Sequence record: NC_048674.1
Length of the DNA stretch: 64,000 bases
Reading direction: 5' to 3' (one strand)
Made by a program: the position numbers and the translations under genes. Below the pieces are notes generated by a model that saw nothing but the letters and a program-made list of their open reading frames with translations, was not told the origin of the DNA and made no database searches. Below are positions 1-64,000 of this stretch, piece after piece. Numbering within the stretch: position 1 is the stretch's first letter; every line of letters begins with the position of its first letter.

Positions 1-580
1 CTTCAACAAGATCGAATTTTCCTGCTTTGTTGCTTGGGATAACAACTGATTGGAAGTCGTTCGGGAGTTTTGTTACACCATCGAAATCCCCACGGTAGAT
101 AACAGGGGCATGTTTGAAGATCCCATCGATTGCATCCATAACGAAATCGTGGGAGAGGTACATTCCAGTTTCACCAGAGAAAATGAAGATATCAAACACA
201 TAAAAGTCTTGATCTCCATACTCTACTTCTTTTTGAATCATTTTTCCAGTAGTAAGATTACCGGCATATTCCCCGAAGATTGTAACTTGATCAACTTCTG
301 GGTGTTTTTGTTTAACAAAGTTGTATACTTTTCGGGCATTATCATGATATTTCTTTACAATCAGGTCTGCTTCATAAAACTGGTCAAAATCACCAAGAAG
401 ATCAGTTCGACGACCAGCCTGTACATGTTCATCATTTACAGCAAGTTGAAAATTAGTACCATGAATCTTTTCCATTGCAACCCATTCAACACCCTTTGCA
501 GTATATCCGGAAGTTGCAAAAGAGTCGATGACGTTTTGACGATAGTGGTTCTCAAGAGAGTTATATTTTACAAAAATCAT
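1..580 (-). CDS. rnlB: RNA ligase 2 (T4 RnlB family), runs off the window edge
   Basis: Hand translation from ATG 580 (SD AAGGA): MIFVKYNSLENHYRQ..EWVAMEKIHGTNF..FGEYAG..IQKEVEYGDQDFYVFDI. Rnl2 motif I KIHGTN. Absent from the ORF track because there is no stop in the window. Confidence 0.93.
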   Translation of the reverse strand, partial: MIFVKYNSLENHYRQNVIDSFATSGYTAKGVEWVAMEKIHGTNFQLAVNDEHVQAGRRTDLLGDFDQFYEADLIVKKYHDNARKVYNFVKQKHPEVDQVTIFGEYAGNLTTGKMIQKEVEYGDQDFYVFDIFIFSGETGMYLSHDFVMDAIDGIFKHAPVIYRGDFDGVTKLPNDFQSVVIPSNKAGKFDLVE

Positions 581-595
581 ATTATTTCCTTTTAT

Positions 596-919
596 TTAGT
601 CGTAAAAACCGGGTTTTTTGCTTTCAGCAATAGATTTGCGAATTTGTGGCTCTTTGTCATAGCAGGTTTTGCAATATTTCCCAGCAAACACATTACCAAC
701 AAGTTGGTCTTCGTCTTGTGCAGTACCACAACAAGTACATACAAAATATCGAACACCTACATTTACCAAACCACACTGTTCGTTAAGGAACTCAAGTGGT
801 TTGTTTCGTGGGAGTGCTTCTGCATCTCGACCACCAACCCCTTTTCGCCAATAAGACCCTGTGCAGTACTTCGAAAAATAAATGTTTGGGTATTTTACTT
901 GCAATTCTTCGTTACACAT
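596..919 (-). CDS. hypothetical protein, probable Zn-binding (CTCC..CKTC)
   Basis: 107 aa ORF with SD AAGGA, in the operon leading to rnlB. Confidence 0.7.
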   Translation of the reverse strand: MCNEELQVKYPNIYFSKYCTGSYWRKGVGGRDAEALPRNKPLEFLNEQCGLVNVGVRYFVCTCCGTAQDEDQLVGNVFAGKYCKTCYDKEPQIRKSIAESKKPGFYD

Positions 920-1230
920 TTTTGTTTCCTTTCTTTATAAAGGTTGTTAATAAAGTTAACAATTACCGGGTGAGGGACACAAATTTCTTTCTCGGTATAA
1001 CTTACCCTAGCTTTGTGTTTTCCACCATAAAATTTACCAAACACATTTTTGGCGATCATACCTTTTTGGTGGTGTTGGTTCCTCATTACTGAATCTTGAT
1101 CTGCGTTAGATCGCATCAGTTTTGATGGGGTTTTCTCTTTCCAAGAAAATATACCAGTTCCTAAAAACTTGTCAAGACCATATGCCAGACCAAGACAAAC
1201 AACACCAACAGACAAACTTTCTACCAACAT
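895..1230 (-). CDS. hypothetical protein
   Basis: 111 aa ORF, SD GAGG, N-terminal hydrophobic stretch. Confidence 0.65.
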   Translation of the reverse strand: MLVESLSVGVVCLGLAYGLDKFLGTGIFSWKEKTPSKLMRSNADQDSVMRNQHHQKGMIAKNVFGKFYGGKHKARVSYTEKEICVPHPVIVNFINNLYKERKQKCVTKNCK

Positions 1231-1242
1231 AATTAATTCCTC

Positions 1243-1725
1243 TTAAAGGTCAGCGATATCAACAGCAACACCACCAGCAGCGATGAACGGGATGCGGCTC
1301 TTGGCACGGTCATCAACCAGACAAACGTTAGGACGAGCAAACGCGGCTTTGTCTTCACTACACAGGGTATAATGGAAGTTTTCTAACAGTACCGCAGCGA
1401 CGTCAGCAGGATATACATAAGAGACCCAAGCTTTCTTCTGGCGAACTACGTTCTCTGGGTTTTGACGACCGACGCTGGTTAAGATACTTACCTTGCGACC
1501 ACTACGAACCATCTCAATAACCAGAGAAACCCCTTTTTCCATCACCGGAAGATGACGATAGAAATTACCATTTGCCAGTTCTTCTTTGATAAGATTCTTA
1601 TCTTCTTTGTTCAGACTGTCAAACTGTTCTGCCGCACCCTCACCAAAACGAGCATCGAATGCACGACACCAGTCAGCCATCACCCCATCCATATCAAAAA
1701 ACAACTCGTAAGGATCATTCAGCAT
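1243..1725 (-). CDS. HAD-family 5'(3')-deoxyribonucleotidase-like protein
   Basis: FFDMDGVMAD motif I, ILTS, K..W and LVDDR motifs. Start reassigned to ATG 1725 (SD AGAGG). Confidence 0.8.
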   Translation of the reverse strand: MLNDPYELFFDMDGVMADWCRAFDARFGEGAAEQFDSLNKEDKNLIKEELANGNFYRHLPVMEKGVSLVIEMVRSGRKVSILTSVGRQNPENVVRQKKAWVSYVYPADVAAVLLENFHYTLCSEDKAAFARPNVCLVDDRAKSRIPFIAAGGVAVDIADL

Positions 1726-1757
1726 TGTAATTCCTCTTTTGTGTCTCAACGAGATAG

Positions 1758-1787
1758 ATAATACTACACACAAGTTTCATGAGTCAA
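1758..1787 (-). promoter_or_regulatory. sigma70-type early promoter
   Basis: TTGACT-18-TATTAT upstream of the HAD gene. Confidence 0.55.
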
Positions 1788-1801
1788 CCCCTTTTTAAAA
1801 G

Positions 1802-1833
1802 AAAAAAGGCCATGAGCAAATTGCATCATGACC
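1802..1833 (-). terminator. intrinsic terminator
   Basis: GGTCATGA..TCATGGCC stem followed by a U6 tract, downstream of 1847..2209. Confidence 0.65.
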
Positions 1834-1846
1834 CACGTTAGACAAC

Positions 1847-2209
1847 TTAACCGTCCTCGCGTTTTGTTTGAGTTTTCTTCTCAACTCTGGCGTTTTCCAT
1901 CTCACTGATCCGCTTCTCAAGTCTCTCCAATTCAACTCGGTTCCCCCTATTAACCTCATCGATAAGATCCTTACTATAAAGCATTGCCCGCAGTTGAGCA
2001 GTTTCTACAGAATCCTTATTTGGGAGAGATTTAATCTCCGTTCTTAGGTTATCTATAGATTTGTCCATGTGGGAAGTGATTTGCTCTTTAAAAGCTACTT
2101 GGCGGGAATCCGCTATAAATTCATTATATGAAAATATAGAGGCCCAGATCGCCACAATAACGGTTAGGACGGGTAGGGTGTCTTTAAACAGCTTACTATT
2201 TATAAGCAT
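1847..2209 (-). CDS. hypothetical membrane-anchored coiled-coil protein, probably late
   Basis: 120 aa, N-terminal TM segment LPVLTVIVAIWASIFSY, SD GGAG, CTAAATA upstream. Confidence 0.65.
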   Translation of the reverse strand: MLINSKLFKDTLPVLTVIVAIWASIFSYNEFIADSRQVAFKEQITSHMDKSIDNLRTEIKSLPNKDSVETAQLRAMLYSKDLIDEVNRGNRVELERLEKRISEMENARVEKKTQTKREDG

Positions 2210-2254
2210 TTTATTTTCTCCCTACGTCACGAGGAAATGGTATTCCCTCGCATT

Positions 2255-2275
2255 TATTTAGTGTTGCCCTAAATA
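2255..2275. promoter_or_regulatory. back-to-back late promoter motifs (CTAAATA)
   Basis: TATTTAG at 2255-2261 and CTAAATA at 2269-2275 between divergent genes. Confidence 0.6.
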
Positions 2276-2309
2276 ATTATATATGTGAAAAATTTAAAGA
2301 GAGAACGAG

Positions 2310-3743
2310 ATGAAAGTATCAGTTAAATTCAACGACTATAGTAATGCAATTATCGAGTGTGAACGTGACATCTTCATGGAGTTGAGAGAGTATTATTCAT
2401 TTGAGACGGAAGGTGGTGCTAGATTTAATCCTAAGTTTAAATATAGCGGTTGGGATGGTCGGATCCGTCTCCTACAACCTGATGGAAAATTCCCTTATGG
2501 TCTGGTCAATAACCTTGAGAAATATTGCGCTAGAAACGAATACGAATTTGAAAAAGAAGAAGACTTTACTCCTATTAACCATTTCACATCTAGAGAAGAG
2601 TTTGATAAATGGTTGGCTGATATTGATATATATTCTGGGGGAAATAAGATTACCGCGCACTGGTATCAGGCTGATGCGGTTTATTACGCAATTCAGAATA
2701 ACCGGGGTATCTTAAACCTTCCTACGTCTGCCGGTAAATCCCTAATAGCAGCTCTTATTTGTTACTGGTATATGACTAATTATGATGGGAAAATATTGCT
2801 AATCGTTCCAACAACCTCCCTTGTTACTCAGATGATGGACGATTTCGCGGATTACCAGTTTATGAGACGGGAATTTTCTCATGGTATTATGGCTGGCAAA
2901 ACAAAAGATCACCCAGCACCAGTATTTGTTAGTACATGGCAAAGTGCATCGAAACAACCAGTTCATTGGTTCCGCCAATTTGGGGCTCTTTTGATTGATG
3001 AATGTCACAACGTAGGTAGTGAGATTAAGAATATCATCACAAACCTCTCTGAGTGCCCGTTTAAATGGGGTATGAGTGGTTCTTTGAAAGATGGTAAATG
3101 TAATATTATGTCGTATGTTGGTTTGTTTGGGGATGTATTCAAGCCGGTTAGTACTAAACAACTTATGGAAGAGGGTCAAGTAACAGATCTTAAAATAAAT
3201 AACCTGTTCTTGCGGTATCCTAAACAAGATTGTGTATTAACTAAAGGAATAGAATATCAACAAGAGATTAAATATATCGAGGAACATACAAAGAGAAATG
3301 CTTTTGTGTGTCGTTTGGCTTTAAAATTAGCCAAAGAGAAGAAAGAGAATACCTTGATACTGTTTAGGCATAAGGAACATGGGAAGAAGCTTTATGAGGC
3401 CCTTAGCAAAAAACATGACAATGTATTCTTTGCTAATGGCGATACTAACGTAGAGGAACGGGATCAGCTTAAGAAAATTGCAGAGGGTAGCGACGGGATG
3501 ATCATCGTTGCTTCTATTGGTATATTCTCAACCGGTATTTCTATCAAAAAGCTATTCCACGTTATTTTCGCGTCTCCATTTAAATCTAAGGTTACCACGT
3601 TACAGAGTATTGGTCGGGTTCTTCGAAAGCATGGAGAAAAGACTATCGCCACTCTATGGGATATCGTAGATAACCTATGTATTGAGACCAAAAATTCAAA
3701 ACCGGGCTCGGTTAAATATCAGATCAAAGAGATTGAATTGTGA
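2310..3743 (+). CDS. uvsW: UvsW SF2 DNA helicase (C-terminal segment apparently missing)
   Basis: WDGRIRL, LPTSAGKS (Walker A), IDECH (Walker B), QSIGRVLR (motif VI). Confidence 0.96.
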   Translation: MKVSVKFNDYSNAIIECERDIFMELREYYSFETEGGARFNPKFKYSGWDGRIRLLQPDGKFPYGLVNNLEKYCARNEYEFEKEEDFTPINHFTSREEFDKWLADIDIYSGGNKITAHWYQADAVYYAIQNNRGILNLPTSAGKSLIAALICYWYMTNYDGKILLIVPTTSLVTQMMDDFADYQFMRREFSHGIMAGKTKDHPAPVFVSTWQSASKQPVHWFRQFGALLIDECHNVGSEIKNIITNLSECPFKWGMSGSLKDGKCNIMSYVGLFGDVFKPVSTKQLMEEGQVTDLKINNLFLRYPKQDCVLTKGIEYQQEIKYIEEHTKRNAFVCRLALKLAKEKKENTLILFRHKEHGKKLYEALSKKHDNVFFANGDTNVEERDQLKKIAEGSDGMIIVASIGIFSTGISIKKLFHVIFASPFKSKVTTLQSIGRVLRKHGEKTIATLWDIVDNLCIETKNSKPGSVKYQIKEIEL

Positions 3744-4672
3744 AGAAAGATAATTTTGTAGGTATGGAATTCCCCACTCATAAAGGTGGGGTTCTTCGTG
3801 TAATTGGAGTTCATGAGACTGTAAATCGGGTTAAAAAATATCATGTGGAATGTAGTATTTGTTCCAAAGATAAAGAGCTTTTCCCTGATCTATTTTCTTG
3901 CACAAAAATACTTCTTACTAAGGGTGGTATGCCGTGTATGTGTTCACATAAACCGATGGTATCGGAAGAACAACGTATGTTGATTGTATCTCGGGTGTGT
4001 AACTCTTCTGGATATAAGTTTATTGGTTTTGTTGATGGATACAAAACATCTGAATCGTTGCTTAGATATGTTTGTCCATCACATGGAGTCCAAACCGTAA
4101 GATATAACTCGTTTGTAAACCGTGGTTCTAGGTGTCCGGACTGTAACGGTAACAAACGAGGAACTACTGATAAAGTTAGGACAGAAATGTCGGAATATTG
4201 TGAATCCTTGGGGTATAAGTTTGTTGATTTTGTTGGAGGTGAATACAAAAACTGCTACACCAAGTTTGAGTTTATTTGTCCAGAACATGAAACCCAATTT
4301 GGTTCTTGCTTGACATTCAAGAAAAGGAACCAGAGATGTCCTAGTTGTTCTGCTACTGGATATGATACGTCAAAACCCGGATGGTTTTATGTGTATAAAT
4401 ATAAGATGAAAGGAAAGCCTTTGATCTACAAGTATGGAATAACCAACCGAGATCCAAAGAAGAGGTCATCTGAACATACTCAAACAAAGTCCATGGAAAT
4501 ATCCGAAAACGTGTTTAAACGGTTATATGACGATGGAAACGTACCTTTCAATATAGAACAAAAAATAAAACAACAATTTTCTGGTGTGTCTGATTGGTTG
4601 TACTCTGGTAATACAGAGACTATATATGAAAGAGACTTACCAAGAGTATTATCAATTATTCAAGAGGTATAA
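3740..4672 (+). mobile_element. free-standing homing endonuclease, Zn-finger repeats plus GIY-YIG-like (T5orf172/Hef-type) C-terminal domain
   Basis: Repeated CPxH..G.RCPxC modules. C-terminal PGWFYVY..IYKYGITNRDPKKRSSEH. GTGA overlap with the uvsW stop. Confidence 0.75.
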
Positions 4673-4673
4673 A

Positions 4674-5331
4674 ATGATATATTTTGCTGATTATCTTCTC
4701 CTTCAAGAAGAGGTAGAAGAAAAAAACACCGATGGTGATGACAAGCCTGCTGTAAGTATCGAAAAGTTTTTGGGNTGTAGATAACCTATGTATTGAGACC
4801 AAAAATTCGAAACCGGGCTCGGTTAAATATGCACATAAAAATTATGCGTACAAACATGCAATGCNTGGTGAGGAAGTAGAAGACTTTTGATTTTAAAGCC
4901 CCTTCCTTTTCGGTTGGGGCTTTTCTGTTTAGAATGGGTTGTGGTTTTTACTTGGGTTTTTAAGGAACTTCTCGTAATTCTTCAACTCATCATAAACCGT
5001 TTGTGCTATGAAACCAACGCTACATTTTTCTTTTTTATAGATTGCTCCACTAACCCGAACATAACGTGACGCGGAAAACAGGGGGGCGAGANCATTGTTG
5101 TAGTGATTCATTTTATCTCTCCTTAGCGAACCATAGTTTTCATTTTCTTAACAACCACTGTAGTCTGGGTGGAAGGACCACGACGACCAGTACGGGTGAG
5201 GGNATTATAAAAGTCGAATAAAATCCGTTGCTATTTCGGATACTGATGATATTCAGATCCGTGATGCAATCGATGGTCGCCGCGAAGCCTTTAAACAAGA
5301 GGAAGGCGGTGAGGAAGTAGAAGACTTTTGA
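4674..5331 (+). CDS. uvsW.1: UvsW.1, present as two separated fragments (4674-4774 and 5204-5331)
   Basis: N-part MIYFADYLL..SIEKFLG. C-part YYKSRIKSVAISDTDDIQIRDAIDGRREAF..EEVEDF*, matching recalled T4 UvsW.1 YYKKRVKE..DTDDISVRDAL. Fragments are bounded by single Ns. Confidence 0.75.
4777..4830 (+). repeat. 54 bp direct repeat of the uvsW 3' region (3666-3719), 1 mismatch
   Basis: GTAGATAACC..GGTTAAATAT occurs at 3666 and 4777. Confidence 0.92.
5160..5202. repeat. 43 bp exact direct repeat (second copy 5765-5807)
   Basis: GTAGTCTGGGTGGAAGGACCACGACGACCAGTACGGGTGAGGG seen twice. Confidence 0.92.
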
Positions 5332-5336
5332 TTTTT

Positions 5337-5362
5337 AAAGCCCGCTTTATGCGGGCTTTTTG
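5337..5362. terminator. bidirectional terminator after uvsW.1 (variant copy at 4895-4925)
   Basis: AAAGCCCGC-TTTAT-GCGGGCTTTTT between convergent genes. Confidence 0.75.
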
Positions 5363-5679
5363 TTTTTAACGAACAGGGGGTCATAACCAGTTGGTTTCAT
5401 GAGGAATTTTTCATAATCTCTCAGAGTTTCATAGACCGACTGAGAAATGAAACCAACGCTACATTTTCCTTTTTGATAGATTGCTCCACTAACCCGAACA
5501 CAACGTGATGCGGAGAACATGTGGGCGAGATCTGGGTCTACATCATAAAGGAGAGCCAAGATGCAGTTTTGGCGGTTCTTTCCCCGTGTGTGTTCTAGAA
5601 CAAGACAATTAAGTTCTTTTCGAACTTGGTTAGTCAGTTCACGGATCTCCATCACTTGACCAAATTCACCATTTTTCAA
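5347..5679 (-). CDS. hypothetical protein (second allele fragment at 4929-5111)
   Basis: SASRCVRVSGAIYQKGKCSVGFI versus SASRYVRVSGAIYKKEKCSVGFI. True start probably lies in the N-rich region upstream. Confidence 0.65.
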   Translation of the reverse strand: MKNGEFGQVMEIRELTNQVRKELNCLVLEHTRGKNRQNCILALLYDVDPDLAHMFSASRCVRVSGAIYQKGKCSVGFISQSVYETLRDYEKFLMKPTGYDPLFVKNKKPA

Positions 5680-5751
5680 AACATCGNNATNGNGGTNACN
5701 TCANNNNANCGANCNCAGCGATTANCGGAATCNNTGCCGTTNTCGNTNNTN

Positions 5752-5955
5752 TTANCGAANNANGGTAGTCTGGGTGGAAGGACCACGACGACCAGTACGG
5801 GTGAGGGTCATNGTCTCTTTTTTCTGNGAAGGGGTAACCTCNACAGAACGAGCCCANCGATTNGCNGAATCTTTNCCGTTGTCGGTCATTTTACCGAAGG
5901 AAGCGACACGNGCNGCAGAACGAGTNGCGAAGAAAACTTGAGCGGTCATAGTCAT
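5752..5955 (-). CDS. small basic hypothetical protein (N-rich)
   Basis: SD AAGGA. MTMTAQVFFATRSAARVASFGK.. The 3' end (TQTTVVVKKMKTMVR*) is readable in the 5130-5202 copy. Confidence 0.55.
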   Translation of the reverse strand: MTMTAQVFFXTRSXXRVASFGKMTDNXKDXXNXWARSXEVTPXQKKEXMTLTRTGRRGPSTQTTXXX

Positions 5956-6056
5956 GGTTCATTTCCTTTTTTTCAGAAGAGGGACAACCCGTCCCGACAT
6001 GAGTAATATTACCAGAACTGGATTTTGGTGCAAGCGATTTTTGAAAAATAAATGCA

Positions 6057-6090
6057 AAAAATCCCAAGTGATTGATTCACTTGGGATTTT
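6057..6090 (-). terminator. terminator downstream of uvsY
   Basis: AAAATCCCAAGTG-ATTGATT-CACTTGGGATTTT. Confidence 0.75.
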
Positions 6091-6093
6091 ACT

Positions 6094-6511
6094 TTACTTT
6101 ACACCAACCATAAGGGCTTGGTGGTCAACAATCGCTCTAATACTAAATCCACGTTGTCGGATAGATTCGATTGCACCATCACAAAACTTAATCATCAGAT
6201 CCAGATAATCCAGTTTTTTTGATGACAAAAGAACTTTATCGTCCGCCGGGATGATGGTTTTTAATTCAGTTGCACTGAAATCGNAACTCGCATATATCAT
6301 CACCACGCCCAGTATTGTGCATTAGACTATCTTTCAGGATAACAACATGAGAAGAATGAATACCAATACGCTGGCGGCTTAAGTCTGCTTTGTACCGGAT
6401 CCATTTCCCATAGATTACTGGATTGTCCATAGCGGAATTTTGAATATTACCACGGTCGATAATAAGGTCTTTTTCCAATTCTGCTTGTAAGCTTTCCAAT
6501 GAGTAATCCAT
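6094..6511 (-). CDS. uvsY: UvsY recombination mediator (apparent frameshift caused by N at 6284)
   Basis: Two track ORFs join into 138 aa if N6284 is removed: LESLQAELEKD..GKW..GRGDDICEFDFSATELKT..FCDGAIESIRQRGFSI. Confidence 0.9.
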
Positions 6512-6690
6512 TACAGCATTTGCACCTCTTCAATTTTAGAACTCAAATCCGATTCGTTTAGTTTAGAGTTTTCAAATTGATCTTTGTAGTATGCATAACA
6601 CCCTTGATAATGGAGAGTACCATGGGGAGTGTCTACAGTGGTTTGATGCGATTCAATTTTTTGTTTACAAATGATACATTTCATTTTCAT
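6511..6690 (-). CDS. uvsY.-2: UvsY.-2-like small Zn-binding protein
   Basis: Hand translation MKMKCIICKQKIESHQTTVDTPHGTLHYQGCYAY.. (59 aa), TAATG coupling to uvsY. Confidence 0.75.
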   Translation of the reverse strand: MKMKCIICKQKIESHQTTVDTPHGTLHYQGCYAYYKDQFENSKLNESDLSSKIEEVQML

Positions 6691-6725
6691 ATTCCTTTCA
6701 AGTAAGGGGGAATTCCCCCTTTCCT

Positions 6726-8030
6726 TTATTTAGAGCCATCGAAGTACAAACAGAAATCTGTTGGGCGGGTCACGCCAACATAAACAAGCTGTTGCTGTAG
6801 GTCGGTATCGGCATAACTGATATCATGCAACCCAAGCCAGACACCCTTCACAGTAGATCCTTGGCTCTTATGAATGGTACATGCACCAAGAGATTTCGTT
6901 TCTGTAAATGTCTTTTTAGCATCCCAGAACGAAGCCCACGCCGCCTTAGTTTGTCCACGTTGCATTTGTTTTATAACAGCCGCTGCCTCACTGAGTTGGT
7001 AATTAAACTCGGCTTTTGAGTCTTCGCCATATACAGACATAATGTCATGGGTCACACCAGAAAAATCTGATGTTACCTTAAGCTTGGCAACTGAAATAGA
7101 AAATGCAGGGGATCCATCAATACGAATGTTCATATCAGACACTTCGATTTCATCAACAGTTACTACCTCACCATTAGTGAAGATTGTTTCTATCGTATCA
7201 TCGTCGTATTCAACCATAACCGGCTCTTGTAAAACAAGCTTCTCACCTTCGATGAATGGTAGATCTGTTTTGTATACGTGTTTTCGGACAATCGAGTTGA
7301 CTTTATCAACGACCTTGTTTGTAAATGCCAAGAACCTGTATTTGGTTAGGTCGTCCGGAGTTTTCACAACTCGGAGATATGAGTTGATCAGGTCTGTGAT
7401 ACTTTTGACTTTATACACGCCAGACTTTTTCTCTTTGTTCCAGTTCTGATAAATCCATCCACCTTCCCTGATAGTTGTTGCTACCTGAATAATCGGGTTA
7501 TCCAGAGATTGACGCATAATATCAGTCATTCGGATTTGAGTAAATCGACTATCTGTAAAATACGGACTCAATTCGCCCGGTGCGTGATCTACTGGTTGGA
7601 TCTGGTCTTTATCACCTATGGCAATAATACGACAAGTCGGAGGAATAGATTTCATCGTAATATTAAACAGGGTTTTTGAATGCATAGACGCTTCTTCGAT
7701 AATGAGATATCGAACCGTACTAAGGTCTGGCATTTTACTTTGGTCGAAGATCTGAATATCTTCAAGTGTTTCTGGGTGTATTTTCATTAGGCTATGGATT
7801 GTACAAGCCTCAATACCTGACATCTCAGTTAGAACGATTTTAGCTTGATGTGTGGGGGCAGCAAGAACCGTACCCAATTCGTCACCAAGCATTTTGATAA
7901 TATATTTTACCAAGAATGTTTTACCACTACCGGGAGGACCGGATATCGTAATATGACCAGTCCCAGATCGAACCGCATCTACCGCCATTTGTTGACTATT
8001 TGTTAGTGTTATTTCGTTCTCGTTCCTCAT
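6726..8030 (-). CDS. dda: Dda SF1B DNA helicase
   Basis: GPPGSGKT, APTHQAK, IIEEASM, GDKDQIQPV, TIHKSQGST, YVGVTRP. Confidence 0.96.
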   Translation of the reverse strand: MRNENEITLTNSQQMAVDAVRSGTGHITISGPPGSGKTFLVKYIIKMLGDELGTVLAAPTHQAKIVLTEMSGIEACTIHSLMKIHPETLEDIQIFDQSKMPDLSTVRYLIIEEASMHSKTLFNITMKSIPPTCRIIAIGDKDQIQPVDHAPGELSPYFTDSRFTQIRMTDIMRQSLDNPIIQVATTIREGGWIYQNWNKEKKSGVYKVKSITDLINSYLRVVKTPDDLTKYRFLAFTNKVVDKVNSIVRKHVYKTDLPFIEGEKLVLQEPVMVEYDDDTIETIFTNGEVVTVDEIEVSDMNIRIDGSPAFSISVAKLKVTSDFSGVTHDIMSVYGEDSKAEFNYQLSEAAAVIKQMQRGQTKAAWASFWDAKKTFTETKSLGACTIHKSQGSTVKGVWLGLHDISYADTDLQQQLVYVGVTRPTDFCLYFDGSK

Positions 8031-8616
8031 TATTTTCCTTCTCTCTAACTTGTGCTATCAATTTTTCATGTAATTGTGTAGCTGCTTCTTTGACATTATC
8101 TGGCAACCCCTTCATATCGTAACAAAGTTCTCGACCCCAATCCCATCCCAAAGTATATGCGATAGATTGTTGAATATTTTTGTTCCCATAAGGTCGTTTT
8201 GCCTCACTAAGGAATACAGACAGTTTACCATCATAATGCGAGTCTTTGTATTCTTCTTCATGGAAGAAATAAGACCCAATCATATTAAGGCGGTCAAGCT
8301 CACAATATTCCGGTTGACGACGGCGCATTACCTCATCCCAGTATTCTTCTCTGGTCATACCATACTTATTACGATATTCACAATCATAAATTTCGATAAG
8401 GGACGATTTAATATCACCATAAGAGAAAAAAGGTGAACCGAACTGGGTGGTATGCCAATCTCCAAAAACGTCTTGGATATTATAGATCCTACCAAAGTCC
8501 TCGTCATAATCTACTTCAAATTCTCGAAACCAGAACAAAATCCCTTTGAGATAAGGATGTTTACTGATGAAATTGTTAAATGATTCTTCGTCTTTGAATT
8601 TAAATTTACGAGTCAT
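7996..8616 (-). CDS. hypothetical protein
   Basis: 206 aa ORF. N-terminal domain resembles 53412 and 53684. Confidence 0.7.
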   Translation of the reverse strand: MTRKFKFKDEESFNNFISKHPYLKGILFWFREFEVDYDEDFGRIYNIQDVFGDWHTTQFGSPFFSYGDIKSSLIEIYDCEYRNKYGMTREEYWDEVMRRRQPEYCELDRLNMIGSYFFHEEEYKDSHYDGKLSVFLSEAKRPYGNKNIQQSIAYTLGWDWGRELCYDMKGLPDNVKEAATQLHEKLIAQVREKENNEERERNNTNK

Positions 8617-8624
8617 AAAATCCC

Positions 8625-8801
8625 TTACCGATGAACGTTGAAATGAAGGACATTACCATATGCATCAACAAACGTGTTTTTGTTAAACGCAGTCGGTAAA
8701 ACTCCTACGATTGGGATCCCCATCGATTCAAAATCGATGTTACCATTTTCATCAAGCTCTACATCAACAACTTTACCCATATATGAGATATAACCTTTCA
8801 T
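8625..8801 (-). CDS. small hypothetical protein
   Basis: Hand translation MKGYISYMGKVVDVELDENG.. (58 aa), SD GAGG. Confidence 0.6.
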   Translation of the reverse strand: MKGYISYMGKVVDVELDENGNIDFESMGIPIVGVLPTAFNKNTFVDAYGNVLHFNVHR

Positions 8802-8855
8802 AATGTATTCCTCTTTTGATTGTATGGGGGATTTTACTCCCCCTGCACAGTTTTG

Positions 8856-10409
8856 TCAACTAACAACAAAAACATCTTCATAACGGTTTGCAGTGTTCTT
8901 ATCCCATCTCAGTTTCTTGATGATAGGCAAGAAGAAACTATACTCTGGATCACCAGCTTTCCGGGTTTTTGATGTGGTTGGTGCGTTAACTTCACATTCA
9001 ACAATCATATCATCAAGTTCCCCGTCGCGATACATCTGCATCAATTTTTCTCTGTCTAGTTCACCACGTTCTTCCAACGGGATATAGATTTCGATAAATT
9101 GTCCACCCTTATCTTCAAACCGTTCTAGTTCTGGATGGTTAAGAATGTCAACCGAACTATATGATTTTTTATGGGTTGTATCGGTAAGACCACTACCGCC
9201 GTTTGTCTTGATAGTACCACATTCAGAAACCATGACAAACCCACCAACCTTGTTAGGGTCTTTGTCGTGGGGATAAACCTCAACGATCCGAAGGTCAAAC
9301 GGGTATTTTTCCTTGAACTTAACAAACAGTTTACTACGCTTGTTTTCCCACAAAGAATCACCGTGTTTAAGAATGATACCTTCGTATCCATCCTGTACAT
9401 AACCCTGATACACGCGGCGTACATCAGCAAGGGTTTTTACCGGGGTAGACTCAATGATCTGGATACAATCATCATCCAACTTAGACAAGAAGTCAATCAA
9501 AATTTTACGTCGTTTCTGTTGGGTCAATTCTGGGGGACAAGGAACCAAACCATAATACACATCACGGGGTACAATATCCCATACCTGATAAACNACACGN
9601 TCTGAGTCTTCCGGAGTGATACTNTTTTTAAGGGANGTNTTCATGATCCCATTACCAGATTCACGGTCAAACACAGTTTTATCGTACTTTTTACTTTTCG
9701 AGAGTTCAACTTCTTCAACATCACCCATAAGGGCTGCCATAACATCGATTTCTGGCTCATCAGATGCGCGCACAACGAATTCCCCGTCCAACACCCACCC
9801 AATGCACTGCATCTTATCAATCGCTCTCAAAATGCGATTAAGACCCAAATATTCGTTTGAACTACGGGTAAAGAAATGTACACCATCGTCGGTAGATAAC
9901 CCGGTCACATCACCAAATCCACGAGCCCCATCCGCCTTAAGTTCTGCATATGCATTACCAAGTTTGAGAATTTTATCAATCAGTTTTTGATCTTCTGGAC
10001 TACTCAACATCTGAGGTTGTTCTTTAACCAGACCTTTCCATACCTTGTTGATAGTGGATACGTTAATACCGACATCCAGATCACCAAACATGATCCTTTT
10101 AACCACTTCCGAATCAGATTCAGACAATTGACTGAGAATTTCAGAAAGTCTACTGATAGCATCTCCACCAGTGAAGACCCGAGTTGCGAATTTTTCCATC
10201 ATGAAAGTTAGAGCTTTTTCAAGACTGCATTCCCCTGTATGGGATGACACTACCGGGAATGTCTTTTTGCTGATACCAAATGTAATCTGTTTACTGTATG
10301 TCATCAGACACACGCGAGCGAGAAGTTCGTTATCTACGTGTGACTTCAAAACTTCCAGCTTTGCGCTACCACGGGCGGTATTAATTTCGTTCAGAATATC
10401 AAGAATCAT
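8856..10409 (-). CDS. 30: ATP-dependent DNA ligase
   Basis: AELKADGARG (KxDG), LDGEF, GYEGIILK, VKFKE, FFLP. Confidence 0.96.
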   Translation of the reverse strand: MILDILNEINTARGSAKLEVLKSHVDNELLARVCLMTYSKQITFGISKKTFPVVSSHTGECSLEKALTFMMEKFATRVFTGGDAISRLSEILSQLSESDSEVVKRIMFGDLDVGINVSTINKVWKGLVKEQPQMLSSPEDQKLIDKILKLGNAYAELKADGARGFGDVTGLSTDDGVHFFTRSSNEYLGLNRILRAIDKMQCIGWVLDGEFVVRASDEPEIDVMAALMGDVEEVELSKSKKYDKTVFDRESGNGIMXXSLKXSITPEDSXRXVYQVWDIVPRDVYYGLVPCPPELTQQKRRKILIDFLSKLDDDCIQIIESTPVKTLADVRRVYQGYVQDGYEGIILKHGDSLWENKRSKLFVKFKEKYPFDLRIVEVYPHDKDPNKVGGFVMVSECGTIKTNGGSGLTDTTHKKSYSSVDILNHPELERFEDKGGQFIEIYIPLEERGELDREKLMQMYRDGELDDMIVECEVNAPTTSKTRKAGDPEYSFFLPIIKKLRWDKNTANRYEDVFVVS

Positions 10410-10412
10410 ATA

Positions 10413-10874
10413 TCAACCTTTATGAGTACGAGTTTTAATAAGGAGATCGATTACTGGGTTTGTTGGGATCAATTCCTTGTTATTTTTATAGAATTCGATA
10501 TCCAACATTTCATCCTCAGAGGGAACATATGCAATTGCGGTAACCATATTGTTCATATCTGGTTCATTAAATGATGCAAACACATTATCAGCACCATACA
10601 AAATTCCCATAATCTGGTTCATGTTATCGGAATTACCGCCATCCAGAGCAACCAGAGTTTCGTGGTTTTGGATCCACTCAATCATATCAGTATTTGCGTA
10701 TTGATCATGTACAAGTCGTGCGAGTGCATGTGCAAGCTGAATACCAGCATAGATACCAGAGATCCCACGATGCACAAAAACGTACCCACGACGAGGTACA
10801 GAATAGGTTGGAACCGGGGATTGAATATTTAACATCGGATTATTTGTTTCATCACAAATTACTTCATATTGCAT
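10413..10874 (-). CDS. PTH2 (peptidyl-tRNA hydrolase 2)-fold protein
   Basis: YVFVHRGI..GIQLAHA..W..HETLVAL..F.EPD..MVTAIA.VP pattern. Confidence 0.6.
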   Translation of the reverse strand: MQYEVICDETNNPMLNIQSPVPTYSVPRRGYVFVHRGISGIYAGIQLAHALARLVHDQYANTDMIEWIQNHETLVALDGGNSDNMNQIMGILYGADNVFASFNEPDMNNMVTAIAYVPSEDEMLDIEFYKNNKELIPTNPVIDLLIKTRTHKG

Positions 10875-11476
10875 TAAATTTTACCTACTAGTTGACTGAA
10901 ATCGTTAACTACGAATTCGGATTTGTCGCTATTACGGCGGTTCATTTCATAAACTGGAATATTGAGTCCACAACGGTCATTTAGCACCTTACGAGCCATA
11001 TCACAGTGATGAGGTAGATCATCCACATAAGTTACTATCCGGTTTCCATAGTGTTGAAACGCCTCTTCAAACAGTTTCTCTTTACTTTCGTTGTGATCGC
11101 AAATCAGAACTTCACGAAACGCACCGGGAAACAATACATTCAGGTTTGACATCCGGTTTGCAGCAACTTCAAACTTAGTTCCCAAAGCAGTAATACCAAC
11201 GAAATCGAATTCATCTTTATTTTCGTTGATGAATTTTAGTGCGTCGTTATAAGGTTTGAGTCCACGAATCCATTTACTTTCATTATATTTCCTAAGAAGC
11301 TGATCACCAAATGCAGGAGAACAGTCGAATATCTCGCTCATTGGGCGGAATTTTTCATCTTGAATCATCTCAATGATGACATTGGTTGGTAAGTTATGTT
11401 CAGCCGCAAAGAACGGTAGATTACTTTGCCAAGAAACACATACACCATCAATGTCTGTTAAGAATACACTTTTCAT
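10874..11476 (-). CDS. 30.2: T4 gp30.2-like HAD hydrolase
   Basis: FLTDIDGVCVSWQSNLPFF, YVDDLPHH. Start reassigned to ATG 11476. Confidence 0.88.
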   Translation of the reverse strand: MKSVFLTDIDGVCVSWQSNLPFFAAEHNLPTNVIIEMIQDEKFRPMSEIFDCSPAFGDQLLRKYNESKWIRGLKPYNDALKFINENKDEFDFVGITALGTKFEVAANRMSNLNVLFPGAFREVLICDHNESKEKLFEEAFQHYGNRIVTYVDDLPHHCDMARKVLNDRCGLNIPVYEMNRRNSDKSEFVVNDFSQLVGKI

Positions 11477-11534
11477 TTTAAACCTCATTATGTTTTGACT
11501 CATTCTATCACAAAATTTCATACGTTGTAAACTA

Positions 11535-11560
11535 AAAAAGAGACCCGAAGGTCTCTTTTT
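11535..11560 (-). terminator. terminator after gene 32 with C(UUCG)G loop
   Basis: AAAAAGAGAC-CTTCGG-GTCTCTTTTTT on the minus strand. Confidence 0.85.
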
Positions 11561-11566
11561 GAATTC

Positions 11567-12538
11567 TTACAGACCAGCCAACAGAGCGTCGAGGTCGTCA
11601 TCACCATCAGAGGAACCTACACTTTCTGACACAGCTTTAGCCAGTTCGTCGGTATCATCTTTCTTTACTTCCGGTTTGGAAGTGGTGCTTGCTTCGAAGT
11701 TTTTCATATCCGCTTCGAATGAATCGAGTTCTTGATCAGCTTTCTTTGCAGAAGCAGTAGAACCACGAACACCCATAATAGTATCAAACTTCTTCTTGAG
11801 TTCATCATAAGGCTTGAATTGGTCAGGTGCTACAATCTTACGCAGATCTTGCATACCTTCCAAAATTGCCTTCTGAACTTCCGGCTTTTCGATACCCGGA
11901 AGCGGGCTTACTGGTTGGAACTTGGAAGTTTCCAGAGTGGCATTCTTCTCGTTTTTCTTGGTAGAACGGAGCAGGAAGTTGGCACCTTCATCAAGGTCAG
12001 TAACTGTAACCTTGGCTTCACCCATTTCCTCATCACCAGCGGCAGCGGCTTGAATCATTTTCAGGATGGTAACACCAAAACGGTATTTGAATACTTTACC
12101 TTCATTATCCGGGTTAGCCGGGTCTTTGATGACCATGATGTTAGCCCAGTAGTTGGTATTGATACTGGTTCCAGTTTCACGAGCAGCTTTCTTATCAGCT
12201 TCGCTAGACCAGTCCCAACCTTGAGCATTGCGCCATTGACACACAGGGCAGCCATCGTAATTCTTGTGAGTACCACCGGTACAGTTTTCTACGTAGTACT
12301 TACCACCGCGCTCTACAAAGTGATTGGAGATGGTCACGATGGTGGGCCAATCTTCCATACCTTCCAGATCACTAGGTTGCAGGAAACGAATGATAGCGGA
12401 GCCTTCTTTGGTCTTCTTATCAACAGTCAGTTTCCATTCAGTCAGATCTTGTTGGAAACCACCTTTGTTAGATACAGCTTCCAGTTGAGCTTGCAGGGCG
12501 GACGGGTCTTTTTTACGACGAACAAATGCAGTAGACAT
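11567..12538 (-). CDS. 32: ssDNA-binding protein gp32
   Basis: EWKLTVD..GSAIIRFL, H..C..CPVC Zn site, YWANIMVIKDPANPDNEGKVFKYRFG, acidic tail DLDALLAGL. Confidence 0.97.
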   Translation of the reverse strand: MSTAFVRRKKDPSALQAQLEAVSNKGGFQQDLTEWKLTVDKKTKEGSAIIRFLQPSDLEGMEDWPTIVTISNHFVERGGKYYVENCTGGTHKNYDGCPVCQWRNAQGWDWSSEADKKAARETGTSINTNYWANIMVIKDPANPDNEGKVFKYRFGVTILKMIQAAAAGDEEMGEAKVTVTDLDEGANFLLRSTKKNEKNATLETSKFQPVSPLPGIEKPEVQKAILEGMQDLRKIVAPDQFKPYDELKKKFDTIMGVRGSTASAKKADQELDSFEADMKNFEASTTSKPEVKKDDTDELAKAVSESVGSSDGDDDLDALLAGL

Positions 12539-12563
12539 ATTTTATTTTCCTTTTGGATTATTT

Positions 12564-13229
12564 TTAGATATTGTTTAGTTCTTTGTAATCTTCGATTATT
12601 TTTTTGAAATGCTTTCTTACTTTTTCTTTATCTATTTTAACTAAGCTACGATAAGCTTTGATACGGCTAGAATAACCGTTCTGCCAAACATGGTCGTTTA
12701 ATTTATCATATGAATCAATGAAATTGAATAATGAATCCAAAAGCAACATCGTTTCATAGCTAATAACGTCTTGTTGGACGTATTTAAATAACCAAGGTTG
12801 ACCATCAGTCGGTAGTATCATATCACGGAACGACACACCTTTTGATTTTGATTTCCTGAGTAAGTCTTGAATTTCTTTCTTAAAGACTATGCTCATTCTC
12901 TCATATTTACCGGTAGTTTTTAAGTAATGATCGTGGGCGTCTTCACCACCGAATTCACCACCCCACATATCCGGATTAGAACACAGATTCGTGATCATTA
13001 TACCACAGAGAGTACCCAGATTATATTTCTTCGCCAACCTTTCATAAATGTGCTTTCGCGCCATTTTATTATAGGTTGCTTCCGATGTATTTAGGAGTTT
13101 CCAATCACCACCTTTAACCACCTGATATTTAGGGTTCGAAAATTGGGTCTTTAAAGACCTATAAAGGCGATAACAGCTTCTCCCATCAATCGTAATCATT
13201 GGTTTTGGAGGGAGAATTAGTTTAATCAT
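12564..13229 (-). CDS. 59: helicase loader gp59
   Basis: MIKL..P..IDGRSCYRLY..LK..F, ISYETMLLLDS, synteny 33-59-32. Confidence 0.93.
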   Translation of the reverse strand: MIKLILPPKPMITIDGRSCYRLYRSLKTQFSNPKYQVVKGGDWKLLNTSEATYNKMARKHIYERLAKKYNLGTLCGIMITNLCSNPDMWGGEFGGEDAHDHYLKTTGKYERMSIVFKKEIQDLLRKSKSKGVSFRDMILPTDGQPWLFKYVQQDVISYETMLLLDSLFNFIDSYDKLNDHVWQNGYSSRIKAYRSLVKIDKEKVRKHFKKIIEDYKELNNI

Positions 13230-13465
13230 TGGTTAAATAGAAAGTCCAAGTTATTTTCTTGTTCAACTCGAAGCACTCGGTTGCTGATAGCTTCCATTCG
13301 AATTTTCTCTTTTAAAACAGGATGGATATGAGAATGGATCTGATCCTCTTCCACCGATTGTTCGTCAGCCACTTCAAAACAGGCTGTAAGCAGGCTCAAA
13401 CCTTGAGCCTCTGCTAGTTCTTCAACTCTCTTAGAGAATTCAATCTTATCGTTTTCTGTAGCCAT
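13226..13465 (-). CDS. 33: late transcription co-activator gp33
   Basis: EFSKRVEEL..EKIRMEAISNRVLR..LDFL, synteny. Confidence 0.88.
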   Translation of the reverse strand: MATENDKIEFSKRVEELAEAQGLSLLTACFEVADEQSVEEDQIHSHIHPVLKEKIRMEAISNRVLRVEQENNLDFLFNQ

Positions 13466-13788
13466 TATTCATCTTCCTCAACTTCATCATCGAAGTCATG
13501 GGATTTTTGTTTCATACCATTAACAAACAGAGTATCAAAGAGGTCGATTGCTTCTTCGTTTTCTTGTTCTACTTCGTCGCGGTTCTGATCAAGATACATT
13601 TTCAGAACCTTATTGAAACGCTTACCGTCCACACCCATAGCCTTTGCTGCATCTTTAGCGGCTTTGATACCTTCCTTCTCGATAGAGATCTTGGTGTGAT
13701 GTTCATAGCAAGTTTTTACTAGTTGAATAAGTTCTTGCTTAGAAGAATGGATATTAAAAATAGGTTTTTCTTTTGCTTCACGAGCCAT
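13465..13788 (-). CDS. dsbA: dsDNA-binding protein DsbA
   Basis: MAREAKEK..GVDGKRFNKVLKMY..DLFDTLF, synteny rnh-dsbA-33. Confidence 0.9.
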   Translation of the reverse strand: MAREAKEKPIFNIHSSKQELIQLVKTCYEHHTKISIEKEGIKAAKDAAKAMGVDGKRFNKVLKMYLDQNRDEVEQENEEAIDLFDTLFVNGMKQKSHDFDDEVEEDE

Positions 13789-13803
13789 ATTATATTTCCT
13801 CAA

Positions 13804-14739
13804 TTAAAATTCAGATTCTTTTCCGATCATTTCTGACATACCAGAAGAGATAAAGTAATTTGTGATTTTACCACGAGCTGGAACTTTGAAAGAATGATAC
13901 TCTGACAGTATTTTAGCAGAAATATCATCTGGTATGAAGTTAAAATCAATTAATTTTTCGTTTTCTTCAAATCTTTCCAATACATCACCTTCAAAAAGTG
14001 ATTTTGGTTCCTTGGCAGTAAATACACTTGCCAACAATTCTTTTCGAATTGACTTCTGTCTCACTCGGTCTTCTTTTTCCAGAAGACTATTCTTATAAAT
14101 AAGATCTGACGGGGAGTAGATATTTGCGATGGAGTCCTTGGTGTCCCCCTTTACAATTTTATAAAGGAGATCCCGTTGTGCGCTACCATGTTCAGGTTTA
14201 ACCCATTTCTTATGCATTGGGTTCCATTGACGAACACCTTTCCACCTTTGAAGCTGGGTAAAGTCTCCATCTGCTGACGTTATGTGTATCTTAACATCTG
14301 GGTCTTTTTCTTTGAAGTATTTAATCAAAACACCAAAAATATCATCTGCTTCTGCACCCGGAACATAAATAGTCTTATATGGAAGGTACTGCGCAATTTC
14401 TTTCCGAACTTCGGTCATTGCTTCGCCAATAGCTTTCCAATCGTAACCACTTTCTTCTTTTTTAGCGATTCGACTCTTTTTATAATACGGAGCCACGTCC
14501 CGTCTCCAATATCCATCAACGGAATCTATCGCAATAATGATATTTGGATAATCATTTTTGTTTTTCAATACATGAGAACGCAATGCATCGATGATGATAT
14601 TACGAATGATTTTTGGAGTGATGATATCTTCCGGTTTGAAGTAATACATCAAATTTGAAATTACTATTTGGCTATAATCTATTAGTTGAATATTGGGTTC
14701 GCCAGTTAGCCCAAGATCTGGATTGTCAAATAATGACAT
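13804..14739 (-). CDS. rnh: RNase H (5' nuclease, FEN family)
   Basis: LIDYSQI, YWRR..YYKKSR, EADDI, SADGDFTQL, KGDTKDSIAN. Confidence 0.96.
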   Translation of the reverse strand: MSLFDNPDLGLTGEPNIQLIDYSQIVISNLMYYFKPEDIITPKIIRNIIIDALRSHVLKNKNDYPNIIIAIDSVDGYWRRDVAPYYKKSRIAKKEESGYDWKAIGEAMTEVRKEIAQYLPYKTIYVPGAEADDIFGVLIKYFKEKDPDVKIHITSADGDFTQLQRWKGVRQWNPMHKKWVKPEHGSAQRDLLYKIVKGDTKDSIANIYSPSDLIYKNSLLEKEDRVRQKSIRKELLASVFTAKEPKSLFEGDVLERFEENEKLIDFNFIPDDISAKILSEYHSFKVPARGKITNYFISSGMSEMIGKESEF

Positions 14740-14751
14740 CTGTTAATCTCC

Positions 14752-14758
14752 CTAAATA
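14752..14758 (+). promoter_or_regulatory. late promoter motif for gene 34
   Basis: CTAAATA 40 nt upstream of the ATG. Confidence 0.6.
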
Positions 14759-14797
14759 ATATATGATAACTAATTCTAACACAAGAGGATCTTGTAA

Positions 14798-17700
14798 ATG
14801 TCTTCAATTCCGTTTCGCGTTACCGACGGCTTAGATGCCGCTGGTCAAAAAATAGTTAACGTCGGTTATCCCGATATTAACTCAAAGATGGATGGTGTGA
14901 GTGTCGATTTCTTTGTACAAGAAAACACAATCCAACTATATGACGCAACTAGAACATACGACAAAAACTTTGCTGTTATCTATGATAACCGCATATACCT
15001 AAGCCAAGTTGATATAACCTCACCCGAGGCATTCAACCCGGTAAAATGGAAACCAGTACGTACAGACCCAAGTTGGAAGCTGGTTACGACTAATGCACCA
15101 GCGTTGACGAATCTTTCTGCTGGCGATCACATATTGGCACAGACCATAAGTAGCGACGTAACATTTACCTTACCAACTAATGCTCTTAATGGGGACGTTA
15201 TTGTTATCAGAGATAATGGTTCTAATCTTCACGATTATACCATAGATGTTTCTGGTAATGGAAGAACTATTTCCGGTTTGGCTTCTTATAAGATCACAGC
15301 CAAAAATTCATCCAACTACTTCATTTTGAATGGTAGCGAATGGTTTGTTCAAACTGAATACGCTGGTGATGTAAACAAATCATTTATCAGCAACAAGTCG
15401 TACCCAGCCGGTGGATATTATAAATCCATTGTTGGTGACCAGTTGATGAGAGAAACCAGATATACTGGTGGAATTAAGATCCAACTACCAAAATACGCCA
15501 GAAACGGTGATACTATTACCACATATGATCTTGATGGTAATAACCCCGTAACAAAGACAACCGTAAACGTTCATCCGGGTAGTAGCCACAACATTATAGT
15601 TGAATACGGATCGACCCCAATGAAAACTGTCGTTTTTGATTCTACTGATTGGGGTATGTTTGTTTTTGATTCAAGTCTAAACGCTTGGAGAGTTTTCGAC
15701 GCCGACAACCTTAGTCGTTGGAAAAGTGTCAAAACATCCACATACTTAGGTCAACCAAACGACCGACTAGTAGTTTATACTGAAACTCCGTCGACTGTCA
15801 ACATTACATTCCCTCGTGATGCGGCAAGAGGTGATAGCTTCTTTATAGACACACGATACATGAAAAGGGGTTCCACTTTAACTTTAAATATTGATGCATC
15901 CAGTACAAATGATTTCTTTGTACCAGATGGTAACACTCTAATGAACCCCCGGATCAGCGCATACCGCGATTTTCTTGCTAATATGGAATCAAATACCGTA
16001 AAAACTCAGTCATTTGATATCCAAAACCGTGGGGAACAGTGGGAATTTGTGTACTTCACAAATGCTCTTGGTTCTGGTAAAGACGTTTGGTCTGTTGTTA
16101 CTATGTCTGAGATTCCGTATCGAGTAGACCGAAATGTACCAGAGTTTTATGGTATGGCTGCCATTGCATCTCAATCATCTGTAAACAAGAACAAAGAAGA
16201 GATCACGACAGGTCAAAACCCAGATTGTGAGGATTTTGTTACCGCAGAAACATTGGCTAACAAAACAGCAAGTACCGTCCGGCGTGGTATCACCCGATAT
16301 GCATCTAATAGTGAATCAAAGGCAGTTAGTGGAAACCTATCCGATGAAGCATGGTCCGGGGTGGCAATAAGCCCGTTCCTGTTGAACGACCGTCTATCTA
16401 CAACAACAATGCGTGGTTTGTTGAAGGTAGCGACACAGAGTCAAGCAAACGCACAATCCGGTTCCGGTGAAAACTGGGCTCAGGTTGCGGTCACACCATC
16501 TACCCTTAACGGTAGAGTTGCCACAGAGTCCATGACTGGTTTATCGGCTCTTGTCTCAGCTAATGGAACTAAGCCTACCACAAGAACAACTCCGGGTACA
16601 GGTGTTTATGATTATAACGATCATAGCAAGGTAATCACTCCGAAAACCCTATTTGAGAAAAACGCAACTGAGTTTTCACAAGGTATGGTGTACATTGCCA
16701 ACCAAGGGGAGGTTAACACAGGTACTGCTGATACCGCAACTGGTGCGCTAGTAGTAACCGCAACTACCCTAGAAGGACGTCAGGCTACAGCATCACTAAC
16801 CGGGTTGTCAAGGGCTGCAACATCAACAGAAGTACTTAGCAACACACCACCGGCTGGTGACAACGTACACGTTAGCGCAAAAGGGCTTGTAAGTAGAACC
16901 GCAACAGAAACCCGTTGGGGTTTGTCCGAAACCGCAACACAAGCGGAAGTAGATGCAGGGACATTACATGACAAATGGTTTGTTACTCCAAAAACATTTG
17001 GTAACTGGTTAGCTAGAGAAAGACTGACTGTGTTCGATACATCGGGACTTAGAACAGTTGGTAATATTTGGGAAGGTCAATCTTTTAATATCGTTATTCC
17101 TACTGAGTCACAACGAGGTACTGCGAGAATTGCAACCCAGATCGAAGCAAACGATATGACCGGAACCGCAAATGACGAAATTATCGTAACTCCAAAGAAA
17201 CTGAGTGCAAGACTAGCGACTACGACCCAAACGGGTTTGTCTCAAATTGCAACTCAATCTGAGGTTGATACCGGTACTAACAACACAAAATACCTAACCC
17301 CGTTAACCGCTCTAACCAGCTCTAGAAATAGTGCGGGTTATAGAATGACTGATACTAGATATGGTGTTGGTATTACTGCAATATTGTCAAACAACAACTC
17401 TGCTAACTCCGTGTTTGAAGGCAATGATATTCTTGGTTCTACAAGAGCATTAACAGGCTACGCACATGGAGATGTATTGGTTTCACCGAGAGGTTTGAAT
17501 ACAGCATTAGCTAATTTCCTACCACTTAAAGCTGTGGCTGTAAGTGCCAGTGCAATGGAGGTTGGTGGAAACCGTATACCTTCAACTGATTGGGTTCGTC
17601 GTACTATCGCACAAACAATAACTGGCGAAATGACGTTTACCGCAAATCCGTCTATTGAGAAGATTAGACCTTATTTCTATCTCAACGAAACATCGACTAC

Positions 17701-18490
17701 ATCTCATGTATCCATGATCCAGTGGAAACGTCAGGGTAGCAATGCGTTTTTAGATCTTGGTGTAAACACGATTGACGGTCCATTAATCCTTAACGCAATG
17801 GACGAAAACAGTAGATATTATAGGATCTTTACTGTTGAACGGGATGGTAACGCAATATTCACCAACCAAGTTCAAAACGGCGGACAGAACCCAACGTCTG
17901 GGAACCACCTTGTTCGTTTTGCTTATGCAGAAGAAAGATATGTTCGTGGGCCGGGTAACTTCGCAGAAACTATTACCGGTAACAAGACTTTTGTTAACAC
18001 TACATATTTTAAGAACAGCGGTGTCCAAAATATATGGATGGGTAATACTTCTAAGAGTGGGATAACCATAAACGCAAACGAGAGTTTGAATATTGGTTCT
18101 CTTGGTGGATTACAAATTCGCCCTAATGGTCTATCTTCGCCATCAAATACATCATCGTTTGAATCGAATGGTGACCTAAAGGTAAATGCTCAAGTTAAGA
18201 TAGGAAGTGCATTACCGATTGATCCTGATGATGCAATTCGTAAAGACTATCTGGATTCCGTGATAGACGATATGAATACTACATCTGGTTCTCGTGTGTT
18301 TAAGGGTGGTGATACCATGACAGGCGAGCTTATCATCAATTCGGTGAAAGCGCTAACCGTAAATGGTGATTCTAACCTGAATGGAACAACAACCGTAAAT
18401 AAACTTAGGATAGCAGTTGGTAACGGAGAATTCTTAGAAATAAGAGCAAACCCAACTACCAAGTCTGTTGACTTTGTTTGGATCAGTTAA
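14798..18490 (+). CDS. 34: long tail fibre proximal subunit gp34
   Basis: FRVTDGLDAAGQK start, repeated ATE...G....AT..EV..GT units, position next to rnh. Confidence 0.95.
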   Translation: MSSIPFRVTDGLDAAGQKIVNVGYPDINSKMDGVSVDFFVQENTIQLYDATRTYDKNFAVIYDNRIYLSQVDITSPEAFNPVKWKPVRTDPSWKLVTTNAPALTNLSAGDHILAQTISSDVTFTLPTNALNGDVIVIRDNGSNLHDYTIDVSGNGRTISGLASYKITAKNSSNYFILNGSEWFVQTEYAGDVNKSFISNKSYPAGGYYKSIVGDQLMRETRYTGGIKIQLPKYARNGDTITTYDLDGNNPVTKTTVNVHPGSSHNIIVEYGSTPMKTVVFDSTDWGMFVFDSSLNAWRVFDADNLSRWKSVKTSTYLGQPNDRLVVYTETPSTVNITFPRDAARGDSFFIDTRYMKRGSTLTLNIDASSTNDFFVPDGNTLMNPRISAYRDFLANMESNTVKTQSFDIQNRGEQWEFVYFTNALGSGKDVWSVVTMSEIPYRVDRNVPEFYGMAAIASQSSVNKNKEEITTGQNPDCEDFVTAETLANKTASTVRRGITRYASNSESKAVSGNLSDEAWSGVAISPFLLNDRLSTTTMRGLLKVATQSQANAQSGSGENWAQVAVTPSTLNGRVATESMTGLSALVSANGTKPTTRTTPGTGVYDYNDHSKVITPKTLFEKNATEFSQGMVYIANQGEVNTGTADTATGALVVTATTLEGRQATASLTGLSRAATSTEVLSNTPPAGDNVHVSAKGLVSRTATETRWGLSETATQAEVDAGTLHDKWFVTPKTFGNWLARERLTVFDTSGLRTVGNIWEGQSFNIVIPTESQRGTARIATQIEANDMTGTANDEIIVTPKKLSARLATTTQTGLSQIATQSEVDTGTNNTKYLTPLTALTSSRNSAGYRMTDTRYGVGITAILSNNNSANSVFEGNDILGSTRALTGYAHGDVLVSPRGLNTALANFLPLKAVAVSASAMEVGGNRIPSTDWVRRTIAQTITGEMTFTANPSIEKIRPYFYLNETSTTSHVSMIQWKRQGSNAFLDLGVNTIDGPLILNAMDENSRYYRIFTVERDGNAIFTNQVQNGGQNPTSGNHLVRFAYAEERYVRGPGNFAETITGNKTFVNTTYFKNSGVQNIWMGNTSKSGITINANESLNIGSLGGLQIRPNGLSSPSNTSSFESNGDLKVNAQVKIGSALPIDPDDAIRKDYLDSVIDDMNTTSGSRVFKGGDTMTGELIINSVKALTVNGDSNLNGTTTVNKLRIAVGNGEFLEIRANPTTKSVDFVWIS

Positions 18491-18496
18491 TAAAAC

Positions 18497-18522
18497 AAAG
18501 CCATCCTACGGGGTGGCTTTTT
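18497..18522 (+). terminator. terminator/hairpin between 34 and 35, C(UACG)G loop
   Basis: AAAGCCATC-CTACGG-GTGGCTTTTT. Confidence 0.75.
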
Positions 18523-18537
18523 CATAGGGGCAATATA

Positions 18538-19485
18538 ATGGCCGAACTTGTTATATCAAGTATTTCAAATGGTGGTATCAAGTCTAATAAATTATCAGAG
18601 AACTTTTCTGGATTAAATCAGATCAAGATATCCCCAAAAACAGACACTCAAAATAAAATTGCGTCTATCAACGGATACTCAATTAACCCAGTAGAAATAG
18701 ACGGTCTTGAGTGTATCAGTATAAACAACGATCTCAGTGTTGGAATCAGAGACGTTTTTAATTTTAAGAATTCAACTGACGTAAATCGGTTTGAAGGTTG
18801 GATCAATTCCATTGGTAGTGGGATTATTCTAATGATCTCTCATGGTGAAAACATAACAACTACATCAATCAACAACTATTTCAAAAAAATTGGATGTATT
18901 GGTTGGTCAAATCATTGGAATCCATCAACAAACACACAGAACACCCGATACGCTGCAATATATGACTGTGGTCTGAAAAAGATTATGGTGGAACAATTTG
19001 GGGTTAGTTCGCTTATAAATGTTTCTCTAGAAGTTGTTTTTGATACGTTCAATGATATTGGTGTTGTAGGATATGGAAACAATATCATCTCAGACCAACA
19101 GGAATATATAAACGAAAAATCAAAAACAGCGGAATTCAAAACATTCATGAATAAAACCCTTATATCTGATATGGTGGTTAACTGGGGCGAAACCCTTAGA
19201 TTCAGCCTTGAGACGTATAGGGACGACCTAGCGGCGGCGGCTGGTGAATCAATAAGACTATATTATATTGGATATAACGGAAATACTTCCGTNACTTCCG
19301 GATATGTNAGTTCTCTTGATACGTCTGGNCAGTGGGATTTTGTTTATAANGATTTTGTTGTTCCNACCACAATAGATAGNTTAACNGTATATGCNACGTC
19401 ATGGCCCGTTAAATCCCAATATATTGGTACTACTGGGGTTCGCACGGTATCCGTATTCAGGAAAAAACCGGTAGTTGTTAGTTAA
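18538..19485 (+). CDS. 35: long tail fibre hinge gp35
   Basis: YAAIYD..KKIMVEQ..LEVVFDTFNDIGVVGY matches recalled T4 gp35 YAAFYT..LDVVFDSLEDVGATGF. Start ATG 18538. Confidence 0.88.
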   Translation: MAELVISSISNGGIKSNKLSENFSGLNQIKISPKTDTQNKIASINGYSINPVEIDGLECISINNDLSVGIRDVFNFKNSTDVNRFEGWINSIGSGIILMISHGENITTTSINNYFKKIGCIGWSNHWNPSTNTQNTRYAAIYDCGLKKIMVEQFGVSSLINVSLEVVFDTFNDIGVVGYGNNIISDQQEYINEKSKTAEFKTFMNKTLISDMVVNWGETLRFSLETYRDDLAAAAGESIRLYYIGYNGNTSXTSGYXSSLDTSXQWDFVYXDFVVXTTIDXLXVYXTSWPVKSQYIGTTGVRTVSVFRKKPVVVS

Positions 19486-22321
19486 ATCCGGAACTGCTTC
19501 TTTTGGTCAATGGGGTTTTATTACAGAAGACGCGATAGAAACCAGTGGGGACATCGCAGGTAGAATTAAAGAGAAAAATATTACCGCATTTGAATATGGT
19601 AATTTAGAAAATGTCAGTTTTCCACACTTCACATATAATGACGGAAAATATATAAAAGACCCTAAATTGGTAGTTGGTAAGAAATTTTCTTATTTTATAT
19701 CAATGGTTTATACAGATACCAACGTACCTGTAAACCGGGTTGGATCTGGATCCGATGATACTATTTTCATTGGTATGACAACAAAGACTCATCCTACTGG
19801 TATGGGGCATATTGTTACTTATGCTGGAAAAACGATAACCACGAATGAAATAATTTCTTGTAATAAAGAATATTTGTATAAGTTGGAAATTGATAGCCCA
19901 AGTATGAAGTTTTATGTCAACGGGGTTTTAGTTGGAAGTACAACAATAGAAGACTTAGCAAGACGAGAGTTTGAAGAAATTCGAGTTGGTTCTGAAATGA
20001 GTGGGTATATCATATCTTCGGAGTATGAAGATTATGAGCTACCAAATAATTCAAGATATTATGAATATCCACAATCAGAAAAACTACCTTTTATTAAAGG
20101 GTCTTCTCCTGCTAGTGGTGTTTATTATTCCGGTTCCAATATCACACCGGATGCGGGTGGTGGTTGGCTATATTGCGGTATCGGAAGTCAACTAATCCCA
20201 GCAGGAATGAAAACCGGTTCTAAGGCTTATGTTACCATAGTTGAAAATAACGGGGCTACGTTGAATACCGGTATTGAAATGAACAAAAGATATGAGGTTA
20301 TTGCAGAAAGACAACCAGCGCAAGGACTACAACCTAGACACATGTTCTTCTTTAGAAAAGATGGTGTGAATTGGATATCTGCCGGTAATATGTCAAACCT
20401 TAAATTTGATGTCGATTGTTATACGGACCCAGACATAATTAGTGAAAAACCTACTATATCGTGGGTTAAAAACAACAAATACACCTTCAATTTCAATGGA
20501 GGTACGATGGTTGATATTCCACCAGTATATTTGATCAATAAATCTGGTTACGCAACGTTCAATTTCATTTTTGGATACACAGATTTCAATATGTACTTAC
20601 TGGATGGAAGAAGTTCTAATACCCAAGAGTTACAGGGTGGTTGGTTGTATATATCTAAACAGAAAACACTCGCATTTTCTTCTACATATATGTCCATTGT
20701 TCAATTGGACGGAAAGCCATATAACGGTGAAGCAATTACTCCTAATATTCCACATAGTATTGTTGTTGAACTGAAAAAAGGTTCGGTAATCAGAAATATT
20801 GGTGGTAGATATTCAAAAACTGAATGTTTGAATGGTCAAATATGGGACATTAATATTGTCGGGGATAATGATTCCAGAGCATATATAAACACGCAGGAAT
20901 CTAGATTTAACTACTACTCCACGGGTATAGAAGATCAGAATAATGCTGGTGTATTGGTATATGATACCGTTGATCTGTCTAAATGGAAAATGTCGGATGA
21001 ACTAAACTCACCGATTAGTGTGGTTAGCAACAACCGATTTAAATTTGTGAAAGATGTATCAGAAGGTGGGATGACATATCATCTTAACTTGCCAGCAAAG
21101 GGAAGATACAGAATAGAATATGATATTGATTGCCCAAGACCATTATTTCTTAAAGATGTATATGGGACAACAGTTGGTGTCGGTCAGATTCTAAAATCTT
21201 TACCATACGGTAGATTTAAAGGTGTTATTTATCATAACCACACAGAATCGTCTCATGATTCGGGTCTGTATATCTGTGTACCAAATGCAAGAAATGGGGA
21301 TGTGGTAACTGTCAGAAGCCTAGTAGCATATTCCACAAAAACGGATGCTATCGGCTATAACGTAGCTGGGGCTTCGTATTTCTTTAATACATTTGAAGAA
21401 CCTCAAATGATCGGGAATACAATGAGTTCTTGGGTTCCAAACCTATCAAATAACAACTACCTAAATATATTACCGGCGTGGTTACCACAAAAAGATTCAT
21501 GGAGACTGAGATTCGTTGGTGATAATTTCTCTAGTGGTTATTATCTAGATAATACGGATAAAACCCATGGTATATTCATCACTTTATCGTCAACCACTTT
21601 ACAGTTTGTTGTCAAAAACCGTGGTTCTAATATAAGCAATATTACCATTAACCATGGTATGACTGTTGGTAAGGAATTTGATATTGACATTCAATACAAT
21701 TTTCCAGACCTATATATCAGAACAAACTCTGTTATTAGCAATTCAACATATAATCATGTTGATGGGATATCTTCTGATATGTGTATGAGGAATTCATCCT
21801 GTATCATCAAACAAATTGATATGATAGAATCAACAAATACCGTATCTAGCTCACGAGTTTATAACTTAGTTGACAATGGATATATAATCCCAGAAAACGA
21901 TGTTATTCAAAATACTCTGACATTCAGAAAGAAGCTACGCTCTGTTCTTCTTAAAACTGGTAGTGGGGTTGTTGGATGGGATTCTGTGCTGGGTGATGTA
22001 GCAGGGAACGGTAGGTTGAAGGATGATATCTATATATACAATAATAGGATATCTAAAATTGTTAGTGGTGGTTCAACTCATAGTATGGTCATTGAGTTTG
22101 AAGGAAAAGTTACACCATATTCTCAGCTAGAAGTAACCTTAAAAATTGGTGGTATATTGCAAACTAAATATGCATATATAGGAACTGATAACTATGTTAT
22201 ATCGAAAGATATTGATGTAGATAACTGGTTAGAGCCATCTAGTCAATATAAAGTTATTGACATAAGACCAATTGGTCTGGTAGGTGTAAAACTACAGACA
22301 GTTAATTGGAAAAAGGTATAA
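19475..22321 (+). CDS. large tail-fibre-associated protein with beta-sandwich/lectin-like modules, possibly the C-terminal extension of gp35
   Basis: 948 aa, TTG start, LamG-like segments (KFYVNGVLVGS; GQIWDINI). Same operon as 35. Confidence 0.65.
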   Translation: MLVKSGTASFGQWGFITEDAIETSGDIAGRIKEKNITAFEYGNLENVSFPHFTYNDGKYIKDPKLVVGKKFSYFISMVYTDTNVPVNRVGSGSDDTIFIGMTTKTHPTGMGHIVTYAGKTITTNEIISCNKEYLYKLEIDSPSMKFYVNGVLVGSTTIEDLARREFEEIRVGSEMSGYIISSEYEDYELPNNSRYYEYPQSEKLPFIKGSSPASGVYYSGSNITPDAGGGWLYCGIGSQLIPAGMKTGSKAYVTIVENNGATLNTGIEMNKRYEVIAERQPAQGLQPRHMFFFRKDGVNWISAGNMSNLKFDVDCYTDPDIISEKPTISWVKNNKYTFNFNGGTMVDIPPVYLINKSGYATFNFIFGYTDFNMYLLDGRSSNTQELQGGWLYISKQKTLAFSSTYMSIVQLDGKPYNGEAITPNIPHSIVVELKKGSVIRNIGGRYSKTECLNGQIWDINIVGDNDSRAYINTQESRFNYYSTGIEDQNNAGVLVYDTVDLSKWKMSDELNSPISVVSNNRFKFVKDVSEGGMTYHLNLPAKGRYRIEYDIDCPRPLFLKDVYGTTVGVGQILKSLPYGRFKGVIYHNHTESSHDSGLYICVPNARNGDVVTVRSLVAYSTKTDAIGYNVAGASYFFNTFEEPQMIGNTMSSWVPNLSNNNYLNILPAWLPQKDSWRLRFVGDNFSSGYYLDNTDKTHGIFITLSSTTLQFVVKNRGSNISNITINHGMTVGKEFDIDIQYNFPDLYIRTNSVISNSTYNHVDGISSDMCMRNSSCIIKQIDMIESTNTVSSSRVYNLVDNGYIIPENDVIQNTLTFRKKLRSVLLKTGSGVVGWDSVLGDVAGNGRLKDDIYIYNNRISKIVSGGSTHSMVIEFEGKVTPYSQLEVTLKIGGILQTKYAYIGTDNYVISKDIDVDNWLEPSSQYKVIDIRPIGLVGVKLQTVNWKKV

Positions 22322-22324
22322 AAT

Positions 22325-22356
22325 GAAAAGCCTACCCTGTTTTGGGTAGGCTTTTC
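22325..22356 (+). terminator. terminator ending the tail fibre unit
   Basis: GAAAAGCCTACCC..GGGTAGGCTTTTC. Confidence 0.85.
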
Positions 22357-22485
22357 GTGTCTATGGATTAGTTTCAAGNGCAATCAGGNNGCTANNNNNT
22401 CTCNNTANGTTCGANNTNTATAGTTTACATTCTGTTTTGGATGTAGTACTATCTAGTAATCAACTAACCATAAGGATAATTTTTG

Positions 22486-22605
22486 ATGAACAGTAAAACT
22501 TTTTCAGTAACAATCCCACTGATCCCGTTCCCCTTTGACAAAAACCCATCTCTATCATATCTCTATGTTGAATGGGCTTTCGCTGTCTTGGCATCGCTTT
22601 ATTAA
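22486..22605 (+). CDS. candidate 39 aa small protein
   Basis: TTTACA-17-TACTAT promoter, SD TAAGGA, MNSKTFSVTIPLIPFPF..YVEWAFAVLASLY*. Confidence 0.4.
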   Translation: MNSKTFSVTIPLIPFPFDKNPSLSYLYVEWAFAVLASLY

Positions 22606-23504
22606 GCCTTAGACAATCTAATCCGGTAAGCTTCCCGGTCTTCTGCTGGGAAGTGTTCACACTCGGATTTGTCAACCTTTGCGGATTTCAACTCTGCTGT
22701 ACTGTAGTATGAAACTCCGTCTTTTACCCAACGTTGGGGTTCCCGTTGAATCTTCATGGTGTATGAACCTATGTTCAGAATTTCACCAGAGCGAAGCCGA
22801 CTAAGATCCCCTGCAACACATTCAAGTTTTTTTGAAACTTCGTATTGAGTTTTGAAATCACTGATGGTATATTCAGTTCCAGTTTCCTTACATTTGATTG
22901 TATAGGGAACCATTGGAATACTTTTACGATGATATTTTTCTGGTAAAGACGCGACAGACCAACCAGCTTTGATGTATTCTTTTGCTGATTGTTTGTCACA
23001 TATAACACTCCGGTCTCCACCACGGTAAACAATTACCTGTGGGATAGACTCATCATATTGCTCAATCGCAACGAGACGAGCAACGTCATCGTATACCTTT
23101 TTATCAAAACATGCCCCCGTAAACATGCCTTCAATTTGCTTGTTTAGGTATATATCGGAGGTTAACGCATTGAGCGAGAATTGGAGCATACATTCTAAAA
23201 GAAGTACTTTACCCCAAGAATCATAGGTGGCGAGGATCCTCATCTCTGAGATCTCTATACCTCTGGTTTCCAGTTCAACCACTTCGTTTGAACTGGACCT
23301 ATACGAGCGCCAATCAGATTCAATAAATTCTGTTTTACCCTGCCTCTTGTATGTGGATGGCGGGCGTTTTAGGTTTTTCCAAACCCGTTTCGCTCCAATG
23401 TATTTTTTACCATTGGAGAAAGTAATCATATACACAAAACCAAGAACCGTTTTTGGGTCAAACTGCTCGTCAGTTACCCAGTGACCATAGTTAATTTTTT
23501 CCAT
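22602..23504 (-). mobile_element. Seg-like GIY-YIG homing endonuclease
   Basis: GFVYMITFSNGKKYIGAK, Y..SS..V, L.LE..LQ. Free-standing and divergent from nrdA. Confidence 0.75.
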
Positions 23505-23579
23505 TTCAATTTCCTCTAATATCTAAAAGTATTTAGGGAAATGGTATAATAATGGAAAAACAAAGGAAGAGATAAATTG

Positions 23580-25829
23580 ATGATCAGTAAAGTTGTAAAA
23601 TCGAGCGGTATTACCGAAGAATTTAGCAAGGATAAGATTCTAAAAGTCATAGAATTTGCATGTGAGAATACAGAGGCAGACCCACAAGCTATTCTTGATG
23701 CTGCAATGTCATCCATTACAGATGGTATGAACACGAAGGATATCCAAAAGCAAGTTATTAAAGCTGCAACAAATATGATTTCCGTTGAAGAACCGGATTA
23801 TCAATATGTGGCAGGTCGTTTAACTATGTACACCCTTCGTAAGGATGTATATGGACAATTCGACCCAATTTCATTGTATGACCATATTTCTAAACTGGTT
23901 GATCTTGGATTTTATGATAAAGACCTTCTGAAACAATATTCCCCAGCAGATATCGAATATCTCAATCTTCATATTGACCATTCCCGAGATATGAATTTCA
24001 CATATGCCGGTGCAATGCAGTTAAAAGAAAAATACTTGGTTCGAAATCGAGTAACCAAGGAGATGTACGAAACTCCCCAATTCCTTTATATGGGAATTGC
24101 TATGGCACTGCATCAGAGTGAAAAAGAAAACCGACTTCAACACGTAATCAACTATTATAATGCGGCTTCTCTATTTAAGATTTCAATCCCAACCCCTATT
24201 TTGGGTGGTGCCCGCACCCCAACTCGCCAATTTAGTTCTTGTGTGAAAATTGAATCTGGTGATTCTCTGAAATCTATTAACGATACGTCCGCATCTATTA
24301 TTAGCTATATCAGTCAACGTGCTGGTATTGGTATTAATGCTGGTGCTATTCGTGCCGAGGGTTCACCCATTCGTAACGGTGAAGCAACCCATACCGGCGT
24401 AATCCCATTCTACAAGCACTTCCATACTGCGGTTAAGAGCTGTTCACAAGGTGCTCTACGTGGTGGCTCTGCTACTCTGAATTACCCTATGTGGCATTTG
24501 GAGGTTGAGAAACTGCTTGTATTGAAGAATAACAAGGGTACTGATGAAACCCGGATCCGGGGTCTTGATTACAGTGTGCATATCAACAAGCTGTTTCTAG
24601 AGAGATTGCGTGATGATGGGTATATCACCCTATTCAGCCCTGACGTTGATTGCGGTCGGTTGTATGAAGACTTCTATGATGCAGATGATACCAAATTTAG
24701 GAAACGTTATGCATCACTTGAGATGAACCACGTTATACGCAAGAAGCGTATTAAAGCATCTGAATTGTTTACTGCATTTGCGACAGAACGGGCTGGTACT
24801 GGTCGGATCTATTGCTTGTTTGTTGATAACATGAATAAACAGACCCCGTACAAAGAAAAGATCAAAATGTCAAATCTTTGTCAAGAGATTTTCTTACCAA
24901 CTTATGCTATGGGATCAAATCAGGAAGAAATCGCACTATGTACCCTCTCTGCTATTAACTTGGGTATGATTGAATCGACAGATGATTATCTCGAATTGGC
25001 AAGAATCGTCGTTCGTTCTCTCGATAATCTGTTGGACTATCAAGATTATCCAGTAAAACAAGCTCTTGCTGCAAAAAAACGTCGTGCTCTTGGTGTTGGT
25101 GTGGTAAACTTGGCATACTTCTTGGCGAAGAATTATGTTGGATACAACGATAAAGCCGCGCTTTCATTGGTACATGAGCATATTGAGGCTATGCAGTTCT
25201 CCTTGCTTCAAGCGTCTATGGAACTCGCTAAAGAGCGAGGTCGCAGTGAATGGCATGACCGAACCAAGTGGGCTGATGGTTTGCTTCCTATCGATTGGTA
25301 TAACAAGAATGTGGATGACCTAACCCCAAATGATCTAAAACAAGATTGGGAATGGTTGCGTGGTCAAATCCGAATGTATGGTCTTCGTAATGATACCGTA
25401 ACTGCACAAATGCCTGCTGAGAGTAGTTCACAGCTCCTAAATGCAACTAATGGTATCGAACCGGTGCGCTCTCTGGTGAGCGTAAAAGCTTCTAAAGACG
25501 GTTCGTTTAATCAGGTTGTTCCAGATGTAGAATTCCTTGCTGATGAATATGAACCTCTGTGGAAAATGGTTAATCGCGGTGGGATGACTGGTTATCTGTC
25601 TATATGTGCTGTCATCCAAAAATTCTTCGACCAAGGTATTAGTGCGAACACTAGTTATATCCCATCAAATTATGAAGACAACAAACTCCCTATTCACGTT
25701 ATTCTTCGTGATGTTGTCTTTGCTAATAAGTATGGAATGAAATCCCTTTACTATCATAATACTCGTGATGGTAGTGAAGAAGGGATTGAAGTAACCAAAG
25801 AAGCTGATTGTGCTGGTTGCAGTATTTAA
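23580..25829 (+). CDS. nrdA: aerobic ribonucleotide reductase alpha subunit
   Basis: ATP cone, PTPILGGARTPTRQFSSC, SNLCQEI, MPAESSSQ, C-terminal CAGCSI. Confidence 0.97.
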   Translation: MISKVVKSSGITEEFSKDKILKVIEFACENTEADPQAILDAAMSSITDGMNTKDIQKQVIKAATNMISVEEPDYQYVAGRLTMYTLRKDVYGQFDPISLYDHISKLVDLGFYDKDLLKQYSPADIEYLNLHIDHSRDMNFTYAGAMQLKEKYLVRNRVTKEMYETPQFLYMGIAMALHQSEKENRLQHVINYYNAASLFKISIPTPILGGARTPTRQFSSCVKIESGDSLKSINDTSASIISYISQRAGIGINAGAIRAEGSPIRNGEATHTGVIPFYKHFHTAVKSCSQGALRGGSATLNYPMWHLEVEKLLVLKNNKGTDETRIRGLDYSVHINKLFLERLRDDGYITLFSPDVDCGRLYEDFYDADDTKFRKRYASLEMNHVIRKKRIKASELFTAFATERAGTGRIYCLFVDNMNKQTPYKEKIKMSNLCQEIFLPTYAMGSNQEEIALCTLSAINLGMIESTDDYLELARIVVRSLDNLLDYQDYPVKQALAAKKRRALGVGVVNLAYFLAKNYVGYNDKAALSLVHEHIEAMQFSLLQASMELAKERGRSEWHDRTKWADGLLPIDWYNKNVDDLTPNDLKQDWEWLRGQIRMYGLRNDTVTAQMPAESSSQLLNATNGIEPVRSLVSVKASKDGSFNQVVPDVEFLADEYEPLWKMVNRGGMTGYLSICAVIQKFFDQGISANTSYIPSNYEDNKLPIHVILRDVVFANKYGMKSLYYHNTRDGSEEGIEVTKEADCAGCSI

Positions 25830-25836
25830 TTTTCGT

Positions 25837-25855
25837 AGGGGCGAAAGCCCCTTTT
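25837..25855 (+). terminator. GAAA-loop hairpin after nrdA
   Basis: AGGGGC-GAAA-GCCCCTTTT (same type at 44098-44112 after uvsX). Confidence 0.7.
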
Positions 25856-25871
25856 CTCCAAGGATTTAAAA

Positions 25872-26999
25872 ATGAGTTCAACTGTTTTCAATAAAGAAAT
25901 TATCGACCACACAAAACAATATATGTTCTTCGGTGAGTCTCCAAACGTACAACGATTTGATACCATGAACACCCGAACTTTCTATGAGTTGATGGATCGT
26001 CAATTAAGCCTGTTCTGGCGACCGACTGAGGTAGATCTTAGTAAAGATACTATTGAGTTTCAGCAATTATCTGACCATGCCAAACATGTTTTCACTCAGA
26101 ACCTGTTTGTTCAATCCCTACTAGACTCAATCCAAGGTCGTGGGCCTAATTTGGTATTGCTTCCTCACGTTAGTGATGTTACTCTAGAGAACTTCATTAC
26201 CGCTTGGACAATGACAGAAGGTAACCTTCATAGCGATTCATATACCCATATCGTTCGTGCCGTTTATACAGACCCAACCGTTGTTTTTGATGGTGTTATG
26301 TTGACCCCTCAGATCATGAAACGTGCTGAGTCTATTACCAAGTATTACGACGATGTTATAAAAGAATCCGATATGCTTACTGCAATGCGTATCATGAATA
26401 TGGATGAGGGTCTGCAAAAGCTACAACTGACTAAGCTTAAAGAAGCCCTTTATTTGTGTGTCCATACAATTAACGCACTTGAAGCCATTCGGTTCTATGT
26501 CAGTTTTGTCTGTAACTTCTCTTTCCCGGAATTCACTGGGATGATGGAAGGTAGTGCCAAGATCATGCGTCTAATCGCCCGTGACGAAGCAGTACACCTT
26601 AAGGCAACCCAGACTATCCTACATCGCTGGCAAAGCGGTAAAGACGACCCAGAGATGGTAGAAATCGCGAAACGGCTTGAACCTATTGCTGTTAAGATTT
26701 TTGAAGATGTGGTAGATCAAGAAAAAGAATGGGCTAATTACCTTTTTGGTGATAAGGCTCTTAATGGTCTTACTGCTAAAAATCTTTGCGATTATATCGA
26801 GTATCTTTCTGATAACCGAATGCGGGCGGCTGGTCTCCCTAGTTCGTATGCGAAGAGAAAGAACCCTCTGCCATGGGTAACTAAGTGGCTGAACTCTGAA
26901 TCTGTTCAGGTTGCCCCCCAAGAGGTGGAAGTGTCTGAATATCTGTCTGCGGTTGTTGCGGACTTGAGCAAAGAGAAACTAGCTTCTCTTGATGTATAA
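25872..26999 (+). CDS. nrdB: ribonucleotide reductase beta subunit, no intron
   Basis: FWRPTEV, LDSIQGRGP, E.LHSDSY, EAIRFYVSF, RDEAVH, VAPQEVE. Confidence 0.97.
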   Translation: MSSTVFNKEIIDHTKQYMFFGESPNVQRFDTMNTRTFYELMDRQLSLFWRPTEVDLSKDTIEFQQLSDHAKHVFTQNLFVQSLLDSIQGRGPNLVLLPHVSDVTLENFITAWTMTEGNLHSDSYTHIVRAVYTDPTVVFDGVMLTPQIMKRAESITKYYDDVIKESDMLTAMRIMNMDEGLQKLQLTKLKEALYLCVHTINALEAIRFYVSFVCNFSFPEFTGMMEGSAKIMRLIARDEAVHLKATQTILHRWQSGKDDPEMVEIAKRLEPIAVKIFEDVVDQEKEWANYLFGDKALNGLTAKNLCDYIEYLSDNRMRAAGLPSSYAKRKNPLPWVTKWLNSESVQVAPQEVEVSEYLSAVVADLSKEKLASLDV

Positions 27000-27005
27000 A
27001 TAGAT

Positions 27006-27035
27006 GAAAGGGAACCAAATCGGTTCCCTTTCTTG
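27006..27035 (+). terminator. terminator after nrdB
   Basis: GAAAGGGAACC-AAATC-GGTTCCCTTTC. Confidence 0.8.
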
Positions 27036-27059
27036 TTTTTAAAAGAAAAGGTATGTAAA

Positions 27060-28889
27060 ATGAATCTTTATAAAGAAGTAATGGAAATTGTTCACGATTC
27101 TTCGTCCGGTTTGGCTAAAGAAAATGCAAATAAAGATCTGAAAATATTCGTGACGAAGAGAGATGCGCTTGCTTCTGCTGTTAGTAAAGAATTTGCAAAA
27201 GAATTTATTCCGGTTGATGTTCTGGAAGCACACAATGAAGGTATCATCCACTATCATGATCTTGGATATAGTCCTCTCCTACCGTTCTTTAATTGTATGC
27301 TGATCAACGTAAAGGATATGTTCGACAAAGGGTTCACTATGTCTAGTGCTAAGATCAGTAAACCTAAGAACATTAAAACAGCAACTACCCTCATTTCTCA
27401 GATCATATGCTCTGTTGCTAATCACATATACGGTGGTAATACTGTCGCGGATATTGATATTCTCTTAGCTGAATATGTGAAAATGGATTATGACAAACTT
27501 TGTAACGAAGCTGATTATTATAAAATCCCAGACAAACATTCCTACGTAGAAAATAAAATCAGAAAGATTGTATATGATGCGATCCAAACACTGGAATATC
27601 AGATTAATTCATTAAGTACTTCACAGGGACAAACTCCGTTTACCACATTGTCTTTCGGATTGGGGGATACCCCAGAAGCAAAATTGATCCAAGAAACAAT
27701 TTTACAAGTTAGAATCGATGGTCTTGGTTCCGATAATGAAACTCCTGTATTTCCAAAGCTGGTATTCATCCTTAAAGATGGTCATAATCTTAAACCATCG
27801 GATCCTTTCTATGACGTCAAGCTGAAAGCCTTACTATGTTCCTCAAAAAGGATGTATCCGGATATCATCAGTTATGACCAAGTTGTAAAGGTTACTGGTG
27901 GACTGGTCTCCCCTATGGGATGTAGAAGTTACCTAAATCCATGGAAAAACGAGCATGGTGAATATGAATATAATGGTCGTCAAAATCTTGGAGTTGTAAC
28001 GCTGAACCTCCCTAGGATCGCCCTAGAAGTTGGTGGAGATAAGAAATTGTTCTTTGCCCTTCTTGAGGAACGAATGGAATTGGTGAAGAAAGCTCTTGTA
28101 TCGCGTATAGAGAGATTTAAAGGTGTTAAAGCATCGTGTGCCCCCATATTGTATATGAATGGTGCTGTAGCTCGTTTAAACGCAAATGATGAGATATATC
28201 CTCTTTTCCAAAACGGGCGTTCTTCCGTTTCCTGTGGGTATATTGGTTTGCATGAAGTAAGTGAGATTGTGAAATTCAATGATGATTCTCACATTTTCGG
28301 AAACGAAGAAAAGAAAGAATTTTGTATTTCTATTCTTCGAAAGATGAAATATATAACAGACCGGTGGACAGATGAAACGGGCTTTGCATTTTCATTATAT
28401 GGAACACCTTCCGAATCTCTTTGTAAGCGTTTCGTTGATATCGACGAAACGAAATATCCTCATATGGTTCATGAAAAAGGATATTACACGAATAGTTTCC
28501 ATCTTGACGTTGAGTATAAAACAGACCCATACCACAAGATCCTGTTTGAACGAGATTTCATTACATATTCGAAAGGTGGCTTTATTTCATATGGTGAATT
28601 CCCAAATATGAAAAATAACTTAAAGGCACTTGAAGATGTTTGGGATTTTGCGTATCAAAATACCCCGTATTATGGGACAAATACCCCAATCGACCAGTGT
28701 TTTGAATGTGGTTATCATGGGGAAATGGTTCCTACCTCCAAGGGTTATGAATGTCCATCATGTGGAAACCACGACGGTAGTAAATTGGATGTTAAGCGTA
28801 GAGTTTGTGGATATCTTGGTGATGTAGAAAAACGTCCGTTGAACGAAGGTAAACATAAAGAATCCATCAGAAGGGTAAAACATCTATGA
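27060..28889 (+). CDS. nrdD: anaerobic NTP reductase
   Basis: IHYHDL..FNC, QGQTPF, FPKLVF, MGCRS, CFECG..CPSCG, RRVCGYLG glycyl radical motif. Confidence 0.97.
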   Translation: MNLYKEVMEIVHDSSSGLAKENANKDLKIFVTKRDALASAVSKEFAKEFIPVDVLEAHNEGIIHYHDLGYSPLLPFFNCMLINVKDMFDKGFTMSSAKISKPKNIKTATTLISQIICSVANHIYGGNTVADIDILLAEYVKMDYDKLCNEADYYKIPDKHSYVENKIRKIVYDAIQTLEYQINSLSTSQGQTPFTTLSFGLGDTPEAKLIQETILQVRIDGLGSDNETPVFPKLVFILKDGHNLKPSDPFYDVKLKALLCSSKRMYPDIISYDQVVKVTGGLVSPMGCRSYLNPWKNEHGEYEYNGRQNLGVVTLNLPRIALEVGGDKKLFFALLEERMELVKKALVSRIERFKGVKASCAPILYMNGAVARLNANDEIYPLFQNGRSSVSCGYIGLHEVSEIVKFNDDSHIFGNEEKKEFCISILRKMKYITDRWTDETGFAFSLYGTPSESLCKRFVDIDETKYPHMVHEKGYYTNSFHLDVEYKTDPYHKILFERDFITYSKGGFISYGEFPNMKNNLKALEDVWDFAYQNTPYYGTNTPIDQCFECGYHGEMVPTSKGYECPSCGNHDGSKLDVKRRVCGYLGDVEKRPLNEGKHKESIRRVKHL

Positions 28890-29359
28890 AAATTATTGAC
28901 TATAAGTCAGTTGATGTGGTGAACGGGTTTGGAACCCGTTCTTCAATTTGGTTCTCTGGTTGCGACCATATGTGTAAAGGTTGCTTCTCAAAAAACACTT
29001 GGAATTATGATAATGGGTCTGACATTGACATTTATAAACTAGTTGACAATGACATGAACGACCCAATTATAAAGCGGGATGGTATTTCCTTGCTGGGTGG
29101 GGATCCTTTATTTCACAAGAATCGTGGTGGGGTTCTTAGATTCGTTGCTTGGTTCAAAGATAAATACCCAGAAAAAACGATCTGGATGTGGACAGGGTAT
29201 ACAAAAGATGAAATCTCAAAAGATGTATCCATGTGTGGTATAATCAGATTCATAGACGTACTAATCGATGGGAAATTTGAAGAAGATAAGAAAGACCCAG
29301 ACCTTAAATGGAGAGGTTCGTCTAATCAAATTATACATCTACTCAATAAGGAAAAATAA
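28886..29359 (+). CDS. nrdG: anaerobic RNR activase (radical SAM)
   Basis: SGCDHMCKGCF, GGDPL, WRGSSNQ. Confidence 0.96.
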   Translation: MKIIDYKSVDVVNGFGTRSSIWFSGCDHMCKGCFSKNTWNYDNGSDIDIYKLVDNDMNDPIIKRDGISLLGGDPLFHKNRGGVLRFVAWFKDKYPEKTIWMWTGYTKDEISKDVSMCGIIRFIDVLIDGKFEEDKKDPDLKWRGSSNQIIHLLNKEK

Positions 29360-29360
29360 A

Positions 29361-29630
29361 ATGATTACCATTTTTGGTTTCGACCCTGATAATTACAAAT
29401 GTGTCCCGTGCATCAAAGCGAAAAAATTTGCAGATACGAAAAAGCTTGATTACGTTTTCAAACCAATTCTAAAAACCGGTACATCAGAAGAATCTCGTTC
29501 CAATAAGAAGGAACTCGGGGAACGTCGTAAAGCACTTGGTCTTGAAATTACAGGTTTCACCATGCCACAAATTTTCATTGGTGATGTTCTTATTGGTGGC
29601 TTTGATGAGTTGAGAAATTATGAATTCTGA
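29361..29630 (+). CDS. nrdC: glutaredoxin/thioredoxin NrdC
   Basis: IFGFD..KCVPCIKAK, TMPQIF, IGGFDELR. Start ATG 29361. Confidence 0.9.
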   Translation: MITIFGFDPDNYKCVPCIKAKKFADTKKLDYVFKPILKTGTSEESRSNKKELGERRKALGLEITGFTMPQIFIGDVLIGGFDELRNYEF

Positions 29631-29844
29631 TATCATTCTACCAAACCTGAATTACTCTAAACTGACATATGACAGTGTGTTTTCTTTCTTTTATGGTCGC
29701 AAATTCAGACTCATTGATCTGAATACGTTAGAATTGATTATCCATCATATGAATGAAAACTATCCATCTAATGAGGATATTCCTAGGCTAGTCTCTTGGC
29801 ATTCTGCATTGCGAAACGGGTTTGCTATGAGAGGTGAGTTGTAA
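29620..29844 (+). CDS. hypothetical protein
   Basis: 74 aa, overlapping start/stop with both neighbours. Confidence 0.6.
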   Translation: MNSDIILPNLNYSKLTYDSVFSFFYGRKFRLIDLNTLELIIHHMNENYPSNEDIPRLVSWHSALRNGFAMRGEL

Positions 29845-30125
29845 TGTTTGTTGAAATCTATGGAGTTCCGGAAGATATTGCAAAATGCGCCGGTTGTATC
29901 GACTCTATTAGATTTTGTATTGAAAACGGGTATGAATATGAACTCATACCCGTTCTTTCTAAATCTAATAATAGTTTGGGATTTGATTATATAATCGAAA
30001 AATTTGATGAAATAAAAACCAGAGCAAATCTTCCATATCGTCCTACATCATTTCCTAGAATATTTGTTGATGGTCGATATATTGGGTCTCTGAAACAATT
30101 AAGGGACTTATATGGCGATCATTAG
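29844..30125 (+). CDS. nrdH: glutaredoxin NrdH
   Basis: VEIYGVPE..KCAGC, FPRIFVDGRYIGS. Confidence 0.9.
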   Translation: MFVEIYGVPEDIAKCAGCIDSIRFCIENGYEYELIPVLSKSNNSLGFDYIIEKFDEIKTRANLPYRPTSFPRIFVDGRYIGSLKQLRDLYGDH

Positions 30126-30717
30126 AAAAGAACAAGACTGGGAAGTAAAAGAGAAACTGACCGAAAGTGATATACAAGGGTATTTTGGTACGTATTTTCC
30201 AATGCAGAAGAAGTACGACCTGATAGTACCAAACTGCTTTTACACCCATGACCTAGAAGCTGATTTGTTGGCCTTTAGGAAAAGCGGGTTTCGGGATGAG
30301 TTTGAGATCAAGATCAGTAGAGCCGATTTCAAGAACGACGTCAAGAAAATGGTTAAAATTTGGCCTGAGAGAGATAACGGTAGAAGATACAAAGCCGACC
30401 TTGAAGAGATGACCAAATATGAAGCACTAGAAAAAGGTAGACTTCTCAACTATTTCTGGTATATTGTTCCACATGGATTGATAACCCCAGAAGAAATACC
30501 TACATTTGCCGGATTGATGTATATAGAAACTGTCAATAGACACAATCAAAAATATCAATTTAGGGTAATTAAAGACGCCAAGCGTCTCCATGGTAATAAA
30601 TCTTCACAAGAAGACTATGACAAGTCTCTCAGGAAACTTGGGTATCGTTATTGGAATCTTGTTGAAAAGAACATAAAAAATAAGCATGATGGAAAGCAAA
30701 ATGAAATTGACTCGTGA
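30112..30717 (+). CDS. MmcB-like PD-(D/E)XK nuclease
   Basis: EADLL..EFEIKISRADFKND.KK and FWYIVP..GL motifs. Confidence 0.7.
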   Translation: MAIIRKEQDWEVKEKLTESDIQGYFGTYFPMQKKYDLIVPNCFYTHDLEADLLAFRKSGFRDEFEIKISRADFKNDVKKMVKIWPERDNGRRYKADLEEMTKYEALEKGRLLNYFWYIVPHGLITPEEIPTFAGLMYIETVNRHNQKYQFRVIKDAKRLHGNKSSQEDYDKSLRKLGYRYWNLVEKNIKNKHDGKQNEIDS

Positions 30718-30961
30718 AAATTATATTAGTATCCAGAACTTGTGCAAGCGACACATTATTGAGAGCGTTGAAGTTCGGATCGAAAATAAAAATATTGTTA
30801 CTGAAAAATTCCTAGACGTTATTGTTAACTTCATGGCAAAAGAAACTGCACATATTGGAAATATCCACAAGAACAAATTACGCGAAATTGCGGTTGGGTA
30901 TATTCTTGAGGTATATGGCGCGGAGTCTTTTGGAGTTGATAATGGGATCGCTAAACGTTGA
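30701..30961 (+). CDS. hypothetical protein
   Basis: Short ORF in the operon. Confidence 0.6.
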   Translation: MKLTRENYISIQNLCKRHIIESVEVRIENKNIVTEKFLDVIVNFMAKETAHIGNIHKNKLREIAVGYILEVYGAESFGVDNGIAKR

Positions 30962-32396
30962 GATTTTGACATCGGTCCCCGGTAGTGGAAAAACAAAAGC
31001 AATTCTAAAACATGTTGGTCGGAGTCGAAAACCGACCATTATTGCATCAATTTCCTGTCAGTTATCTAAGCAATCTTATGATTTCTTTACAATGACCCTT
31101 GGTTATGATAACGCAATCATCTTAGATACTGACAATATTAAAAAACGGGCATCGGTATATGATTCTATAAAGGAATCTATTGGGAAGTATCGGGTTATTT
31201 TTATTACCCATTCGGCATTAATGAACTTTCCTCATTTTGATTTATTTGAAGGTCATGAGCTTTATATAGATGAAGTTCCTGATATGGTCGATCTTCGTCA
31301 GGTTCAATTCAAGACAAACATCGACGTTGTTTCAAGATACTGTGACATTGCTAGTAATGGTCGTATGACCGTCGTGGAAAAGCATAGAAAGACTCTTGAA
31401 GAAATTGCTATGGATGGTATGCATAACCTAGACGTCGTGTCTAATAGTGTATTCCCTTTGGTTAAAGCACTATTAACTGACATCCCAGTAATTATTAAGG
31501 ATAGCTGTGCTTATTTTGTTGAAGATATGAGTACCCAATCATGGGAATTGTTTACAAAAATCACAATTGCTTGTGCAAATTTTCGAGAAACATTTACGGG
31601 TGTTGTTCTTAAAGAATATGCTGGTTGGGAATTTGTAGAAAGCCCTTTGGTTTCCGATTTGGATTTCAGAAACTACAAGAACACTCAACGAATTGAGATC
31701 ATACCTATGTATGACGGGAATTGGTCTCGATATGCATCCGATATAGAAATTGGTGGTGAAACCGTATACAACAAAGTAAAAGATATTGTTTATAATGTTG
31801 TTGGTCCAGTTAATTACATATACACAACAAACTCATATAGAGGTCCGTTGAATGGTGGGACTAAGATCCCATATAACCCACATGGGATGAACAATTATAT
31901 GAACTTTTCAACTGCGGTTGCGTTATTCTCTTATAACCCAAGCCCATGGCAGTTGGAGTTGTTGAAGTCTCTTAGTTATAATCAGGGTCTGGATGTAGAC
32001 CATCTGACAAACGCATTCTTGGTTTCGAAATATCTAGAGCCAGCTTTCCAACTTTGTTTGAGAACTGACATTCGAAATAATAAAAGTATGTCTCCGGTTA
32101 GGCTTATTGTTCCTGATATGAGGGTTGCTGAATATCTCAAGAATAAGTATCTTCCAGACGCAAATATCGATTGTTCATTGATGATTTTCGCAGAAAAGGA
32201 AAGAAAGCCAAGAAAGAAAGAAACTACCCCAAGAGCTAGGAAAGAGAGTTTTAAATCTATATTCTGTCTTGATAATAAAGAGCAATCCGCATTGTCATAT
32301 TATCAAAAGCAGATTGGACGTAAATTATCTGTCTTGGAACCAACCGATATTGCTTTGGTTTCTGATTGGATTTCTACCCGTCGTAAATCAAAATAA
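30942..32396 (+). CDS. SF2-helicase-like P-loop ATPase
   Basis: SD GGAG then MGSLNVEILTSVPGSGKT (Walker A), FITH, LYIDEVPD (Walker B), late FQ..LRTDIR segment. Confidence 0.65.
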   Translation: MGSLNVEILTSVPGSGKTKAILKHVGRSRKPTIIASISCQLSKQSYDFFTMTLGYDNAIILDTDNIKKRASVYDSIKESIGKYRVIFITHSALMNFPHFDLFEGHELYIDEVPDMVDLRQVQFKTNIDVVSRYCDIASNGRMTVVEKHRKTLEEIAMDGMHNLDVVSNSVFPLVKALLTDIPVIIKDSCAYFVEDMSTQSWELFTKITIACANFRETFTGVVLKEYAGWEFVESPLVSDLDFRNYKNTQRIEIIPMYDGNWSRYASDIEIGGETVYNKVKDIVYNVVGPVNYIYTTNSYRGPLNGGTKIPYNPHGMNNYMNFSTAVALFSYNPSPWQLELLKSLSYNQGLDVDHLTNAFLVSKYLEPAFQLCLRTDIRNNKSMSPVRLIVPDMRVAEYLKNKYLPDANIDCSLMIFAEKERKPRKKETTPRARKESFKSIFCLDNKEQSALSYYQKQIGRKLSVLEPTDIALVSDWISTRRKSK

Positions 32397-32448
32397 AAAA
32401 CATGCATACTGTGTGTTATAATAAATCATAAAACGATGAGGTGTAATA

Positions 32449-33000
32449 ATGGCTGTATACGTAGATAATCAAAAACTGATTGCTGATATAGTTCAGTGGA
32501 AAAAAGACCGAGAAGACCCAACGAAAAAAATGTCTGATTCTCTCGGCGAAGCAATAATGAATATTGTACAAGGATGTACAGAGTATTATAGATTTAGACG
32601 AATGACCCCGATATGGAAAGAAAACCTTGTCCTCGAAGCACAAGAGATCCTTATCAGAAAAATCCATAAATTTGACGAAAAGTCATTTGGTAATGCACAC
32701 GCTTATGTTACAATGATTGCAATGCGGGCATTCTTTGACGAACTAAAGAGAGAGAAGAAAAAGGAAGCTACCAAAAACCGATATTTCGTTGAATGTGTTT
32801 ACGATTCAGACGACGACGATATGGCTGAAATGGTAGACCCTGATTTTTATCTCGACTTGGTTGGTAAAGTCAACGAATATGAAGAATCTATAAAGAAAGC
32901 GGATAAAGAAAAAGAAGAACAAGTCGGGGAACTTGATTGGCTATATGATTACGAAGAAAATCAAGAGGATGACGACAATGAAACGTTACCTGACAATTGA
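32449..33000 (+). CDS. 55: late sigma factor gp55
   Basis: YVDNQKL, LGEAIMNI, KFDE..NAHAYVT, VYDSDDDDM, synteny upstream of 47. Confidence 0.93.
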   Translation: MAVYVDNQKLIADIVQWKKDREDPTKKMSDSLGEAIMNIVQGCTEYYRFRRMTPIWKENLVLEAQEILIRKIHKFDEKSFGNAHAYVTMIAMRAFFDELKREKKKEATKNRYFVECVYDSDDDDMAEMVDPDFYLDLVGKVNEYEESIKKADKEKEEQVGELDWLYDYEENQEDDDNETLPDN

Positions 33001-33199
33001 TCTTCTTGATTTACTTGAATATAGTGAATACGACATAAAAGCAATGCAATATATCCTCATGGTGGAATTGAAAAGTTCTGGGTTTCCAATCGACTTCGAT
33101 TATACAAACCCACATAATCCAAAACCATCTCTTGTTCGTGGTACAATTAAAACAGAATCAACCGATAATATAAAACTGGAATATAAATTCGATGAATGA
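32978..33199 (+). CDS. a-gt.5-like protein
   Basis: Position after 55, size and acidic content. Confidence 0.5.
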   Translation: MKRYLTIDLLDLLEYSEYDIKAMQYILMVELKSSGFPIDFDYTNPHNPKPSLVRGTIKTESTDNIKLEYKFDE

Positions 33200-33581
33200 A
33201 CAACAAGAATTGTCTACTGTAGTAGATGAAGTTATTGAAGAAAATAACTCTGGTGTGAAACTGACTGAATATCAACAAAAGATGGTAGAGAAGTTGGCTA
33301 AAAAACACTATAAGAAGCATGAAAAAGAAATCAAACGTCTTAGCTCCCACGCTCGCGACTGTCTGATCACTGCGAATAAAGAAGGTTATATCTATTCCAT
33401 TGAGAAACTTCGTTTTATCTCACAGCAACCAAAGCTGGACCGCGAGACTCTAGAAACTCTGTACTTGACTTCGAAACAACAAACAGATAAAATTCTGTTC
33501 GATGCTTTCAAACAAGCTGAACAAGAAACATATCTAGTGCCACAGTCTGAGGGTAAAACAACCCCAGTATGTGCAGCTTAA
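33192..33581 (+). CDS. a-gt.4: a-gt.4-like protein
   Basis: KKHEKEIKRLSSHARDCL..NKEGYIYSIEKLR..QQP matches the recalled T4 a-gt.4 pattern. Confidence 0.75.
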   Translation: MNEQQELSTVVDEVIEENNSGVKLTEYQQKMVEKLAKKHYKKHEKEIKRLSSHARDCLITANKEGYIYSIEKLRFISQQPKLDRETLETLYLTSKQQTDKILFDAFKQAEQETYLVPQSEGKTTPVCAA

Positions 33582-33635
33582 TGAACCACCAGACCCATCC
33601 TAAACCGGGTGGGTCTTTTTGATTATGAGGTTAAA

Positions 33636-34667
33636 ATGAAGACTATAAAGTGTGGTGATACCCATTTGGGAGAAGCCAAGGACAGTCCATATATCCAGAA
33701 AGCACAGAAGCTGTTTTTTAAACAGATGTGTGATTATGCAAAAGAAAATGGGATCCGTGTACTTCTTCAAGCCGGGGACTGGTTTGATGTGCGGAGTGGT
33801 GTAACTCAGGAAACCTTGCGCTTTATGCGTGAAGAAATTCGACCTATGCTCGCAGACGCATTTGATGTAATCCATGTTATACCGGGTAACCATGATTGCC
33901 ATTACAAAAATACGGTCATGCCTAACTCCGTTCATGAAAATTTTGGTCATGACCCGTTGTTCAAGATTTATAATGAACCAACCACTATTTTGCTTGGTTC
34001 TCTGATGTTTGATATGATCCCTTGGGAATGCAAAGAAAACAAAGAGCAGATTCGAGAGTTCATCAAGAATAGTGCATCTCAATATTCTATGGGTCACTGG
34101 GAGCTGATGGGTTTTGACTTCTATTCTGGTATCCCCGCGATTCATGGTGAAGATAAAGAGTTTCTGAGTAAGTATAAAACTGCATTCTCCGGTCATTATC
34201 ACACAGCCAGTAAGAAGGGTAACGTCCATTACCTTGGAACCCCATACACGATTACCATGAACGATTGTAATGATGTTCGAGGCTTCTATGTGTTCGATAC
34301 AGATACCGAGGAACTTGAATTCGTCCCAAACGAAAACATGTGGCATGTCAAGGTAAATTATGAAGATGTGGACAAAAAAGATGTTAGCATGTACACAGAT
34401 AAATGTGTTATGCTGGTAATCCATAAATCTGATAAAGAACTCGATGCTACTCTTACCGCACTTGAAGCTGTGGTAGAAAAACTGAATCAAAAGAACTTGG
34501 AAGATTTTTCAGGTGCTATCGATGATGCAGACGAAAAAGACCTAGAAGTAAAAACAATTGATGTCCTTATCAAGGAATATATTAACTCTATGGATCTTGA
34601 TGAGAAAGAGCGTGATCATGCAATGAAATACGCCAGTCGTCTTTTTATAGAAGCGAACAACTCATGA
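33636..34667 (+). CDS. 47: recombination nuclease gp47 (Mre11-like)
   Basis: GDTHLG, GDWFD, GNHD, GHWE, SGHYH, YLGTPY. Confidence 0.96.
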   Translation: MKTIKCGDTHLGEAKDSPYIQKAQKLFFKQMCDYAKENGIRVLLQAGDWFDVRSGVTQETLRFMREEIRPMLADAFDVIHVIPGNHDCHYKNTVMPNSVHENFGHDPLFKIYNEPTTILLGSLMFDMIPWECKENKEQIREFIKNSASQYSMGHWELMGFDFYSGIPAIHGEDKEFLSKYKTAFSGHYHTASKKGNVHYLGTPYTITMNDCNDVRGFYVFDTDTEELEFVPNENMWHVKVNYEDVDKKDVSMYTDKCVMLVIHKSDKELDATLTALEAVVEKLNQKNLEDFSGAIDDADEKDLEVKTIDVLIKEYINSMDLDEKERDHAMKYASRLFIEANNS

Positions 34668-34918
34668 TAGATGTATATCGAATATGTACTTTTCTCCGAG
34701 AAGCAAACGAAGATGATGATGGGCTTGGGTGGTATGATACATCACCCAGCGTAATGGTAGTTGATGGTGTTATTATTATCCAGATTCAATATTATGGTGA
34801 TGATGGGAAACTATATCAAATCGTGAGACGATATGACGAGAAAGATATGGTAGAGGATCATATGATTCGGTATAACATCCAACAAATTTGTAATGAACTT
34901 ATTGAGGCTATGAGTTAA
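34664..34918 (+). CDS. hypothetical protein between 47 and 46
   Basis: 84 aa, translationally coupled. Confidence 0.65.
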   Translation: MIDVYRICTFLREANEDDDGLGWYDTSPSVMVVDGVIIIQIQYYGDDGKLYQIVRRYDEKDMVEDHMIRYNIQQICNELIEAMS

Positions 34919-37248
34919 TGGATATTACGTTTAATTGGATTAGTTACAAAAATATTATGTCGGTTGGTGCGGCTCCAATTCGTGTGCAACTCGACGAAAG
35001 CGCCAAGACCTTGGTTACTGGGTCTAATGGTGCCGGTAAATCAACGATGATTGAAGCGCTGTCTTTCCTTATGTACGGTAAACCATACCGTAAGTTGAAG
35101 AAAGATCAGTTGATCAACCAGATCAATAAGAAAAACCTTCATACCGAGGGGGAGCTTACAATCGGCGGTAAAGTTGTTCATATCGAGCGCGGTATCAAAC
35201 CGACAATTTTTAAGGTTACTGTTGATGGAGAACCAATCCCAGAAGCAGCAAGCGCAATTGAATATCAACGGATCCTTGAAGAAGATATTCTAAAAGTTTC
35301 CCATGAGAGCTTTAAACAGTTGATTGTTCTGGGTACTGCGGGTTATACTCCCTTTATGGAACTGAAACCAGAACAACGCCGGACAATGGTCGAAGACCTT
35401 CTCAAATTGTCTGTTCTTGGTCAAATGAACAAGCTTAACAACGTAGAGCTAAAGCAAGTTAATACAGCTTATGATTTGGTTTCGGTTGAAATGACTGGTC
35501 TTGAGAATGAATATCGTTCTATAGAAAAGTCTATCGAAGAACAAAAAGTGTCTAACGAAGCTGCGATTAGTCAACAAACAGAACAGGTTAAAACTCTGGT
35601 TTCTCGTATTCATTCAGCAAAAGGTGAAATCGAGAAACTGAAAGGTTCTCTTGTTGATCTTGTTGAACCGGATTCGTCTGATATTGATGAAATTGTTAAA
35701 CGTATCGAACAGGAATACCTTGACTCCGGTCACGTTCTCCGTCTGTCTATCGATAACACAAAACATCAGATCTCCTGTGTTGAGTCAAAATATGATGAAC
35801 TGATTGAGAAGGCAAAAAATGAAGTTGTTGATGAATCATCTTTCTTGAATGAAATCAAAGAGTTGGAATCCACTCTGATTGATGATAAGATCCTTGACGA
35901 CCGAATCTCTGGTTTGAAATCTCAATCGTTTGAGGTTCCAAAACCGGAAGATAACCGAATCAAGATTGATGTTAGTCTGGGTGACCGTAAAACCGTTAAG
36001 TCCAGTCGTTTGTTCGAACTTGATTTTATTATCAAAGAGAAAACAAAGGCGCTTGAGAACTTCGCTGACGGAGTTTGTCCGACTTGTGGTACTGATGTTT
36101 CTGATGGTCACAGTCACGTCGACGCGATCCGCGATGAGCTGGAATCTGCTAAGTCTGAAAAAGAAAAGGTAGAATCTGAAATCTCTGAGATTACTGCATT
36201 GATTGATGCGGATAAAGCTGCTGTACGTGCATCAGAAGAAGAGTATGCGGTTTCTCTAACCGAGTGGTCTAACCAAGAGAAGGAATTCAACCAGTCGATT
36301 TCTGATGAGGTTTTGAAGGAACAACGTAAGGTATCAGAACATAATAGCGGTGTTCGAGAGAAGATTGGTGTTCTAAAAACTCGTCTTGAGACTATTTCCG
36401 GTGAGACAAAACGAAAGATCTCTTCTTTGGAAACTCAAAAATCAAATGAGATGATAGAACTCAAAACCAAACTGAGTGCTACACAATCCCAACTTGATCG
36501 GATTGACATCGATAAAGACCGTAAGATTACTGATTTGACGGCTGAACATAACCGGAAAGTTGAGGATATTGCTCGTCAACGTGCTGTAATTGAATCTACC
36601 ATCGCCGCAACAGAAAAATCTATTGCTGAAAATACCGAGATGGCTAAATTCATCAAGGATAATATTGACAATCTCAAATCTAAGGTTTTCGAATCTCCGA
36701 GAATGGCGGAAGTCCAGTCTATCCTATCTGAAAAGGCAAAAGAGAACGAAGAACTTTTCAATCAGAAGTTTAGTTGTGGTATACTTAAGGACATGCTTAA
36801 AGATGATGCCATCAAGGGCGACATCGTTAAGAAATATATCCCTCTGTTTAACTCAAAGATTAACGAATACCTTGGTATTACTGGTGCTGATTATGTTTTC
36901 TCTCTGAATGAATCTTTCGAGGAAACTATCAAATCTCGTGGTCGTGATGAGTTTACTTATATGTCATTCTCACAAGGTGAAAAAGCACGTATCAATATCG
37001 CGCTTCTGTTTACTTGGAGATATATCGCGTCGTTAGTTTCTGGAACAAATATCTCCATGTTGATTCTTGATGAAATCTTCGATGGTGGTATGGACTCCGA
37101 AGGTGTATATGCGGTTAACCGTCTTCTTAATGAGATTGGAGGAAATACCTTTATTATTTCCCACCGAGTAGAAAACCGTGATGATAGCTTTACCTCACAT
37201 ATGAAAATGACAAAGAAAGGTCGTTTCACTGTAATGGAAAGAGAATAA
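34918..37248 (+). CDS. 46: recombination ATPase gp46 (Rad50-like)
   Basis: GSNGAGKST, CPTCG zinc hook, FSQGEK signature, LILDEIFD. Confidence 0.97.
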   Translation: MDITFNWISYKNIMSVGAAPIRVQLDESAKTLVTGSNGAGKSTMIEALSFLMYGKPYRKLKKDQLINQINKKNLHTEGELTIGGKVVHIERGIKPTIFKVTVDGEPIPEAASAIEYQRILEEDILKVSHESFKQLIVLGTAGYTPFMELKPEQRRTMVEDLLKLSVLGQMNKLNNVELKQVNTAYDLVSVEMTGLENEYRSIEKSIEEQKVSNEAAISQQTEQVKTLVSRIHSAKGEIEKLKGSLVDLVEPDSSDIDEIVKRIEQEYLDSGHVLRLSIDNTKHQISCVESKYDELIEKAKNEVVDESSFLNEIKELESTLIDDKILDDRISGLKSQSFEVPKPEDNRIKIDVSLGDRKTVKSSRLFELDFIIKEKTKALENFADGVCPTCGTDVSDGHSHVDAIRDELESAKSEKEKVESEISEITALIDADKAAVRASEEEYAVSLTEWSNQEKEFNQSISDEVLKEQRKVSEHNSGVREKIGVLKTRLETISGETKRKISSLETQKSNEMIELKTKLSATQSQLDRIDIDKDRKITDLTAEHNRKVEDIARQRAVIESTIAATEKSIAENTEMAKFIKDNIDNLKSKVFESPRMAEVQSILSEKAKENEELFNQKFSCGILKDMLKDDAIKGDIVKKYIPLFNSKINEYLGITGADYVFSLNESFEETIKSRGRDEFTYMSFSQGEKARINIALLFTWRYIASLVSGTNISMLILDEIFDGGMDSEGVYAVNRLLNEIGGNTFIISHRVENRDDSFTSHMKMTKKGRFTVMERE

Positions 37249-37436
37249 TGTTTTACAATCTTCACGAAATGTACCCAGAATATAAGGACTTCTGGGTTCT
37301 TACTAATAAGGTCACGGATGACCCTATAGAGCTTGTTGTTACAATGCAGGATCTAGAAGAACGGTTCTCACCAGAAGAACTAACTAAAATTATAAACGGC
37401 TCCCATAAATTTTGGGATGCCTTCAAAAAATACTAA
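37248..37436 (+). CDS. 45.2: gp45.2-like protein
   Basis: 62 aa, LEERFSPEELTKI..H.FW, synteny. Confidence 0.7.
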   Translation: MFYNLHEMYPEYKDFWVLTNKVTDDPIELVVTMQDLEERFSPEELTKIINGSHKFWDAFKKY

Positions 37437-37459
37437 TCTGATTAAAAGGTAATGTCTCA

Positions 37460-38152
37460 ATGAAAATTAATAAGTCTACTATCGAAATCCTGAAATTGTT
37501 TTCTTCTATCAATCCATCAATCCTGATCCAACCGGGTAATTATATCAACACCCGCACCGCCGATGGTAATATCTACGCAGAAGCAACCGTAGAAGATACA
37601 TTTGAACACAAAATCTGTCTCTATGCGATGGATCAACTCCTTGGTGTTATTAATAACTTCAAGGGTGAAATGGAAATGACCGTCGATAACAAAGATGATG
37701 ATCTGAAATTGAATCTCAAACATGAATCCGGGGCTAAAGCAACTCTGATTATGAGTCAAGAAAGTCTGATTGTTTACCCGAAAAAGCCTATTGTATTCCC
37801 AGCGGCTCAAATTGAGTTTGATCTGAAAGCTGATGATATTTCCCGTCTTCAAGCAATGGGTAATACTCTTAAACTGAATATGTTGAAATTCATCAAAGAA
37901 GATGGTAAAATCGTAGCTCGCTTGTTTTATGTCGATAAATCCGGTGGTGTATCCGAGCAGGAAAGCAACCAGTTTGATGTGGTTATCGGTGAAACTGAAT
38001 ACGCTGGTGATTTCGATCTTCGTTTCGATATGAAACACCTTTCTTATCTTACCGGTGATACCTCAGTAAAATGTATCCGTGGTGCAGCACAATTTAAGTG
38101 TCCGCAAGTAACTTATGTAATTTCCATGAACAAAGCATCTACTTTGTCTTGA
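37460..38152 (+). CDS. 45: sliding clamp gp45
   Basis: MKINKSTIEILKLFSSINPSI, YVISM..ST. Confidence 0.93.
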   Translation: MKINKSTIEILKLFSSINPSILIQPGNYINTRTADGNIYAEATVEDTFEHKICLYAMDQLLGVINNFKGEMEMTVDNKDDDLKLNLKHESGAKATLIMSQESLIVYPKKPIVFPAAQIEFDLKADDISRLQAMGNTLKLNMLKFIKEDGKIVARLFYVDKSGGVSEQESNQFDVVIGETEYAGDFDLRFDMKHLSYLTGDTSVKCIRGAAQFKCPQVTYVISMNKASTLS

Positions 38153-38222
38153 TAGGTTTTCCCCCGTCTATAGGGCGGGGCTTTATGAATTTTTAGATAA
38201 TGATATAAAAGAGGTTTTTGAT

Positions 38223-39203
38223 ATGTTGTCAGTTGATAATTCCCATCACATGATGGAAATGAAATTTCGTCCCCAGTCCATTGCAGAATGTATTCTTCCC
38301 CGTCACGATATTGAGCGTTTTAATGGTCTGATTAAGCTTGGTCGGATCCCCCATCTTCTCCTTTGTTCTAAGTCCCCCGGTACTGGCAAAACAACCACCG
38401 CACTCGCACTAGCTAATGATGTAGATGCTGATGTTATGTTTATTTCGGGTGGTAATCTTCGGATTAATGACCTTCGGACTACTCTAACTGACTTCGCCAG
38501 CACCAGCACACGTAAGAAAGGCGGAAAAATTATCATCATCGATGAAGGTGATAACGATGATATGTCAGCAGTACAAAAAGAGCTTCGTAGTTGGATGGAA
38601 GCATATGGTGGTAACTGTACCATTATTATGACTTGTAACAATATCGAAAAGATTATTGATCCTCTTCGTAGCCGGTTCCGTATTTTTGAATTTGGTAAAG
38701 TGGTTGAAGAATCAGAAGAATTGGTCAAAGCTGACGAACTTCGTATGATGAAAGAAATGATTGTTCGCTGCTTTGCAATCTGTAAAGAAGAAGGAATCGA
38801 AATTCGGGATAAAAATTCTATTGCTGCTTTGGTTAAAAAGAATTTTCCAAACTTCCGAACCACTATTACAGAGATGAACAAGTATGCTGCTTGTGGTTAT
38901 ATTGATGAAGGTGTACTGACTTCTGTAAATCGTTCTACAAAAGAAATGGAAAAACTTTTCGAGCTTATTAAAGCCAAAAAAGTTCAAGAAATTCGCCAAC
39001 TGGTTCCTAACTTCTCTAGTGACTATGTGAATTTTGTAAACGCATTTTATGAGCGAGCAACTACCCAAGTTACCGGACAGTCTTATCGTATGATGATTAA
39101 GATCCTTGCTGAATTCCAGAAATTTGCAAGCACTGTACCAAATATGGAAATTCATCTTATGGATATGTTGTCTGATATGGCATGTGAGGTTAACTGGAAA
39201 TGA
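38223..39203 (+). CDS. 44: clamp loader large subunit gp44
   Basis: KFRPQSIAECILP, SPGTGKTT, IIIDEGD, LRSRFR. Confidence 0.96.
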   Translation: MLSVDNSHHMMEMKFRPQSIAECILPRHDIERFNGLIKLGRIPHLLLCSKSPGTGKTTTALALANDVDADVMFISGGNLRINDLRTTLTDFASTSTRKKGGKIIIIDEGDNDDMSAVQKELRSWMEAYGGNCTIIMTCNNIEKIIDPLRSRFRIFEFGKVVEESEELVKADELRMMKEMIVRCFAICKEEGIEIRDKNSIAALVKKNFPNFRTTITEMNKYAACGYIDEGVLTSVNRSTKEMEKLFELIKAKKVQEIRQLVPNFSSDYVNFVNAFYERATTQVTGQSYRMMIKILAEFQKFASTVPNMEIHLMDMLSDMACEVNWK

Positions 39204-39778
39204 GTTTAGACTTCCTTGGGCTAGAAACCCCGAATGAACACCGTTTAGCATGGGATAATAAGGATTGGGATAAAGTCAAGGAACTCTGTAACGAGTTTAA
39301 GGTTGATAAAGACAAAAGCTTATTCGAGATAATTAAAAATGTAACCCAGAAAACGGGTTACAAAAATGTCAGGGAATTTGCAGATTACGACCAGTACATG
39401 ATAAACATGATGATATCCCAACACGCACATATGGTTGGTTATGCTTCCGAGCTTAACCAGTGGGCTGGTTGTATCACGGATCAAATGCATTATGATTATC
39501 TGTATCACACCGTAGTTAAATGTCAGTTACCTTTTATGAAGGCTGCTAAAGCTAGTAATGACTGGGATTATATCCTTATCGTAAAGCTCCTAGCTAGACA
39601 CTACAGCGTATCCGATTCCAAGGCTAAGGACTTCATCGAACTTCATGATGAAACGCAACTGAGAGCGATTAAGAAGCTTTACAAGGGTATTGTTACTTCA
39701 CCCGATTGTGATTTTTTGAAGTTTGCACCAAATAAAACAGAAAGAACCCGCCTATATGGCGTGGTCAAGAAATGGTAA
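39200..39778 (+). CDS. 62: clamp loader small subunit gp62
   Basis: SQHA..ASELN..DQMHYDYL, synteny 44-62-regA. Confidence 0.92.
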   Translation: MSLDFLGLETPNEHRLAWDNKDWDKVKELCNEFKVDKDKSLFEIIKNVTQKTGYKNVREFADYDQYMINMMISQHAHMVGYASELNQWAGCITDQMHYDYLYHTVVKCQLPFMKAAKASNDWDYILIVKLLARHYSVSDSKAKDFIELHDETQLRAIKKLYKGIVTSPDCDFLKFAPNKTERTRLYGVVKKW

Positions 39779-39782
39779 AAAT

Positions 39783-40145
39783 ATGATTCGTATCGGTATT
39801 CAGGAAGCAACAGACTTCCTTTCAATTCAAGAAACCCTAACCCGTATCGGTATTGCAAACCGAGAACAAAAAAAGTTGTGGCAAAGTTGTCACATTGTTA
39901 GAAAACATGGTTTCTATTATATTGCTCACTTCAAAGAGCTATTGCGTCGGGATGGGCTTGATGTTGTGATCTCACAAGAGGACATTGACCGTCGTGACGA
40001 CATTACATCTCTTTTAGAAGATTGGGGTTTGTGCTCTATCATAGACCTAATCAATCCACCAAAAGTTTATGAATTTCACATTATCCAACATAAAGATAAA
40101 CCAGATTGGACCTTAAAAAGTAAGTATATTTTCAAGAAAAGTTAA
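39783..40145 (+). CDS. regA: translational repressor RegA
   Basis: ETLTRIGIAN..LWQSCHI..YYIAHFKELL..DG, LLEDWGL. Confidence 0.96.
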   Translation: MIRIGIQEATDFLSIQETLTRIGIANREQKKLWQSCHIVRKHGFYYIAHFKELLRRDGLDVVISQEDIDRRDDITSLLEDWGLCSIIDLINPPKVYEFHIIQHKDKPDWTLKSKYIFKKS

Positions 40146-40154
40146 ACCATCTAT

Positions 40155-40174
40155 GGGGATCTGATAAGATCCCC
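40155..40174 (+). promoter_or_regulatory. hairpin just upstream of the 43A Shine-Dalgarno (candidate autogenous operator)
   Basis: GGGGATCT-GATA-AGATCCCC, no U tract, SD AAGAGG follows. Confidence 0.5.
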
Positions 40175-40193
40175 GTATCTATAAGAGGATTAT

Positions 40194-41717
40194 GTGATGA
40201 ATTTTTATACAAGTGTTTGGCTAGATGGAAATACCATTTACGACCGATATTTCGATGATAACGGTAATGATAAGATCCGAAAGGTTAGATATGAACCAAC
40301 TATGTATCGTCATGTTGGTGACCATATTGATACTCCATATCGGGATATTTTCGGTAAGCGTTGTTTGCCTAAGAAACTAGATTCTGTTAGCGAAGCTAGG
40401 AAATGGTTTAAAGATATGCAGTCTATGGGAAAAGACGTATTGGGTATGGATAATTACACATTCCAATATATTTCTGATACTTATGGTTCTAATGTGTATT
40501 ATGATTATACATATCTTGATATTATGTTTTTGGATATTGAAGTCCCAACCGATGGACCTTTTCCCCAAGCAGAAGAAACGAAGTATGAAATAGATACTAT
40601 TCAGATCTATAGCACCAAATCAAAAAAATATTATATCTGGACTATTCGAGAATGGGATGCATGTAAATCTATTCTAGATAAAAAAGTTCTTGATGATGTA
40701 GAATATGTTTTGTGTGGGTCTGAAAAAGAAATCCTGATTAAGTTCATGCACTTTTTCTGTACGAATACACCCCATTATCTTAGTGGGTGGAATAGTGAGT
40801 TTTTTGATATTCCCTATATCATGGGTCGTATTAAAAAAGTCCTTGGTGAAAAATTTATCCATAAACTGAGTCCATTTGGTGAGACTACAGAGATCACCCA
40901 AAAGGATGACAACGACGAAGATTACACCACCTACACTATCCAAGGTGTAAACTGTGTTGACTTCATGGCAGCATATAAGAAGTTTACTTTTACCACACGA
41001 CCAAACTATAAACTAGATACGATTGCGGAAGCAGAACTTAAAACAAATAAAGTCGAAATGACTTATAAAACCTACTTGATGTTTGCTGAAAAGGATCCAC
41101 AGACTTATATCGATTACTCTATTCGAGACGTTGAAATTATCAAACGACTGGAAGAAACATTGAGTTTGATATTCCTGATTGCGTCTGTATCCTATTATGC
41201 GAGTATCAACGCACCAGACGTATTCAGTCCGTTGAAAACTTGGGATGCTATCATTTATAACAGCCTCCTTGCCAATAACGTAATTATCCCTGAAAACAAA
41301 CATGCCCAACGGTCTAAGTTCGCTGGCGCATATGTTAAGGACCCGATTCCGGGGTTGTATGAGTGGCTTATTTCGTTTGACTTGACTTCCCTTTATCCAC
41401 ACGAAATCATGGGTAAGAATATCTCTCCCGAGACTTTGGTTGATCAGGTTGATTTCCCTCGTATCTTGGTTAAAGACCGTATGGTTCCTGATATCGAGGG
41501 TATGGGTTTGGTTAACAAGACGTTTGATGTTCCTCATGAAGGTAAATATTCCGTCGCCCCAAATGGTGTTCGTTATAGAAATGACAAACGCGGTTTCCTT
41601 CCTATTGAAGTTGAGAAGGTGTTTGTCCAACGGAAACAAGCCAAGACCGAAGAGTTTAAAGCTGATGCCCTTGCAACTAGAGCTGCTGCAATCTTGGCAA
41701 AGAGGAATGATAAATGA
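40194..41717 (+). CDS. 43A: DNA polymerase, N-terminal subunit (exonuclease + palm motif A)
   Basis: FLDIEV, GWNSEFFDIPY, YSIRDV, SFDLTSLYP. Ends in the fingers. Confidence 0.95.
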   Translation: MMNFYTSVWLDGNTIYDRYFDDNGNDKIRKVRYEPTMYRHVGDHIDTPYRDIFGKRCLPKKLDSVSEARKWFKDMQSMGKDVLGMDNYTFQYISDTYGSNVYYDYTYLDIMFLDIEVPTDGPFPQAEETKYEIDTIQIYSTKSKKYYIWTIREWDACKSILDKKVLDDVEYVLCGSEKEILIKFMHFFCTNTPHYLSGWNSEFFDIPYIMGRIKKVLGEKFIHKLSPFGETTEITQKDDNDEDYTTYTIQGVNCVDFMAAYKKFTFTTRPNYKLDTIAEAELKTNKVEMTYKTYLMFAEKDPQTYIDYSIRDVEIIKRLEETLSLIFLIASVSYYASINAPDVFSPLKTWDAIIYNSLLANNVIIPENKHAQRSKFAGAYVKDPIPGLYEWLISFDLTSLYPHEIMGKNISPETLVDQVDFPRILVKDRMVPDIEGMGLVNKTFDVPHEGKYSVAPNGVRYRNDKRGFLPIEVEKVFVQRKQAKTEEFKADALATRAAAILAKRNDK

Positions 41718-42889
41718 ATCTAGATTATACCGATGAACAATTGGAAAATATGACAGACGATGAGCTGAAAAAGCTCATCTCTGACTGTCGGAAATATGAG
41801 AAAGTATGTAACGTAACCCAACAAGCAAAAAAGGTATTGATCAACTCTCTTTATGGGTCTTTGGGTCATCCTGTGGGTCGTTATTATGATCTACGAATGG
41901 CAGAATCAATTACGATGGGTGGTCAGTTATCCATTAAATGGATTGCCAGAAAAACGAACGAGTATTTCAATAAGCTGTGTAACACAGAAGACGTAGATTA
42001 CGTTATCTATTGTGATACCGACTCTCAATATGTTTGTGTTGAAAACTTCGTTAAAATGATGGCAGACAAGAAAGGCGTTAAGATTGAGGATGTTGAACCT
42101 ATTAAATGGGTTGATATGCTTGATAAGTTCGCAAAGAATATGGTCGAGCCATATATCGATGAATGTTATCGCGAACTGAAAGATTACATGAACTATTTCG
42201 ACCATAAATTGTTCATGGACCGTGAAGTAATCGCAACTCGTGGGTTTTGGACCGCTAAGAAACGATATGCTCTATCTGTGTGGGATAACGAAGGTAAGAG
42301 AAAGCTAGACTCTCATGGTAATGTAGTTCCAAAGCTCAAGATTATGGGTATCGAGACACGCCGTAGCAGTACACCACCTTTTGCGTCAGAATGCCTTGAA
42401 AAAGCGATTGACATCATTTTGACTGAGAATGAAACAAATCTCCATGCTCACGTTGACAAGGTAAAGGGTGAATATCCAAAACAGGATTATCGTAAGATTG
42501 CACAAGTAAGTAGCGCAAATAATATTGAAAAGAACTCAGACGAATTTTTCAATCATAAATCTGGTTGTCCCGGTCACGTTAAAGCAGCTATTAACTACAA
42601 CAAGATTTGTGATCAGTTGAAATCAGTATCCTACGTTGACCCAATCCGTTCCGGTGAAAAAATTCAGTATGCGATGTTGAAGGTCCCGAATAAATATCAT
42701 ATCGAAACTATTGCTTGGCCTTCCGGTGATAAGATCCCAGACGAATTCGGAATTAATCCGGAAAAAGATATTGATTTCGTTGGTATGTATTGTAAACACT
42801 TCCAAAAGCCGCTTGGTAATATCTGCGATGCTATTGGGTGGAAACAAGAAAGCCCCGCGAATTTTTCTCTGGATGACTTGTTTGGTTGA
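41714..42889 (+). CDS. 43B: DNA polymerase, C-terminal subunit
   Basis: KVLINSLYGSLG (motif B), YCDTDS (motif C), KKRYAL, clamp-binding tail SLDDLFG. Confidence 0.95.
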   Translation: MNLDYTDEQLENMTDDELKKLISDCRKYEKVCNVTQQAKKVLINSLYGSLGHPVGRYYDLRMAESITMGGQLSIKWIARKTNEYFNKLCNTEDVDYVIYCDTDSQYVCVENFVKMMADKKGVKIEDVEPIKWVDMLDKFAKNMVEPYIDECYRELKDYMNYFDHKLFMDREVIATRGFWTAKKRYALSVWDNEGKRKLDSHGNVVPKLKIMGIETRRSSTPPFASECLEKAIDIILTENETNLHAHVDKVKGEYPKQDYRKIAQVSSANNIEKNSDEFFNHKSGCPGHVKAAINYNKICDQLKSVSYVDPIRSGEKIQYAMLKVPNKYHIETIAWPSGDKIPDEFGINPEKDIDFVGMYCKHFQKPLGNICDAIGWKQESPANFSLDDLFG

Positions 42890-42901
42890 TTTGGAAAATT
42901 A

Positions 42902-42933
42902 AAGGCTATTATATCATGTGGTATAATAGCCTT
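42902..42933. repeat. 12 bp inverted repeat overlapping the -10 of the uvsX promoter
   Basis: AAGGCTATTATA-TCATGTGG-TATAATAGCCTT. Confidence 0.8.
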
Positions 42934-42980
42934 ATCAAAACGCAATAAAACATATATCAAAAATTATAGGAATATTTAAA

Positions 42981-44090
42981 ATGGCTAAAAAAGCAAAAAC
43001 GGTTAATACTGGTGCCCTTCTGGAACGTCTGTCTGGTACTTCCTCAAATAAAATGAGTTCTATGCTATCCGATAGCGTTTTCTTTAACGACAAGGATGTA
43101 ATTCGGACTCGGGTCCCGATCATTAACCTGATGTTGAGTGGTCATCTTGATGGTGGTTTGAAGCCGGGTCTAACTTGTATTGCCGGACCGTCTAAACACT
43201 TTAAATCTAACCTGAGTTTGGTTCTGGTTTCTGCTTATCTTCGTAAGTATCCGGATGCAGTTTGTCTGTTCTTTGATAATGAATTCGGTTCTACTCCTGA
43301 TTATTTTACTTCTCAAGGTGTAGATATTGACCGGGTTGTACATTGTCCGTTTATTGACGTAGAAGAACTTAAATTCGATATCGTTAAGAAACTGGAAGCT
43401 GTCAAACGTGGTGATAAGGTTATTATCTATATTGACTCTATCGGTAACGTTGCTTCTAAGAAAGAACTTGAAGATGCGAAGAATGAAAAGTCTGCACAGG
43501 ATATGACCCGAGCAAAGCAGATCAAGAGTCTGTTCCGTATGGTTACCCCTTACCTGACTGTTAATGACATTCCGTGTATTGCTGTAAACCACACATACGA
43601 AACCCAAGAGATGTACAGCAAAACTGTTATGAGTGGCGGCACCGGACCGATGTATTCCGCTGACACCGTTATCATTCTTGGTAAGCAACAGGACAAAGAT
43701 GGCAAAGAGCTGTTGGGTTATAACTTTGTGATGAATGCGGAAAAGAGTCGCACTATCAAAGAAAAATCCAAATTGGACTTGCAAGTTTCCTTCCAAGGTG
43801 GTATTAATACATACTCAGGTTTGCTAAAGATTGCACAAGAACTTGGTTTTGTTACCAAACCACAAAACGCACGTTATCAGCGCAATTATCTCGACCTCGA
43901 AACTGGTGAGATGTATCTGATCACTGACGATGAAAAGAAATGGACAGAAGAGGATTCCAACTCTCTGGAATTCTGGAAACCTATGTTTTCTCACAAGCCT
44001 TTTATGGATGCTGTGTCTGATGCATACAAACTGAAAGCAGTTGAAGTATCTCAGGAAGTGTTTGATGAAGTTGACCAGTTGTTCGGTTAA
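42981..44090 (+). CDS. uvsX: UvsX RecA-like recombinase
   Basis: AGPSKHFKS, FFDNEFG, IDSIGN, NHTYET, MSGGTG. Confidence 0.97.
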   Translation: MAKKAKTVNTGALLERLSGTSSNKMSSMLSDSVFFNDKDVIRTRVPIINLMLSGHLDGGLKPGLTCIAGPSKHFKSNLSLVLVSAYLRKYPDAVCLFFDNEFGSTPDYFTSQGVDIDRVVHCPFIDVEELKFDIVKKLEAVKRGDKVIIYIDSIGNVASKKELEDAKNEKSAQDMTRAKQIKSLFRMVTPYLTVNDIPCIAVNHTYETQEMYSKTVMSGGTGPMYSADTVIILGKQQDKDGKELLGYNFVMNAEKSRTIKEKSKLDLQVSFQGGINTYSGLLKIAQELGFVTKPQNARYQRNYLDLETGEMYLITDDEKKWTEEDSNSLEFWKPMFSHKPFMDAVSDAYKLKAVEVSQEVFDEVDQLFG

Positions 44091-44131
44091 TATTATTGGG
44101 GCGAAAGCCCCACTTTAAAAAGGATATATAA

Positions 44132-44464
44132 ATGTTAATTGTAACAGAAAAAACTACCGCCGACGAAGTTAGAAAAGAAATAAAATATACAAACCACGAT
44201 TTCGACGTTGAGTCTAGTCATGTTTTGCGGTCTATAATCAATGAGCTTGTTGTTTGTGGTGGTGGAATAACACTAAACATGGATGATTACGTAAATATCA
44301 TCCACAACCACGAAACGAATTTTAATCCTTACCTATGTAATCACACTGTATCATATGTATATTCAAAAATAGTCGAGATATCTAATAATCGATTGCGATC
44401 TTTAGGATATACTGTTATTGAAAATTTCGAGGGAAATTATACAATTAGTTCATATGAGAATTAA
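44132..44464 (+). CDS. hypothetical protein
   Basis: 110 aa AT-rich ORF with SD AAGGA. Confidence 0.65.
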   Translation: MLIVTEKTTADEVRKEIKYTNHDFDVESSHVLRSIINELVVCGGGITLNMDDYVNIIHNHETNFNPYLCNHTVSYVYSKIVEISNNRLRSLGYTVIENFEGNYTISSYEN

Positions 44465-44467
44465 TGA

Positions 44468-44899
44468 ATGAATTTAACAAAAGAAATAGTAGAATTGTTT
44501 ATTAATCTTCGTAACGACTATGGTTTTTATTTGACTCACATCGGAGTTCAGGATACCCCAGTTTCGGCTGCTGTTCATGATTGTTATTTTCATTCCCAAG
44601 GGAGAAAAACCATTGTTATGGAACCAATGAATGGAACTATATTCAATGAGATAAAATATCAATTAAAAGAATTGGGTAATATTTTTGGTGATGAATTCGT
44701 TTTGGCCTCAAATTCAAAATACATAAAACTTGAAAACGAATCGTATTTCGTCTTAGTAAGAGATCCATTAGGACTAAAAGGGTTCTCCTATAGTCATCTT
44801 TTGGTATTAGATGGTTTCCAAAATAAAAAGTATTTTGATGAAATAGTTTATCCTGTTGCAGCCTCTTGTAATGCCAAGGTTAGTATCATCCCTAAATAA
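44468..44899 (+). CDS. hypothetical protein resembling a degenerate terminase ATPase domain
   Basis: IKLENES..LKGFSYSHLLVLDG..YPV..AKVSII resembles gp17 IELDNGS..VRGNSFAMIYIDE..QPV..SKIII. Confidence 0.45.
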   Translation: MNLTKEIVELFINLRNDYGFYLTHIGVQDTPVSAAVHDCYFHSQGRKTIVMEPMNGTIFNEIKYQLKELGNIFGDEFVLASNSKYIKLENESYFVLVRDPLGLKGFSYSHLLVLDGFQNKKYFDEIVYPVAASCNAKVSIIPK

Positions 44900-44940
44900 C
44901 AATGACCTAGGAAACTAGGTCTATTTCTTACAGGTAATAT

Positions 44941-45231
44941 ATGGAAGAAATAAACGAAGATACCTATAAAGATGTAATCAATGACGCATTAAAGAATGTA
45001 CAAACCGAATTGGTTATCCGGATTGATAGTGAGAATTTTCTTGTGTTTATCAACGATATACAGTATCATGATGGAAAGGTTGTATTAGATTGGAGTACTC
45101 CACATGAAGACATGAAGGAAGAACTATATCCACATGTTAAAAATGCAGTACAAGCCATGTATAACCAAACCAATGTTGAGATTGAAAAATCTTTCTTTGG
45201 GCGTTTTCTTGATCTTTTCAAAAGGAAATAA
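44941..45231 (+). CDS. 40: head vertex assembly chaperone gp40
   Basis: NVQTELVI..DGKVVLDW..ELYPHV, synteny uvsX-40-41. Confidence 0.9.
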   Translation: MEEINEDTYKDVINDALKNVQTELVIRIDSENFLVFINDIQYHDGKVVLDWSTPHEDMKEELYPHVKNAVQAMYNQTNVEIEKSFFGRFLDLFKRK

Positions 45232-45232
45232 A

Positions 45233-45748
45233 ATGACAGAACAAACCTGCGACCGTAATGATTGTTATGATGTAACTGGATTTCCAGAGGATACCCTTGT
45301 TACCTTTTGTGCCCCCGACATTTACGGGGACATGAGGGAACAAACATGGACTCTATATCAACTCCTAGAGATTCAACAGGGTAACCGGATCCTTCTAAAG
45401 GGACCGGAAACCGGTAAATACGCAACGATCTTACGTATGGTCGATACGGAGTTCACAGAACCGGTCAACCCCAACGTATGGGAAATCCATATGTCTAACG
45501 GGAAATCTTGGTTGTGTGCAGAGAACCATCAAGTTCTGAGTCTATATGACCGCAAGAGCCCCTATCAGGCGCTATATGCAGCTCAATATTGTACTCCTGA
45601 TGGTGGTGTTGTGAACCGGGTAAAAAGGGTTCGTCAATACAAATATAAGGCTAGGTTCTGGATGCATATCATCACTGAGGACGATGTACCGTTCGTGCTG
45701 AATGATACCGGTATTCTTCATTTTTCCTCACAGAAAAAGGTTGTATAA
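45233..45748 (+). CDS. free-standing Hint (intein-like) domain protein
   Basis: Block A-like GFPEDTLV, block B-like WEIHMSNGKSWLCAENHQVL, block F/G-like HIITEDDVPFVLNDTGILHF. Confidence 0.7.
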   Translation: MTEQTCDRNDCYDVTGFPEDTLVTFCAPDIYGDMREQTWTLYQLLEIQQGNRILLKGPETGKYATILRMVDTEFTEPVNPNVWEIHMSNGKSWLCAENHQVLSLYDRKSPYQALYAAQYCTPDGGVVNRVKRVRQYKYKARFWMHIITEDDVPFVLNDTGILHFSSQKKVV

Positions 45749-45755
45749 ATAATTA

Positions 45756-45801
45756 AAAAGTCGCTTACGTTATGGGATAATCTTTAACGTAAGCGACTTT
45801 T
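45756..45801. terminator. 17 bp perfect inverted repeat between the Hint gene and gene 41
   Basis: AAAAGTCGCTTACGTTA-12nt-TAACGTAAGCGACTTTT then U-rich. TATAAATA at 45744-45751 immediately upstream. Confidence 0.7.
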
Positions 45802-45820
45802 CTTTTTACAGGTGTTTTTA

Positions 45821-47383
45821 ATGAGTATTTCACAAATTATTATCAATAACCTCGTTTTCAACGGCGAGTATTTTGGTAAGGTGTACCCTTTTCTTAAATC
45901 CGAATATTTCTCTAAGGGACCTTATCGTATTGCATTTGACTTGATTGATACATATGCAAAAAAGCATAACAAAGCTCCATCGGTTGCGGCTCTGGATGTT
46001 ATGCTGGAACGCAAACAGAATATGAGTCAAGTAGAGTATGACCAGACTAAAGTTTTGGTATCTCGAATTGAACAAATCCCAGAAGATAAAAACTGGTTGA
46101 TTGAAGAGACAGAATCTTTCTGTAAAGAACGTGCTATCGATATTGCATTATCTGAGTGTATCCAGATCCGTGAAAACTTCGCCAAACCACTGGATGAGCA
46201 AGACCCGAAAATAAAAGATATCGGGGCAATGCAAGAGATCATGAAAAAGGCTATGTCTGTTGGCTTTACTTTTGACGTTGGTCATGATTATATGAACAGC
46301 GCAGAAGAACGTTGGGAAGCATATAACCAAAAGACAAATAAGATCCCGTTCCTGAATCATATGCTGAACCGGATCACCAAGGGTGGGGTTGAACGTGGTA
46401 CGCTTAACGTTATTCTAGCCGGTACTGGTGTTGGTAAGTCTATCGGTCTGTGTCACCTTGCAACCGAGTATATGCAACTCGGGTTAAACGTGTTGTACGT
46501 CTCGTTTGAGATGTCGGAAGAAACTGTAGGTAAGCGTATTGACGCAAACCTAATGGACCTGACTCTGGACGAGCTAGATAGTGGACTTATCCAAAAATCT
46601 GAGTTCATGAACCGGTTCAACAAAAAGGTTGCAGGTAAAAAGCTTGGTAAGCTTTATGTTAAGCAGTTCCCAACATCAGGGGCAAACGTAAACCACATCA
46701 GAAACCTGATGGATGAGCTTGAAATGAAAAAGGGTTTCAAGCCAGATGTTATCATGGTAGACTACCTAGGTATCATGGCTTCGTCCCGTATGAAGTTCTC
46801 TGATAACTCTTACTCTTTCATCAAGGCAATTTCAGAAGAAGTTCGTGGACTTGCTATCGAGAAGAAAATTGTTGCTTGGTCTGGTGCACAAACCAACCGT
46901 GGGTCTTCTGGTTCCCTTGAGATTGACAAAGCTGATATTGCGGATTCTTATGCACTTCTTCATGGTTGCGACTTCGTATTGGCAATTTCAGAAGATGAGG
47001 ATCTGGTGCAGATGGGACAACAGTTGTTCAAGCAACTTAAATCTCGTTATGGTGATATCAACACCCATAATAAATTCTGTATGGTTGTAGAAAAAGCTAA
47101 AATGCGTTGGTCGGATCTCGACGACACAACACCATATACTGTTGTATTCGAAAGAAAGGATCTGGAAGAACGTTCTGATATTCAAGACGATGCAGTTATT
47201 GTTCGTCGTGGTGATGAAATTACTTCTGTTCCGGTTGAAGTTACTCCGGAAGTTGTTGATGAAATTGATACTACTCCGATGGGTAGTTCTATGTTCAAAC
47301 GCCGTATGAGCAAAACCGAAGTTGATTTTAACGACCTTCTGGCAGAACAAACACAAGAAGACGATGTACCTTGGGATAACTAA
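45821..47383 (+). CDS. 41: replicative helicase gp41, no intein
   Basis: AGTGVGKS, SFEMSE, VDYLGI, AQTNR, QLKSRYGD. Confidence 0.97.
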   Translation: MSISQIIINNLVFNGEYFGKVYPFLKSEYFSKGPYRIAFDLIDTYAKKHNKAPSVAALDVMLERKQNMSQVEYDQTKVLVSRIEQIPEDKNWLIEETESFCKERAIDIALSECIQIRENFAKPLDEQDPKIKDIGAMQEIMKKAMSVGFTFDVGHDYMNSAEERWEAYNQKTNKIPFLNHMLNRITKGGVERGTLNVILAGTGVGKSIGLCHLATEYMQLGLNVLYVSFEMSEETVGKRIDANLMDLTLDELDSGLIQKSEFMNRFNKKVAGKKLGKLYVKQFPTSGANVNHIRNLMDELEMKKGFKPDVIMVDYLGIMASSRMKFSDNSYSFIKAISEEVRGLAIEKKIVAWSGAQTNRGSSGSLEIDKADIADSYALLHGCDFVLAISEDEDLVQMGQQLFKQLKSRYGDINTHNKFCMVVEKAKMRWSDLDDTTPYTVVFERKDLEERSDIQDDAVIVRRGDEITSVPVEVTPEVVDEIDTTPMGSSMFKRRMSKTEVDFNDLLAEQTQEDDVPWDN

Positions 47384-47410
47384 ATAAAAGGATACCAAGG
47401 AGGATTTAAC

Positions 47411-47860
47411 GTGAGTATTAAAACTATTATGGACGGGATTTATTCCGTCCGTATGCTAGACCTATTAAGAAAACCATTTCGTAATTGGGAAGCATACAAG
47501 CGCGGTATTATCGACGAAGCCGGTGAGTTTATTAAGAAGCCGGAAACCGTGAGAGAAAAAGCGGCGTATACATCATTTCACGCAGCAATTAGATCACTGA
47601 AAATAAACCTTCAAAAGTATGGGGGTGAGTCGGTATCTAAATCGTTGGCGGTGAAGGCTGGATATGACACTTTAACAGAATCATATGGTCAATCAGAATA
47701 CACGATTGAAATGTTGTATGAAGAGATGATCGCTGGTGATTCCGGGGGTAATGTGACAAACATCGCAACCGGGGTAAAATCTGGTTCTGTTACAGATAAA
47801 GGTCCGACTGTCATGGGGAAGAAAAAAGATCGTCGTAAAATTGAAGTAAAAGCCCCGTAA
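47411..47860 (+). CDS. 61.1: gp61.1-like protein
   Basis: YSVRMLDLLRKPF..W.AYK.GIID..G, EEMIAGDSGG. Confidence 0.85.
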   Translation: MSIKTIMDGIYSVRMLDLLRKPFRNWEAYKRGIIDEAGEFIKKPETVREKAAYTSFHAAIRSLKINLQKYGGESVSKSLAVKAGYDTLTESYGQSEYTIEMLYEEMIAGDSGGNVTNIATGVKSGSVTDKGPTVMGKKKDRRKIEVKAP

Positions 47861-47917
47861 TTGGGGCTTTATTGTTTCTGGTGAGTGTGATATCATAGGT
47901 TGAAAGAGGATTTTTAT

Positions 47918-48973
47918 ATGAACATAATTTATATCGAACGACAGTTTGCAACTAGACTTAGTTACCGGATGGAATTGTGCACAGATCATTCCCGTGGTGT
48001 TGAGGTAAAGTATAATTTCCGTTGTCCTATATGTGGTGATAGTAAAACTGACTACAGTAAAACCCGTGGGTGGTTATACGAATCAGAGGGTCATGTTCGG
48101 TTTGGTTGCTTTAACTGCAACGTTAATATGAAGCTATCCAACTACCTTTATGATAATGAACCTGAAATGTATAGAGAATTTGCAAAGGAAAAATTTGCAA
48201 ACAAAGACGATAGTGAATGGTTCGAAACTAAAAAAACTGTAGAAAAACCAGTTGAACTAATCACAAAGAGTGTGATACCATATTCAACTTGTATAGAGGA
48301 TCTCCCAGAGAATCATCCCGCCGTGAAATGGGTTGCGGCTCGTAAAATCCCAAAACATCAATACAAACTGTTCTTCTTTACTGCGGATTGGAAGAAGGTT
48401 GCTAATAGTGTTAAGCCAGAAACCTATCTGTATGATGATAAGAAAGAATATCGATTGGTTATCCCGATCTATAACAAAGATGGAACATATTCATCTTTGC
48501 AGGGTCGAGCATTAGATCCAAACGTTGATAAAAGTAGACGATATTTGACTATCAAGGCTGATGACAAAGCGTCTAAAGTATATGGTATGGAACGTGTGGA
48601 TCCATCAAAGACAGTTTGGATGTTGGAAGGACCAATAGACAGCGTGTTTATACCTAATGCATGTGCTATCGTCGGTGGTGTTATGGCTCTTGAAGATGCA
48701 CCATTCCCTGATAAACGGGTATGGGTACTTGATAAAGAGGGTCGATCCTTCGACACACTAAAACGGATCGAAAATCTGATCAAAGCCGGTGAAAAGGTTG
48801 TCATCTGGGATGAATGTCCGTGGTCTTCCAAGGATATCAACGATTTCATAAAAAATGATGGCGCTACCATTGATGAAGTGGTACAATATCTGAAAGACCA
48901 CACATATAGTGGTTTGAGAGCTGAACTTGCACTTAGCAAGTGGCGTAAATTTGGACATAAGAGGATTTCGTGA
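47918..48973 (+). CDS. 61: DNA primase gp61
   Basis: NFRCPICGDS..CFNC Zn finger, QGRAL, LEGPIDSVF, KDIND. Confidence 0.96.
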   Translation: MNIIYIERQFATRLSYRMELCTDHSRGVEVKYNFRCPICGDSKTDYSKTRGWLYESEGHVRFGCFNCNVNMKLSNYLYDNEPEMYREFAKEKFANKDDSEWFETKKTVEKPVELITKSVIPYSTCIEDLPENHPAVKWVAARKIPKHQYKLFFFTADWKKVANSVKPETYLYDDKKEYRLVIPIYNKDGTYSSLQGRALDPNVDKSRRYLTIKADDKASKVYGMERVDPSKTVWMLEGPIDSVFIPNACAIVGGVMALEDAPFPDKRVWVLDKEGRSFDTLKRIENLIKAGEKVVIWDECPWSSKDINDFIKNDGATIDEVVQYLKDHTYSGLRAELALSKWRKFGHKRIS

Positions 48974-49335
48974 TGTATACTGAAAATGAACAAGATTATA
49001 AAATGACCATTTCTGAGGTTCTTTACAACGTTTCTGTTGGAATTTTTCCTGAGTGGTGGTGTTTTGAAATTGGTCTCTGTAACCAATCGTGGCATTACTG
49101 TATTGACTTTGAGAAAATCACAAATGAATATGCCACAGAAGATGGTATGTGTGATGTTTTCTCGTTGTTTTGGGTAGAGTGGGATCATTTTTCCGGTGAT
49201 AGTAGCTATCCTGTAAAATCCCCTTATGGTGATAACGCCTATGGGATGTACAATGAAGCAGATAGTCACTATGATCTTGCTTATGGTGAGAGTCGGAAAC
49301 AGCTTGCAGAATTTTTATCTAAAAAATTGAAATAA
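48970..49335 (+). CDS. hypothetical phage protein
   Basis: 121 aa, W.HFSG..YPV..YG..R..L pattern. Confidence 0.65.
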   Translation: MMYTENEQDYKMTISEVLYNVSVGIFPEWWCFEIGLCNQSWHYCIDFEKITNEYATEDGMCDVFSLFWVEWDHFSGDSSYPVKSPYGDNAYGMYNEADSHYDLAYGESRKQLAEFLSKKLK

Positions 49336-49347
49336 GAGAGAACAAAA

Positions 49348-49839
49348 ATGGAAATGAATTTTATTAGTGGTTTTGAATATGGGGTTTGTCCTGATTTTCA
49401 ACGAGAAGGGGACGCAGCTATTGACCTTCGTACCCCGGAAGCTATTATGTTGAAACCGGGTGAAGATATCATCGTTAACACTGGTATGCGGTTTGATATG
49501 AGTCAGATCGATACTGGTATTCCGGGTGTTGGTATTGCTGCAATGGTTCTCCCCCGTTCGGGTCTCGGGTTCAAATTCTATACCCGGTTGGCTAACACTG
49601 TTGGTCTTATCGATGGAAACTATCAGGGTGAGATCATGGTGAAGGTCCGGAATGAACATATTGTTAACGAAGACGACCCGATGAGCTTCAACAAGGTTTT
49701 GCATATTCCGAAGGGTGAGCGTTTCTGTCAGATGGTGTTTATCCCTGTATTCAACCAGATCAAGTTTAACCAAGTTGATGATTTCGATACACAAACTGTT
49801 CGTGGTTCTGCTGGGATTGGTTCTTCTGGGACAAAATAA
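49348..49839 (+). CDS. dut: trimeric dUTPase
   Basis: AAIDL, PRSGLG, GLIDGNYQGEI, GERFCQ, RGSAGIGSSG. Confidence 0.95.
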   Translation: MEMNFISGFEYGVCPDFQREGDAAIDLRTPEAIMLKPGEDIIVNTGMRFDMSQIDTGIPGVGIAAMVLPRSGLGFKFYTRLANTVGLIDGNYQGEIMVKVRNEHIVNEDDPMSFNKVLHIPKGERFCQMVFIPVFNQIKFNQVDDFDTQTVRGSAGIGSSGTK

Positions 49840-50492
49840 TGGTTACCGATTATATTACTGACTTTGAGACTTTGAATACGGTAGAAAAAGCTACCTTAGT
49901 TGAATTTTCTGTGATACCATTCAAAATGGATATTGAAAATCCACCTACATTTCAAAGTCTGGTTGAATCCGGAAAGAAAATTAAATTCGATCTGAAACAT
50001 CAAAAGGCTCTAGGACGTCGCGTGAGTGCGTCCACCGTGGAGTGGTGGAAATCTCAGGGAGAAGCAGCAAAATCTCTCTTGAAGCCATCCAGTGATGATA
50101 AGACCCTATATGATGGATATATGGACATCAAAGATTGGTTTGTGGAAACCGGGGTCGAGTTTAAGAAGTCCCATATCTGGACTCGTGGGGAAATGGATAT
50201 CATTTGGTTCCGTAGCTGGTATTGTGATGCTATGGATCTAGCAGACGACGATATTTCTGCTGCTATGCCTGTGATGTTCAACAACTTCCGTGAAGTGAGA
50301 ACCGCAATTGAAGCAAACATGGATCGCGATGTTACGTATTGCCCCCTTCCTAACGGGAGTCTTCCGGGTTTCGTAAAACATAACTCACTTCATGATTGCG
50401 CTCGTGACATTCTTATGTTAATCTATTCAAAACGATATGCGTATGGTCTGGAAGATATTCCGACTGACGTAGACCCTAACTCAATGAGGTAA
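49839..50492 (+). CDS. dexA: DexA exonuclease A
   Basis: ITDFETL, TVEWWKSQ, FVKHNSLHDCARDILM. Confidence 0.93.
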   Translation: MVTDYITDFETLNTVEKATLVEFSVIPFKMDIENPPTFQSLVESGKKIKFDLKHQKALGRRVSASTVEWWKSQGEAAKSLLKPSSDDKTLYDGYMDIKDWFVETGVEFKKSHIWTRGEMDIIWFRSWYCDAMDLADDDISAAMPVMFNNFREVRTAIEANMDRDVTYCPLPNGSLPGFVKHNSLHDCARDILMLIYSKRYAYGLEDIPTDVDPNSMR

Positions 50493-50497
50493 TTGAA

Positions 50498-50689
50498 ATG
50501 GCTATTAAATATCTGTCTATCGAAGAATTTGAATCCATCGTTAACCAAGAGGGTGTTGTAATGCGCTCGTCTTACGACCCGGAAGGGTATACCCAAGCGT
50601 ATTATCTGGATGGTGAGCTGGTTGCGCAGATGGATTGCACCGATAACGTGACCGTTCGATTTGTCGAGGTGGATGATGGGAGCGAGTGA
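50498..50689 (+). CDS. hypothetical protein
   Basis: 63 aa with SD. Confidence 0.6.
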   Translation: MAIKYLSIEEFESIVNQEGVVMRSSYDPEGYTQAYYLDGELVAQMDCTDNVTVRFVEVDDGSE

Positions 50690-50981
50690 TCTAAACCCAT
50701 TTAACTACCCATGGGTTGATGTCAATGTTGATTATCAAACAAGAATTAAACCGGGTGGTTTCTTAAACCCTTCTCAAGAAGAATATATTACGTTTGAGCG
50801 ATTCATAGATCTAACTTCTGTGGACGATATGGTTTCTGTAGTTCCGGACCTTTTTCATCCGTCAATGGAGCGCCATAGACACTACCTTAAGATCGGTTCA
50901 AATCGTATTCATTACATGGCTACGAAAATAAAATTCACAACCAGTAAAGATACGTTGTATTCTATAGAAAAAGGTTTGTAA
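50673..50981 (+). CDS. hypothetical protein
   Basis: About 100 aa, SD GAGGT. Confidence 0.6.
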   Translation: MMGASDLNPFNYPWVDVNVDYQTRIKPGGFLNPSQEEYITFERFIDLTSVDDMVSVVPDLFHPSMERHRHYLKIGSNRIHYMATKIKFTTSKDTLYSIEKGL

Positions 50982-51014
50982 GGGGATGAATCCCCTTTTA
51001 TCATTGAGGTATAA

Positions 51015-53018
51015 ATGAAAGAACAAGAAGGTAAAATCCTAAGTGATTACGAACATATTTTCCTCAATAGTGATATGTATGTTGGGTCGCTTTCGGAAGA
51101 AACCCATTTAGTGTTGGTTGATGGGAATTTTGTAGAAAAGCAATACATTCCGGGTTTGGTTAAAATTATCGATGAAATTATCGATAACTCAGTTGATGAA
51201 GCTATTCGTACCGATTTCAAATTTGCTAATAAAATTGATATTGTTGTTGATGACCAAACCAATCAGGTATCCATTTCTGATAATGGTCGTGGTATCCCGC
51301 AATATGACGTAAAGACCCCGGAAGGCGAAACCATCCCATATCCACAAGCTTGTTACACCCGAGCCCGTTCCGGTGGTAACTTCTCTGCTGATCGTAAGGG
51401 TATCGGTAAAAATGGTGTTGGTTCGGTATTGACCAACCTATACTCTACAATGTTCCGTGCGACAACTTGTGATGGGAAAAATACGGTCACAATCTATTGT
51501 ACACAAAATGCAGAACACCAATCCTACACCAAGAAAAAAGGTGGCACTCAGGGTACAACTGTTGAATTTATCCCAGATCTACTTGACAAATTTAACATCT
51601 TTGGTGGTATGCCTCCTGACGTAGTTGATGTTATCCGTTCTCGGGTAGAAATACTTTCTATTTTGTTCCCACAAGTAAAATTCACATTCAATAAGAAAAA
51701 AGTAGATTCCAAGTTCAAGAAATTTGCTAGTGACTTTGGGAATCCTGTTATCTTTGAAAATGAGAATTGTTCGTTCTTTATCGGTACATCAGATGAATTC
51801 CGTCAACTGAGTTATGTTAACGGGGTTCACACTAAACAGGGTGGTAACCACGTTGAATATCTGATAAACAGTCTATGTGATGAATTGACCCCCATGATCA
51901 AGCGTAAGTTTAAGGTCGAGATTAACAAAGCCCGTATCAAGGAAAACACTTTGCTGTTCCTTTCTCTTCGTGGCTTTGAGGGTGCCAAATTTGACGGACA
52001 AACTAAAGAACGGTTGAGTAATTCCAACGGTCAGATCAAGGATCACTGCGGAATCGATATCAAGTCCATAGCCAAAAAGATGATATCCAACGATTCTGTT
52101 ATCATGCCAATTGTAGAGAGTGCAATTGCAAAACGGGATGCGGTGGAAAAGGCACTAGCGACAAAAGCACAAAAGAAGGCTCTAACTGCCAACGTACCAA
52201 AACATATCCAAGCGAACAAATATGGAAAGAAAGGGTTTGAAACCACTCTGTTCTTGACCGAGGGTGATTCTGCAAGTGGCCCACTGGGTATAACTCGCGA
52301 CCACGACACTCAGGGTGGATTCCCGTTGAAGGGTAAACTTCTATCTGTTCATAAATGCGAAAAGGTAAAGGTAATTGCCAACAAAGAGATTGCCAATATT
52401 ATTTCAATTCTTGGTATGACTCTAGATGATACAAAAGAGCTACCATCAGGAGATTTCTTTGTAAATAAAGATGGTTTCATTGTTGCAGAAAATGATGAAA
52501 TGTTGGTAAATGGTAAATGGGTTGAAACTCGTGGTATTGTAACCGGTAAGGATTGGGAACAAACTCTACAGCCTGATATGTTAAAATATCGTGGTCAAAA
52601 AGGGGTTCGACGTAACACCAAGGCAAATTATGATTATGTTGCTATCTTGGTAGATGCGGATCCAGATGGACGAGGACATATCAGTAACCTGATAATCTCG
52701 TTGTTCCATAAGTACTGGAAACACTTTATTGATCAAGGTCGTTTGTTGGTATGCCGTACCCCGGAATTCATTAGTCGAAACGGGAAAGAAACCGTTTGGA
52801 GTTATGATACGGTAGAATTTCACTCCAAGACGTTCAAGGGTTCTGGGTGGAAGCATGAACACGTTAAGGGTCTGGGTCAGTTAGACCGAGCTGACTACAA
52901 GAAATGTATTCGAGATCCTTATATGGAGGTTGTTCGGGTTGATGAACAAGCAGCAGATGCGTTAGAAATGTTCTTTGGAACCGAATCGGACCTTCGTAAG
53001 GTGTGGATGGATGATTAA
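51015..53018 (+). CDS. 39: DNA topoisomerase II large subunit, fused gp39+gp60
   Basis: EIIDNSVDE, DNGRGIP, GKNGVG (GHKL), LTEGDSA, PLKGK, DADPDG (TOPRIM), KGLG. Confidence 0.96.
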   Translation: MKEQEGKILSDYEHIFLNSDMYVGSLSEETHLVLVDGNFVEKQYIPGLVKIIDEIIDNSVDEAIRTDFKFANKIDIVVDDQTNQVSISDNGRGIPQYDVKTPEGETIPYPQACYTRARSGGNFSADRKGIGKNGVGSVLTNLYSTMFRATTCDGKNTVTIYCTQNAEHQSYTKKKGGTQGTTVEFIPDLLDKFNIFGGMPPDVVDVIRSRVEILSILFPQVKFTFNKKKVDSKFKKFASDFGNPVIFENENCSFFIGTSDEFRQLSYVNGVHTKQGGNHVEYLINSLCDELTPMIKRKFKVEINKARIKENTLLFLSLRGFEGAKFDGQTKERLSNSNGQIKDHCGIDIKSIAKKMISNDSVIMPIVESAIAKRDAVEKALATKAQKKALTANVPKHIQANKYGKKGFETTLFLTEGDSASGPLGITRDHDTQGGFPLKGKLLSVHKCEKVKVIANKEIANIISILGMTLDDTKELPSGDFFVNKDGFIVAENDEMLVNGKWVETRGIVTGKDWEQTLQPDMLKYRGQKGVRRNTKANYDYVAILVDADPDGRGHISNLIISLFHKYWKHFIDQGRLLVCRTPEFISRNGKETVWSYDTVEFHSKTFKGSGWKHEHVKGLGQLDRADYKKCIRDPYMEVVRVDEQAADALEMFFGTESDLRKVWMDD

Positions 53019-53020
53019 CA

Positions 53021-53055
53021 AAAAGGGAACCGATGGGGTTCCCTTTTCTTTTTTA
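53021..53055 (+). terminator. terminator after topoisomerase
   Basis: AAAAGGGAACC-GATGG-GGTTCCCTTTT. Confidence 0.8.
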
Positions 53056-53088
53056 TTGTGTATAATAGTGGAAAATAGAGGAATAATT

Positions 53089-53415
53089 ATGGCTAACCTA
53101 AATGATATCGCTCACTCAGTAAGACCTACAATCTCAATTGGAGACAAATCCACCGTGTGGTTTATCCGTGAAAAGCTTGTAGGGTGGTTTGAAGAAAGTG
53201 TAGAATACTGGCTTGAATGGTGTAAAGAAGATGGTATAGAACCTATCGAAGAGGTTCTAAAAGAAAATATGAAGCTTCTCAACGCAATAAAAACATGTTC
53301 TACAATCACAAAGAAAACTGTTGATTGGAAACTGGTTATGGGTTATGATGTTGACATTGATAAGCTTGCACTCGACTGGTTAGATCTATATCTTGACTAT
53401 GAGGTTAAAAAATGA
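53089..53415 (+). CDS. hypothetical early protein
   Basis: TGnTATAAT upstream, SD GAGG. Confidence 0.65.
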   Translation: MANLNDIAHSVRPTISIGDKSTVWFIREKLVGWFEESVEYWLEWCKEDGIEPIEEVLKENMKLLNAIKTCSTITKKTVDWKLVMGYDVDIDKLALDWLDLYLDYEVKK

Positions 53416-53684
53416 GTATGTACAAATTCCGAAGTGACTATGAAAAAGAAGAGTTCATTTCTGTTGGTGAGGTTTTTCACGAATTTGAAGAGGATGGTAT
53501 TAACTCAAACAAGTTAATCGTTGATTTTCTTAAAAAGACTGGTCGTGACGAATTTGAACTTGTGCCGTTTGTACCTGATGAAAAATACGTTATCGATTTA
53601 GAAGAAACTCCCGATGAACTGAAAGACTTGATCTATCATTTCAGCCAAGCTGACATCGAAAACTATCTTGTGGAGATTGAATAA
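53412..53684 (+). CDS. hypothetical acidic protein (paralog of 53684 and 7996)
   Basis: YKFRS..EEF..HFSQADIENYLVEI. Confidence 0.7.
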   Translation: MSMYKFRSDYEKEEFISVGEVFHEFEEDGINSNKLIVDFLKKTGRDEFELVPFVPDEKYVIDLEETPDELKDLIYHFSQADIENYLVEIE

Positions 53685-53971
53685 TGAACAAATACCGGTT
53701 TAAAAGTGAGAACCATAAACAGGAATTTCTGAATTCTTCGTGGGATTTTGAAGATGAGATGGAATTCAACTACAACGAATCCATCTGTAAATTCTTGGAT
53801 ATGGAAGGTATTGACGAATTTTATGTTGACGAAACAGAAGACCATCAGTATTGTATCCTAATCGAAGACGACGACGGGAATTTTGGAATCGCAGAAGTCA
53901 TCCATATCGGTAAACCGCTTCTGTTCCACTTCTACCCAGAAGACGTACATCATTATCTCGAAGTAGTTTAA
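53684..53971 (+). CDS. hypothetical acidic protein
   Basis: YRFKS..QEF..HFYPEDVHHYLEV. Confidence 0.7.
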   Translation: MNKYRFKSENHKQEFLNSSWDFEDEMEFNYNESICKFLDMEGIDEFYVDETEDHQYCILIEDDDGNFGIAEVIHIGKPLLFHFYPEDVHHYLEVV

Positions 53972-53993
53972 AAGGTTAAATGAGAAATACATT

Positions 53994-56228
53994 ATGAAAA
54001 TTGTTACAAATAAACAACCTGTATTTGGGACTGTTATGGAAGAGTCCCGCGATTTTGGTATGAAGTTTGATGAAAAAGCTTATACCATTCTTAGTTCTGG
54101 GCTTTATAAATTCAAGATCCGAGCTTTCATTCGTGAATTGAGCTGTAACGCAATCGATGGTCACATTGCATTGGAAAAGATTGGTGGAACCCCACCGAAA
54201 TATTTTGATGTAGAGCTTCCGTCTGATATTAATTTGCAATGGAGACTCCGCGATTATGGTATTGGTATGGACAAGGATGGTATTTTCAACTTGTTCACCA
54301 CATATTTTGCATCAACCAAGGAAGATTCTGACGATTTTATCGGTGCATTTGGTCTTGGTTCTAAAAGTCCGTTCTGCTACACAACAACATTCACTGTAAC
54401 ATCGTGGTGTAAGGGTCTCAAAACCGTCTATAGCATCTTCATGAACAACGGTATACCAAAGTGTGTCCCCATCTTCGAAGAACCGTCAGACGAGCCCACA
54501 GGTATCGAAATCGTAATCCCTATCGATCAAGATGATATTACCGAAGTTCGGAATGAAGCTCGGGTGGTGTACCACACATTTGATAAAGATGGATTTTATC
54601 CAAACATCATCAATCAGAATTTCGAGTTGACTAACTACAAGTCATCTGGTTACTATGGTTCCATCATGGATAATGGCGTATATGCTGTTATGGGTGGTGT
54701 TTCTTACAAGATCCCAGCAAAGCTTTACGAAAATGAGGTTTGTTCGGTATTCTTTAATAATTCATATAACTTTATCGATTTTCCTGTTGGGTCTCTCAAT
54801 CCTCTCCCGAACCGGGAAGAATTGAGTCTTGATAAACACACACTGAATACACTGAATTCTTATTTTAAATCCCAATCGGACCAAGTTATTGATGAAGTCA
54901 ATAAAAAGGTTTCTGAACATGGAAAGGATGCACGAAGTAAAATTCATGCTATTTTGTCTATGGATTTTGGTGAGCATATCTTTAACAAAGTATCAAAGAT
55001 TATTGACCATAACGGCAAGTCTCTTCAAGATTGGCGCTTCTTCTACGAAAGTATTACATCTTCGAAAGAATGGTCTTTGTTTAAAGATTTCTGTGTGGAT
55101 CACAGTTATAAAAACAAAAATTTCGTTTATATCGATACATTTAGTAATGCGGTGCGAAATGTTTGGAATCTTGAACGTGCAAGATATTACGGGTCGTCTC
55201 GTAAAATCGAGTTTAATGACTATTTCATGCCGTCAGTAAAGAATAAGCGATATCCATTCCCAATCCTTCTGTCTAATATGGATGGTAAGTGGAAGGTACG
55301 GATCAAGCTTCTTATGAAGTATGGTATCATTCCTAATGAACGGGTTGTTGTTATGAGCGATTACCCTTATTCTCGCAAACCTTTCAAGAATGTAACTCGA
55401 AATCTCTTTATCCAGATTGCAAAGCGTTACCACAAAGACGATATCGATGTTTTTCATGTAGAGAAGTTGTATGATAAGCACGTTCAAGAAATTGAAGAGA
55501 AAGAAGCAGAAGAGAAGCGCCAACGTCGTTTAGAAGCACAGCGGAATAGGGCTAAAACTCCACGTTACAAACCAGACAACTCGCATTATTATAATAAAGG
55601 GTATCGCAGTACTGGCAATTTCCTTGCCAAGGATGTACACGAGCTTAGTGGGCTGTATGGTCTTCGTTCTGGCGAATATATTGTTGTTGATGGTCATGAA
55701 GTTACAGATGGACTTCAAAGTTGGTTATCTGAGATGTTTGATACAACGTTGTATGCATTTCCGAAAACCCTTGAACGACGGGCTAACATGAATGAGAATT
55801 TGACTCTCATTACAAAGGAAATGATCAAAGGTAAACTTGTTGAATATCTCAATAACAATTTAAAGGGTAATAAAATTGGTTGGAATATCAATAGGTCTGA
55901 TAAGCCAAGGGTCGATATGGAAATTACTCGGGAAATGAAGGACTATTTTGGTATCTCGGAATCCGGTGATTGGGATCATGATCTTGGTAATATTTATGTT
56001 CATGCTCAAGAATATTTGACTGAACATGAATATCAAGTTTATACCGATGTTGTTGAAAACCATCGTCAGAGTATGTATGATGTATATCATAATTTTTATG
56101 ACGAAATGAAAAAGCAATTCCCCATGGAATGTGCGATTCTTAGGTTGAAGAAAAATTATAGTTGTGTAAAAAACGAAGAGTTCGAACTTGCAACTAAACT
56201 TATTATGGAAAACTACAAAGGGGTGTAA
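53994..56228 (+). CDS. rIIA: RIIA protein
   Basis: LSSGLYKFKIRAFIRELSCNAIDGH, LRDYGIGM, YFASTK, GAFGLGSKSPF, REELSLD. Confidence 0.96.
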   Translation: MKIVTNKQPVFGTVMEESRDFGMKFDEKAYTILSSGLYKFKIRAFIRELSCNAIDGHIALEKIGGTPPKYFDVELPSDINLQWRLRDYGIGMDKDGIFNLFTTYFASTKEDSDDFIGAFGLGSKSPFCYTTTFTVTSWCKGLKTVYSIFMNNGIPKCVPIFEEPSDEPTGIEIVIPIDQDDITEVRNEARVVYHTFDKDGFYPNIINQNFELTNYKSSGYYGSIMDNGVYAVMGGVSYKIPAKLYENEVCSVFFNNSYNFIDFPVGSLNPLPNREELSLDKHTLNTLNSYFKSQSDQVIDEVNKKVSEHGKDARSKIHAILSMDFGEHIFNKVSKIIDHNGKSLQDWRFFYESITSSKEWSLFKDFCVDHSYKNKNFVYIDTFSNAVRNVWNLERARYYGSSRKIEFNDYFMPSVKNKRYPFPILLSNMDGKWKVRIKLLMKYGIIPNERVVVMSDYPYSRKPFKNVTRNLFIQIAKRYHKDDIDVFHVEKLYDKHVQEIEEKEAEEKRQRRLEAQRNRAKTPRYKPDNSHYYNKGYRSTGNFLAKDVHELSGLYGLRSGEYIVVDGHEVTDGLQSWLSEMFDTTLYAFPKTLERRANMNENLTLITKEMIKGKLVEYLNNNLKGNKIGWNINRSDKPRVDMEITREMKDYFGISESGDWDHDLGNIYVHAQEYLTEHEYQVYTDVVENHRQSMYDVYHNFYDEMKKQFPMECAILRLKKNYSCVKNEEFELATKLIMENYKGV

Positions 56229-56252
56229 GCCCCTTTTTAATGAGGAAATAAA

Positions 56253-57446
56253 ATGGAAACTATCCATATTGAAAAACTTGAAGCATTGATTCGTAGCGGT
56301 ATTTACGATGTAACCGGTTATAAAATAAAAGAACTTGACAACAACAGAACTTTTGCATATTACAACCTAGACGATCTCGATGTTGTAGAACTTGTTATGT
56401 ATATCGAGGAAGAACTTGATATAGATCTTGGCGATCTCGATGTACTTGAAGGATGGGAAGCCCTTACAATTAAAGAATTGATTAAATTGATGGTTGGGAC
56501 TAATAAAATCGATTTGCAATTTGATGTACATGATTATTCTGAAAATAAAGTCGAAGAAAGTCGTGATGATAAAATTATCCGACTTCATAATCTCGGAATC
56601 AGCCAAAACGAAATTTCCCGTCAAACTGGTATCCCTCGTTCAACAGTAGGTGATGTAGTTCGTCGCTATAAGGGAATTCAGAAGAAGTCGGATAAAACAA
56701 TCCATTTGAAGGAAATAATCGAACCGGTTCATACCCCCGTGGTATCTTGGAATGCAAGTTATGACTTTATTAACTGCTTCATTGATGGAACCCCATACGT
56801 TGCAGACCGAGCCCACCCACGGTTTGAAGATGCGTTTCAACTCCTGATCCGCGACAATGATGTGGTCGGTGCGGTAAACCTGATTTCTATCAAAGAAGCA
56901 ATCAAAACCTATTCTTCTGGTGATATTCGGATTGAAGGCGACACACTCTACTATCGTGATATTGTTCTTGATACATCGATGACCCGAAGAATCATTGATA
57001 TGTGGGCGTCCGGGGAAGAGTTTGAGTATATGGTTACCTTCCTGAAAAACCTGTTACAGAATCCGCGCCGTGCGGCTGTATACGAGCTTTTTGACTTCCT
57101 GACTCATAGTGACATCAAAATCACCAACGATGGTCATTTCCTAGCGTACAAGCGCGTTACCGAGGATTATAAGGATATCCGCACCCACACGTTTGATAAT
57201 AGTATTGGTTCTAAGCCACGAGTCGAGCCATTTGAGGTAGATGACGACCGAAACAATACTTGTGCTGCGGGTCTTCATGCTGCTGCTCGTCACTACATCC
57301 CATACTATTCATCTTGTGAGAATGACCGGGTTGTGATGGTTAAGATCAACCCAGCCCACGTCGTTGCTATCCCAACTGATTACGACAATGCGAAACTTCG
57401 TACTTGGACTTATGAAGTAATCTCAGACGTAACTCACGAGTTCTAA
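56253..57446 (+). CDS. rIIB: RIIB protein with N-terminal ACP-like and HTH domains
   Basis: WNAS..F, FLKNLLQNP, DGHFLAYKRV, CAAGLH, DYDNAKLRTW.YEVI. First ~82 aa resemble acyl carrier protein. Confidence 0.95.
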   Translation: METIHIEKLEALIRSGIYDVTGYKIKELDNNRTFAYYNLDDLDVVELVMYIEEELDIDLGDLDVLEGWEALTIKELIKLMVGTNKIDLQFDVHDYSENKVEESRDDKIIRLHNLGISQNEISRQTGIPRSTVGDVVRRYKGIQKKSDKTIHLKEIIEPVHTPVVSWNASYDFINCFIDGTPYVADRAHPRFEDAFQLLIRDNDVVGAVNLISIKEAIKTYSSGDIRIEGDTLYYRDIVLDTSMTRRIIDMWASGEEFEYMVTFLKNLLQNPRRAAVYELFDFLTHSDIKITNDGHFLAYKRVTEDYKDIRTHTFDNSIGSKPRVEPFEVDDDRNNTCAAGLHAAARHYIPYYSSCENDRVVMVKINPAHVVAIPTDYDNAKLRTWTYEVISDVTHEF

Positions 57447-57551
57447 ATAAGGGGAGAAATCCCCTTTTAACATATGAGAAAATCAAAATCAAAACATGAG
57501 TACATTGTGATATATAATGTTTATAACAAAACACATAAGGTACTTTAAATA

Positions 57552-58505
57552 ATGGCTATCAGTAATTACGAAACTGTCATCTCACAGATTGTCGAGATGA
57601 AAGAGAACAAGGGTATGGGTTCGCGAGCAATTGCGAAAGAACTTGGTATTTCTAAATCTTCCGTAAACTATTATTACGAGCGTTTCATGGAAGAGAACAA
57701 TATTGTGGACGATATCAAAACCGGTCCCCGTGTTCTAGTTCTGGATATTGAAACCGCTCCGATTATGGCTCATGTATGGCGCTTGTTTAAGACCAACGTT
57801 GGTCTGAATATGATCGAGTCCGATTGGTATATGCTTAGTTTTGCTGCTAAATGGTTTGACAGTGATGAAATCATTTATATGGACCAGCGAAATGCACCAA
57901 ATATCGAAGATGATTCAGAAATGCTGAAAGTTCTATGGGAGCTTCTTGACGAAGCTGATATCGTTCTTCATCAGAATGGTCGTCGGTTTGATATTCCAAA
58001 AATTCGCAGTCGTATGATCGTTCATGGTATGAAACCGTTCTCTACCGTGAAGCATATTGATACTCTTGAGATCGCAAAACGCACGTTTGGTTTTACTTCC
58101 AACAAGCTGGAATATATGACCGATAAGCTATGCACAGAAACCAAGAAATCTAAACATACTCAATTCCCCGGTTTTGAATTGTGGAAAGAATGCTTGGCTG
58201 GTAATATCGAAGCTTGGAAAGAGATGGAAGAATATAATATTGATGATATCGTATCTCTCCAAGAACTATATGTTAAATTGGCTCCATGGTCGGATCGTCT
58301 TCCGAACTTCTCTCTTTATACAGATTCAGACAAATTCACTTGCGTATGTGGAAATCATGAGTTTGAAGATGCCGGGTTCGCGTATACCGAAGTTAGTAAG
58401 TTCAAACAATATAAATGCACCCACTGTGGTAAACACTGGCGTGGTCGCAAGAACCAAATCACTAAGATTAAGTCAAAACTTCTGTTGACTAATGCTCGTG
58501 AATAA
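57552..58505 (+). CDS. HTH + DEDD-type 3'-5' exonuclease (RNase H fold) + Zn ribbon
   Basis: SRAIAKELGISKSSV, LDIET, NGRRFD, YNIDD, CVCG..CTHCG. Confidence 0.82.
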   Translation: MAISNYETVISQIVEMKENKGMGSRAIAKELGISKSSVNYYYERFMEENNIVDDIKTGPRVLVLDIETAPIMAHVWRLFKTNVGLNMIESDWYMLSFAAKWFDSDEIIYMDQRNAPNIEDDSEMLKVLWELLDEADIVLHQNGRRFDIPKIRSRMIVHGMKPFSTVKHIDTLEIAKRTFGFTSNKLEYMTDKLCTETKKSKHTQFPGFELWKECLAGNIEAWKEMEEYNIDDIVSLQELYVKLAPWSDRLPNFSLYTDSDKFTCVCGNHEFEDAGFAYTEVSKFKQYKCTHCGKHWRGRKNQITKIKSKLLLTNARE

Positions 58506-58559
58506 TAGTAAACTATAGGGAATCCTTCGGGGTTCCCTTTTTCGTTATGAGGAAATAAA

Positions 58560-58853
58560 ATGGTTGATATGTTTGGTAATGAGCTTGTGGTCGGTGATTA
58601 TATCGTCCACGGTATGGACAACGGTTCTACCCTGTTATTGGGTCGTGTGTTCAAGCTAGGTGAGAAGAAATGTTGGTTCTACTATGTTCATAAGCATGAA
58701 CAGGGGTACTATGAAATGTGGTTGAACAACCGTCATAACCGAGACTATGACAGAGTTGTTAAGTATACTGGTGATATCCATCTGATCAATAAAGGGTTGG
58801 GTGGTATTCGTGATGAAAATGGTAAATTGGTTGATCGATTTTTAGAATTTTGA
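58560..58853 (+). CDS. hypothetical protein (SH3/KOW-like start)
   Basis: DMFGNELVVGD, SD GAGG. Confidence 0.65.
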   Translation: MVDMFGNELVVGDYIVHGMDNGSTLLLGRVFKLGEKKCWFYYVHKHEQGYYEMWLNNRHNRDYDRVVKYTGDIHLINKGLGGIRDENGKLVDRFLEF

Positions 58854-58854
58854 G

Positions 58855-59145
58855 GTGTATATGTTTAAATATAAAGTGTGGTTTGCGTCGGAAGAACAAA
58901 AAGCTGAAATGATCAGGTATATAAATGAAGATGAGTTGGGACCTTGTAAAGTAGTTGTACCATATCTTGAAGAAATTGATGTTGGGGTGAAATATGATTT
59001 TGAATCAAATAAAAAACTAGAAACTTATTCTTATTCTGACGGGACGTTAAAAACCGTATTTAATGGGAAATATAACGATGGTATAAACCTCTTTATACCG
59101 GAAGATATTGACGATGGTCGGGTGTGTTGTGAGGCAATAGAATGA
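58855..59145 (+). CDS. hypothetical protein
   Basis: 96 aa in the operon. Confidence 0.6.
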   Translation: MYMFKYKVWFASEEQKAEMIRYINEDELGPCKVVVPYLEEIDVGVKYDFESNKKLETYSYSDGTLKTVFNGKYNDGINLFIPEDIDDGRVCCEAIE

Positions 59146-59438
59146 AAATTTTTCAAGAATACAAAAACGGCAAGCTAATTGAAACCAAAGGCCCATTTTC
59201 TGTAATCCGGTGTAGTCGTTATTATCTGGTGGCGGTTATTAACGGGGAGAAGATAGAACTAGGTCAGTGCAATGATTATGAAAAAACTTATAAAAAAGGT
59301 ATTGACCAATGGATCTCTAAGGTGTACTCTAGGTGTATTGATACAGAAGAGAGTTACCGTTGGCAGGCTGAGAACCTTATCAAGCAAGCTGACGGAGAAC
59401 GAGAGATTATTGAATTAATCAAATCACTGAGGGAATAA
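59142..59438 (+). CDS. hypothetical protein
   Basis: 98 aa in the operon. Confidence 0.6.
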   Translation: MKIFQEYKNGKLIETKGPFSVIRCSRYYLVAVINGEKIELGQCNDYEKTYKKGIDQWISKVYSRCIDTEESYRWQAENLIKQADGEREIIELIKSLRE

Positions 59439-59440
59439 TT

Positions 59441-59554
59441 ATGGAAATCATCGATATCATTTATCAACCAGTATGTTTTTGCCCTGAATGTGGCGGTGCC
59501 CTTGATGGTGGTATCGACGATGTGTGCGAATACTGCACAACAGAAGAGGAATAA
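59441..59554 (+). CDS. 37 aa zinc-ribbon micro-protein
   Basis: Hand translation MEIIDIIYQPVCFCPECGGALDGGIDDVCEYCTTEEE*, SD GAGG. Confidence 0.6.
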   Translation: MEIIDIIYQPVCFCPECGGALDGGIDDVCEYCTTEEE

Positions 59555-59559
59555 CAATT

Positions 59560-59817
59560 ATGGATATGATCGAATACTACGACTCTTTGGGTTGGAAACC
59601 TTTTCGTGAGTATATGTGTGATGTCATCTATATGGAATATGATGCACAACTGGTGATTCGCACAAAAGATCTTGGAGAACCACCACATTATAAAGATGTC
59701 TTCCTTGTTACCTTAAACTGGGAACAGGGACACGGCAACAACTGGTATTTTGAAACAGAAGATGGTTTGATTTTCAAGCCAGACGAAGTAAAAGAATTTT
59801 TGTTCGATTATAGTTGA
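59560..59817 (+). CDS. hypothetical protein
   Basis: SD AGAGG, start reassigned to 59560. Confidence 0.6.
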   Translation: MDMIEYYDSLGWKPFREYMCDVIYMEYDAQLVIRTKDLGEPPHYKDVFLVTLNWEQGHGNNWYFETEDGLIFKPDEVKEFLFDYS

Positions 59818-59841
59818 CTCCCATAGCCGTTAGATTATAAT
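59814..59841 (+). promoter_or_regulatory. sigma70-type early promoter
   Basis: TTGACT-16-TATAAT. Confidence 0.65.
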
Positions 59842-59871
59842 CATGGTTATCAACTGTTCTGAGGTAGTACA

Positions 59872-60438
59872 ATGAAAGTTTCATATGAATGCGATTACAC
59901 CAGCTTTGAACATTGCAAAGGCGTTGACATTGTTGTTAAACATTTCACAAAATTTGCGGTTGTTGCATCTAAAATAATCGACGATTCAAATATGGAACTT
60001 CTTGTTACTCAATATGAAGGGAACCAATACGAATTCTCTTTGTCCTGTGGAAAGAAACTCAGTATGATCCGAGTTGTTAACCTACGTACTGGTCATTATG
60101 AGCACGACACATTTTCCCTTGGGGAAGAATTCCAAGGGAGAGGACTTGTTAAACATATGTTCCGTTGTACTATCGACATATGCGAGGCACTTGGTATAAC
60201 AAAAGTCGTTACGTCTGCGATTCTTGATGGTCGGATCGTATGGTTAAAACGTGGATTTGTTCCTTTCTGTTGCGAAACCTATTTCAATCGACTTGAAAAG
60301 ATGGGTGTTTGTGTTCCTGTGTGCGAACGGAATGAATATTGGTTCAATCAAGAAAATCTGAAAAAATACGAAAAAGAGGTTGCAGAAATCTCTTGGCATG
60401 GTTATGCTATGGTTGAAACTTTAAAACAATATGTATGA
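59872..60438 (+). CDS. GNAT-fold acetyltransferase
   Basis: FSLGEEFQGRGLVK (motif A), GITKVVTSA..G..VWLKRGF (motif B). Confidence 0.7.
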   Translation: MKVSYECDYTSFEHCKGVDIVVKHFTKFAVVASKIIDDSNMELLVTQYEGNQYEFSLSCGKKLSMIRVVNLRTGHYEHDTFSLGEEFQGRGLVKHMFRCTIDICEALGITKVVTSAILDGRIVWLKRGFVPFCCETYFNRLEKMGVCVPVCERNEYWFNQENLKKYEKEVAEISWHGYAMVETLKQYV

Positions 60439-60620
60439 AGGAAAATATAATGAAAGTAACTGAAATTGGTGTTAAATTGTGTGGTGTTTATGTGGTATGC
60501 CCGCATTGCAATAAGGAACTGGATGGTTGGTATGTAGACCCACGAGGACAAACTACAACTTGTGACTTCTGTGATAAAGAGTTTGAAATTCACTCTGATG
60601 CAGATCTGGAATTACTATGA
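60435..60620 (+). CDS. small zinc-ribbon protein
   Basis: CPHC..CDFC. Confidence 0.65.
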   Translation: MKENIMKVTEIGVKLCGVYVVCPHCNKELDGWYVDPRGQTTTCDFCDKEFEIHSDADLELL

Positions 60621-60871
60621 GTCGAGTAAAAATTATTGCAAAATTGAAGAAGATCGAAGAACTTCGCAGTCAAATAGAAGAAATTCGGTCTAAATGCCAA
60701 CATAACGCGGTTATCCTGAAACTAGGTTCCAATACCGGAAACTGGGATGGATTTGATTTATATTGGTACGATATCGAGTGTGAAGATTGCTTGAAGACTT
60801 GGAGAGAAGACCAAGAAGGTAGTAATTACAGTATTTACAATGACCCTCGTGTTGTTAAGGTGATCCGATGA
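60617..60871 (+). CDS. small Zn-binding protein
   Basis: CQH..CEDC. Confidence 0.6.
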   Translation: MSRVKIIAKLKKIEELRSQIEEIRSKCQHNAVILKLGSNTGNWDGFDLYWYDIECEDCLKTWREDQEGSNYSIYNDPRVVKVIR

Positions 60872-61161
60872 ACCACCGTCTATCCAAATCTCAAAATAGA
60901 AATGTGGTTAGTGCTTTCGTCATGAGTGGTTGTGCGAACAAACAAACTCTTGCTGATTTCATCATATCTCTTGCTAGATCACAAATGTACATGGATTTCA
61001 CCCATTACAAATATTTTATTGATGATTCTATCATCTTTGCAACCGATTCCATGAGCCAATTGGTTACCGGGGTTGGATATGATGAGTTAAAAGAAGAGGT
61101 CAGCAAAAAGATTTTTGACCACTCTAGCGTTTTTGGAAATAAAACTGTTGACCCAGTATAA
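60868..61161 (+). CDS. hypothetical protein
   Basis: 97 aa, coupled overlap. Confidence 0.55.
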   Translation: MNHRLSKSQNRNVVSAFVMSGCANKQTLADFIISLARSQMYMDFTHYKYFIDDSIIFATDSMSQLVTGVGYDELKEEVSKKIFDHSSVFGNKTVDPV

Positions 61162-61176
61162 ATTTTGATGTAATAT
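61148..61176 (+). promoter_or_regulatory. sigma70-type early promoter
   Basis: TTGACC-17-TAATAT. Confidence 0.65.
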
Positions 61177-61206
61177 ACTCATATCAACTAACGAGAGGAA
61201 ATATAG

Positions 61207-61983
61207 ATGTCTTTGATTAAGAGCCAAGCCCGAGTGATTGTTGAGAAACGGATTGCGGAAGTTGTGGAAATTGCAAAGACACTCTATCCAGAGATGGCTG
61301 GTTTTAAGTATACGTTTAAAGAATGTACAGGGCGTTGTGCAGGTATCGCTAGTTACACCAATAAAGGATGGAGCGATACAGAGTACACTATCAAGATTAA
61401 CATCAATTTGATGGTACAAGGGATGAAGGAATGGAATCATATTTTCAACAACACGATCCCTCACGAAATTGCACACCTTGTTGATTATGTTACTCGCGGT
61501 AAAAGTAACCATGACCGTGTGTGGGAACGGATTGCTAAATCTCTTGGCTGTGATGGTGTATCCCGTCATAGTCTCCCGGTTGCCGGTCGTGGACGTGTTG
61601 TTTACATGGTTCCGGGGTATGGTAAAGTAACTGTTACAAATAGCACCCATATGGTCATTCAAGGTAAAAATTACGACAAGCCGTTTACTTGTGGTGGTGG
61701 GGCCTTTGAGATTAAGAAGGAACATCTTCTTTCTGGAACTGTAATGGACTCAATCCCTGACGGATACGGCCATTATCTGGAAGGTGAGACAATCATCGCG
61801 AAAAAAGAATCAAAGGTAATGGCTCCATCTGGAATTATGATGCGAGCACCTACAAAGAAGGCCATCAAAATCTGGGAAAGTGGTTCTAATCGTTGGGGCT
61901 CTTTCAATCGTGATTATGGTAAAGGTCGTCTCGAAACAGTTGAAAACCAGTATAAACTGTGTAGAATGTGGTTTGGAAAATAA
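61207..61983 (+). CDS. SprT-like zinc metalloprotease domain protein
   Basis: AG.A..IKIN..TIPHEIAHL..H..VW.RIA..LGC. Confidence 0.85.
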   Translation: MSLIKSQARVIVEKRIAEVVEIAKTLYPEMAGFKYTFKECTGRCAGIASYTNKGWSDTEYTIKININLMVQGMKEWNHIFNNTIPHEIAHLVDYVTRGKSNHDRVWERIAKSLGCDGVSRHSLPVAGRGRVVYMVPGYGKVTVTNSTHMVIQGKNYDKPFTCGGGAFEIKKEHLLSGTVMDSIPDGYGHYLEGETIIAKKESKVMAPSGIMMRAPTKKAIKIWESGSNRWGSFNRDYGKGRLETVENQYKLCRMWFGK

Positions 61984-61996
61984 GAGGAAATATCTG

Positions 61997-62260
61997 ATGA
62001 AAAATGTAAGTTGGAACGAAGCAGGGCGTTGTGCGGATCGGTTGATGTTGGCATGTAAGCCTCATCTCCAAGGAAAAATCAGTTCTCCGCTGAAAGATAT
62101 CTACGGAAACAACCTTCCGGGGCTATTGAAAGATGTAGTTTATTACAGTTCAGTTTATGGGACACCAGTGTGTTGTGCTATGGACTACGTTGTTGTAATT
62201 GATGCATGTAAGATCCTCGATGAGAAAGGTTTTTTGGAATTGGAGGTTGGAAATGTATGA
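61997..62260 (+). CDS. hypothetical protein
   Basis: SD GAGG, ATG 61997. Confidence 0.6.
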   Translation: MKNVSWNEAGRCADRLMLACKPHLQGKISSPLKDIYGNNLPGLLKDVVYYSSVYGTPVCCAMDYVVVIDACKILDEKGFLELEVGNV

Positions 62261-62588
62261 CGCAAAAGATTTACTGACAGAAATTACCATTCGGAACAAG
62301 CATAGTACAGATGAGATTGTTGAGGAAATACTGAATGCTGTAATTCGGGATATGCTCAATCGTCGTTCTCTGATTGGAACCATTAAATATTCGGTGGTGT
62401 GTGATTTTATTTCTGCCAGAATTCCAAAAACAGTTGAATTTGATAAAAACCTTGTATTGGTTGAAATTATCAATCAAGCGAACCTTCGTGGTTTTGATTG
62501 TGAATTTGATAACCACAAGGAGTTGTTTAATTTTGGTGTGAGTGTCGAATCCATCAAAGAATTCACAAAAAACCAAAAGAACAATTGA
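62253..62588 (+). CDS. hypothetical protein
   Basis: SD GGAGG, ATG 62253. Confidence 0.6.
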   Translation: MYDAKDLLTEITIRNKHSTDEIVEEILNAVIRDMLNRRSLIGTIKYSVVCDFISARIPKTVEFDKNLVLVEIINQANLRGFDCEFDNHKELFNFGVSVESIKEFTKNQKNN

Positions 62589-62643
62589 CTTCAATTTCGG
62601 GGTATGAGATTATACCCCTATCAAAACAAAAGAGAGAAATAAT

Positions 62644-63159
62644 ATGAGCTTTACCACTTCTGATTTTTGCAAAGCCTACGGTTGGAACGAACAAGAAGTT
62701 ACCATGAAACTCTCTGGTGATTTTCTTCACAAACCTACAGGTACGATCCTTGGTAATTTGTTTGATCTCAAAATCGACGTAGAAAACCGACTGAAAAAAT
62801 TCGAACGTCAGGCCAAAAAAGCACAGCGAGAAGCAGAACTAAATGACCTTGTTCCTGCGGCCATCGACATTCTTCAAAACTCTCTCTCGGAGGCGAAGGT
62901 ATGGAAAAACAAAACCATGCCGAACGTCATCCTCAACGAAATCCATTTCTATATTGTCCTTGGTAAGAGTCTGGATTCTGACGTTATCGTTCGCTTCCAT
63001 CACCCAGACATGACCGGTGAACAGGTAGCACGTTACACCGGAATGAAGGTCAAATATGAAACAGGCCGTGAGAATAACTGCATCATCTCAGGTCTGAACA
63101 TTGAGAAGGCTGCAAGCGTAATCGAAAAGGTTGCTATGATGACAGGTGACGCAGAATGA
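62644..63159 (+). CDS. hypothetical early protein
   Basis: 171 aa, TTGACT promoter upstream. Confidence 0.7.
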   Translation: MSFTTSDFCKAYGWNEQEVTMKLSGDFLHKPTGTILGNLFDLKIDVENRLKKFERQAKKAQREAELNDLVPAAIDILQNSLSEAKVWKNKTMPNVILNEIHFYIVLGKSLDSDVIVRFHHPDMTGEQVARYTGMKVKYETGRENNCIISGLNIEKAASVIEKVAMMTGDAE

Positions 63160-63347
63160 CTAAAACTAAAAATTTCTCTTTGCATGGCGACCCTTGTAAA
63201 TTTTATGTGTATAGTTACAAATTATGTTCTTATACAAAATGGATTATTGGTCAATCAAATCTATACAATTTTATTACAAATAAGAATAAAAATAGTGAGT
63301 TTGATAAAGAATGTGAAAAGATGTTCGAACGTAGTGAGACGGCGTAG
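63156..63347 (+). CDS. hypothetical protein
   Basis: 63 aa AT-rich ORF, ATGA overlap. Confidence 0.45.
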   Translation: MTKTKNFSLHGDPCKFYVYSYKLCSYTKWIIGQSNLYNFITNKNKNSEFDKECEKMFERSETA

Positions 63348-63533
63348 CCGCCTGTTCGCTTCGCTCACTATANNTANTTATAGANNTTCTATATAANTAN
63401 TNATNGANANTTNANACTAAAAAGATTTGACTTCTAAATTCATGTGTGGCTAAATAATACTTTGGGCTTTGCTTGTTTTTAGATGAGTGTTAGAAAGTCC
63501 ACAATTCACCCCTTCCACTAAAAAGGATCGAAG

Positions 63534-64000
63534 ATGAAAAGTGGTAGTATATTAGTAGGGATCCTCCTACTTCTAACGTCGATATCGGCAAATGCTGTTA
63601 TGTATGAAAACCGTGAACTAACGGATAATCAGATTTATACAATTCAGCGAGCTTATGAGCTGGGAGAGTCTTCCGGTTATGGGCTTACACTGGCTGCAAT
63701 CGCTCTTACCGAGAGTCGTGCAGGTAAATTTTTAATCAACAATCGTACTGGTGATTATGGTGTGTTCCAGAACAACCTGAAATATACAGTTAAACGAGTT
63801 GAACAGCTAACTGGCGCTAAGATGGGTTGGAGACAACAGCGAAAGCTAAGGTACGAACTCATTAACAGTATGGAGAGTTCCGCAAACTATGCGCTTATGG
63901 AGCTTGAGTACTGGAAGAAAATCCGAAATGGCGACTGGAAAATGGTTGTTAAAAGCTATAACGCTGGATACAACCCAAACAGTGCTGATGGGATTGAGTA
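63534..64000 (+). CDS. vs.1: Vs.1-like lytic transglycosylase (SLT fold), truncated by window end
   Basis: Hand translation: signal-like MKSGSILVGILLLL, LAAIALTESRAG, YGVFQNNL, MELEYW, YNAGYN. Confidence 0.85.
   Translation, partial: MKSGSILVGILLLLTSISANAVMYENRELTDNQIYTIQRAYELGESSGYGLTLAAIALTESRAGKFLINNRTGDYGVFQNNLKYTVKRVEQLTGAKMGWRQQRKLRYELINSMESSANYALMELEYWKKIRNGDWKMVVKSYNAGYNPNSADGIE

Follow-up and report, generated by a model that had tools for sequence, protein, structure and literature searches.

A stand-alone Hint-fold gene with no predicted splicing activity between genes 40 and 41 of CC2-like Aeromonas phages

Inteins are usually viewed as selfish elements, which persist by splicing or decay, and some of them (classes 2 and 3) exist without the cysteine at position 1 (Cys1). 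The classic domesticated intein is the yeast HO endonuclease, a free-standing and non-splicing protein which was co-opted to serve its host; HO keeps its LAGLIDADG endonuclease domain as this function, whereas the phage protein considered here is predicted to be a bare Hint domain with no nuclease. The Hint fold has also been put to non-intein uses in BIL domains, such as those of Clostridium thermocellum (2lwy) and Tetrahymena BUBL BIL2 (6tmm), but such domains belong to larger proteins and have retained the N-terminal Cys or Ser with which they cleave or ligate, while the phage protein stands alone and has no such residue. Of the published inactive inteins that stand alone, the one most like the phage protein is Arth_1007 of Arthrobacter sp. 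FB24, an intein of the phage DnaB type with 66 aa of exteins in total, which does not splice and was called a pseudogene (PMC3196547). Arth_1007 resembles the phage protein in having almost no exteins and in having lost the essential catalytic residues; however, it is a decaying single copy without the block B His, while the phage family keeps this His, spans genera and is under purifying selection.

Nearer at hand are the inteins in the P-loop of the gp41 helicase (in P0008, P0009, P0013 and Vibrio phage vB_VmeM-32), which come from the same phage subfamily and from the gene next door, and with which the whole domain of the phage protein is collinear. Their size is 135–148 aa, compared with 149 aa for the domain of the phage protein. 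These inteins are in-frame inserts of gp41 whose first residue is Cys and which close with His-Asn before Thr, whereas the phage protein has no exteins, a Gly at position 1 and no terminal Asn. Relatives of the vB_VmeM-32 intein in the protein collection comprised three gp41 proteins with contiguous inteins of 135–148 aa at the same site and three further IntC-gp41C fragments, and the viral contig scans gave no relatives of it. Another likeness is to the gp41-1 intein (PDB 6qaz/6riz), which has the same fold, an aligned block B His and the best sequence match.

The window, i.e., the whole stretch of 64,000 nucleotides of NC_048674.1 that was analysed, is 98.5–100% identical to CC2/AS-zj-like Aeromonas phages (Straboviridae, Emmerichvirinae, Ceceduovirus). 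The gene in question, hereafter the Hint gene, is located at 45233–45748 on the plus strand and encodes 171 aa from an ATG start to a stop codon. It is labelled as a hypothetical protein in CC2/AS-zj-like phages, its homologues include CC2 244 and 65p014 of Aeromonas phage 65, and over its full length it corresponds to PHROG 16672 (E 2e-104), a family with the label "unknown function" on which no paper was found in the literature. Upstream on the same strand lies gene 40 (44941–45231), which encodes a head vertex assembly chaperone of 96 aa (Pfam PF11113, E 1e-17; PHROG 999) and whose stop codon ends 1 nt 5' of the Hint gene ATG. Downstream, gene 41 (45821–47383, plus strand) encodes a DnaB-type replicative helicase of 520 aa, identified by a Pfam DnaB_C match only, and it is intact, with an uninterrupted P-loop and without an intein. 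As for the wider neighborhood, Pfam and PHROGs identified UvsX at 42981–44090, followed by two small ORFs before gene 40, as well as the primase gp61 at 47918–48973, and a gp61.1-like ORF comes directly after gp41.

Both expression signals that had been proposed for the Hint gene, a Shine-Dalgarno sequence and a strong hairpin downstream, were recovered. On direct reading of the sequence, an AGGA motif (45223–45226, plus strand) is placed 6 nt 5' of the ATG, and an intrinsic-terminator-like hairpin with a U tract occupies 45756–45811 on the plus strand, with a perfect 17-bp stem at 45756–45801 (−25.3 kcal/mol, z −6.1), which none of 200 shuffled sequences could equal in folding. A second terminator-like hairpin, bidirectional and with a 7-bp stem (44904–44921, both strands), is found at the left edge of the gp40 + Hint pair, between an ORF of 143 aa (PHROG 20104) and gene 40, so the pair is bracketed by two hairpins. 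A match to the T4 late promoter consensus TATAAATA overlaps the stop codon, but it was discounted, since the window has 5 such matches where chance alone would give 5.5.

The Hint gene is a genuine gene, conserved in 21 phage records and four metagenomic lineages, with a single copy per phage record. A full HMMER search of 1.84 billion representative proteins retrieved only four clusters, all of 163–174 aa, to which word-indexed searches added close variants, while viral contig scans yielded no further members. Eight distinct family sequences were obtained, including that of Aeromonas phage 65 (65p014); all are stand-alone, their lengths are 163–175 aa, and the other seven are 80, 62, 54, 36, 32, 29 and 21% identical to the window protein. 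Seven columns are invariant across the family (G16, G32, E73, H99, G124, T148 and H163). The order gp40, Hint gene, hairpin and gp41 is kept at all seven loci for which DNA is available, down to 21% identity, and at all of these the Hint start codon lies 1–5 nt 3' of the gp40 stop, and 54–75 nt separate the Hint gene from gp41. In every relative, a GC-rich stem-loop stands between the Hint gene and gp41, most with a U tract, and the stems are unrelated in sequence. The gene is missing from the gp40–gp41 interval in Aeromonas phages Aeh1 and phiAS5 and in Vibrio phage vB_VmeM-32, where gp40 abuts gp41.

The Hint gene is probably co-translated with gp40. A gp40–Hint fusion by read-through or frameshift was also considered and rejected, as the frame relation varies among relatives (gaps of 1, 1, 1, 2, 3, 3 and 5 nt), and so was the idea that the Hint gene is a detached C-terminus of gp40, since gp40 itself spans positions 14–105 of the 107 in the PHROG 999 profile. 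Two irregular records were noted among the relatives. An apparent 40-aa insertion in the copy of AsSzw2 (MN871441.1, 'UNVERIFIED_ORG'; locus L004, 3001–3640) is a run of N in the assembly. In Aeromonas phage AP1 (MT713136.1, 254,490 bp), the match to the polymerase gene 43B (66849–67955) is about 40 kb away from the Hint gene (108384–108896), compared with about 3 kb in the other phages; the AP1 record is about 24 kb longer than its relatives and may be rearranged or misassembled.

A Hint fold was supported by structure prediction. A first AF2 run, on four close sequences, yielded a model of poor quality (pLDDT 47), while an alignment of seven sequences, including three distant members, raised the pLDDT to 85.5 with a pTM of 0.80 (five models, 81.9–85.5), and the fold assignment is a prediction from this seven-sequence alignment. 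A Foldseek comparison with known Hint structures had been set beforehand as the check, and the predicted fold was indeed Hint. There were 33 PDB matches at E ≤ 0.001, all of them inteins, BIL domains or Hedgehog autoprocessing domains, and the best 50 matches listed all belong to the Hint superfamily. The top match was 6tmm, the Tetrahymena BUBL BIL2 domain (E 1.8e-5), and the highest target-normalised TM was that of the VidaL intein 6vgv (0.76, rmsd 3.1), with the gp41-1 intein at 0.70–0.72 to the AF2 model. Other matches were the class 3 DnaB, Npu DnaE, Ssp DnaB, RadA, PolII and TFIIB inteins, as well as the Clostridium thermocellum BIL domain and a Hedgehog autoprocessing domain. In BFVD, the best match was an independent model of the identical CC2 protein (TM 0.89), and terminases, polymerases, DnaB helicases, ribonucleotide reductases and other large, intein-sized proteins of phages made up most of the rest. 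There were also a few small Hint-like ORFs that stand alone (A0A8S5P792, a 'Hint module' of 144 aa; A0A1S5RCV4, 143 aa; A0A2Z3EFP0, 172 aa), which are similar in size and fold (TM 0.5–0.66) but 6–13% identical to the Hint protein, and some of them may be split-intein halves or gene-calling fragments. The prediction of a complete, horseshoe-like, all-beta Hint fold for the Hint protein is solid.

In the model, the Hint domain proper covers residues 16–164 (45278–45724, plus strand), and its length of 149 aa and the spacing of 64 residues between its two invariant His fit mini-inteins. Gly16 (45278–45280) takes intein position 1, His99 (45527–45529) takes the position of the block B His, and His163 (45719–45721) is at or beside the penultimate His of block G. 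The domain is preceded by a leader of 15 residues (1–15; 45233–45277, plus strand), of which residues 1–10 have low model confidence and whose conservation is limited to the CC2 group, and it is followed by a tail of seven residues (165–171; 45725–45745, plus strand) ending in low model confidence. Both are short and weakly conserved, with low confidence at their outer ends, and they are not exteins.

Support from sequence comparison was faint but consistent, and no sequence search reached significance on its own. The window protein as a single query had no Pfam match at E ≤ 10, and single-sequence searches of NCBIfam, PDB and PADLOC gave nothing useful, with no match to the NCBIfam intein models. 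Pfam Intein_splicing (PF14890) aligned to the block B region of two family members with E values of 0.04 and 0.14, the best member scoring 14.1 bits, under the curated cut-off of 35.8. When the family profile was compared with 177,635 PDB sequences, the three best matches were all inteins (two gp41-1 entries, E 0.09 and 0.11, and a DnaE intein, E 0.34), and all were aligned at the block B strand and its His. Profiles of the N-terminal 45 residues and of the C-terminal at least 44 residues had only chance matches in PDB (xylanase, DnaK).

A further comparison was made with seven gp41 P-loop inteins, of which the contiguous ones were cut out as they stand and the split pieces were compared separately. 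With hhalign, the family aligned to them collinearly, residues 17–165 against intein positions 2–135 (score 23.6, P 0.0046), which pairs G16 with Cys1 and H99 with the block B His. At the C-terminus, the register may be off by one residue, and H163 corresponds to the penultimate His or to the His just before it. Column permutations of the inteins scored 12.5 on average (sd 2.8), and 2 of 149 reached the real score. Against the single vB_VmeM-32 IntC sequence, hhalign gave an E of 0.14, and the identity of the Hint protein to the gp41 P-loop inteins is about 12–17%. The original prediction had read intein-like blocks from four strings within the 171-aa ORF, and these strings are present at residues 16–23, 62–72, 84–102 and 145–164. 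As intein blocks they fared unequally: block B has sequence statistics behind it, while A and F/G are supported by the fold and the collinear alignment, and not by motif matches.

The catalytic equipment of an intein is largely gone from the family, much as had been predicted. G16, which lies opposite Cys1 of the gp41 inteins, is invariant, so a Cys, Ser or Thr nucleophile occurs at position 1 in no family member, and residues 13–17 hold no conserved Cys, Ser or Thr. At the other end, the eight members have F, V, Y, G or A as residue 164 and S (in six of them), P or A as residue 165; an Asn, Gln or Asp is found at neither position in any member, in agreement with the claimed loss of the terminal Asn. 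The family also has no Cys in residues 128–171, and hence none at block F position 4, which belongs to the Trp-Cys-Thr signature of class 3; this bears out the claim that the class 3 route is closed. The block B His is retained as the invariant H99, while the Thr three residues before it has been replaced by A, C, P or S. One claim did not hold: the block B His was said to be the only catalytic residue remaining, but H99 of block B and H163 of block G are both invariant, as are E73 and T148.

An in-frame host protein with N- and C-exteins is lacking too, given the leader of 15 aa and the tail of 7 aa only; all eight members are stand-alone and the gp41 P-loop is uninterrupted, as the prediction of no exteins and an intact gene 41 had stated. 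The Hint protein is not a split-intein half because the fold and the profile alignment cover both Hint halves and there is one copy per genome, nor does it correspond to a BIL domain, as it comes from a phage, stands alone and has Gly at position 1. Judged from the sequence, canonical and class 3 splicing can be considered excluded, because a position-1 nucleophile, a terminal Asn, a block F Cys and exteins are all absent, and no autoprocessing by the Hint protein is predicted. The description as free-standing and splicing-dead is supported by the stand-alone state of all eight members together with Gly at position 1 and the lack of a junction Asn and of a block F Cys.

The Hint gene is under purifying selection overall, and it evolves far faster than its neighbors. 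Its reading frame is intact in all eight lineages, down to 21% identity. In comparison with CC2, 11 codons differ, all 11 of them synonymously and none non-synonymously, and dN/dS is 0.105 in comparison with the allele of a metagenomic phage (L013). The Hint protein is 34% identical to that of phage 65, whereas gp41 and UvsX are 86–90% and gp40 is 54% identical. The dS of the Hint gene against L013 is 1.39, compared with 0.06–0.24 for gp40, UvsX and gp41, and the DNA identity falls to 45–83% from about 45250 to about 45730, with 95–100% on both flanks, which forms a sharply bounded island of divergence. The Hint gene has been exchanged as an allele between otherwise near-identical phages. Amino-acid changes are unevenly spread over this allele pair, with 38 synonymous-only and nine amino-acid-changing codons among codons 67–171, and 12 and 25, respectively, among codons 24–66; the latter form a hypervariable patch (45302–45430, plus strand) with a nucleotide identity of 45–58%. 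The GC content of the Hint gene is 0.44–0.45, like that of core genes, and does not mark it as foreign in origin, so the idea of a recent import was dropped. As to charge, the Hint protein is acidic overall (pI about 5.5) and has a single conserved basic strand-loop (residues 126–142), and its acidity argues against general nucleic-acid or DNA binding.

It had been left open beforehand whether the gene is a relic or domesticated, and retention between genes 40 and 41 under purifying selection had been named as a check. Since the Hint gene is under such selection (11 to 0 codon changes against CC2; dN/dS 0.105 against L013), "domesticated" fits and "relic" does not. With moderate confidence, we regard the Hint gene as encoding an exapted, non-catalytic Hint protein which is kept by the phage as a functional small protein. 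It would consist of a complete Hint domain of mini-intein size (residues 16–164) with a 15-aa leader and a 7-aa tail, would have none of the known intein routes to splicing or self-cleavage open to it, and would most likely descend from a mini-intein of the kind living in replication genes of the same phage subfamily. We infer this intein ancestry with the gp41 P-loop inteins of that subfamily as the nearest candidates, and the intein source cannot be fixed because the identity is 12–17%. The gene would be translated second in a gp40 + Hint pair, which the terminator-like hairpin would close before gene 41. The protein may then bind, in a putative non-catalytic manner, via the region of the former active site (H99, H163, E73 and T148) and the fast-evolving surface residues 24–66, with a putative partner that may be encoded next door (gp40 or gp41) or belong to the host or a competitor; that it acts by binding at all, and what it binds, are our guesses. 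The two His, the Glu and the Thr kept round the old active site could also mean residual or new chemistry, and not pure binding. More tentatively still, and at rather low confidence, the bare Hint domain might have become the phage's own protein through repurposing of the His99/His163/Glu73/Thr148 cluster, be it for peptide or metal binding or for new chemistry, with a hypervariable face tracking a fast-evolving partner.

Other explanations of the locus were weighed against this reading. The likeness to inteins might be a prediction artefact, or a convergent beta-fold with no intein descent, as all whole-database sequence E values exceed 0.01, the AF2 alignment is only seven sequences deep and the model from four sequences was poor (pLDDT 47). 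Such an origin is very improbable, since two independent models agree (TM 0.89), the best 50 PDB fold matches listed come from one superfamily, the best of 177,635 PDB sequences are inteins at the expected block, the collinear whole-domain profile alignment beats 147 of 149 permutations, and the 149-aa domain and the 64-residue His–His spacing fit mini-inteins. Hardly more credible is an active autoprocessing module, which would splice or cleave in a non-canonical way, or act in trans together with a second gene of the same genome. The invariance of H99 and H163 at former catalytic positions, the Ser165 of six of the eight members and the existence of inteins lacking Cys1 (classes 2 and 3) speak for it, but residues 13–17 offer no conserved Cys, Ser or Thr, the terminal Asn, Gln or Asp and the block F Cys are absent, both Hint halves are present in the one copy of each genome, and the leader and tail of 15 and 7 residues are poorly conserved.

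The view of the gene as a neutral relic, i.e., a functionless, decaying intein pseudogene left after loss or replacement of its host gene, like Arthrobacter Arth_1007, draws on the lost catalytic residues, on an evolution much faster than that of the neighbors (34% identity to phage 65 against 86–90% for gp41 and UvsX) and on the published precedent of an inactive intein with tiny exteins (PMC3196547). It is largely refuted, and we give it very little credence, by the frame that is intact in eight of eight lineages, by the codon changes (11 synonymous and none non-synonymous against CC2; 38 to nine in codons 67–171 against L013; dN/dS 0.105), by the conserved coupling to the gp40 stop and the conserved downstream hairpin, and by a GC content like that of core genes. 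The hypervariable patch and the divergence island between near-identical phages are as expected of a conflict gene, and split inteins, accompanied by homing endonuclease genes, occur in gp41 and UvsX within the same phage subfamily; both points are compatible with the suggestion, made beforehand, of a decoy or inhibitor that acts on inteins of the host or of competing phages. Such a role is unlikely, though slightly less so than the relic, because a complete folded Hint domain would, by our reasoning, leave no half-site free to receive an IntN or IntC fragment, and PADLOC gave no match.

If the bare Hint domain has indeed been repurposed in the more tentative way described above, it would be a first case in a phage of exaptation of the splicing domain itself, beside a classic intein-host helicase gene. 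A Hint domain without splicing and without a host protein, yet under purifying selection across phage genera, would be evidence for recruitment of the splicing fold, and the uncharacterised PHROG 16672 would gain a fold and an origin. The evolutionary state of the gene is unusual. Moreover, both states would be present in one subfamily, with live split inteins in gp41 and UvsX of one phage and a domesticated Hint protein beside an intact gp41 in others.

The phage with split inteins is Vibrio phage vB_VmeM-32 (Emmerichvirinae; locus L012, KU160494.1 62500–71100), in which gp41 is fractured by an atypically split P-loop intein. Its IntN is about 27 aa and its IntC 117 aa, ending in His-His-Asn before Thr; a free-standing endonuclease-like gene of 378 aa lies between the two gp41 pieces, both of which are unannotated in the GenBank record (KU160494.1). 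A split intein, together with a SegG-like gene, also breaks up UvsX in this phage, and the ORFs of the fractured gp41/UvsX region, in the coordinates of that locus, are 5472–6170, 4233–5369, 3095–4261, 6505–7056, 7164–7565 and 7558–8472, all on the minus strand. For the DNA polymerase of this phage, the annotation gives at least four separate pieces, among which homing-endonuclease-like genes are scattered (L011, KU160494.1 68594–75133, reverse complement). In P0008, a metagenomic gp41 homologue of 616 aa, an apparent second intein start was observed near the C-terminal end, where it is cut off by the end of the contig.

The window also has a split DNA polymerase, with 43A at 40194–41717 (507 codons from the GTG at 40194) and 43B at 41714–42889 (391 aa), which share 4 nt where the stop codon of 43A meets the start codon of 43B; the 43A/43B split shows no detectable parts of an intein. 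The same split is annotated in phage 65, and Aswh_1 has an extra ORF of 81 aa at the junction. At the 3' side of gp41, only 27 nt lie between gp41 and the next ORF in the window (47383–47411), as in CC2. At this spot, AS-zj (L001, 8189–9130) and L013 (7189–8130) carry a gene of 313 aa with CapR and DUF723 domains, which is possibly a mobile gene of the endonuclease type and represents a presence/absence polymorphism adjoining gene 41.

Follow-up and report, generated by a model that had tools for sequence, protein, structure and literature searches.

The locus described here raises the question of why the RIIB protein of a phage should begin with a sequence resembling an acyl carrier protein (ACP), and whether that sequence could act as a carrier. 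Few genes in genetics are as famous as rIIA and rIIB, and the rII problem, that of the biochemical mechanism of RIIA and RIIB, is 70 years old. RIIB of T4 and T6 is needed on hosts with RexAB-type exclusion and its loss results in rapid lysis, and the protein counters lambda RexAB and triggers a CARD-gasdermin defence (10.1101/2023.05.28.542683).

The window, i.e. the whole 64,000-nucleotide stretch of DNA that was analysed, stems from a T4-like Aeromonas phage (Straboviridae, Emmerichvirinae, Ceceduovirus). Its rIIB gene is 100% identical to that of Aeromonas phage AS-zj, as is the surrounding region. The features of the locus are the following:

53994..56228, + strand: rIIA, 744 aa, the partner gene directly upstream of rIIB (phrog_612 RIIA, E = 1.9e-162)
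56242..56246, + strand: Shine-Dalgarno sequence GAGGA, 6 nt 5' of the rIIB ATG (direct reading of the sequence)
56253..57446, + strand: rIIB ORF, 397 aa plus stop, in the order ACP-like module, helix-turn-helix (HTH) domain, RIIB core (ORF, Pfam and PHROG matches)
56253..56507, + strand: ACP-fold module, aa 1-85, net charge -12, pI 4.2 (PF00550, AlphaFold2 [AF2], Foldseek, true-ACP profile)
56373..56375, + strand: codon GAT for Asp41, the equivalent of the phosphopantetheine-bearing Ser36 of AcpP (hmmalign column shared with E. coli AcpP)
56373..56417, + strand: helix II, aa 41-55, DLDVVELVMYIEEEL, the ACP recognition helix and best-conserved stretch of the module (DSSP on the AF2 model)
56508..56561, + strand: acidic flexible linker, aa 86-103, net charge -5 (pLDDT <50 at residues 89-100 of the full-length model)
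56562..56678, + strand: HTH domain, aa 104-142, common to T4-type RIIB (HTH_SB and HTH_23 matches at 106-142)
56742..57443, + strand: RIIB core domain, aa 164-397 (phrog_609 and other RIIB PHROGs; AF2)

The rIIB ORF has no internal stop, and the N-terminal ~82 aa quoted in the original prediction were found to be exact and in frame with the HTH domain and the RIIB core, as had been claimed. The protein carries the RIIB core, with matches to phrog_609 (E = 4.4e-106) and four other RIIB PHROGs, and its gene directly follows rIIA in the genome of a T4-like phage, which places it among the RIIBs; furthermore, PF26926 (Phage_T4_rIIB) is precomputed on all of its close homologs. The HTH domain comprises three helices in the full-length AF2 model (residues 104-113, 118-125 and 129-139), and BLASTP detected no similarity between it and the HTH of the neighbouring exonuclease. 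At the BLAST level, only the N-terminal ~350 aa of RIIA are conserved relative to other RIIAs. A six-frame hmmsearch of the 64-kb window identified no second ACP-like ORF, and PADLOC indicated no resemblance to a defence system for the module, RIIB or RIIA.

Fold and layout of the N-terminal module

The N-terminal ~85 aa of RIIB constitute a real ACP-fold domain, joined by in-frame fusion to the HTH domain and the RIIB core. The ACP likeness that had been predicted for this region was borne out by profile searches, in which residues 14-78 matched PF00550 (PP-binding) with 27.9 bits for the module alone and 24.1 bits for the whole protein (gathering score 20.8). Other fused proteins also scored at or above this cut-off, namely those of ZPAH1 (29.5), the metagenomic P0002 (24.3) and CC2 (21.6), and those of phage 65, AS-szw, P0008 and P0010 remained below it. 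Against a profile built exclusively from 74 Ser-bearing true ACPs, the window protein scored 60 bits, five of the six other fused proteins tested 42-58 bits and P0008 22 bits, while non-fused RIIBs gave no match. A profile built on the N-terminal modules of three phage lineages matched 95 PDB chains and, among the matches listed, all were ACPs, with E. coli AcpP as the best (E = 1.7e-8); a similar profile, searched exhaustively against 1.84 billion representatives, retrieved 1,882 proteins, nearly all of which were ACP-sized or tandem-ACP. By BLASTP, E. coli AcpP was 39% identical to the window module over 54 aa and 46% identical to the ZPAH1 module; the AcpP sequence used here, as well as in the site alignment and the charge and profile comparisons, agrees with the aligned PDB AcpP chains. 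The module fails as an AcpP equivalog, with 28.8 bits against a cut-off of 70.45 for TIGR00517 and 26.4 against 106 for NF002149.

Structure prediction led to the same assignment. From a shallow alignment of seven sequences, AF2 folded the module with a pLDDT of 90.6 and a pTM of 0.83, placing helices at residues 6-21, 41-55, 68-70 and 73-82. The top 50 PDB matches of this model in Foldseek were all carrier proteins or domains, mostly ACPs (probability ~1.0, TM 0.5-0.7; 0.55-0.7 for AcpP structures), and the model thus displays the four-helix carrier fold with its long helix II. In the viral structure library BFVD the best match was RIIB of phage 65.2, followed by phage carrier proteins.

The full-length AF2 model (pLDDT 84, pTM 0.51) consists of three confident modules separated by interdomain linkers at residues 89-100 and 147-158, both with pLDDT <50, and it predicts no docking of the ACP-fold module onto the HTH domain or the core. 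The module is accordingly predicted to be tethered in a beads-on-a-string layout rather than packed against the rest of RIIB. The core itself, although confidently modelled, has no structural neighbour in the PDB.

The module is under purifying selection, somewhat relaxed in comparison to the core, as dN/dS among AS-zj, CC2 and AS-szw amounts to 0.14-0.25 for the module and ~0.09 for the core. While module identity between lineages is 20-46%, none of the seven lineages carries a frameshift, stop or deletion in it, and the net charge is between -10 and -15 in every lineage (AcpP, -15). The invariant columns (L42, D43, E46, L47 and E52) are all located in helix II.

Residues at the carrier site

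The residue aligned with Ser36 of AcpP is Asp41. As originally noted, the DSL motif of ACPs here reads DDL, with a GAT codon (56373-56375) that is two substitutions from any Ser codon. Because the carrier serine is replaced by Asp, the window copy cannot be a carrier: judged from its sequence, it cannot be phosphopantetheinylated or hold an acyl chain, such modification being chemically excluded at Asp, and the earlier claim that it carries no acyl chain is upheld. The residues and codons at this site in the fused lineages are:

Asp (GAT): window, CC2 and AS-szw
Ser (AGT): P0002
Gly (GGA): phage 65 group
Glu (GAA): ZPAH1 and P0010/P0011
Glu (GAG): P0008

The conserved serine is therefore present in P0002 only. 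The suggestion that a conserved Asp imitates the charge of phosphoserine does not hold as a general feature and is ruled out as such, since Ser, Gly, Asp or Glu occupies the site depending on the lineage; in most lineages the function of the module would, on these residues, need no serine. An acidic lean is nevertheless apparent. Asp or Glu is present in five of the seven fused lineages, and in an alignment of 173 domains from the top library matches, 34 of the 35 that have no Ser carry one of these two residues, although the latter share is inflated because the query profile itself rewards D/E at the carrier column. Ser, Asp and Gly are usual helix N-cap residues and helix II starts exactly at residue 41 in the AF2 model, which together offer a purely structural explanation of the tolerated residue set.

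AcpS recognises ACP through D35, E41, E47 and E48 (bioRxiv 10.1101/2025.01.28.635281), and these residues are retained in the window module as D40, E46, E52 and E53. P0002 keeps an intact D-S-L together with all of the AcpS-recognition residues (D35, S36, E41, E47 and E48), and its phosphopantetheinylation is conceivable. Two histories of the serine are conceivable, three or more losses or a single regain, and the deeper node of the tree, a polytomy, favours neither.

Free-standing serine-less ACP-like proteins with the motif D-[D/E]-L-D-V-V-E-L were observed among the closest library matches. They include uncharacterised metagenomic proteins, of which some (P0078, P0081, P0087, P0110 and P0116) have signal or lipoprotein leaders and others (P0091 and P0108) are small ORFs on phage-like contigs. 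Curated phage genomes contained no free-standing homologs of the P0091 type.

Distribution and history of the fusion

The module was identified in 21 of the 2,827 phage records with a RIIB match (~0.7%), all of them from phages of Aeromonas hosts that belong to the Emmerichvirinae:

Ceceduovirus: 15 records
Phage 65 (two records), 65.2 and avDM6
ZPAH1 and Aswh_1

Additional fused RIIBs of metagenomic origin (P0002, P0005, P0008 and P0010/P0011) were obtained from a collection of 5.8 billion proteins, while a scan of IMG/VR for further fusions returned known phages only and one of JGI metagenomes returned unrelated HTH proteins only. T4-type RIIBs align with the window protein from residue 96-117 onward, i.e. 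from the HTH, in agreement with the original statement that T4 RIIB has no ACP domain. The synteny around the fused gene is constant (topoisomerase large subunit, small ORFs, rIIA, rIIB, exonuclease). The survey of homologs thus confirmed the fusion, in 21 records and within one clade, but not the conservation of Asp, for which Ser, Gly or Glu is substituted elsewhere.

An uninterrupted reading frame spans the fusion in 15 genome records that are nearly identical, in three phage lineages of greater divergence and in metagenomic contigs. A misassembly, or a separate ORF upstream of rIIB, is ruled out by this continuity in the 21 phage records and the metagenomic contigs. The sole short form, P0007, is cut by the end of its contig, and the ACP frame extends upstream of its start.

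In a maximum-likelihood tree of the core domain alone, all fused RIIBs fall into one clade (support 100/99) together with P0009, and P0002 is the sister of the window's lineage (support 99/100). The N-terminus of P0009 consists of an unrelated 240 aa, which gave no significant result when tested as a diverged ACP. The support of 100/99 for this clade points to a single acquisition of the module by RIIB, an event that would be ancestral to the fused lineages. The domain order HTH-ACP-core in P0010/P0011, as opposed to ACP-HTH-core in the window, indicates that the module has been shuffled as a unit. Two other Aeromonas phages, 31 and phiAS5, possess extra HTH repeats at the N-terminus of RIIB instead, and the occurrence of either type of addition marks this N-terminus as a site of domain accretion.

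A full-text literature search found no publication on a link between RIIB and ACP or on an extension of Aeromonas RIIB; automatic Pfam annotation already flags PF00550 on RIIB of ZPAH1. The finding is a RIIB with an accessory pseudo-carrier domain.

Possible roles of the module and comparison with known systems

We are far more certain of the ACP identity of the domain than of its mechanism. The reading we prefer, to which we assign a probability of roughly 55%, is that the module is a non-carrier ACP fold, tethered to RIIB, that acts as a handle by binding proteins via its acidic helix II. The module would go back to a proteobacterial AcpP-type gene that became joined to RIIB on a single occasion, in the common ancestor of a small T4-like clade of Aeromonas phages comprising the Emmerichvirinae and their metagenomic relatives. 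Selection has maintained its fold, its strongly negative charge and its acidic helix II. Every ACP docks onto basic patches of its partners via the acidic helix II, and the module would likewise bind via this helix, thereby linking RIIB, and RIIA through RIIB, to a partner with an ACP-binding surface. The candidates for this partner are ACP clients of the host and phage proteins that would rely on free ACP if the module were absent, RIIA being one example. A clade-specific extra domain of RIIA was also considered as the partner, but the comparison was uninformative, as the C-terminal half of RIIA diverges throughout and the co-occurrence is explained by phylogeny.

A protein-binding handle is consistent with the maintenance of fold, charge and helix II under purifying selection, with the dispensability of the serine, and with the modular domain order and floppy linkers. 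MukB provides a precedent for ACP binding that is independent of the prosthetic arm: it is stimulated equally by apo- and holo-AcpP (PMC8602292), so that a genuine client can be bound by an ACP that lacks the arm, and the proposition that some ACP clients do not need the arm is true at least of this one. Conversely, in any ACP helix II also forms the core of the structure and is better conserved than the other parts, and its conservation alone is no proof of docking. Host AcpP, at ~100 µM, is in >100-fold excess over MukB (PMC8602292), and such an abundant protein would compete for any generic ACP-binding site, a competition that tethering in cis would remove. The AF2 model, moreover, displays no docking of the module within RIIB, and the intact DSL and AcpS determinants of P0002 suggest that true carrier activity might have been present in the original fusion and might persist in P0002, in which case the function could at first have been chemical.

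Tethering in cis underlies an alternative that we regard as unlikely, in which RIIA/RIIB complexes generally use host ACP as a structural subunit and this clade has hard-wired a copy into RIIB that out-competes free AcpP, thus answering the point about the abundance of AcpP. ACP is a structural subunit elsewhere (MukB, IscS/ISD11, complex I and MmpL5), and the structural neighbours of the module include assemblies in which it is one, namely MmpL5-AcpM, EmbC-AcpM, the Ycf2-FtsHi motor and complex I. A fusion that arose once and was stably inherited, and the 46% identity of the ZPAH1 module to AcpP, would also fit such a history. However, the literature holds nothing on T4 RII proteins binding AcpP, and AF2 places the module in contact with neither the HTH nor the core of RIIB. 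We are similarly doubtful that RIIA and RIIB act on or with the host ACP network at the membrane, be it as an ACP-using complex or on an ACP-client complex, in which case the Ser-bearing P0002 could even be a phosphopantetheinylated RIIB.

The decoy role put forward originally appears improbable. In it, Asp41 would stand in for the charged phosphoserine of holo-ACP, and host ACP clients (SpoT, MukB and lipid acyltransferases) or a defence protein would be captured or titrated by the module. The recognition helix and the AcpS-contact residues are indeed retained, MukB accepts apo-AcpP, and Asp or Glu at the site (5/7 fused lineages, 34/35 non-Ser domains) would suit a preference for negative charge at the N-terminus of helix II. 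However, Gly in the phage 65 group and Ser in P0002 imply that a charge mimic is not required, and the preference of the profile for D/E inflates the share among the library matches. Furthermore, the abundance of AcpP relative to MukB renders stoichiometric titration by an early phage protein implausible, a generic client being already occupied, and no defence component in PADLOC resembles ACP or is known to need it.

Two further explanations rank lower than both the handle and the structural-subunit alternative. The module (-12), with its linker (-5), might fold onto the basic HTH (+6) as a nucleic-acid mimic that gates the binding of DNA or of a partner, an arrangement in keeping with the charge pattern and with the module always adjoining the HTH region; it is quite improbable, given that AF2 predicts no contact and low-confidence linkers (pTM 0.51), that the module lies between HTH and core in P0010/P0011, and that a mere acidic lid needs no specific, conserved ACP fold. 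Very improbable is a decaying relic of a carrier that is still active in P0002-type phages, with a window copy that has no present function: the intact Ser of the sister lineage P0002, the somewhat faster evolution of the module than of the core and the sub-threshold PF00550 scores of some lineages are outweighed by a dN/dS well under 1 (0.14-0.25), by the absence of frameshifts, stops and deletions in any of seven lineages, and by a confidently predicted fold with charge and helix II preserved across 20-46% identity.

A naturally fused and recognisable interaction domain, as the preferred protein-binding handle would be, represents a rare concrete handle on the RII mechanism, and it names a candidate class of partners, namely proteins with ACP-docking surfaces. 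Should the fusion instead be a Rosetta stone for a general use of ACP by RIIA/RIIB complexes, it would speak to the 70-year-old rII problem.

With respect to known systems, the module shares with AcpP of the E. coli/Vibrio type (PF00550, TIGR00517) the four-helix fold, a pI of ~4 and the acidic helix II motif D-x-L-D-x-V-E-L-V-M-x-x-E-E-E, and AcpP yields its best sequence matches. In contrast to AcpP, which is a free 78-aa protein, it lacks the carrier serine, is joined to an HTH and a RIIB core, and is divergent in helices I, III and IV. The remainder of the protein resembles RIIB of T4 and T6 (~38-42% identity in the HTH and core, and the same rIIA-rIIB gene order), while in T4-type proteins the HTH comes first and the ACP module is absent. 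Free-standing phage ACPs (phrog_5934 and phrog_4154; the carrier-domain proteins of phiCbK, pf16 and Motura) are weak profile matches and structural matches in BFVD, and differ in being separate small proteins annotated as carriers, whereas the window module is a serine-less domain of RIIB.

The serine-less D-[D/E]-L-D ACP-like proteins are alike in the substitution at the carrier site and in helix II (P0091, LDELDVVELIMYIE; window, LDDLDVVELVMYIE), but they are free-standing, in some cases apparently exported, and have neither a RIIB core nor an HTH. From such sequence likeness, the ACP fold seems to be employed for non-carrier purposes beyond the RIIB fusion, and the recurrence of these serine-less folds in phages and in exported bacterial proteins may point to a use that has gone unrecognised. 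Finally, in MukB-AcpP, in mitochondrial ACP with LYR proteins and complex I, and in MmpL5/EmbC-AcpM, ACP is, as proposed for the phage module, a binding partner and not a shuttle; in those systems a free, normally modified host ACP is recruited, whereas the phage module is serine-less and a covalent part of RIIB.

Recombination at the 5' end of rIIB, the modelled RIIB core and conservation of RIIA

The ACP-like module that opens RIIB was compared between Aeromonas phage AS-zj, to which the window is identical over the rII region, and AS-szw (window 56253-56560 versus positions 501-810 of the AS-szw locus L006). Synonymous divergence reached 0.25 in the module as against 0.018 in the RIIB core, and this disparity argues that the 5' end of the AS-szw rIIB gene is a recombinant patch, the putative donor being a more distant relative. 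The RIIB core itself (window 56742-57443) was modelled with confidence, and a Foldseek search of this model against the PDB returned zero neighbours. Comparison of RIIA (window 53994-56228) with the RIIA proteins of other phages revealed conservation, at the BLAST level, only in the N-terminal approximately 350 aa, the C-terminal half being clade-specific.

Serine-less ACP-like proteins outside RIIB

ACP-like proteins lacking the carrier serine were also found free-standing or in different fusions (metagenomic proteins P0091, P0108, P0111 and P0197). P0091 (L016:8001-8300) is located on a phage-like contig and carries a helix II, LDELDVVELIMYIE, nearly identical to its RIIB counterpart, while the protein sequences of P0108, P0111 and P0197 gave hits to PHROGs of phage ACPs; P0197 contains a coiled-coil followed by two serine-less ACP-like repeats. 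None of these four proteins had a match in curated phage genomes. Additionally, seven bacterial metagenomic proteins of 110-150 aa (P0078, P0081, P0087, P0090, P0099, P0110 and P0116) display a signal-peptide or lipobox leader and, after it, an ACP fold with Glu or Asp in place of the carrier Ser (D-[D/E]-L-D). They appear to represent an exported, serine-less ACP-like family. The P0110 gene has a DegT-type aminotransferase gene on one side and a GNAT acetyltransferase gene on the other, with nuo genes upstream. A locus belonging to this leader-bearing group is:

L017:8001-8423

Neighbouring genes and hairpins

The genes and hairpins bordering rIIA and rIIB in the window are as follows:

53412-53684: small ORF upstream of rIIA, 90 aa
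53684-53971: small ORF upstream of rIIA, 95 aa
56217-56236: GGGG-loop-CCCC hairpin, rIIA
57452-57471: GGGG-loop-CCCC hairpin, rIIB
57552-58505: gene downstream of rIIB, DNA polymerase exonuclease-subunit homolog (phrog_403, RNase_H_2)

The two small ORFs just 5' of rIIA are adjacent paralogs (32% identity, E = 5e-9), and equivalents occupy the same position in all related contigs. The exonuclease-subunit homolog possesses its own N-terminal HTH, which showed no similarity to the RIIB HTH by BLASTP. The short hairpins, each followed by a T run, lie directly 3' of the rIIA and rIIB stop codons; a terminator scan flagged only the former of the two, on the minus strand, and the overall count of terminator-like elements did not exceed the shuffle expectation.

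Alternative arrangements of the RIIB N-terminus

In other Aeromonas T4-like phages the RIIB N-terminus is lengthened by extra HTH-like repeats and lacks the ACP module:

L004 27-1160: RIIB of phage 31, 377 aa
L005 1141-2439: RIIB of phiAS5, 432 aa

The presence of such repeats in place of the module indicates that the RIIB N-terminus is a hot spot for domain addition. Within the clade of the window RIIB, as defined by the core, the 551 aa RIIB P0009 from a Logan contig bears an N-terminal region of approximately 240 aa with no detectable ACP likeness and no Pfam match, the module having been either replaced or diverged to an extreme. Furthermore, P0010 (L014:6001-7146) and P0011 display the domain order HTH, ACP-like module and core, and lack an HTH between module and core, the position of the HTH in the window RIIB.
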